Below are positions 1-31,932 of a DNA stretch of 31,932 nucleotides, in pieces; the stretch's first letter is position 1; every line of letters starts with the position of its first letter. The DNA is from an uncultured bacterium (GTDB lineage: Bacteria > Cyanobacteriota > Cyanobacteriia > FACHB-46), in the NCBI GenBank assembly GCA_966211855.1, contig CBIHQL010000001.1, positions 1 through 31,932 on the forward strand, in the 5' to 3' direction. A model generated the notes under the pieces. The model did no database searches. It saw only the letters and a program-made list of their open reading frames with translations, and was not told where the DNA came from. A program made the translations under genes and the position numbers.

Positions 1-2
1 AT

Positions 3-845
3 CCTGCGATTTTGTGGTGTCAAGCAAAGCCAGCCGACCATCCTTTTCTGGTAGAGCCACCTCTTACTTGGCAACCTGAATTTATCGATCGCTTAGCTAT
101 CGGAGAGCGACCCGGAAAACATCCATTGCACGATGAAGGGCATTTTTATTGTTTAGACTTCTCTTCAGTTTTTGCGGTTTCAACACTGCTGACGATCGCC
201 AAACCTGTTGATTTAGTTATTGACATGTGCGCCTCCCCCGGGGGCAAAAGCATTTTCGCTTGGACAGCACTACAACCCAATTTACTGATTAGTAATGAAG
301 TGATTGGCAAGCGTCGAGGAGCCTTGATTTCTAACTTGAAGCGGTGTCATATCAATCCGGCGATCGCTCTTACTTTAGACTCTCAAGTTTTAGCTGATTT
401 GGTGCCTCAAACGGCTCAAGTTGTCCTAGTTGATGCACCTTGTACAGGTCAGTCCTTATTAGCAAAAGGCAGCAAGGCACCCGGTTGTTTTCATCCTGTT
501 TTAATTAATAAAAATGCCAATCGGCAAAAGCGAATTTTAGCCAACTCAGCTAAGTTAGTGGCACCCCAAGGTTACCTGGCTTATATGACCTGTGCCTACT
601 CTCCCGAAGAAAACGAGCAGGTTAGTGAGTGGTTTTTAGAAAAATTTCCGCACTTTCAGCCGCTGGTTGTGCCGCATTTGCTCGCAGCTCAATCTCACTT
701 AACAGATATTCCCTGCTACCGCATGTGGCCTCATTCTGGGTTGGGTGCTGGAGCCTTTACGATTTTGTTTAAAAACACTGAGGAAGGCACCTCAAATCCC
801 CTACCACTAGAGTTTTTGCAACGCTCTGACTTCACGTATCTGTGA
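3..845 (+). CDS. RsmB/RsmF (NOL1/NOP2/Sun) family RNA m5C methyltransferase, 5'-truncated by the window edge
   Basis: Frame is open from base 3. SAM motif DMCASPGGKS, motif IV VDAPC and motif VI YMTC are present. Confidence 0.88.
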   Translation, partial: PAILWCQAKPADHPFLVEPPLTWQPEFIDRLAIGERPGKHPLHDEGHFYCLDFSSVFAVSTLLTIAKPVDLVIDMCASPGGKSIFAWTALQPNLLISNEVIGKRRGALISNLKRCHINPAIALTLDSQVLADLVPQTAQVVLVDAPCTGQSLLAKGSKAPGCFHPVLINKNANRQKRILANSAKLVAPQGYLAYMTCAYSPEENEQVSEWFLEKFPHFQPLVVPHLLAAQSHLTDIPCYRMWPHSGLGAGAFTILFKNTEEGTSNPLPLEFLQRSDFTYL

Positions 846-905
846 TGAGGCGCGTGAGCGATCGCTGCAACGGCTCCCAAAAGCTGCCTATCACGCTCTA
901 AAAAA

Positions 906-978
906 CGCCCCAGGTAGGACTCGAACCTACGGCCGTCTGCTTAGAAGGCAGATGCTCTATCCACTGAGCTACTGGAGC
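906..978 (-). tRNA. trnR-UCU: tRNA-Arg(UCU)
   Basis: Reverse complement GCTCCAGTAGCTCAGTGGATAGAGCATCTGCCTTCTAAGCAGACGGCCGTAGGTTCGAGTCCTACCTGGGGCG: acceptor GCTCCAG/CTGGGGC, anticodon stem TCTGC/GCAGA with loop CT-TCT-AA, T-loop GTTCGAG. CCA is not encoded. Confidence 0.97.
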
Positions 979-1140
979 AAAGGTTTCCAAGTGAAGTAAG
1001 GTTGGAGAAAACCGCCAAAAACCTTACAGAACTATAGGATTCTATCGTAATAGTATACAGGTTTTGCACTTACCATGCAGGATCGAACCATGGAAAGCGC
1101 CAGATTTTTGGCATGCGCCAACATTCCAGCTTGACATCGC

Positions 1141-1161
1141 TACGAAATAACTTGTTTCGTA
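1141..1161. promoter_or_regulatory. Perfect inverted repeat TACGAAA-N7-TTTCGTA, candidate transcription factor operator
   Basis: Dyad read directly, 4 nt downstream of TTGACA (1131-1136), in the divergent tRNA/CDS intergenic region. Confidence 0.35.
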
Positions 1162-1216
1162 AGTTTCCGGTCAACTACGTATTATGATGGCTCACGGAAT
1201 TTTATCTGTATCTGAG

Positions 1217-1225
1217 GGGAAGCCT
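1217..1225 (+). promoter_or_regulatory. J-box-like extended -10 element GGGAAGCCT (group 3 sigma, SigJ/SigF type)
   Basis: Matches the key positions of GGGaAtacT and is on the correct strand upstream of CDS 1472. Confidence 0.35.
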
Positions 1226-1240
1226 ATAGGTGGGGTGCGT

Positions 1241-1441
1241 CTATACCTAGTTGTAGGATAGGCAATGCTAAGCGTAAATCATAAAAGTACGCTAAAAACC
1301 CGTTAACCAGGCGTTGATTGAGATAGTGTGTTAGTCAACGTAGCGATCGCGAACCAATCATCCTTTACGGAGTTGACCATCGCTCATTCTAGGGTCGCTA
1401 CGGGGCTAATGGCTCAGCCCTAGCACGCTGCAAACAGCCCC
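1241..1441 (+). ncRNA. Candidate structured 5' leader (several hairpins, possible pseudoknot) of CDS 1472
   Basis: Stems 1241-1261, 1271-1293, 1311-1341 and 1389-1423; GGGGCT (1402-1407) is complementary to AGCCCC (1436-1441). Confidence 0.3.
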
Positions 1442-1471
1442 CTGACCGGACAACAGTCAATTGGCAGTGTC

Positions 1472-2137
1472 ATGTTTATTCTAAAGAGGCAGGATGTTGA
1501 GATATCTAGCATTCAGCATCCCAAGCGGGATCAACAGATTCTGATTCTTAATTACCAAGGACAGACCTTCCGCTTGATTAGCGTGTTCAATGCCAGTCAA
1601 GAAGAAGAGGCAAAGGCTTTTTGGCGCGATTTGACCGACAATCGGGGCAAAGCTTGTGTTTTGTTAGAAGAGCCTGAGCGCTACAGCGTTTGGGGTAAAG
1701 TACGCCTAGACCAGTTAGCCAGCGAGGCTCAAGGCTCAGGTGACACAACTGCTGCGTTCTACAGCCAAGGGTGCCTACTCATTTTGCAAGCCGTTTACAT
1801 TGACATTGAAGATTTGCTAGGGGCGCGGCAAGCCAGTTTGTTTCAAAAAGACATTGCAGATGTGTTTCGGCAATGGCGCTTTCCTCAAGCTGAAACACCT
1901 GATGCCATTAACTATTTGCTAACAATGGATCCGTTATCTGCGTTGCAGTTACCTCCTTGGCAAGAACACCATCTGAATACGCTACTGCAAGAGTTACACC
2001 GCATTGGCAAAGGCTATTTTGGCAACACCAGCTTTAAAGACCGAGCGTTAGATGCCTTACAAGATATGCCTGGTGCCGATCGCACAGAATTTACAAATTG
2101 GTTAAATCAGTCCCCAGTCGGGAAGCTATGGCTGTAG
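1472..2137 (+). CDS. Conserved cyanobacterial hypothetical protein (resembles the Npun_F0813 family)
   Basis: 221-aa ORF. The N-terminus MFILKRQDVEI..IQHP is one I recall from this family; not verified by search. Confidence 0.75.
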   Translation: MFILKRQDVEISSIQHPKRDQQILILNYQGQTFRLISVFNASQEEEAKAFWRDLTDNRGKACVLLEEPERYSVWGKVRLDQLASEAQGSGDTTAAFYSQGCLLILQAVYIDIEDLLGARQASLFQKDIADVFRQWRFPQAETPDAINYLLTMDPLSALQLPPWQEHHLNTLLQELHRIGKGYFGNTSFKDRALDALQDMPGADRTEFTNWLNQSPVGKLWL

Positions 2138-2260
2138 TCTTGATTACAGTTGGCTGTCTTAAACCTTCAAGGGGATAGGCAGCGATTCCTGACAACTTTC
2201 ATATTTCTGTTTTATTTTTGATTTATTTTTTCCATTTCAGTTATCCGGTTGTGAACGTCC

Positions 2261-3310
2261 ATGAGCAGCCCTTCCAACAAATCATCGAGCTCTAAGTTAC
2301 AGCTATCAGTACAAACTATTGTTCTGAGTGCGATCGCTTGGGCTGTTTTAGCCCTGTTGTTCTTTCTACTATTTAGCGTGTCGCCGCCCGGAGAAGAACG
2401 ACCTCGCTGGTATTCGATTGGCACCTATATTTTTGAAGAGGTTGCTTACCTGGGGGCAGCCTTCTTGTGTTTCCGCAACTGGCGCAGCCCCCAAATTGTC
2501 AGTGGTCGTAATGTTTGGCTAGGCATTGGCTTAGGGATGTTGTCCTACTTTTTGGGCAACTTGCTGTTGGGCTATTGGGAGTTAGTGTGGCAGCAAGAAC
2601 CTGCCGTTTCGCCCGGAGATTTTTTCTTTGTTGCTACCTATCTCTTTTTAGGATGGGGGATGCTCTTGGCAGTGCTGACCCGCCGCCTAAACTTAGAGGC
2701 TTGGCAATGGGGCATTGTCGGGGCGATCGCCTCTATAGGGGTAGCGTTGGCTTGGTTTGTGTCGTCTCCAGTTGAAGCGCAAGCTGTGCAACCTTGGGGG
2801 ATGCAACCCGCGATCGCTCAAACCGCTCCAGCTAGACCTGCGGCGACTCCAAAGGTTAGCCCAAAAGCCACGACAGCTCCCGCACTCAAAACCGCTCCAG
2901 CCTCACCAGCGGCTACCTCTACGGCTCCAGGTACTACAGCCGAAACGACCGCATCAGTGCCGACCTGGGTAACTGACCTGGAGACAACGCTGGCTCCCCT
3001 CGAAGAGACCCTAAGCTGGTTTTATATTGTCAGTGATGTGTTTCTGCTAATTATTGCCACGATTTTGCTATTGGCTTTTTGGGGTGGTCGCTTCTCACAG
3101 TCTTGGCGGATGATTGCAGCAGCAGCTTTCTCGCTCTATATTGCCGATATCTGGTTTAACTATGCTCAAAATCGAGTCGCTGACTACCAGACAGGTAGCT
3201 TGCCCGAAGTATTTTGGGTGTTTAGCGGGGTACTTTTTGGCATTGGGGCAGCGTTGGAATATGACTTGTCTACGCGATCGCGACGCACATCAGGACGTAA
3301 ACGTGCTTAG
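2261..3310 (+). CDS. Polytopic membrane protein (~7-8 TM) with a Pro/Ala/Thr-rich loop, function unknown
   Basis: 349-aa ORF with multiple hydrophobic helices, a low-complexity PAT stretch at about aa 175-235 and a basic C-tail. Confidence 0.8.
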   Translation: MSSPSNKSSSSKLQLSVQTIVLSAIAWAVLALLFFLLFSVSPPGEERPRWYSIGTYIFEEVAYLGAAFLCFRNWRSPQIVSGRNVWLGIGLGMLSYFLGNLLLGYWELVWQQEPAVSPGDFFFVATYLFLGWGMLLAVLTRRLNLEAWQWGIVGAIASIGVALAWFVSSPVEAQAVQPWGMQPAIAQTAPARPAATPKVSPKATTAPALKTAPASPAATSTAPGTTAETTASVPTWVTDLETTLAPLEETLSWFYIVSDVFLLIIATILLLAFWGGRFSQSWRMIAAAAFSLYIADIWFNYAQNRVADYQTGSLPEVFWVFSGVLFGIGAALEYDLSTRSRRTSGRKRA

Positions 3311-3493
3311 CTAAGCCTCGGCACTGACCAAAGCTCGCTAGAGCACTGCATTAAACCGAGCGGCGATCGCATGCCAGGAATGTCTGCCACAAGCCTAGGC
3401 TCGACATAGAATAGAGAAGCCAGCCTGGGGTTGATACTATCCCTAGCGTTTAGTTGCTATCTCTGAGACGATTTCGTTCCCGAAAACTACAGC

Positions 3494-4549
3494 ATGACTC
3501 CAAGAAAACTGTCTGAGTCGGATAAACAAGACATCCTGAATCTATATCAACAACCCGGAGAGACTACCTCGACCTTGGCTGACCGTTACGGTGTGAGTAA
3601 CACGACCATTGGTCGAGTCTTGAAGAGTCTGCTGTCAGAACAAGACTACGAAGCTTTAGTCCAACAAAAGCGGACGGTTCGTCCTCAAAACAGCGCTTCC
3701 GAAGCAGTGAACGAGTTGCCTTTAGCGGTTGAGGATGTGGCAGTCGCTGGGGTGGAAGTAGCACCGCCGATAGACGACCCACAACCTAGTCAGGTGGAAC
3801 TAACCCAACCTCCAGAGCCGATTGTGACTACGACTCCGCGCCCAGTCTTGGCTGATCCCAAACGGCGAGTCCGGAAGCGATCTACGGTGGGAGATCAAGC
3901 GAATGGCGAAGATGAGAATTCAACCGAATCTCAGTTACAGTTACTCGATTTGGCAACTAACTCTGCAGCATCGACCAGCGCTGAGGTAATTACCCCTGAG
4001 CCCAAGCCGGAAGCAGCGATCGCCCACAAAGCTGAATCAGAGGAGTTGGCTGAGCTATCAGCAGATTTACGACCCTCCAAGGCAACCGCTTTTGATGACT
4101 TAGAAGAAGATTTAGACGACGATGATGATCTCGATGATTTAGACGAGGACGATCTCGATGATGAGGACGACGATGATTTAGACGATGATGAGGACGACGA
4201 TGAAGTTTCGTTCTTAGGGGCACAGCTTCAGGGCACAGCTTCGGTACAGGTTTTGCCGCTAGCAGAGGCGACCATTCCCAAAACGTTTTACCTCGTCGTC
4301 GATCGCATGGCTGAGCTAATCACTCGTCCACTGCAAGACTTTGGTGATTTGGGGCAGATCCCAACCGCAGAGACTCAAGCTAAAACCCTGCCAATTTTTG
4401 ACAATCACCGGGTGGCTCGGCGGTTTTCAAAGCGTAATCAGCGAGTGATTAAGGTACCGGATGGACGGATGTTGCACAAAGTTGGGCCTTACTTACAAGC
4501 CAAAGGGATCACGCGACTGTTGATTGACGGTCAGGTATACGGCCTGTAG
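3494..4549 (+). CDS. HTH-domain protein with a long acidic disordered region and a compact C-terminal domain
   Basis: N-terminal HTH-like segment KLSESDKQDILNLY..TTSTLADRYGVSNTTIGRVLK; D/E tract at about aa 201-238; ~105-aa folded-looking C-terminus. Confidence 0.8.
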   Translation: MTPRKLSESDKQDILNLYQQPGETTSTLADRYGVSNTTIGRVLKSLLSEQDYEALVQQKRTVRPQNSASEAVNELPLAVEDVAVAGVEVAPPIDDPQPSQVELTQPPEPIVTTTPRPVLADPKRRVRKRSTVGDQANGEDENSTESQLQLLDLATNSAASTSAEVITPEPKPEAAIAHKAESEELAELSADLRPSKATAFDDLEEDLDDDDDLDDLDEDDLDDEDDDDLDDDEDDDEVSFLGAQLQGTASVQVLPLAEATIPKTFYLVVDRMAELITRPLQDFGDLGQIPTAETQAKTLPIFDNHRVARRFSKRNQRVIKVPDGRMLHKVGPYLQAKGITRLLIDGQVYGL

Positions 4550-4571
4550 GCGATCGCATCAATCTTGAAAT

Positions 4572-4605
4572 CTAACCCCCAGCCCCTTCCATACAAGGAA
4601 GGGGC
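4572..4605 (+). repeat. REP-like element: C-rich leader CTAACCCCCA plus 9-bp hairpin GCCCCTTCC/GGAAGGGGC
   Basis: Lies between convergent stop codons (4549/4613). Near-identical in design to the element at 11792-11832 on the minus strand. Confidence 0.7.
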
Positions 4606-4612
4606 AAAATTT

Positions 4613-5074
4613 TTACGTGTGGAGTTGCTGGTGCAGTTCTTCGGCAACTCGCTTGAGACGGCGGAGTTGAGCTTGCATATCCTCTTGAGTCCAGCGAGCG
4701 GCAAATTTATCGAAGCCAAACCGGATCAGAGGATTGGGAATCTCAAATTCAAATCGATTCACTAGAAACGTGCCTTGATCGTTCGGGCGGCACTCCCAGC
4801 GATCGCGGCCCCGAAAAAAGCCTTGAAATGACCAGATCACCAAACCTGGCTCTCGCTCAGCGACAGTACTCTCAAGCGTTGGCTGCCAAAAAGGAATTTG
4901 AATTGTAAATCGGCTGCGGCTGCCCACTTGGGTGCTCCACTCACCGATCGGCTCACAGCGAAGCGCAGGATTCAGCCAGCGGTGCATTAAGTTGAGGTCG
5001 GTGATGCAGCGCTCAACGGCAGTGGCACTGGCATTGATTTGAACAGACTGCTCGAAACTTTGTAGCGGTGACAT
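4613..5074 (-). CDS. SRPBCC/polyketide cyclase-dehydrase family protein
   Basis: 153-aa ORF with START-like pattern FEQSVQINASATAVERCITDLNLMHRWLNP and a C-terminal helix MQAQLRRLKRVAE. Confidence 0.8.
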   Translation of the reverse strand: MSPLQSFEQSVQINASATAVERCITDLNLMHRWLNPALRCEPIGEWSTQVGSRSRFTIQIPFWQPTLESTVAEREPGLVIWSFQGFFRGRDRWECRPNDQGTFLVNRFEFEIPNPLIRFGFDKFAARWTQEDMQAQLRRLKRVAEELHQQLHT

Positions 5075-5404
5075 GCTGATGTAGCTGATGGGCTGCTAAG
5101 GCATCCTATCGTTACTTTAGCGATCGATGGCGCGATCGCGATTGGGATCTAGAAATTTGGTTAAAAATCATCAAATCTTAGGCTTTTAAGTCTTAATTCT
5201 CCATAAAGGTAGATGAAAAAGCGAGGGTTGGGGCTTACGTTAGCAATGTTCGATTTAGACCCTTTTGGAACCTCCCTTAGGTCTTATCTGCTTAGCGATC
5301 GCTGGGCCGACAAAGTCTTGGGTACGCATATTCTCAGATTTTTCTCTATCGAAAGCAATCTGTATTTTGGTTTCAGAACTGACATCAGGTCAGGATAAAA
5401 GGCT

Positions 5405-7183
5405 ATGGATCACACTTGGCAAGGATTAATACCGCTCTGGTCAATACCGGAGTCGATGCATCATTTGGGTTGGATGCTAGCCCAAGCGACCCCGACTCCT
5501 GCCCCAGTTCCTCTGACCGAGACTGAAGCCCCCACAGGTATACAAGCATGGGGACAGAGCCTTGGGCTTGACTTAGGAGACTCAATTTCCAACCTACTCG
5601 TAGCATTGTGCATTTTAGTCTTTGGATTGCTGATTGCAGCAATTTTAGGCGCGATCGCTCGCTGGTTGATGGGTCGCACCGATCTCGACAATAAGCTAGC
5701 CGCACGCGTGATGCGCAGCCAACCCGGCACTCGTCCCCCTCAAGTCGAGAAATGGGTTGGAGATGCCGTCTTCTGGTTGGTGGTTATTTTCACGATTGTG
5801 GCGTTCTTGCAAGCCTTGAATTTGCAAGCCGTTTCGCAACCTCTGAATAGCTTCCTCGAACAAATTCTGCTGTTTTTACCTCGCCTCCCAGGGGCACTCA
5901 TCCTGCTGGGCTTGGCTTGGCTGATTGCGACCTTTGTCAAACTGATCGTTACCCAGGGGTTGCGTACCTTTGGGTTAGATGAACGGTTAAGCGATCAAGT
6001 TACAGATCCGGTGGACACTGGAGATGCGACATTTGGCGCTGAACCCCCACGAACAATTGAACCCCCACGAGAAGCACCTTTTTCGCTCAGCGAGACGATT
6101 GGGAATGCGCTCTACTGGTTCATTTTTCTGTTGTTTTTGCCATCGATCCTCAACACTCTGCAACTTCAGGGCACGTTAGAACCTGTCCAGCAGCTCCTTG
6201 ATGAAATTCTGTCGATTTTGCCCAACATCTTAGCAGCGGTGCTAATTGGGGCGGTCGGCTGGTTTATTGCCCAGGTTGTGCGGCGGATTGTGACTAACCT
6301 TTTGGCAGCGACAGGCACCGATCGCATTGGTACACGCATTGGGTTGAACCGTGCTGCGGGTGGGCAATCGCTGTCTTGGATTATTGGCACGATTGTCTAT
6401 GTACTGATTTTGATCCCCACGGCGATCGCAGCGTTGAATGCCTTGCAAATTCAGGCAATTTCGGGGCCAGCGATTGTGATGCTGACCCAGATTCTCAACG
6501 CGATTCCGCAGATCTTTACGGCGGCCTTGATTCTCGTGCTCGCTTATGTGATTGGTCGCTTTGTGGCTGATCTGGTGACAAACATTTTGACGAGCCTTGG
6601 CTTTAACAATATTTTTTATTGGTTAGGGCTGCAAACGTCGCCTTATACACCTCCTGCGCCCCGCATGAGTGACGAGATTCCGGTTATTCAAGAGCTGGGT
6701 CAAGTCTCACCACCGACCACACCCAGAACGCGCACGCCATCTGAGGTGATGGGCATTGTGACGCTGATTGGCATCTTGCTATTTGCCACCGTCGCCGCCA
6801 CGAATGTGCTGAATTTCGCCGCCCTGACTGCGATCGTCACTGGGTTGCTGCTAGTCTTTGGTCGCATTCTTGCGGGGCTAGTGGTGTTTGCGATCGGCCT
6901 CTATCTGGCAAATTTGGCATTCAACCTGATTAGCAGCTCTGGTAATGCTCAAGCGCGAATTTTGGCGCAAACTGCCCGGATTGCCATCATCGCCTTTGTC
7001 TCAGCCATGGCGTTGCAACAAATGGGAATCGCACCCAATATTGTCAACTTGGCATTTGGCCTGCTGCTGGGAGCCATTGCAGTCGCGATCGCCTTGGCCT
7101 TTGGTTTGGGTGGTCGAGAGATTGCTGCCCAACAAACAAGAGAATGGCTCAATTCCTTTAAGGAAAAGGGTAATCAACGCTAA
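5405..7183 (+). CDS. CmpX/MscS-related multi-repeat membrane protein (mechanosensitive channel TM-helix repeats)
   Basis: 592 aa, repeated units of type LPxI.xAxxIxxxGWxIAxxV...L...G.D, ending in a MscS-like Gly/Ala helix NLAFGLLLGAIAVAIALAFGLGG. Confidence 0.78.
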   Translation: MDHTWQGLIPLWSIPESMHHLGWMLAQATPTPAPVPLTETEAPTGIQAWGQSLGLDLGDSISNLLVALCILVFGLLIAAILGAIARWLMGRTDLDNKLAARVMRSQPGTRPPQVEKWVGDAVFWLVVIFTIVAFLQALNLQAVSQPLNSFLEQILLFLPRLPGALILLGLAWLIATFVKLIVTQGLRTFGLDERLSDQVTDPVDTGDATFGAEPPRTIEPPREAPFSLSETIGNALYWFIFLLFLPSILNTLQLQGTLEPVQQLLDEILSILPNILAAVLIGAVGWFIAQVVRRIVTNLLAATGTDRIGTRIGLNRAAGGQSLSWIIGTIVYVLILIPTAIAALNALQIQAISGPAIVMLTQILNAIPQIFTAALILVLAYVIGRFVADLVTNILTSLGFNNIFYWLGLQTSPYTPPAPRMSDEIPVIQELGQVSPPTTPRTRTPSEVMGIVTLIGILLFATVAATNVLNFAALTAIVTGLLLVFGRILAGLVVFAIGLYLANLAFNLISSSGNAQARILAQTARIAIIAFVSAMALQQMGIAPNIVNLAFGLLLGAIAVAIALAFGLGGREIAAQQTREWLNSFKEKGNQR

Positions 7184-7230
7184 TTTCACTGACCGCAGAT
7201 TTGCATGGGCTTCCTGGGCGAATACTTGCG

Positions 7231-7302
7231 GCCCCCTCCCGTCCCCCAACTTTTGGGGAAGCTCCGTTCAAGTTCCCCCCAAAGTTGGGGGGTTAGGGGG
7301 GC
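7231..7302. repeat. Inverted doublet of REP-like leader-plus-hairpin elements forming one long palindrome
   Basis: Left arm GCCCCCTCCCGTCCCCCAACTTTTGGGGAA versus reverse complement of right arm GCCCCCCTAACCCCCCAACTTTGGGGGGAA. Confidence 0.72.
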
Positions 7303-7339
7303 CAATCTCAGTACGTGCAGGAAGTCTCAAAAACCATTC

Positions 7340-7381
7340 TCCCTAACGCCCTCTTCTACTGAGTTAGAAGGGGGATTTTTT
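7340..7381 (+). repeat. REP-like element CCCTAAC plus 10-bp hairpin, followed by a T-run (may act as terminator)
   Basis: Stem 7349-7358 pairs with 7365-7374 (one G-U), followed by ATTTTTT; located between convergent genes. Confidence 0.55.
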
Positions 7382-7395
7382 AGGGCTGTATGGGT

Positions 7396-8478
7396 TTAGT
7401 CACCGAGATAAATGCCCAACCCGCGAGCAGTTTTGACCAAGGTGCCATGCTGATTAACCGCACGATATTGAGCGATCGCTTCGGTAATGGGTACACTGAC
7501 CACCCGCCGATTTTGCCAGGTCACCATCTGGTCATACTCTCCGGCTGCAATTAGATCAACGGCTGCGACCCCAAACGCTGAAGCTACCAGGCGATCGAGC
7601 GGTGAAGGAGTGCCGCCCCGCTGCACGTGCCCCAAGACGGTGACTCGAGTTTCTGCGCCACTGCAAGCACAAATGCGATCGGCTAAATAATCTCCAATCC
7701 CGCCATAGCGACAGTGACCAAAGCGATCGGTGATGCACACAGATTCGCCAGTCTCGGTGCGTACAGCCTCTGAGACAATCACCAGCGAGTAGTTTTTGCC
7801 TTGCTCTTGGCGTTCTTTGAGCTTGTGGCAAACATTGGCGATCGTATAAGGAATTTCGGGGATCAAGATTACGTCAGCACCCCCAGCAATGCCCGCTGTA
7901 ATCGCAATGTGTCCAGCATCGCGGCCCATGACCTCTAAGATAATCACACGACTGTGACTGGCAGCAGTGAAGTGCAAGCGATCGAGGGCTTCGGTGGCGG
8001 TGTTGACTGCTGTATCAAAGCCAATTGAGTGTTCTGTGACACCCACATCGTTGTCAATCGTTTTGGGGATTGCAATCAAATTAAGGTTGCCTTGCTGAGC
8101 GATCCGCCGCAAAATTGCCATGCTGCCGTCACCCCCAATGCCGATGATGGCGTCTAAGCCGAGCTGATGATAGCCGTCGATAATGTCTTGGGAGCGATCG
8201 CACACCGTTCCATCAGGCATCGGAAACGCAAACGGGTTGCCCTTATTGGTCGTGCCTAAGATCGTGCCGCCCGCAACTAATAGCGGATCCACTTTTTCGG
8301 GGTAAAGCTGCACGGCCTGGGGTGGGTGGTTCATCAACCCTTGTGTTGCTTGGCGAATCCCCAAAACTTCCCAGCCGTAACCACCTACGGCTCGACAAAC
8401 CACGGCACGGATTGCGGCATTCAAGCCCGCACAATCACCACCACTGGTTAAAATTCCAATGCGCTTCTGCTCGCCCAT
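7396..8478 (-). CDS. pfkA: 6-phosphofructokinase, PfkA family
   Basis: IGILTSGGDCAGLN, GIGGDGS, PKTIDND, EVMGRDAG and LGHVQRGG motifs. Start moved to ATG 8478 (MGEQKRIG). Confidence 0.95.
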   Translation of the reverse strand: MGEQKRIGILTSGGDCAGLNAAIRAVVCRAVGGYGWEVLGIRQATQGLMNHPPQAVQLYPEKVDPLLVAGGTILGTTNKGNPFAFPMPDGTVCDRSQDIIDGYHQLGLDAIIGIGGDGSMAILRRIAQQGNLNLIAIPKTIDNDVGVTEHSIGFDTAVNTATEALDRLHFTAASHSRVIILEVMGRDAGHIAITAGIAGGADVILIPEIPYTIANVCHKLKERQEQGKNYSLVIVSEAVRTETGESVCITDRFGHCRYGGIGDYLADRICACSGAETRVTVLGHVQRGGTPSPLDRLVASAFGVAAVDLIAAGEYDQMVTWQNRRVVSVPITEAIAQYRAVNQHGTLVKTARGLGIYLGD

Positions 8479-8724
8479 ATCGCCTACTGCTGCTGGAGCT
8501 TGGTGTGAGGTTAGGCAGTTACAGTACCGCTGCGTGGCGTTAATTGATGAGAATGCAAGATTCACTTTAGATTTGTTTGCCAACTCCACACCCCGATATG
8601 AGCAAGTTGCATCAAGTCTGAAGCTGAGCGATCGCTACATGGGGACTGGTATTGTCAGCGTTAGTATGGCAATATTGCGCTTCGAGACAGATCAGTGCAG
8701 GGTAAACAGGCGCAGGCAACAACT

Positions 8725-9660
8725 ATGTCAGATTTAGCAGAGCAGTGGAGCATTCCCGTTGCGCCAGAGGGTTTTAAGTCAGGGTTCGTCGGCATTATTG
8801 GTCGCCCGAATGTTGGCAAGTCTACGTTGATGAATCATCTGGTGGGGCAGAAGATTGCCATCACCTCCCCGGTCGCTCAAACGACGCGTAATCGCCTGTT
8901 AGGAATTCTGACTACGCCTGACACTCAGTTTATTTTTGTCGATACGCCTGGAATTCATAAACCGCATCACCAATTGGGCGAAGTCTTAGTCAAAAATGCC
9001 CAAATTGCCATTCACTCGGTCGATGTGGTGCTGTTTGTAGTCGATAGCTCGGTAGAGGCAGGGGGCGGCGATCGCTTCATTATCGACCTGCTGAGCAAAA
9101 CTGAAACCCCGGTGATTTTGGGGCTAAATAAAATTGACCAGCAACCCGACGATGCCGAAGCCTTAGACGAAAGTTATCGCGCCTTAGCAGAACCCTTTGG
9201 TTGGCCTGTCGTGAAATTCTCCGCCTTGACCGGAGAAGGTTTGGAACCGCTACAGACCTTGCTTCGCGATCGCCTTGAACCTGGCCCTTACTACTACCCG
9301 CCCGATCTGGTCACCGACCAACCTGAGCGTTTCATCATGGGCGAATTAATCCGCGAACAAATTTTGCTGCTGACTCGCGAAGAAGTACCGCACTCGGTCG
9401 CTATTTCGATTGATCGGGTGGAAGAAGAACCCAAGATCACCCGCTTGCTAGCTACCATTCACGTCGAGCGGCAATCGCAAAAAGGCATCATTATTGGCAA
9501 AGGCGGCAGTATGCTCAAAGCGATCGGCAGTGCAGCGCGAGAGCAAATGCAAAAGCTGATTGCGGGCAAAGTTTATTTAGAGTTGTTTGTGAAAGTGCAA
9601 CCGAAGTGGCGACAATCTCGAACTCGCCTCGCAGAACTCGGTTATCGCGTGGAGGAATAG
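8725..9660 (+). CDS. era: GTPase Era
   Basis: G1 GRPNVGKS, G2 QTTR, G3 DTPG, G4 NKID and KH motif IIIGKGG. ATG 8725 is the preferred start. Confidence 0.97.
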
Positions 9661-10592
9661 TGGAGCAAATTGCACGGTATCGAGGGGCTTTGCTGGGGCT
9701 GGCAGCAGGAGATGCGATCGGCACCACTCTAGAATTTGAACAACCGGGCACCTTTACCCCCATCACTGACATGGTCGGAGGTGGCCCTTTTAACCTCCAG
9801 CCCGGACAGTGGACAGACGACACCTCTATGGCACTCTGCCTTGCCGAAAGCTTAATCGAGTGCCAAGGGTTTGATCCGGTGCATCAGCTCGAAAAATATA
9901 ACCGTTGGTATCGCGAAGGCTACCTCAGTAGTACGGGGCGCTGCTTTGATATTGGCAATGCCACCCGCGCCGCCCTGTTGAAATTTGAAGCGACGAGAAA
10001 GCCTGATTGCGGGTCTACCGATCCCCGTTCCGCAGGCAATGGCTCGATCATGCGTTTGGCTCCGGTGCCGTTGTTTTATGCTGAACGACCGAAGGAGGCG
10101 ATCGCGAAATCTGCCGAAAGTTCTCGCACGACCCATGCTGCCCCAACCACAATTGATGCCTGCCGCTATTTGGGAGCGCTGATTGTGGGTGCTGTTCAAG
10201 GAGTCAGCAAAGCAGAACTTCTCTCAGATCATTACAGCCCGATTCCTGATTACTGGAGCGATCAGCCCCTCGTTCCTGAAATCGCTGAGATTGCCAGAGG
10301 TTCTTTCAAGCAACGCCAACCCCCAGAAATTCAAGGGTCTGGGTACGTGGTCAAATCGCTAGAAGCAGCACTGTGGGCCTTCCACAACAGCGACTCTTTC
10401 CGCGAAGGCTGTCTCTTAGCAGTGAATTTGGGCGATGATGCCGACACCACCGCAGCCGTGTATGGTCAACTGGCAGGGGCCTTTTACGGAGAAGCCGGAA
10501 TTCCAGCCGAGTGGCGATCGCGGTTGGCATACCGAGAGTTGATCGAATCTCTTGCCGATCAACTATTTCACCTCTCGCGATCGCTCTCCTAA
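9660..10592 (+). CDS. ADP-ribosylglycohydrolase (DraG/ARH family)
   Basis: GDAIG, WTDDT, GNGSIMR and GDDADTT motifs. Likely start is GTG 9660, overlapping the era TAG by 1 nt, with GGAGG at 9651-9655. Confidence 0.92.
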
Positions 10593-10605
10593 ATGCACTT
10601 TGAAC

Positions 10606-11655
10606 CTAAGCCAACAAATCTTTTAACGCAGATAGTAGAGCTTGGTTTTGTTCATCAGTGCCGACAGTGATCCGCAGTTTGTCACTTAAGCGGGGTTGGT
10701 TGAAGTAGCGCACCAAAATGCCTCGGGCTTTCAGGGCTTGGTACAGCTCACCCGCTCGGTTATCAGGGGCTTCAGCCAAAACAAAATTAGCTTGCGAAGG
10801 CCGCACTTTGAAACCGAGTTTGGTCAAGCTATCAGTGAGTTGGGCACGGGAAGCCTTGACTCGCTCGGCACAGGTGTTTTTGTAGGCTTGGTCAGCGATC
10901 GCCGCAGCGCCAACCGCACAAGCTACTGCATCCACGTTGTAGCTGTCTTTGACTTTGATCAATCCCGACAACAGTTCTGGATTGGCAACCCCAAATCCGA
11001 GCCGCAACCCCGCTAGAGAATAGCCTTTAGAGAAAGTCCGCAGCACAATCACGTTGTCGTGCTCTTTCACCAGTTCGAGGGCGTTGGATTCAGCAAAATC
11101 AGCATAGGCTTCATCGATCGCCAAGACACCAGAAAGGTGACTAGCCAGCTTGCTGAGTAAGTCCAGCGGTACTAAGGTTCCAGACGGGCTATTTGGGGAG
11201 GCAATAAACGTGATCGCTCCATTCGCAGCAATCAGTTGTTCAACGGGCAGGTTGTAGTCCTCGTCGTAGGGCACTTCGACAACTTTCGTGTCCTGAATTT
11301 CCGCCAAAGTTTCATAGAGGACGTAAGTGGGTGTGGGATAGACAATCTTGCGATCGCCCTCGGTGCAAGCCCGTACCAGCAAATTCAAGATGTCATCGCT
11401 CCCGTTACCCGCCAAAATCCAGTCGTGGGGAACACCCAAAACCTGACTCGCCGCTTGCCGAAAAGCATCAGCCATCGGGTGCGGGTAGCGTCGCAGCAGT
11501 TCGCCATCAAAGTCACGCAACACTTGCAAGGCTTTTTCTGAGGGCGGGTAAGGGTTTTCGTTTGTATTTAGCTTAATGACTTTCACGCCTGGGGCTGGCT
11601 GTTCCCCCGGTTGGTAGCCAGTCATCGCGTCAACGCTGGGACGGAAGTAACTCAT
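10606..11655 (-). CDS. hisC: Histidinol-phosphate aminotransferase
   Basis: KLNTNENPYPP, GNGSD, DEAY and PLP lysine motif RTFSKGYSLAGLRLG. Confidence 0.95.
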   Translation of the reverse strand: MSYFRPSVDAMTGYQPGEQPAPGVKVIKLNTNENPYPPSEKALQVLRDFDGELLRRYPHPMADAFRQAASQVLGVPHDWILAGNGSDDILNLLVRACTEGDRKIVYPTPTYVLYETLAEIQDTKVVEVPYDEDYNLPVEQLIAANGAITFIASPNSPSGTLVPLDLLSKLASHLSGVLAIDEAYADFAESNALELVKEHDNVIVLRTFSKGYSLAGLRLGFGVANPELLSGLIKVKDSYNVDAVACAVGAAAIADQAYKNTCAERVKASRAQLTDSLTKLGFKVRPSQANFVLAEAPDNRAGELYQALKARGILVRYFNQPRLSDKLRITVGTDEQNQALLSALKDLLA

Positions 11656-11722
11656 GGTTCTGTTTGGAAAATAAGAGTTGGAGGTTGGGTAATGAATGGT
11701 GGGAAGTTAATATCTTCGCTGA

Positions 11723-11832
11723 CCCCTCCCCAACCCCTCCCCGGCGCGGAGAGGGGCTCTTCAACCAATTGCCGCTTACAACAATTTCTTGCTCCCCCTT
11801 CCCTAGCAGGGAAGGGGGCTGGGGGGTTAGGT
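11723..11832. repeat. Inverted pair of REP-like elements between aroB and hisC
   Basis: Plus-strand copy CCCCTCCCCAA-CCCCTCCCC-GGCGC-GGAGAGGGG (11723-11756); minus-strand copy ACCTAACCCCCCAG plus 11-bp hairpin CCCCCTTCCCT/AGGGAAGGGGG (11792-11832). Confidence 0.75.
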
Positions 11833-11840
11833 CACACCTT

Positions 11841-12950
11841 CTACTGCATGGCACGAAGAACCTGACGGATCACATCAGCAGGAACTTGATCGGTGATCGT
11901 GACGGTGCCGATTTGGGTGGGCAGAATGAACCGCACTCGTCCATCTTGGACTTTTTTATCGGTTTGGAGGCTGTCTACGATCGCGTCAATATTCACCCCG
12001 GCAGGCAGTTTGGTGGGTAGACCTGTTTTCTCGATTAAGGCGAGTTGGCGATCGCTGGCTGCTTGATCCCACATATTTAGAGCAACAGCGATTTGCCCAG
12101 CTGCAACCATCCCGATCGCAACGGCTTCACCATGATTAACCACACGGTAGCCCGTTAAGCTCTCAACTGCATGACCAATGGTATGCCCGTAGTTGAGGAT
12201 GGCGCGGAGTCCGGCTTCTTTCTCGTCTTTGCTAACGACATGGGCTTTGGCTTGGCAAGAACGAGTCAAAATTTCTTGCAGTAGGTCGTCGCTGACGTAG
12301 CGGAGTTGGTCGAGGCGCTTGCTTTGCTCTAACTTCTCAAACAGTTCGGCATCCCAAATGATCCCGTATTTGATCACCTCAGCCATCCCAGCCCGAAATT
12401 CTCTTGCTGGCAGGGTTTTCAAAACTTGTGGGTCAATCAGTACCAGTTTGGGTTGATAAAACGCCCCAATCAAATTTTTGCCGTTGGGGTGGTTAATCCC
12501 AGTTTTGCCACCAATCGAGGCATCAACCATTGCTAGTAGGGTCGTGGGGACTTGCACAAAGTTAATGCCCCGGAGCCACGTCGCAGCGGCAAATCCAGTC
12601 ATATCGCCAATGACTCCACCACCCAACGCCAACAGGGTCGAGGAGCGCTCTAGGCGATTTTCTAAGGCAACATCATAAATTTTTTGCAGTGAGGCAGGGG
12701 TTTTGTAGCGCTCCCCGGCAGGCAAAATGCACTGCGCAACCGTAAAGCCCGCTGCTTCGAGAGAGGCGATCGCTCGTTGACCGTAATGCTTGAAGATGGG
12801 GGGACTGGAAACGACGAGAATTTTTTTACCTAGTTTGAGCGGCTGTGCGCCATGCCCGATGAGCCAGTTGCCTAGCTGATCTAGCCCACCGGATGCGATC
12901 GCAATATCGTAAGACTGTTGTGGTAATTCAACAGGAATCACAGACTTCAT
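11841..12950 (-). CDS. aroB: 3-dehydroquinate synthase
   Basis: [25 protein letters not shown] and [12 protein letters not shown] motifs. ATG 12950 is the preferred start. Confidence 0.97.
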
Positions 12951-13048
12951 TTGGTTTCGTTCTGCCCCAACTAACAAAGGCCCGTGGGCTGTATTCTACT
13001 CCACTAAATGATTCAATAGTTTTGTTGGGTTCTTGTGGAGAATTGTCC

Positions 13049-13144
13049 ATGTCTGGTGCAGTTTCTTACCTCCTACTGCTTGGTTTGGCTTACGGTGCAG
13101 CTCTCGGCTTATTTTTCGGTCTCCGGGCTGTCAAGTTAATCTAA
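13049..13144 (+). CDS. petL: Cytochrome b6f subunit PetL
   Basis: 31-aa single-helix peptide MSGAVSYLLLLGLAYGAALGLFFGLRAVKLI with the typical GLRAVKLI end; GGAG upstream. Confidence 0.9.
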   Translation: MSGAVSYLLLLGLAYGAALGLFFGLRAVKLI

Positions 13145-13359
13145 AACCAAACCTGGGGGATTTTCCCCCACTTTTTTTCGGGGCGATCGCCTCCCAAATT
13201 TGCTACAAGCACCTGATCAAGCTCCGAGACGACCGCAAACTTAATTAATCTCTCGCCGTTCAGTCACAGGTATCACTTTTGACTGAGGGCGATCGCTGCA
13301 TTAATTCGTTATTAATTAATCAAGAAAGATTAATTAGTAAAGTTGAGAAAAGGTCAGCC

Positions 13360-13530
13360 GTGCCTCTAGATGATTCTGTGGCTAAAGAACTTTATCAAAG
13401 GTTGTCCGCTAAAGTGCAGAATGTAGCGCAGAAAATCACCAAGCAGGTAGAAGCAACGACACAAGCTTGGCATCAACCCGCTGCCTCTGATAGGAATGAC
13501 CTATCCTCAACCTTCAAAACGAAACAGTGA
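13360..13530 (+). CDS. Possible 56-aa small protein (amphipathic helix)
   Basis: GTG start after AAAAGG, within track ORF 13279..13530. No recognisable family. Confidence 0.3.
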   Translation: MPLDDSVAKELYQRLSAKVQNVAQKITKQVEATTQAWHQPAASDRNDLSSTFKTKQ

Positions 13531-13536
13531 TTGTGG

Positions 13537-15795
13537 CTATTCTGAGGGCAATAAGACCTTGACTCTGGCAAACTTCAAGCCTGTTACCCCTTGTAAGGGT
13601 TCGACATTGCCCATTTCAAGCGCGGTGCCTATCCAGCCTTCCCGTCTTAAGTAATGCAGATATTGTTGATATTCCGCCCACTCTTCATCGGTGGAATAGA
13701 CCAAGGTCAACATTCCAGGTTGCGTGATCCGATTTTTTGATTGTTGGTCTAAGGCTTTATCAATGCGCTTTTTCACGATTTCGTAGCGGGTATCGCGCGT
13801 TCCTTTGACATCAAACAAGCGTTCGGTGTTGGTGTCATGAAAAATATCAACGGTTAAATCCTGAACCAACACTAAATGGGTCACCTGCAGTTTGGTTTGG
13901 TGATGCTTTTCTAGCGTTAGAGCGGCTCGCGCACAATCACACACTGCCCGCAACTGCTCATAGCGCAGGCTCCGCAAGTGAAACGTGCAAAACTTCAGAT
14001 CAATTGAGGCACCAGCATAAATCATGTGATCAATGCCGTCGGTGCATTCAATATCGCAATAATGCGGCGTAATTTTCTGCATGCGTTCCTGCCAACGTTC
14101 CCAGGTTTCGCGCAGCACGGTATTAATCTCGGCGATCATCTGGTCATATTGGGCACGGGCGATGTAGACACTTTTGTGCTCATTGTCACAGGCGACCCGA
14201 TAGGCTTCTACGGCAGCTTGAGCCGCAGGATTGCATTGGGCAAAGTAATTAAGGTGAATTTCTAAGCGATCGCTTAAATATTTGAGCACCGTAATTTCAG
14301 CGTCTACAGTAATGCCCGCTTCAAGTTGCTGAATGCGATCGCCCAAATCTAGCCGCAGTTGCTCACCAAGGGCAGTTTCTTGAGCTTGGCATACAGCTTC
14401 TACCACAGCCAAACCCAGCCGCAATTGTGTCAACAAATCAGTTTGAATGGCTCGGTTACGCTCTTCTGAAGAACTGCGAATATCCGAGATGCCGTAGAGA
14501 GGGTAGACATTGCTAAACACCACTGGCTCAGGCGGTAGCCCCCAACTTTGCCGCTCAGCTTCTTGGAGAAACCGCCACTCAACGGCTGGATGGATATTGT
14601 GAATCGTGGTTAAGCGCTGCTGCACGGCTTGTCGCAAAGCCACTGTGAGCGGGGCAATCAGTTCGGTAGCGTGTTGACAGTCGATCGGGTCAAAGTGGCA
14701 AGGGCGATCGCTCGTCAGCCCGACAATGCCAGCCAACTGTCGCGAACCCGGCATCGAGGTCATCGACTGCACAACCAACGGAATCAACAGCAGCGATCGC
14801 ACGCCTTGGGCTAACAAATGCTGTTCACACTCTGTTTGGCAGTTGATACTGAGGTCAGAAACATTCCAAATGCGATTTTGCTCGGCTGCCCGCAAGAAAT
14901 GTGACCCTTGCAACTGCTTCATCGCGTAAGCAGCGACTTCTAACTCCTCATACTCAGTGCCAATAAATAGTCGGGCTTGTTCACCCTCAGCGCTGAGAAT
15001 GATACTGTTGTCGGCTCGAAACAGCGATCGCAACGCTTGATTGACTTGCTGAAACTTTTCAGGCCGCAAAATCGACTCGCGATCGATCAACAAATGGGTC
15101 AAACGGCGAATTTTTTCTCGCAGCGTAATATCGACTCCTTCTAGAAACAGCACCCCGTTCAACTGGTAATCATCGAGTGAGAGTTGCTGCTCTAGTACTT
15201 GCCACTGCTGAGGATCGCTGAGACGAGCAATAATTTCTGATTCACTGAGCTGTTGCCAATCTGACCAGTCAGTTTGCATCGTTGCTAACGGAGTCACCTG
15301 CACCCCAGCCGAGCGCAACGACATTAAAACAAACCGACCTTCTTGCTCTACTTGATCTATGGCTGGGAAGTGAACTGTAATGGTCTGCTCTAGCCCACGC
15401 CAGTGAGTGGGTACAGCCGGACATACGCTGCGCAACACCGCATAAATGATGTGTCGCCGATAAAGTTGTTGCACCGCTAAGCGATCGTTGGCGGGTATGC
15501 GATCGAGCCACTGAGTTGTGACGCTATTGTGTGGGGTTACTCCCCCTAACAACTGGCAAAAAGAGTCGGTAGCATATTCAAAGGTTAAAGTTTGGGGAGC
15601 GATCGCAGCTAATAATACCTGGCTTTGTTGCTGCCATACCTGCAACCACTGTTCTGCGTGAGTGAACTCTTGGGGTGCGTCACTCATGGGTTCTTCTGGT
15701 TGCGGCAACAGCTCATCCCAAAACTCATTCTCCTGGTAGGGTGCGATCGTAGACTGATTAGGCTCCAGTTTAATGGCAGACTCAGGAGATGACAT
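13537..15795 (-). CDS. PAS-like plus GAF sensor protein with a putative divergent class III nucleotide cyclase C-terminal domain
   Basis: PAS-like pieces (EYATDSFCQLLG, WLDRIPANDR, GVDIT) and GAF (GVRSLLLIPL..GIVGLTS). The C-terminal motif series is given in the findings; that domain call is inference. Confidence 0.8.
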   Translation of the reverse strand: MSSPESAIKLEPNQSTIAPYQENEFWDELLPQPEEPMSDAPQEFTHAEQWLQVWQQQSQVLLAAIAPQTLTFEYATDSFCQLLGGVTPHNSVTTQWLDRIPANDRLAVQQLYRRHIIYAVLRSVCPAVPTHWRGLEQTITVHFPAIDQVEQEGRFVLMSLRSAGVQVTPLATMQTDWSDWQQLSESEIIARLSDPQQWQVLEQQLSLDDYQLNGVLFLEGVDITLREKIRRLTHLLIDRESILRPEKFQQVNQALRSLFRADNSIILSAEGEQARLFIGTEYEELEVAAYAMKQLQGSHFLRAAEQNRIWNVSDLSINCQTECEQHLLAQGVRSLLLIPLVVQSMTSMPGSRQLAGIVGLTSDRPCHFDPIDCQHATELIAPLTVALRQAVQQRLTTIHNIHPAVEWRFLQEAERQSWGLPPEPVVFSNVYPLYGISDIRSSSEERNRAIQTDLLTQLRLGLAVVEAVCQAQETALGEQLRLDLGDRIQQLEAGITVDAEITVLKYLSDRLEIHLNYFAQCNPAAQAAVEAYRVACDNEHKSVYIARAQYDQMIAEINTVLRETWERWQERMQKITPHYCDIECTDGIDHMIYAGASIDLKFCTFHLRSLRYEQLRAVCDCARAALTLEKHHQTKLQVTHLVLVQDLTVDIFHDTNTERLFDVKGTRDTRYEIVKKRIDKALDQQSKNRITQPGMLTLVYSTDEEWAEYQQYLHYLRREGWIGTALEMGNVEPLQGVTGLKFARVKVLLPSE

Positions 15796-16060
15796 AGAGG
15801 TGCAATAATTTGGCGCTACAGTCTATTGTTAGCATCCCAGCATCCAAATAATTGTTACTGTTACCGACTTTTGCTTATCCTTAGGGCAAGGGGTTTGCAA
15901 AACTTTGTAAGCGATCACTACACTCAACGCTCAGCAGCAGCCTCAGAATTCCTCACTGCACCAGAAACGAAAGCAGTTAATCTGGGTAGATGGGGAAGCG
16001 GCTACCTGCTGGCGTACCTCCAGACTTAGAACTTCTCATCTGCACACTACGATTTAAGTT

Positions 16061-17521
16061 ATGTTTGACGCGCTCGCTGATCGCCTAGAGGTTGCCTGGA
16101 AGAAACTACGGGGCCAGGACAAAATTTCTGAAACCAACATTCAGGAAGCCCTGCGAGAGGTTCGTCGGGCTTTACTAGAGGCCGATGTTAACCTTCAAGT
16201 CGTCAAAGACTTCATTGCCGAGTTGCAAACAAAAGCACTTGGGGCTGAGGTAATCTCTGGCGTTCGGCCCGACCAGCAGTTTATCAAGATCGTCTACGAT
16301 GAGCTGGTTGAGGTCATGGGGGAAACTAACGTTCCCCTGGCAGAAGTTGACACTGCTCCCACCATTATCTTGATGGCTGGTTTGCAAGGGACAGGTAAAA
16401 CGACTGCAACGGCTAAACTCGCCCTGCATTTACGCAAAGAAAATCGCAGCACCCTTTTGGTCGCCACTGACGTTTATCGCCCCGCCGCGATCGACCAGTT
16501 GATCACCTTGGGTAAACAAATTGACATTCCCGTCTTTGAGATGGGTTCGGATGCTGACCCCGTAGAAATTGCCCGCCAAGGGGTTGAGCGTGCCAGAGCC
16601 GAAGGCATCAACACCGTGATCATCGACACGGCAGGCCGTCTGCAAATTGACCAAAATATGATGTCGGAGCTAGCCCGCATCAAAGAAACCGTCCAACCCC
16701 ACGAAACGCTGCTGGTGGTAGACGCGATGACGGGTCAAGAAGCCGCCAATCTAACCCGCACCTTCCATGAGCAGATTGGCATCACGGGTGCAATTCTCAC
16801 CAAAATGGATGGGGATACTCGTGGGGGCGCGGCGCTCTCGGTGCGGCGCATCTCTGGGCAACCGATCAAATTTATCGGGGTTGGCGAAAAAGTAGACGCA
16901 CTGCAACCGTTTTACCCAGATCGGATGGCCTCCCGCATCTTGGGCATGGGTGACGTGCTCACCTTGGTAGAAAAAGCCCAAGAAGCCGTTGATTTATCAG
17001 ATGCCGAAAAGATTCAAGAGAAGATTCTCACGGCTCAATTTGATTTTACTGACTTCCTCAAGCAGACCCGCTTGCTGAAAAACATGGGGTCGCTGGGCGG
17101 GATCATGAAGCTGATTCCTGGGATGAACAAAATCAGCAATGAGCAGCTCCAGCAAGGCGAGCAACAGCTCAAACGGGCTGAGTCGATGATCAACTCAATG
17201 ACTGTCGAAGAGCGCCGCAACCCAGATTTGCTTTCTAGCTCACCTAGCCGTCGTCGTCGCGTGGCTCGGGGGGCAGGGTATGGCGAGTCAGATGTGGCGA
17301 AGTTGGTGAGTGACTTCCAAAAGATGCGATCGCTGATGCAGCAGATGGGTCAAGGCAACTTCCCCGGAATGCCAGGAATGTTTGGGGGTGGCCCTTTTGG
17401 GGGTGGCCCTGGTTATGGTGGCAACCCAGCTTCACAACCCGGATGGCGTGGTTATCCAGGGGGTGCTCCAGCTAAGAAAAAGAAAAAAGAGAAGAAGAAA
17501 AAAGGCTTTGGATCTTTGTAG
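16061..17521 (+). CDS. ffh: Signal recognition particle protein Ffh
   Basis: GLQGTGKTT, DTAGRLQ, TKMDGDTRGG, M domain, and a Gly/Lys-rich tail. Confidence 0.98.
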   Translation: MFDALADRLEVAWKKLRGQDKISETNIQEALREVRRALLEADVNLQVVKDFIAELQTKALGAEVISGVRPDQQFIKIVYDELVEVMGETNVPLAEVDTAPTIILMAGLQGTGKTTATAKLALHLRKENRSTLLVATDVYRPAAIDQLITLGKQIDIPVFEMGSDADPVEIARQGVERARAEGINTVIIDTAGRLQIDQNMMSELARIKETVQPHETLLVVDAMTGQEAANLTRTFHEQIGITGAILTKMDGDTRGGAALSVRRISGQPIKFIGVGEKVDALQPFYPDRMASRILGMGDVLTLVEKAQEAVDLSDAEKIQEKILTAQFDFTDFLKQTRLLKNMGSLGGIMKLIPGMNKISNEQLQQGEQQLKRAESMINSMTVEERRNPDLLSSSPSRRRRVARGAGYGESDVAKLVSDFQKMRSLMQQMGQGNFPGMPGMFGGGPFGGGPGYGGNPASQPGWRGYPGGAPAKKKKKEKKKKGFGSL

Positions 17522-17673
17522 CGATCGCCAGTACGGTAGCATGTACGCTGGGTCAGGTGATATGATGATCCATTCAGTGGCATGCAATTTTTTTTAGCCC
17601 AGCAATCCCGCGCTAACGGCTTGCGGCTATTAGCGCAGATTCTTGTAATTCCTTAGGAGCAAACCCCTCAAGC

Positions 17674-17922
17674 ATGATCAAACTGCGGTTGAAGCGATAC
17701 GGCAAAAAGCGCGAAACCAGCTACCGGATTGTAGCCATGAACAGCACCTCCCGCCGGGATGGTCGCGCTCTCGAAGAACTGGGCTTCTACAATCCCAGAA
17801 CCGATGAAGTGCGCCTAGAAGTCGAGGCGATCGTCAAGCGTCTCAAAGAAGGGGCACAGCCTACCGAAACGGTACGCAGCATTCTTCGCAAAGCCAATGT
17901 CTTTGAACAGGTCCGTGCCTGA
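17674..17922 (+). CDS. rpsP: 30S ribosomal protein bS16
   Basis: [37 protein letters not shown]. Confidence 0.98.
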
Positions 17923-18340
17923 GGCGTTTGCTCAGGGTAACGACGGCTCTTCTGCGCAATCTCGGTCGATGCAGCCAGATTACGTGCAGTTGACTCGCTT
18001 CCTAATCCAACCTTTTTTAGAATCACCGGAGTCTTTAAAAATAGACTGTGAGTGCTCTTCTAATCGACCTAGGGTTTGGATTAGGTTGGCGTTTGACAGC
18101 ACTGATAAAGGGCGTGTCTTTGGTCGAGGCGGGCGCAATATCCAAGCAATCCGGACTGTCTTAGAAGCGGCAGCTCAGCTTGCAGGTCAGGTTGCTCATT
18201 TAGAAATCTTTGGGGGCGAACCCAGCGCTCACCGTGATGAAAGCTCAGACAGTGAAGCTGGTAGTAGCAAACCCCTACCGCAACGTTCTGCTCCGCCGAA
18301 ATCTCCACCGAAGCTGCGGCCTCAGTCGGATGTAAATTAG
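17897..18340 (+). CDS. khpA: KH-domain RNA-binding protein KhpA
   Basis: [19 protein letters not shown] motif and position after rpsP. An alternative in-frame start is GTG 17915. Confidence 0.88.
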
Positions 18341-18421
18341 GAATGATTGAGCAAGTCATTGCGATGCGGTTGGCAAGGCGTACTTGCTGCTAACAAACAG
18401 ACTTAACCTGAGTAACCTGAT

Positions 18422-18431
18422 AAGGAGGTGA
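18422..18431 (+). promoter_or_regulatory. Extended Shine-Dalgarno AAGGAGGTGA of rpsU
   Basis: 10 contiguous nt complementary to the 16S 3' tail (AUCACCUCCUU), 9 nt before GTG 18441. Confidence 0.85.
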
Positions 18432-18440
18432 GCAAAGCGA

Positions 18441-18614
18441 GTGGCAGAAGTTCGTCTAGGCGAGAATGAGTCTATTGAATCAGCGTTAAGACGTTTCAAG
18501 AAAAAAATTCAGAAAGCTGGAATTTTATCGGAAGTTAAACGTCGTGAGCGCTACGAAAAACCCAGTATTCGTCGTAAGCGCAAGTCAGAAGCTTCTCGTA
18601 AGCGCCGTCCCTAA
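18441..18614 (+). CDS. rpsU: 30S ribosomal protein bS21 (57 aa, absent from the ORF track)
   Basis: Manual translation from GTG: [57 protein letters not shown]. Confidence 0.97.
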
Positions 18615-18706
18615 GTGAATCTTCATGATTCCCAGGTCTTCCTGTATTTGGTACATCGATTTGCATTTGGCTTTGTTGTCAAATGCATCACAAATTTAAA
18701 GCGAGT

Positions 18707-18749
18707 AGACGCCTGACAACCAGATTCAAAAGGGTGCAGGCGTCTTTTT
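18707..18749 (+). terminator. Intrinsic terminator-like hairpin between rpsU and phoH
   Basis: AGACGCCTG (18707-18715) pairs with CAGGCGTCT (18737-18745), followed by TTTT. A second hairpin TGCATTTGGC/GTCAAATGCA lies at 18662-18687. Confidence 0.55.
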
Positions 18750-18774
18750 GCCATTTAGGAGAAATCATTTTTGC

Positions 18775-19728
18775 ATGGTAGAGGCCGCATCCATTCCGTT
18801 GCCCAGTGCTGAGAGTGCGATCGCCCTAGCTGGCTCTCAGGAAGAAAACCTCAAAACGCTCTCTCGCCAAACAGGGGCTACCCTCGTGCTTCGGGGTCAA
18901 GAACTGCTGATCTCTGGTACGGCAAATCAAGTCGATCTCACTTGTCGCTTAGTGCGATCGCTCGAAGATTTGTGGAGCAAGGGCAAAAGTATTTCTAAAG
19001 CCGATATTTTGACCGCTCGTCAAGCCCTCGACACCGATCGGCAAGAGGAACTGTACTCGATCCAGCACGACATTTTGGCTCGCACCCGTCGCGGTGAAGA
19101 AATTCGGGCCAAAACATTTCGGCAGCGGCAGTATATCCAAGCCGTACGCACCCACGACTTGACGTTTTGTATTGGGCCTGCGGGGACAGGAAAAACTTTT
19201 TTGGCAGCAGTTTTAGCCGTTCAAGCATTACTTGCAAACCAATGTGAACGGTTAATTTTGACGCGGCCTGCCGTGGAAGCGGGTGAGAAACTTGGTTTTT
19301 TACCAGGTGATTTGCAGCAGAAGGTCAACCCTTATCTGCGGCCTCTCTATGATGCTTTGTATGAATTTATCGACCCGGAGAAAATCCCAAATTTGATGGA
19401 GCGGGGTGTGATTGAAGTCGCACCGATCGCTTACATGCGGGGTCGCACTCTCAATAATGCTTTCGTAATTTTGGATGAAGCCCAAAATACCACGCCAGCA
19501 CAGATGAAAATGCTGTTAACCCGGTTAGGGTTTCAATCGCGCATGGTTGTTACGGGTGACCTGACTCAAACTGATTTGGCAGCGAATCAGACATCTGGTT
19601 TAGCGGTGGCTCAAAAAATTCTTCAGCATGTTGAAGGCATTGCGTTTTGCCACCTGTCTCAAGCAGATGTGGTGCGTCACCCGTTAGTGCAGCGGATTGT
19701 GGCTGCTTACGAGCAATACGAAAAATAG
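18775..19728 (+). CDS. phoH: PhoH family ATPase (PhoH/YbeZ-like)
   Basis: GPAGTGKT, LTRPAVEAGEKLGFLPG, YMRGRT and DEAQN motifs. ATG 18775 is the preferred start. Confidence 0.95.
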   Translation: MVEAASIPLPSAESAIALAGSQEENLKTLSRQTGATLVLRGQELLISGTANQVDLTCRLVRSLEDLWSKGKSISKADILTARQALDTDRQEELYSIQHDILARTRRGEEIRAKTFRQRQYIQAVRTHDLTFCIGPAGTGKTFLAAVLAVQALLANQCERLILTRPAVEAGEKLGFLPGDLQQKVNPYLRPLYDALYEFIDPEKIPNLMERGVIEVAPIAYMRGRTLNNAFVILDEAQNTTPAQMKMLLTRLGFQSRMVVTGDLTQTDLAANQTSGLAVAQKILQHVEGIAFCHLSQADVVRHPLVQRIVAAYEQYEK

Positions 19729-19748
19729 TCTTCTGCGATTAGCAAGTC

Positions 19749-20594
19749 ATGAAGTTTGGAATCCGATCTGAATGGCAACGCTGGAAGTGGGTGCGATCGC
19801 AAATTTTGCAGTGGATTGTGGCATTACTGTTGCTTTTGAGTAGTGCCACAGCCGCCCATGCAGGTGCCCTAGCCGATCGCGTCGCCGCCTTTCCAGAATG
19901 GCAGGGCAAGCCTCCTGTGCAAGCTGCTGTGGGTGATCTGGTTTACCCCGACTGGTTTGCAGGCAATTGGGATGTCAGCAGTACGCTTGTCGATTTAGCA
20001 GCTCCCCTAGCACCAGAGATTGTCAGCCCTGGCTTTGAAAGCAATCGCCAGTATTTGCAACAACCCATTCACTTCCCGGTGCGGTTCGGGGCAGATACTC
20101 GCCAAAATGGGCGATCGCTTTTACCAACACCTCAGCCTGCCCTTTCGACAAACATTGTGGCGGATCGGGCTTTTAACGGCTTGAACATTGCCAAAGCTTA
20201 TCTGGGCGATCGCGCGGTCTTAGCTGTGAAGGTAGACCCCAACAACCCCAATCGGCAAATCACGCGGCTGCAAGGCGATCGCCAGTTAGTTTCAATCGTG
20301 GCGGAGCGAGCGACAGAAACCCCGACTCCAGAGCAATTTATTACCACAGAAGTTTTTCAGCAGCAGTTTCGCAGTAACTCGCAGCTTTACTTTAATCAAG
20401 TCGAAACCACGACCGCCTATCAGCATGTTTCAACGGCTAACTCAAATGAGCCTGCGATCGTTGCTGACCAAATCACAGCGGTTTATCTATCGCCACAAGA
20501 CCCTGACTACTTTAAAGCGAGTCGGCTCGGGGATGCTCAGCCTGTCGCCCTCTATCGCTATCGGCTAGAGTTTATCGCCCATCCGGTTAACTAA
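19749..20594 (+). CDS. Exported/membrane-anchored hypothetical protein (resembles DUF6816)
   Basis: 281 aa with a signal-like N-terminus. Motifs DLVYPDWFAGNW and VADRAFNG are recalled for DUF6816; not verified. Confidence 0.7.
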   Translation: MKFGIRSEWQRWKWVRSQILQWIVALLLLLSSATAAHAGALADRVAAFPEWQGKPPVQAAVGDLVYPDWFAGNWDVSSTLVDLAAPLAPEIVSPGFESNRQYLQQPIHFPVRFGADTRQNGRSLLPTPQPALSTNIVADRAFNGLNIAKAYLGDRAVLAVKVDPNNPNRQITRLQGDRQLVSIVAERATETPTPEQFITTEVFQQQFRSNSQLYFNQVETTTAYQHVSTANSNEPAIVADQITAVYLSPQDPDYFKASRLGDAQPVALYRYRLEFIAHPVN

Positions 20595-21041
20595 GCTAGA
20601 GCTAGCTGTTTGCCCTTCAACATGCTGTTTCAATTCACGAGCCATGCGCTTTAGACCTTGCTGCTCATCTTGGCGAATCAAAGGCCAGAAAATGCGGCTT
20701 AACCATCCCGTAAAACTTTCTTGGTGGATGTATTTGGTACGCTGAGCATCGATCGCTTGCAGTTCAAAAACATGCTCATTGGCTAGCCCCGGAATTGCTG
20801 ATACCCACCTCAAACACACTTCTGGTTGCACCAAAGTGACCAATGCCTGAAACTCAATGTCTGCTTCCCCAGGGACGCGCCGCACCGAGAGAAAGACTTC
20901 TTGACCGGGTGTAAATGGGCGGTTACTGTCACAGTCGTAAAGAAAAGTATTCCAATACATCCATTGCTCTTTCTGCACCAAGGCTTGCCAGACTTGAAGT
21001 TTGGGAGCATCAATTTCAATTTCGGTATAAAGATTGGGCAT
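20565..21041 (-). CDS. SRPBCC domain protein
   Basis: LYTEIEIDAPKLQVWQAL....W..WN and C-terminal GLKRMARELKQHVE. The 3' end overlaps the convergent gene by 30 nt. Confidence 0.82.
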   Translation of the reverse strand: MPNLYTEIEIDAPKLQVWQALVQKEQWMYWNTFLYDCDSNRPFTPGQEVFLSVRRVPGEADIEFQALVTLVQPEVCLRWVSAIPGLANEHVFELQAIDAQRTKYIHQESFTGWLSRIFWPLIRQDEQQGLKRMARELKQHVEGQTASSSLVNRMGDKL

Positions 21042-21185
21042 AGCTAAGACTCAAGCCGTTGGGGTGGCTCACTATAGGGGTATATCTGAAGTTTGAAGCG
21101 CTCAGACCGGGCGAACTCATTATTTCGCAGCTCGCAGAGTACTTCAAGATACCTTTTGAATCTCAGTAGAGGCAGCAGCGAAATT

Positions 21186-22577
21186 ATGGTTAACTTGACC
21201 CCCAATCCCAGTTTTAGTTTAACGATTCGATGTCAACTGCCTAATCGAGCCGGAATGCTAGCCAGCGTCACTCATGCGATCGCTACAGCGGGTGGCAATC
21301 TAGGGCAAATTGATTTAATCGACCAAACTCGTCAAGTGTCGATTCGCGACATTACGGTAGATGCTGCGAGCACCGAACATGCAGAAACGATTGTGCAAGC
21401 GGTCAAAGGTTGTGCAGATATCAAAGTCATCAATGTTTATGACCGGACGTTTAATTTGCATCGCGGTGGCAAAATTAGCGTCACCAGTAAAATGTCACTG
21501 CGTAACCAGAGTGATTTGGCGATGGCTTATACGCCCGGTGTCGGCAGGATTTGCACGGCGATCGCTCAAGATCCCGAACAGGTTTACTCACTCACGATCA
21601 AGCAAAATACTGTGGCGATCGTTACGGATGGTAGCGCGGTGTTGGGGCTGGGTAATCTTGGCCCCGAAGCTGCTCTGCCTGTCATGGAAGGCAAAGCGAT
21701 GCTGTTTAAAGAGTTTGCCGGATTGGATGCTTTCCCACTTTGTTTAGCCACCCAAGATGTAGATGAAATCGTCGCCACGGTTAAAAATATGGCACCTGTT
21801 TTTGGTGGTGTGAACTTAGAAGATATTGCGGCACCGCGTTGCTTTGAGATCGAAAATCGTTTGCGCCGAGAGTTGAATATTCCGGTGTTTCACGATGATC
21901 AGCATGGCACTGCGATCGTGACTTTGGCAGCGCTAACCAATGCGTTAAAGCTGGTACACAAATCTCTCGATCAAGTACGCATTGTCATTAATGGAGCCGG
22001 AGCCGCCGGGGTTGCGATCGCCCGACTGTTGCAGAAAGCAGGCGCAACAACGATCTGCATGTGTGACTCCAAAGGAATTCTCGGCAACAATCGAAGCGAT
22101 TTGACAGAAGAGAAGCGCGAGTTTGCGATCGCCAAAAGTGGTACCCTAGCAGGCGCGTTGCAAGGTGCCGATGTCTTTTTAGGGGTAAGTGCGCCAGGAG
22201 CATTAACACCAGAAATGGTACAAGGCATGAACCGCGAGCCAATTATCTTCGCAATGGCTAACCCTATCCCTGAAATTCAACCCGAACTCATCACTGATGA
22301 TGTCGCTGTCATGGCAACGGGTCGTAGCGATTATCCTAACCAAATTAATAACGTCTTGGCGTTTCCAGGCATCTTTCGGGGAGCCTTAGATTGTCGAGCG
22401 ACTACCTTAACCACTCGCATGTATTTAGATGCTGCTGCCGCGATCGCCTCATTAATTAATCCAGTCGATCTCGATCGCGAACATATCGTGCCGTCTGTCT
22501 TCGATTTACGGGTGGTGCCTGCGGTAGCTGCTGCGGTGCAAAGAGCCGCCCGTGAAGACGGAGTTGCCCGCAGCTAA
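21186..22577 (+). CDS. NAD(P)-dependent malic enzyme with N-terminal ACT domain
   Basis: AYTPGVG, NLEDIAAP, FHDDQHGT, GAGAAG, FAMANP and NQINNVLAFPG motifs. ATG 21186 is the preferred start. Confidence 0.95.
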   Translation: MVNLTPNPSFSLTIRCQLPNRAGMLASVTHAIATAGGNLGQIDLIDQTRQVSIRDITVDAASTEHAETIVQAVKGCADIKVINVYDRTFNLHRGGKISVTSKMSLRNQSDLAMAYTPGVGRICTAIAQDPEQVYSLTIKQNTVAIVTDGSAVLGLGNLGPEAALPVMEGKAMLFKEFAGLDAFPLCLATQDVDEIVATVKNMAPVFGGVNLEDIAAPRCFEIENRLRRELNIPVFHDDQHGTAIVTLAALTNALKLVHKSLDQVRIVINGAGAAGVAIARLLQKAGATTICMCDSKGILGNNRSDLTEEKREFAIAKSGTLAGALQGADVFLGVSAPGALTPEMVQGMNREPIIFAMANPIPEIQPELITDDVAVMATGRSDYPNQINNVLAFPGIFRGALDCRATTLTTRMYLDAAAAIASLINPVDLDREHIVPSVFDLRVVPAVAAAVQRAAREDGVARS

Positions 22578-22617
22578 CTATCTAGACCACTTTGGATTTT
22601 CTAGTCATAACCCAGCG

Positions 22618-23049
22618 TTAGATAATACCAGGGCCACGACCGCGATCGTCATGATCCATCGTGAGTTTGCCTTTTTTGTCTTGATTGGCTTCAGAAATTT
22701 CTTCCATCCGGTCTGCTGCCAGATTTTCTTCCGACTCTCGCAGATCACCAGGTTCATTCACATACATTTCTGGCTCGATCGCGTAGTTATTGAGCAAGCC
22801 TTCGCGATCGACGGTATACCCATCTGTTGTACCGACACTTGACGCGTCAGTTTGGTCATCATTTTCAGCCCGTTGTTGGCTCACTTCCGTAGGTTGCTTT
22901 TTGAATGCGTCACCTTCACGCTCTTCACGGGCAGCGGTTTCTGCGGGTGTAATCCCCCGATCATAACGATTATCTGCCACCCGAGCTTGGGAATCAGCAG
23001 TGGCATAAGAACCATCAATATTTTGGTTTGAAAAATTTTGATTATCCAT
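22618..23049 (-). CDS. Acidic hydrophilic hypothetical protein
   Basis: 143-aa ORF with GAGG 7 nt before ATG. Core GYTVDREGLLNNYAIEPEMYVNEPGDL looks conserved; function unknown. Confidence 0.75.
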   Translation of the reverse strand: MDNQNFSNQNIDGSYATADSQARVADNRYDRGITPAETAAREEREGDAFKKQPTEVSQQRAENDDQTDASSVGTTDGYTVDREGLLNNYAIEPEMYVNEPGDLRESEENLAADRMEEISEANQDKKGKLTMDHDDRGRGPGII

Positions 23050-23446
23050 TTTATGACCTCAGCAAATAAAAATTGGTTGAATAATCACAGAATATTTTTA
23101 CAACTAATTCGGCGCGACTACCTAAAGGGGGGATGATGGATGAGCTATCCTCTATCTGAGGTCATACTCTTAATGGCAAATCTGACCAAAATTTCAAAAA
23201 TTATCGTAGCAATTTAACAACCAAACCTAAGCACAAATGGAGTTTGAGAATCTCTAGCGTGCTCAAAGATAAAAATACGAACTGCCCTAAAAGAAACAAA
23301 ACACATAAATCACCCACAATTTCTGCAACCTGGAAACTGATAGGTATTCAGAGCGATCGCTTTTAGTTCTCTAGATAGACACTTTATGGATGCAAAGTTG
23401 AAAGAATGAGCAGTTGAGTCTATTGTTTCTTTTTAGAAAATTTCAC

Positions 23447-24340
23447 ATGCAATTCAATTTTTTGGACTTATTTTGGGTCTTTTTATTATTCTCTTCCTTG
23501 CAGCCGATGTGGCAGCGCCGACAAGTTGAATCTCGTCGCATCCAGAGCTTGAGAAATCTCGAACAAGAGCATAATAGCCGTGTAATTCTGCTAATTCATC
23601 GGCAAGAATCGATTAATTTGTTAGGCATTCCGCTCTCACGCTACATCACCATTGAAGACTCAGAGCAAATTTTGCGTGCGATTCGCCTGACTCCAGATGA
23701 TGTGCCCATCGATTTGATTTTGCACACGCCCGGTGGCTTGGTTTTAGCAACTGAACAAATTGCCCGCGCCTTAATTCGCCATCCTGCCAAAGTGACGGTG
23801 TATGTGCCCCACTATGCGATGAGCGGCGGTACGATGCTGGCTTTAGCTGCTGATGAAATTGTCATGGACGCTAATGCTGTTTTAGGTCCGGTCGATCCTC
23901 AATTGGGCAACTTCCCAGCGGCTAGTGTGTTGAAGGTGGTTGAAGATAAACCGATTGGTGACATCGAAGATCAAACTTTAATCATGGCAGACTTAGCCGG
24001 TAAAGCCATGCAGCAAGTGCAGCGGTTTGTGCGGACTTTACTCAAAGACAACATACCACGCCAGAAAATTGAACCCGAAAAAATTGATGCGATCGTCGAA
24101 GCTCTGACAACTGGACGGGTGACCCACGACTACCCGATCACAGTAGAAGAAGCCACCGAAATGGGTCTACCCATTACAGTCGGGTTGCCAAAAGCCATCT
24201 ACAATCTCATGGAGCTATACCCTCAGCCCCAAGGAGGCAGACCTACCGTTCAGTACATTCCTATGCCATACGAACGTCGGCCTGCACTCCCCGAACCCAA
24301 AGGTCGTCCTCTCCCCGAAGGTGCTCAAGTTCGCCGTTAA
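23447..24340 (+). CDS. SDH-family Clp-fold serine protease (DUF114-like), N-terminally anchored
   Basis: LILHTPGG, AMSGGTMLALAADEI, LGPVDPQ and THDYPI motifs. ATG 23447 is the preferred start. Confidence 0.88.
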   Translation: MQFNFLDLFWVFLLFSSLQPMWQRRQVESRRIQSLRNLEQEHNSRVILLIHRQESINLLGIPLSRYITIEDSEQILRAIRLTPDDVPIDLILHTPGGLVLATEQIARALIRHPAKVTVYVPHYAMSGGTMLALAADEIVMDANAVLGPVDPQLGNFPAASVLKVVEDKPIGDIEDQTLIMADLAGKAMQQVQRFVRTLLKDNIPRQKIEPEKIDAIVEALTTGRVTHDYPITVEEATEMGLPITVGLPKAIYNLMELYPQPQGGRPTVQYIPMPYERRPALPEPKGRPLPEGAQVRR

Positions 24341-25302
24341 GCCCGACCCGCTGATACAGGAGTTCGGGATTGCTTACCGCTCAGGGGTATTTGACGAACC
24401 TGGGCGGCTTTGATGTTGCCTCGGCGTGCTTGCAGCAACAATTGCCAAGCGGCAGTTGAACCTACAGCAGGTAGACCAACTTGCGCAGCCGTTGTGAGAT
24501 TTTTCTGCTTGAGCGCAACCATTGTCCAGTGCAGGCGAATGTAGTTGCGAATGGTGCTTAGAGAAGGAATCACTGCTCGGTATTGCTGATTGACCCGCGC
24601 ATAGATCTTTTCCTTCATGGCGATATTGGTTGCCATCCGCGTCGGTAGGGCAATTCGGTGATCATATCCACCCTGCCAAACGGTTCTGTAGGCCAGGCAT
24701 TGATTGATGAAGATCGCATCTCCGTACTCTGCGATCCGAATCCAAGAATCAATGTCATCACAACTGGTTAGGTTAGTATCCCAGCCTCCAGATTCTAGAA
24801 AAGCATCGCGGCGGCAAGCCACTTGAATGGGTGTCCCAAAGGGAACTTGCTCAAGTAACATGCCGTAGTGAATATCGGCCTGCGGAATGTAGAATGCCTC
24901 ACCCGCACCAACTTTTCGGGTTCTACTAAGCTCATTACCTTCGTGGTCTACCTGAGCGGCTTGGCAAGAGCACAGCACTGCTTCTGGGCGTAAGGCGATC
25001 GCTCGTGACATCACCTCAATACAATCTGAGGCTAAATAATCATCATCATCGACCAGCTTGATCCAGTCGCCGCGAGCAATCTGGACTCCCTTATTCACTG
25101 CCCCAGCATGGCCTAAGTTCTCGGTGTTTCGGTGGTAGACCACGCGATCGCCCAAGCTGCGTACATAAGCTTCGGTGCCATCTGATGAGCCGTTATCAAC
25201 AACAACAATTTCACAAGGGAGCGTTTGAGAAAAGGCGGAAGCGATCGCTCGTTGAAGTAGAGCAAGACGGTTGTAGGTCGTAATGACAATACTGAATTTC
25301 AT
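24337..25302 (-). CDS. Glycosyltransferase family 2
   Basis: SIVITTYNR, VVDNGSSDGT, LVDDDD (DxD) and CDDIDSW. Its stop shares TTAA with the convergent gene. Confidence 0.92.
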   Translation of the reverse strand: MKFSIVITTYNRLALLQRAIASAFSQTLPCEIVVVDNGSSDGTEAYVRSLGDRVVYHRNTENLGHAGAVNKGVQIARGDWIKLVDDDDYLASDCIEVMSRAIALRPEAVLCSCQAAQVDHEGNELSRTRKVGAGEAFYIPQADIHYGMLLEQVPFGTPIQVACRRDAFLESGGWDTNLTSCDDIDSWIRIAEYGDAIFINQCLAYRTVWQGGYDHRIALPTRMATNIAMKEKIYARVNQQYRAVIPSLSTIRNYIRLHWTMVALKQKNLTTAAQVGLPAVGSTAAWQLLLQARRGNIKAAQVRQIPLSGKQSRTPVSAGRA

Positions 25303-25670
25303 AGAAAATATTTCCAGGGGGCGGATGCGATTTGGGATTCTATGAAGAAATAGTGTTCACTGAAGCGTGAAGCCAGAAAATTACGTAGATATACGGCCGT
25401 TCTTGCCCACCATAATCCGCAACTATTAGTTCGACCCTATGCCAGGATCTTAATTCACAAATTCTTTAACAAAATGCCTTTTTAAGGGTTGCATTATGAA
25501 GGCTTGATAAACATTAACGTTTACGCACTCAATAACTAAGTGTATACACGCAATAACTCAGTCAAGCAGTCGAAATTTATACCTAAAAATTAACACTTTT
25601 AATAGCCAAAGTCTCTAAGGCTTTTTCCTAAGATTAAGGATACGGGTAGGTATTGTGAGAGGGTCAAAGC

Positions 25671-26519
25671 CTAGTGAAATTTATACTTTAAGTTATTGCC
25701 CTCAACGACAATGACTCCTGAAGGTGTTTTAATGTAAAGCCGTCCATTTGCCATACGGGCAACAGATTCTAAGGCAGGCCGTGTATTTGGAGTGGGCTGT
25801 CTTGCTGGGGTGGAGGTAGAGACCTTTGCATCTATAGGGGTGGAGGCTGTCGGCTCAGAAGTAGTAGCAGCCTGCCATGATGCTGAATCAAACTGCGGAG
25901 GATTAACGACAGGTACGGTGGGTTGTGTGGGAGCTGAAGTTTGGGGTAGTTGCTGCTGTGACTCTGATTCTTTACTCTCGGGCGGGATAGAACTCAACCA
26001 GACGAGAGAATCAGTAATCGTAATCACGATCTCTGCGACCAAAGTTTTGATATACAACACGCCTTCGTGGCAGATAATCTCGCGGATGGGATACCACTGT
26101 TGGCGCTTTTCGACAAAGATCAAAACATTGAGCTGCATGGTGCGAGCCCAATTTCGACCATTACGAGTCCACCACTCCCGCCATAACAGCCGAGCCTCTG
26201 TGTAGTTGATATGGTAACCAGGCGGCACAGAGCGACGGAGATACTCCATAGTGCTACTCTGGCTAGCTGTGGGAGTCGGCGTAAAACCGTATTCCTGTAG
26301 AACTTGATGCAGTACTCCCCAGTACTCTGAGCTTTGCTTCGCAATCACTGCTGATACTTGCCCTGCGGTGAGCTTGGCGGTTGCGATTAAGCCACTCCGC
26401 TTCGCCAGCAATTGTGCTCCGTTAAATGTTGACTCAACTCTTAAGTTTTGATTAGACGCTAAAGTTGCCTCACCACTGACAAATTGGCGAATCAAGGCAA
26501 TATCGTCGAGAAGAGCCAT
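25671..26519 (-). CDS. Hypothetical protein with duplicated G-x-LYIKT beta motif
   Basis: 282-aa ORF; globular N-terminal part, P/S/T-rich linker and short C-terminal domain. Confidence 0.75.
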   Translation of the reverse strand: MALLDDIALIRQFVSGEATLASNQNLRVESTFNGAQLLAKRSGLIATAKLTAGQVSAVIAKQSSEYWGVLHQVLQEYGFTPTPTASQSSTMEYLRRSVPPGYHINYTEARLLWREWWTRNGRNWARTMQLNVLIFVEKRQQWYPIREIICHEGVLYIKTLVAEIVITITDSLVWLSSIPPESKESESQQQLPQTSAPTQPTVPVVNPPQFDSASWQAATTSEPTASTPIDAKVSTSTPARQPTPNTRPALESVARMANGRLYIKTPSGVIVVEGNNLKYKFH

Positions 26520-26546
26520 AAGAAGTAACTAGATTTAGCTATAGTC

Positions 26547-26555
26547 AGAGTTCCC
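26547..26555 (-). promoter_or_regulatory. J-box-like extended -10 element GGGAACTCT
   Basis: 27 nt upstream of ATG 26519 on the coding strand. Confidence 0.5.
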
Positions 26556-26638
26556 GATCAAAATGCTTGACTATCTTGAAAACCTCAGGTCTGGAGAAGC
26601 TTGATTAACTGCTCCATCATTCTATGACTAAACCATTT

Positions 26639-27046
26639 TTAGGCAACATGAAATTTAGAGTTAGCCTTTAAAGCACTAGGTTCAAACGCCTGTACCCACT
26701 GAATGAATGTGTCGGTAATGGCAGTTGGTTCAGTTTGACGCACCAGTAAGGCTAAGTAGCGAGCGGGTTGCTTAACCACAACTGCACAACAGCCCGCGCC
26801 ATGAATGACTGCGTGGTGAAACCCTTCAAGTTGTAGCGAGGAAATCAGGAGCGATCGCAACCCGAGTGCTTGGAAAATGGTTTGCACCCAGCCCATGTTA
26901 TTGCTTTCGCCTGTCATGAAATATTCTTTGGGCAGACCGTTGAGATCAAAAATCGCTGCGCCCACAATGCTATTAGCATAGGCAGCAATCACTTGGTCTG
27001 ACTCAGGTAGGGTGGAACTTGGCCCAGTCGGGTGATTGAATGACAT
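26639..27046 (-). CDS. Hypothetical protein, possible Roadblock/profilin-like fold
   Basis: ATG 27046 (MSFNHPTG) is preferred. Pattern IVGAAIFDLNGLP..F / helix / strands AVIHG..CAVVVK..YLALLV / helix. Confidence 0.65.
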   Translation of the reverse strand: MSFNHPTGPSSTLPESDQVIAAYANSIVGAAIFDLNGLPKEYFMTGESNNMGWVQTIFQALGLRSLLISSLQLEGFHHAVIHGAGCCAVVVKQPARYLALLVRQTEPTAITDTFIQWVQAFEPSALKANSKFHVA

Positions 27047-27547
27047 AGTTAGCTCACTTGATCGGTGGGTGAACTTGATGGGATGCAATACAGGCGGCGT
27101 CAAGTCCAGGGCTCTCAATTCATTCAGTAACAATCAACAGGCTCTGAGGGGGCAAATATCCTTAAAACCGAAGATCGATCTCAGAAATAATATGAGCAAT
27201 GGGCACAGCTAGTTACTGCATTTATCTACTATTGTTCTAGCTGAATCCTTAGCTAGCGAAGTAACTATATTGATGTTTATAGGGTTAAGATGCAGCCTCT
27301 ATTGCTATCTAAACTCAGACTACACAATTTTGCTCATCGACAGCGACCGTAAAATCGCTCACATGTTTCGTGAAAGATATTTCCAATTCCACTGCACTTT
27401 GTAAAACTGGGTTGAAGCTCACTGCGATCACACACGATTAACAATCATTAGAGGCCGATCGCTCACCCCATTGATGCAATGCTAAGTTCCCCTCAGCCCT
27501 TCCGCTAAACTAAAAGCATTGGTTCATCATTCGTTATCAACTGGCTC

Positions 27548-28125
27548 ATGACTGCAAACTTACTCCCAAAGCTTCATTAAGTGCCCAAATTCGCAATCTG
27601 CTGATCGTTTTGGTAGCCGTGGCCCTAAGCATTTCTGTCTTCTTGGGGCTACAAACTCAATCTCAGTCTGTGTCTCTAGATTCGTTGGCTGAAACCGCAA
27701 CCCCCCTAGAGGTAGCGCTGCAAAACGGCAGGCCAACAGTCATGGAGTTTTACGCTAACTGGTGTACAAGCTGTCAAGCCATGGCTCCTGAAATGGATGC
27801 GTTAGAGCAGCAATATGGCGAACAGGTCAACTTTGTGATGTTAAACGTCGATAACACCAAGTGGCTCCCCGAGATTTTGCACTACCGAGTTGACGGCATT
27901 CCTCACTTTGTCTTTCTCAATAAAAACGGAGAAGCGGTGGCTAACACGATTGGTGAACAACCGCGAACGATCATGGCAGCAAACTTAGACGCGTTAGTAG
28001 CTGAGACTGCTTTACCCTTTGCCAAGGCCAGCGGACAAGTCTCTGCTTTCAATCAACCGATCGCTCCCAAATCTAGTGGCAACGATGACCCTCGTAGTCA
28101 TGGCAGCCAAGTCGTCAACAAATAA
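27548..28125 (+). CDS. txlA: TxlA/HCF164-like membrane-anchored thiol:disulfide oxidoreductase, with an apparent -1 frameshift near 27565-27571
   Basis: WCTSC active site, LNVDNTKWLPE, VDGIPHFVFL and DDPRSHG tail. ATG 27548 is out of frame with the body; the track ORF starts at TTG 27610 inside the TM helix. Confidence 0.85.
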
Positions 28126-28142
28126 ATCTACGCTTTACCTAA

Positions 28143-28955
28143 CTAGTTGCATTCTCTCAACAACAAGTTAGAGTGCAGAACGGTTTCTAACTGATGCAAA
28201 GATTGGGTCGATTCTAGACAGGCTCTAGATTCACCCTGTTGCAAACGACCGCCTGACAGGGGGGTTGGCGAAAAACTGGATGTTTCGTTGGCTGCCATAG
28301 ATGCGGCGGATACAGATTCGTCGGTTTGCCAGTCAAGGGCATCAGACACGATGGGATCGGTGGTTGTCTTGGTTTGCCCAGAACGGATGTGATCGAGCTG
28401 TTCTAAGACCTGAGTCGATAACAAACCTACTTCTTGGGCTGCTTGGGAGATGAAAAAGCTAAAAGTCAGGCTACCCAGACGAATGCGATCGCCTTCTTTC
28501 AGAGGAGCCACTTGCCGCACACGTTCGCCATTGATAAACGAGCCGTTAGTGCTGCTGAGATCGAATAAATAAAAGCCTTCACCTGCAACATACTGCAAAA
28601 CTGCGTGACGACGAGAGAGCCGTTCATCTGGAAGGTAAAGAGCGGCAGTGCGATCGCGACCAATCAGCCAAGCATGTTGGGGTTGCATTAGCGCCTGAGT
28701 CTGCCCACCCATTAAATTCGTAACTAAATAGGTCTGCGACTCTTGGACTACAGCTTGCACATACTGAAGAGGCATGTGCTGTGGATAGCCGCATCCAGCA
28801 TTTTCAAGATATAAAAACTCATCAAATAGATCACGGTGATGGTCATACAACTTGAGAAATACTCGGTATAGCCCCAACCGTTGCTCCAACTCTGCATCAG
28901 TTGTAGGAGTAGCAATACTTAGCGAGTGTTCTACCCAGGAGCTTGGATCAATCAT
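28143..28955 (-). CDS. FHA domain protein
   Basis: WLIGRD, LSRRHAVL, DLSSTNGSFING and GDRIRLG FHA motifs. Confidence 0.92.
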   Translation of the reverse strand: MIDPSSWVEHSLSIATPTTDAELEQRLGLYRVFLKLYDHHRDLFDEFLYLENAGCGYPQHMPLQYVQAVVQESQTYLVTNLMGGQTQALMQPQHAWLIGRDRTAALYLPDERLSRRHAVLQYVAGEGFYLFDLSSTNGSFINGERVRQVAPLKEGDRIRLGSLTFSFFISQAAQEVGLLSTQVLEQLDHIRSGQTKTTTDPIVSDALDWQTDESVSAASMAANETSSFSPTPLSGGRLQQGESRACLESTQSLHQLETVLHSNLLLRECN

Positions 28956-29125
28956 AACGGCTCATCAACAGGCGAAACTTATAGCCCAGCTTCTAGCGTA
29001 GACCCCTACCAACCTGGGGATAACCGCACGATTACTTATTCGCTTTATTGAAAAATCTTAAAGCTCAGGGCAATACACTCAAGATTACAGAGGGTGCTTG
29101 TGGTTTCATTTCAGGAATATCAATC

Positions 29126-30016
29126 TCAGCTTGAGCTATCTGTGGGTCGCAAGAAGCTTAACAGTTCTCGGTTTACCGTCTGAGGTGCTTCTTGTTGAAT
29201 CCAATGACCACAATCGGGTACAAACTTGAGCTTAAAAGGAGCTTTAATCAGATTTTCTAGCCCTTCGGTGAGCTTCGTACTTAGCAGTGTGTCTTCTTCG
29301 CCCCAAAGCACTAAAGTAGGCACGGTGACTGGCTCTGGCGATCGCCGCCAATAACGCCACAGGTTAGCAGGAGACAGCAGTTGGCGGTAGCAGTTTAGTG
29401 CAGCAGCAAGCACCCCCGGCTTTTGCAAAGCAACTTCATAAAGTTGGGTATCTTCGGCAGTACAGGCTCCCTTACGAACAGCCTGCCCCCGAAACACATC
29501 TTGCACAAAACTTTTGAGGTTTTGCTGAATCAACCACTCTGGTAGCCCAGGCACCTGAAACGCAAACATATACCAACTGCGCCGGAGCTGATCTAAATTG
29601 CTGACAAGTTCTTCGGCAAGCCGCTGGGGATGAGGAGCATTTAAAACCACCAGCCGATTGAGATAGTGAGGAAACCGTTGTGCCAACTGCCATGCCACTA
29701 GCCCGCCCCAATCATGACCGACAATGTGAGCACGACTATATCCCAAACTTTCAATCAGCCCACGAATGTCAGCGCTGAGCGTGTTTAAGTCGTAACCTGT
29801 TTCTGGCTTGTCCGAATCGTTGTAGCCCCGCAGGTCAGGAACCACGACCTTAAACCGACGCGCTAAAACCGGAATTTGATAGCGCCAAGAGTACCAAAAT
29901 TCTGGAAACCCATGTAGGAGAATTACTAACTCCCCTTCCCCTTGCATCACGCAGTGCAAGCGAATGTGATTAGTTTCCACAAAAGTATGCTGCCAACCGA
30001 AATCTAGAGCGCTCAT
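29126..30016 (-). CDS. Alpha/beta hydrolase, epoxide hydrolase-like
   Basis: LLHGFPEFWYSW, GHDWG nucleophile motif, WGEED and CGHWIQQE. Confidence 0.92.
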   Translation of the reverse strand: MSALDFGWQHTFVETNHIRLHCVMQGEGELVILLHGFPEFWYSWRYQIPVLARRFKVVVPDLRGYNDSDKPETGYDLNTLSADIRGLIESLGYSRAHIVGHDWGGLVAWQLAQRFPHYLNRLVVLNAPHPQRLAEELVSNLDQLRRSWYMFAFQVPGLPEWLIQQNLKSFVQDVFRGQAVRKGACTAEDTQLYEVALQKPGVLAAALNCYRQLLSPANLWRYWRRSPEPVTVPTLVLWGEEDTLLSTKLTEGLENLIKAPFKLKFVPDCGHWIQQEAPQTVNRELLSFLRPTDSSS

Positions 30017-30146
30017 AGAAATCCAGTGCCTTCAGACATTGCTCCTACAAAAGGCGTGGAGCCAGCCATTCTGAATTATCCTCCAACCGCAGGTGATCAA
30101 CGAGGATTTGCATCTGGCTTCTATGTCGCTGAGTCAGGTAGGAACC

Positions 30147-30491
30147 TTAAACTCCGTGGGCCACCGCAGGTCGATATTCGGTCGGCTTAATTTGGTATTT
30201 CACTAAATTAGCAAGCTCTTGCAACTGGCTAATGGCTTCAGCGCCTTCCAGCTTCATGAGTTCGCGATCGTCCCGCATTTCAGTCCAGGTAATCCCGTAA
30301 TCAGATACGAGAAACCGAATCAGGTGGTTGTCTCCCAAGCTCACCATAAAAGAGGCACTATTCATTTGACCCCCGCAGGTGTAGCAGGAGGCCAAATACC
30401 CTCGATGTTCTAGCACCGTGGCAAGAGCTTGCAGGCTCATGACCAAGTCCTGGACAAATTGACGGTGTTGTTCTGCAAGTCGTATAAACAT
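30147..30491 (-). CDS. Conserved cyanobacterial protein (DUF1815-like)
   Basis: MFIRLAEQHRQFVQDLVM..ASCYTCG..SASFMV..IRFLVSDYGITWTE recalled as DUF1815. ATG 30491 is the preferred start. Confidence 0.8.
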   Translation of the reverse strand: MFIRLAEQHRQFVQDLVMSLQALATVLEHRGYLASCYTCGGQMNSASFMVSLGDNHLIRFLVSDYGITWTEMRDDRELMKLEGAEAISQLQELANLVKYQIKPTEYRPAVAHGV

Positions 30492-30601
30492 GCTCGTCCT
30501 CCAATCACCACACCTCATTCTAGACCTTTTTTATACTTTCTTAAGAATTGTTTATTCTAGGTAAGTTGCTAGGTCTTTCGGTGCTGGAATCATTACCTCT
30601 A

Positions 30602-30610
30602 AGGATTCCC
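30602..30610 (-). promoter_or_regulatory. J-box-like extended -10 element GGGAATCCT
   Basis: 8/9 match to GGGaAtacT, 110 nt upstream of ATG 30491 on the coding strand. Confidence 0.5.
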
Positions 30611-30725
30611 ATTTAAATCTAAAAACTGACTTTTGACCTCACCTGTTCAGGCTAGCGAACCCTAAGCTGATCAGAAGTATCCAACACAACAATTACCAGT
30701 CGATTCAATCTTGAAGCAACTACTT

Positions 30726-30835
30726 AAATAAAAGCTCCACCCCTAGACGGACTCTCAGAGCGTGTTTCTGAGTTGGGTGGAGCGCAGGTTTTGCCAGAGT
30801 TGTCTTTTTTTCTTCTGGCTGAATAACGCAAATGA
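30726..30835 (-). ncRNA. Candidate small RNA or structured 3' UTR ending in an intrinsic terminator
   Basis: Stems GCCAGA/TCTGGC (30793-30819), GCTCCACCC/GGGTGGAGC (30734-30783) and inner CTCAGA/TCTGAG, followed by TTTTATTT on the minus strand. Confidence 0.45.
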
Positions 30836-30909
30836 TCGAGAATTTATATGGGATTGATTTGAAATTTATATCTGTGCTTCCAAACAGGAGGAATACCCAA
30901 AATGCAGGG

Positions 30910-31122
30910 CTAATTAAGTTGCCACCAACCGACCGCAGGGCCAATAAATCGCACCGTCACCCAGTAAAGTACGAGCAGGCCAATGCCAATCCAAGCACCT
31001 TGAGTCGTCCATTTGACAAACTTTTCTGCTTGGCCTTTAGTGACTGGAACTCCCCGTAAAATGTTCGGTTCTTGCCCGTATTTCTCACCTAAGATTTCTT
31101 TCCGTCGTTTTGCGTCGCCCAT
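30910..31122 (-). CDS. Small membrane protein (DUF2839-like)
   Basis: MGDAKRRKE..G start and C-terminal TM with VRFIGPAVGWW, recalled as DUF2839. Confidence 0.8.
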   Translation of the reverse strand: MGDAKRRKEILGEKYGQEPNILRGVPVTKGQAEKFVKWTTQGAWIGIGLLVLYWVTVRFIGPAVGWWQLN

Positions 31123-31233
31123 AATCTTTGCCTGAGTTTTAACAGTTCTAGTACTGATGCCTGGAGCAATTCTATCAATGGCTGTTAGGGATTTGTTGGT
31201 TTCGACGCTTGGATCTCACAGCCTGAGTTAAGT

Positions 31234-31932
31234 TCAAGTAGGATCGTGCCAAGTACAGTTAGAGTCTTGGAAGAGGTTGGGATCAAGGTAGTTGATCCGA
31301 GCCAGGGGACTCAAAGCAGTTAATACTTGTGAGCCGTAGGTGCGATGTAAGACGCGGTTATCTAGTAGGGCAACAACCCCTTGGCACTCCCGGACTGGGG
31401 CGATCGCTCGCTGCAATTCGCTCAAAGCAGTGGGCAACAGGTAAAGGCGAAACCAGTCTTGGCGCAACCGCTTGTAATAAGCGACCCGTCCAGCAACTAA
31501 AGGGTCTTCTAGAGATGGAATGGGTAGGGTGGCGATCGCGAGTAGATGGGGTGCAGGCAAAACCGCTTGGTGCTCTCGCCAAAATTCCCAGCCTGTGACC
31601 AAAATGCCATTGCCATCCAGGCATGTTCTCTCAACCTGGACTCTAGAGCCATACTCAGCCGCTAGTACAGAGCCAACCTGAGCTTTGAGGGGCACGTCAC
31701 CCACGAGCACCACCGTTAAACCCGCCGCTTGAGCGCTGACATTTAACAAATTGCGAATTTGCTGGATTAAGGCAGCCTGAAATTGGGGAGTGTTTGGCAT
31801 TGGCAGCCCATCAGGTAAGTAGAACTGAATCAACTCACTCTGGCGATCGGGAGCAAATTTAAGACAGGTGAGGTCTTGCAGGCCCAAACGTTGGCGGTAG
31901 ATCGCGGCTTCGGCATCTAAGTCTAACGCACC
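31234..31932 (-). CDS. DinG-like helicase C-terminal portion, 5'-truncated by the window edge
   Basis: Frame is open to the window end. LPIPSLEDPLVAGR..DWFRLYLLP and GVVALLDNRV..RTYG are typical of the DinG helicase C-terminal domain. Confidence 0.82.
   Translation of the reverse strand, partial: GALDLDAEAAIYRQRLGLQDLTCLKFAPDRQSELIQFYLPDGLPMPNTPQFQAALIQQIRNLLNVSAQAAGLTVVLVGDVPLKAQVGSVLAAEYGSRVQVERTCLDGNGILVTGWEFWREHQAVLPAPHLLAIATLPIPSLEDPLVAGRVAYYKRLRQDWFRLYLLPTALSELQRAIAPVRECQGVVALLDNRVLHRTYGSQVLTALSPLARINYLDPNLFQDSNCTWHDPT

Follow-up and report, generated by a model that had tools for sequence, protein, structure and literature searches.

A predicted class III cyclase-like domain with a four-helix insert in a GAF-domain protein of an uncultured cyanobacterium

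The protein and its sensor half

Most cellular signalling by cAMP and cGMP depends on class III nucleotide cyclases as their main source, and in Pycsar these cyclases also supply cCMP and cUMP. The canonical enzymes require a head-to-tail dimer, with the active sites located at the interface. In GAF-regulated cyanobacterial cyclases of the CyaB1/CyaB2 type, a sensor is followed by a helix and a C-terminal cyclase domain. In Pycsar, the cyclase PycC adopts a fold of the class III type and PycTM senses cCMP or cUMP. Here we describe a protein encoded in a 31,932-nucleotide stretch of DNA from an uncultured cyanobacterium (the window), in which a PAS-like and a GAF domain precede a cyclase-like domain (Table 1). 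The part of the open reading frame at 13537-14604 (-) encodes aa 398-752 and the stop codon.

Table 1. Features of the gene and its product, with positions in the window
Feature	Position	Strand	Basis
Whole gene, 752 aa	13537..15795	(-)	ORF and translation; full-length AF2 pLDDT 88.7
Disordered N-terminal tail, aa 1-46	15658..15795	(-)	pLDDT <50 (AF2), predicted
PAS-like alpha/beta domain, aa 57-170	15286..15627	(-)	AF2 strands and helices
GAF domain, aa 248-381	14653..15054	(-)	Pfam PF01590, E 1.4e-6
Long linker helix 370-398 and pre-catalytic helix 403-417 (aa 370-417)	14545..14688	(-)	AF2 helices
Strand beta1, aa 425-440, ending S-D438-I-R	14476..14523	(-)	model strand 31-46
Four-helix insert, aa 442-535, between beta1 and alpha1	14191..14472	(-)	AF2
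Helix alpha1, aa 546-573	14077..14160	(-)	model helix 152-179
beta2-beta3 hairpin, aa 579-594, T585-D586-G587-x-D589	14014..14061	(-)	model strands 185-189, 193-200
FDVxG strand and helix alpha4, aa 661-680	13756..13815	(-)	model helix 272-286
Terminal beta7-beta8 hairpin, aa 722-747	13555..13632	(-)	model strands 328-337, 347-353

The full-length AF2 model places the disordered tail, the PAS-like domain, the GAF domain, a long signalling helix and the cyclase-like domain in this order. The tail shows low conservation across the family. The PAS-like domain was modelled with strands at 60-65, 72-75, 139-143, 154-161 and 166-169, plus helices, and no Pfam match covers it. The GAF call exceeded its curated cut-off (29.3 vs. 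22.4 bits). In a structure search, the PAS-like and GAF domains together matched phytochrome PAS-GAF bidomains (E ~1e-6, TM 0.36-0.42), so that the PAS and GAF domains proposed for the N-terminal half by the sequence-only reading were recovered as a PAS-like plus a GAF domain. A family-wide bilin-binding cysteine was not found; C319 (12/19) and C323 (9/19) occur in cyanobacterial members only. Moreover, the best PDB match of the full-length model was 6FHT, a phytochrome-cyclase chimera (E 4e-9).

Across Pfam, NCBIfam, PADLOC, a phmmer search of PDB sequences and a PDB profile search, GAF was the only domain recognised in the protein. The cyclase-like half was seen by none of the sequence libraries tried, in line with the earlier expectation that such a protein would be annotated as a mere GAF domain protein. 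Since the family is labelled just "GAF domain-containing", it has been overlooked by nucleotide-signalling censuses. PF00211 gave no match at E up to 1, either with the whole protein or with aa 395-752, and the profile search of PDB sequences did not find a cyclase. Profile comparison by hhalign with the canonical cyclase domains of the same genome, a check for which removal of the insert had been proposed, produced a colinear alignment with or without the insert that sets SDIR against sDIrGfT, although at a probability of 1-2% it was not significant. On relatives, Pfam 38.1 lists weak or faint matches to PF27174 "YeeD"; the literature describes yeeD of B. subtilis as a putative toxin-antitoxin gene. 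A description of a family combining GAF with a hidden cyclase was not found in the literature.

Predicted fold of the C-terminal half

The C-terminal half is confidently predicted to fold as a class III cyclase homology domain. Modelled by AF2, aa 395-752 (pLDDT 94, pTM 0.89) show the beta-alpha-beta-beta-alpha-beta core and C-terminal hairpin of this fold, and the elements run beta1-alpha1-beta2-beta3-alpha2-beta4-beta5-alpha4-beta6-alpha5-beta7-beta8, as in cyclases. In a Foldseek search against the PDB, the best 50 matches were all class III adenylyl or guanylyl cyclases (TM by target 0.5-0.58), led by 1cs4_B (E 3.3e-4, TM 0.58) and including Cya2, CyaC and Rv1900c. GGDEF, Cas10 and polymerase palm domains were absent from these 50, and none of them was described as a Pycsar cyclase chain. 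The class III assignment put forward from the sequence was therefore borne out at the level of predicted fold.

The eight motifs quoted at the outset, together with D438, D586, D589 and K675-K676-R677, were found at the residues given for them, and every motif fell on the secondary-structure element to which it had been assigned. NIHPAVEWRF runs into the pre-catalytic helix, and at least 90% of homologues retain H402, P403, V405, W407 and F409 of the IHPxVEWRF motif. The segment FSNVYPLYGISDIR forms strand 1, with D438 at its C-terminal end. The motif QMIAEINTV... corresponds to helix alpha1, in which Q573 is invariant, and YCDIECTDGIDHMIYAG supplies both strands (579-583, 587-594) of the beta2-beta3 hairpin, whose turn holds T585-D586. 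Further along, LQVTHLV is a strand (637-643), FDV is a short strand, RYEIVKKRID is a helix (667-680) at the place of the canonical Asn/Arg helix, and a strand (695-700) is formed by MLTLVY. The final motif coincides with the terminal hairpin (strands 722-731, 741-747), which carries Q735-G736, G739-L740 and R744.

The helical insert of about 100 residues was modelled where it had been expected, as four helices (442-471, 475-493, 497-519 and 523-535) holding the invariant R446, D453 and Y532. A search with the insert alone found no standalone relatives. The insert is family-specific and probably acts as a lid or as an interface.

An unrelated alpha/beta fold, with coincidental motif and Foldseek matches, would agree with the modest E-value and TM-scores of the structure search and with the non-significant sequence profiles. 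This explanation is nevertheless highly improbable, because the best 50 matches come from one family, the full order of cyclase elements is retained with a conserved Asp at both catalytic positions, and Guanylate_cyc clusters were likewise returned by a separate Atlas structure search with a look-alike protein. The motif match exceeds chance, given that all 50 best matches are class III cyclases and that no residues of the family are better conserved than those of the motifs.

Conservation and the candidate active site

Conservation was assessed in 61 diverse homologues from several phyla, 32-72% identical to the protein. D438 and D586 were each kept in 60/61, G587 in all 61, and position 589 was D or E in 60, confirming the proposed conservation of D438 and D586/D589. 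G587, K675, R446, D453, Q573, H578, Y593, G595 and R744 were invariant. In helix alpha4, R670, E672, K676, R677, D679 and K680 accompanied the invariant K675 in at least 90% of homologues, which answers the question raised about K675-K676-R677. The terminal hairpin showed invariant L740 in addition to R744, with G736 and G739 kept in at least 90%. Furthermore, mean column identity was 50% in the C-terminal domain vs. 28% in the whole protein, in keeping with an enzymatic output domain.

Model and conservation together place a candidate metal-binding Asp pair at the expected elements, D438 at the end of beta1 and D586 in the beta2-beta3 hairpin; from fold topology only, the two would lie close in space. 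The retention of this pair in a cyclase-like fold suggested that the protein is probably an undescribed sensor-controlled nucleotide-signalling enzyme. We consider it moderately likely that the domain is a sensor-controlled, very divergent class III cyclase homology domain converting an NTP to a messenger. In a mechanism of this kind, a cytoplasmic protein would carry a phytochrome-like PAS/GAF sensor pair joined by the long signalling helix to the cyclase-like domain. D438 (SDIRxSS, cf. FxDIxGFT) and D586 (TDGxD, cf. IGDA) would bind two divalent metal ions; S442, S443, R446, the alpha4 residues R670, K675, K676 and R677, and R744 would hold the triphosphate; and triggering of the sensor would turn NTP into a nucleotide messenger. 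The predicted fold, its topology, the conserved residues and the spread of the family are what the analysis shows; that the domain binds metal, is catalytic and dimerises, and what it makes, is inferred.

As the sequence-only reading had anticipated, the base-specifying and Asn/Arg positions are non-canonical in the alignment of 61 homologues. The transition-state Asn/Arg pair was not recognisable there. Helix alpha4 reads RYEIxKKRIDK, and several conserved Arg/Lys residues could stand in for Asn/Arg; the nearest Asn candidate lies one residue out of register, at position 668, which is N in other phyla and D in cyanobacteria. Nor was the base-specifying pair (Lys/Asp for ATP, Glu/Cys for GTP) recognisable: residue 584, aligned to the specificity Lys, varies (K 20, A 10, R 8, S 7 and C 4 of 61), and residue 653 at the end of beta5 is H in cyanobacteria vs. 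F in other phyla. Should the domain be active, non-canonical substrate-reading residues of this kind would allow for more than one product.

The apparent lack of canonical Asn/Arg and specificity residues would also suit a pseudo-cyclase, in which the cyclase fold serves without catalysis as a PAS/GAF-controlled output module for ligand binding or protein interaction. A homodimer was not predicted by co-folding (ipSAE 0.00, which by the tool's own statement is no evidence either way), and the genome already encodes 10 canonical PF00211 cyclase domains. There is also a precedent in AdvA of Acinetobacter, which has a cyclase-like fold and no activity (bioRxiv 10.64898/2026.04.03.716176). We regard a pseudo-cyclase as rather unlikely, since D438 and D586 are nearly always kept across phyla and, at elements equivalent to the active site, a dozen more polar residues vary little or not at all, residues that pseudo-enzymes usually lose; moreover, the linkage to HD-PycTM elsewhere in the family (see below) suggests both synthesis and breakdown of a small-molecule product.

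Retention of the metal Asp pair alongside replacement of the base- and ribose-reading residues would equally fit a palm-fold enzyme of other chemistry, in which the Asp pair acts in nucleotidyl transfer and the product is not a 3',5'-cNMP; examples would be an oligonucleotide, whether linear or cyclic, a cyclic nucleotide of the 2',3' or pyrimidine kind, or a nucleotidylated target. The large family-specific insert adjoins the putative active site in the model, the cyanobacterial clade departs from the other phyla at residues 653 and 667/668, and the PycTM partner found elsewhere in the family is a member of a family described as the Pycsar effector protein. This alternative appears unlikely, given that the nearest structures, among the best 50, are all adenylyl or guanylyl cyclases.

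Distribution and genomic context

The family comprises 895 clusters at 50% identity and ranges over Cyanobacteriota, Bacteroidota, Ignavibacteriota, Gemmatimonadota, Methylomirabilota/Rokubacteria and other phyla. In the tree, the cyanobacterial members form one separate clade on a long branch (support 100/100). Relatives of the Bacteroidota type have the same architecture and the same D438, D586, K675 and R744 set, and are 35-44% identical to the cyanobacterial protein in the C-terminal domain. In other phyla, the family gene always co-occurs with HD-PycTM, a membrane protein consisting of an HD phosphohydrolase and a Pycsar-type effector domain, and is frequently its neighbour; among Bacteroidota the two occur together in 23/23 genomes, in nine of them within 2 kb. 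Such a pairing would be consistent with the family making a cyclic nucleotide. In one Bacteroidota genome, an open frame of 1383 aa is a high-GC frame poor in stops and does not demonstrate a fusion.

PycTM (PF18967) was not detected in the present genome (best match E 0.15) or in five other cyanobacterial carriers, and within a sample of 201 cyanobacterial genomes it was found in none of the 17 that carry the family gene. A weak HD-domain match at a contig end of the present genome was dropped, as it is not kept among other cyanobacterial carriers. PADLOC gave no match. The gene stands alone among housekeeping genes, with no partner genes in the window, and no conserved operon partner was found among cyanobacterial loci, where the sole recurrent neighbour is the divergently transcribed ffh (21 loci). 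Histidine-kinase and TPR clusters near the cyanobacterial loci are generic. The earlier proposal was of an undescribed system; the window holds a single gene and not a multi-gene system.

A tentative and rather doubtful possibility is that the family has a housekeeping role and synthesises a nucleotide second messenger of a non-canonical kind, and that product or signal in the cyanobacterial clade differs from that of the Bacteroidota type. The cyanobacterial clade would then have lost, or never had, HD-PycTM, and residues 653 and 667/668 would lie beside the putative active site. If so, filamentous cyanobacteria would have an unrecognised signalling pathway; an active class III-like enzyme, for its part, would be a new sensor-controlled messenger synthase in these organisms. 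The pairing with HD-PycTM in Bacteroidota but not in cyanobacteria offers a handle on receptors and products.

Comparison with known cyclases

The likeness to Pycsar is that, outside cyanobacteria, the family accompanies a protein with a PycTM domain. Unlike Pycsar, the locus described here lies in a housekeeping context, with no defence island, in a genome that lacks PycTM. The CyaB1/CyaB2 type and 6FHT share with the protein the order of PAS/GAF sensor, long helix and cyclase domain, although the modelled protein has no PHY domain, its GAF sequence lacks an NKFDE-type cNMP motif, and its catalytic domain is far more divergent.

Fold and element order are those of class III cyclases (PF00211), as represented by mammalian AC C1/C2 (1CS4, 1CJK), Synechocystis Cya2 (2W01), Spirulina CyaC (1WC5) and M. 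tuberculosis Rv1900c (1YBT). In common with them, the protein has one Asp at the end of beta1, within D-I-R-x-S-S instead of D-I-x-G-F-T, and another in the beta2-beta3 hairpin, next to a Gly that is invariant; its pre-catalytic helix is conserved and its terminal hairpin is rich in Gly. In contrast to them, an R-Y-E-I-x-K-K-R-I-D-K helix stands where the Asn/Arg pair of alpha4 would be expected, the KGKG hairpin is missing, and beta1 is separated from alpha1 by an insert of about 95 residues in four helices. As modelled, a class III-like domain bearing such a four-helix insert probably represents an undescribed enzyme type of sensor-controlled nucleotide signalling.

Predicted fold of the C-terminal domain

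The ORF listing and translation placed the feature within a minus-strand ORF of 752 codons, the GAF-cyclase gene, and the motifs quoted in the sequence-only reading, together with D438, D586, D589, and K675-K676-R677, were all found at the residues assigned to them. The GAF domain was the sole domain recognised in the protein by sequence libraries; NCBIfam, PADLOC, and phmmer against PDB gave no relevant match, nor did a profile built from 61 aligned sequences and searched against PDB. Weak or faint matches to Pfam 38.1 PF27174 "YeeD" were listed on relatives of the protein; yeeD of B. subtilis is itself a putative toxin–antitoxin gene (PMC9973331). A literature search found no paper describing the family. 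By its predicted fold, the protein is a divergent cyclase variant that none of the sequence libraries searched recognised as such.

The model of the C-terminal domain (aa 395–752; pLDDT 94, pTM 0.89) showed the same order of elements as the class III cyclase homology domain. The best 50 Foldseek matches in PDB were exclusively class III adenylyl/guanylyl cyclases (1cs4_B, E 3.3e-4, TM by target 0.58), including Cya2 (2w01), CyaC (1wc5), Rv1900c (1ybt), AC9, and soluble and receptor guanylyl cyclases, with no GGDEF or polymerase palm domain among them. The cyclase fold first read from the motifs is thus supported by both the model topology and the structural matches. Independently, Atlas listed Guanylate_cyc clusters among the structural neighbours of a look-alike protein. 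Profile–profile alignment with eight canonical cyclase domains, all from the source genome, was colinear and set SDIR opposite sDIrGfT, at a non-significant probability of 1–2%; therefore, homology is visible in structure and not in sequence. Judging from the model, the fold is very probably homologous to that of class III cyclases, and a chance resemblance is highly improbable.

The four-helix insert, used as a query, yielded no standalone relatives. An annotated 116-aa protein of Trichocoleus desertorum (P0272) matches the insert region only, with 77% identity over 64% of the query, and probably represents a fragment of the gene or a wrongly called ORF.

Features of the GAF-cyclase protein and of other ORFs in the window
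Feature	Residues (aa)	Position (nt)	Strand	Basis
GAF-cyclase ORF		13537-15795	-	ORF listing, translation
Codons for aa 398-752 + stop	398-752	13537-14604	-	
Disordered tail	1-46		-	full-length model
PAS-like domain	about 57-170		-	full-length model
GAF domain	248-381		-	PF01590, 29.3 bits
C-x3-C pair	319-323	14827-14841	-	
Long helix between GAF and IHPxVEWRF helix	370-398		-	full-length model
Pre-catalytic helix, conserved IHPxVEWRF motif	403-417		-	model
beta1	425-440		-	model
Four extra helices (insert)	442-535		-	model
alpha1	546-573		-	model
beta2-beta3 hairpin	579-594		-	model
alpha2	604-632		-	model
beta4 + beta5	637-653		-	model
alpha4	667-680		-	model
beta6	695-700		-	model
alpha5	703-718		-	model
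beta7-beta8 hairpin	722-747		-	model
ORF, no Pfam family		2261-3310	+	
ORF, no Pfam family		3494-4549	+	
592-aa protein		5405-7183	+	PF05552
era-like GTPase		8695-9660	+	
ADP-ribosylglycohydrolase		9606-10592	+	
ffh (SRP54), divergent arrangement		15796-16060, 16061-17521	+	
ORF, no Pfam family		25671-26519	-	

Distribution and genomic partners

The gene is single-copy in the source genome, which also encodes 10 canonical PF00211 domains. It was present in 17 of the 201 cyanobacterial genomes sampled and was not found in the genomes of two large families (0/26 and 0/82); the named carriers, Oscillatoria, Microcoleus, Leptolyngbyaceae, Nodosilinea, Spirulina, Limnospira, and Coleofasciculus, are filamentous and non-heterocystous. 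Carriers elsewhere include Bacteroidota, Ignavibacteriota, Gemmatimonadota, Methylomirabilota/Rokubacteria, Poribacteria, Eremiobacterota, and others. In the maximum-likelihood tree, the cyanobacterial proteins formed one clade (support 100/100), with about 1.5 and 1.6 changes per site on the branches that set it apart from all others. A Hyphomicrobiales MAG (locus L091) carries two tandem copies, at 3087-5621 and 5678-8197 (+).

Outside cyanobacteria, the proposed genomic partner is a membrane protein with an HD phosphohydrolase and a PycTM domain (PF18967). Each of five non-cyanobacterial carriers examined had one PF18967-positive gene, above the family's cut-off, and Pfam confirmed HD + PycTM in both proteins scanned. 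Among 151 Bacteroidota genomes, a PycTM protein occurred in 23/23 carriers vs. 39/128 non-carriers, lying less than 2 kb from the GAF-cyclase gene in 9 of the 23 and less than 15 kb in 14; since related genomes are not independent, these figures are counts and not a statistical test. One Bacteroidota genome (G246) has two genes of each kind, and at a Bacteroidota locus (L117) HD-PycTM (2773-3963, +) and the GAF-cyclase gene (3960-6257, -) converge with a 4-base overlap at their 3' ends. In contrast, PycTM was found neither in the source genome (best match E 0.15) nor in five further cyanobacterial carriers, and the 17 carriers and 6 PycTM-positive genomes among the 201 did not overlap. The partnership is therefore not universal in the family, as the cyanobacterial clade shows.

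Neighbours in the window are housekeeping genes (aroB, an aminotransferase, ffh, a KH protein, phoH, era, and pfk). The divergent arrangement with ffh, the sole recurrent neighbour, was seen in 21 related cyanobacterial loci and may simply be inherited synteny, with no functional link implied. These neighbourhoods yielded no operon partner. Elsewhere in the window, the era-like and ADP-ribosylglycohydrolase ORFs overlap by 55 bases as listed, and the true start codon of the latter probably lies further downstream. The 592-aa protein carries three copies of PF05552 (mechanosensitive-channel conserved TM helix) and no other Pfam match at E up to 0.001. For three ORFs of 282–351 aa, Pfam gave no match at E up to 1e-5; the two on the plus strand lie next to each other and have similar lengths, so they may be paralogues.

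Sensor half and candidate active site

The full-length model (pLDDT 88.7) ordered the protein as tail, PAS-like domain, GAF, long helix, IHPxVEWRF helix, and cyclase-like domain. Its best PDB match was 6FHT (E 4e-9), an engineered adenylate/guanylate cyclase under phytochrome regulation, followed by phytochrome PAS-GAF modules. The family as a whole lacks a conserved Cys, so a bilin sensor finds no support. A C-x3-C pair in the GAF domain is partly conserved in cyanobacterial members (C319 in 12/19, C323 in 9/19), and members from other phyla lack it; the pair could serve the cyanobacterial clade as a redox or cofactor site.

Homologues of aa 395–752 numbered more than 3,500 at 90% clustering and 895 representatives at 50%. 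The C-terminal domain shows far stronger conservation than the sensor half: mean column identity was 50% for the domain vs. 28% at full length. In an alignment of 61 diverse C-terminal domains (A1; 32–72% identical to the query), D438 and D586 were each kept in 60/61, G587 in 61/61, and D or E at position 589 in 60/61, supporting the Asp pair earlier proposed to bind metal. R446, D453, Y532, Q573, H578, Y593, G595, L641, K675, L740, and R744 were invariant, and R440, S442, S443, R670, E672, K676, R677, D679, K680, R689, and T691 were kept in at least 90%.

D438 ends beta1 within D-I-R-x-S-S, whose canonical class III counterpart is D-I-x-G-F-T, and D586 lies next to the invariant Gly in the turn between beta2 and beta3, where canonical enzymes have I-G-D-A. 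It is established for ferredoxin-like beta-alpha-beta-beta-alpha-beta cores that beta1, at its C-terminal end, meets the start of beta3; on this topology, D438 and D586 should be close in space.

Neither the canonical Asn/Arg pair on alpha4 nor the base-specifying residues were recognisable in A1 or the profile alignment. Residue 653 is at the end of beta5 and residues 667/668 begin alpha4, the places where canonical cyclases read base and ribose; here the cyanobacterial clade has H653 and R667/D668, whereas other members have F and Y/N. With the Asp pair retained and the Asn/Arg pair unrecognisable, a pseudo-cyclase is a minority possibility, and other chemistry on the palm fold seems less likely still. 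We lean, with little more than even confidence, towards an active, sensor-regulated synthase of a nucleotide messenger. As modelled, the GAF-cyclase family belongs to a known type of enzyme, the class III cyclase, as a new and strongly divergent variant.
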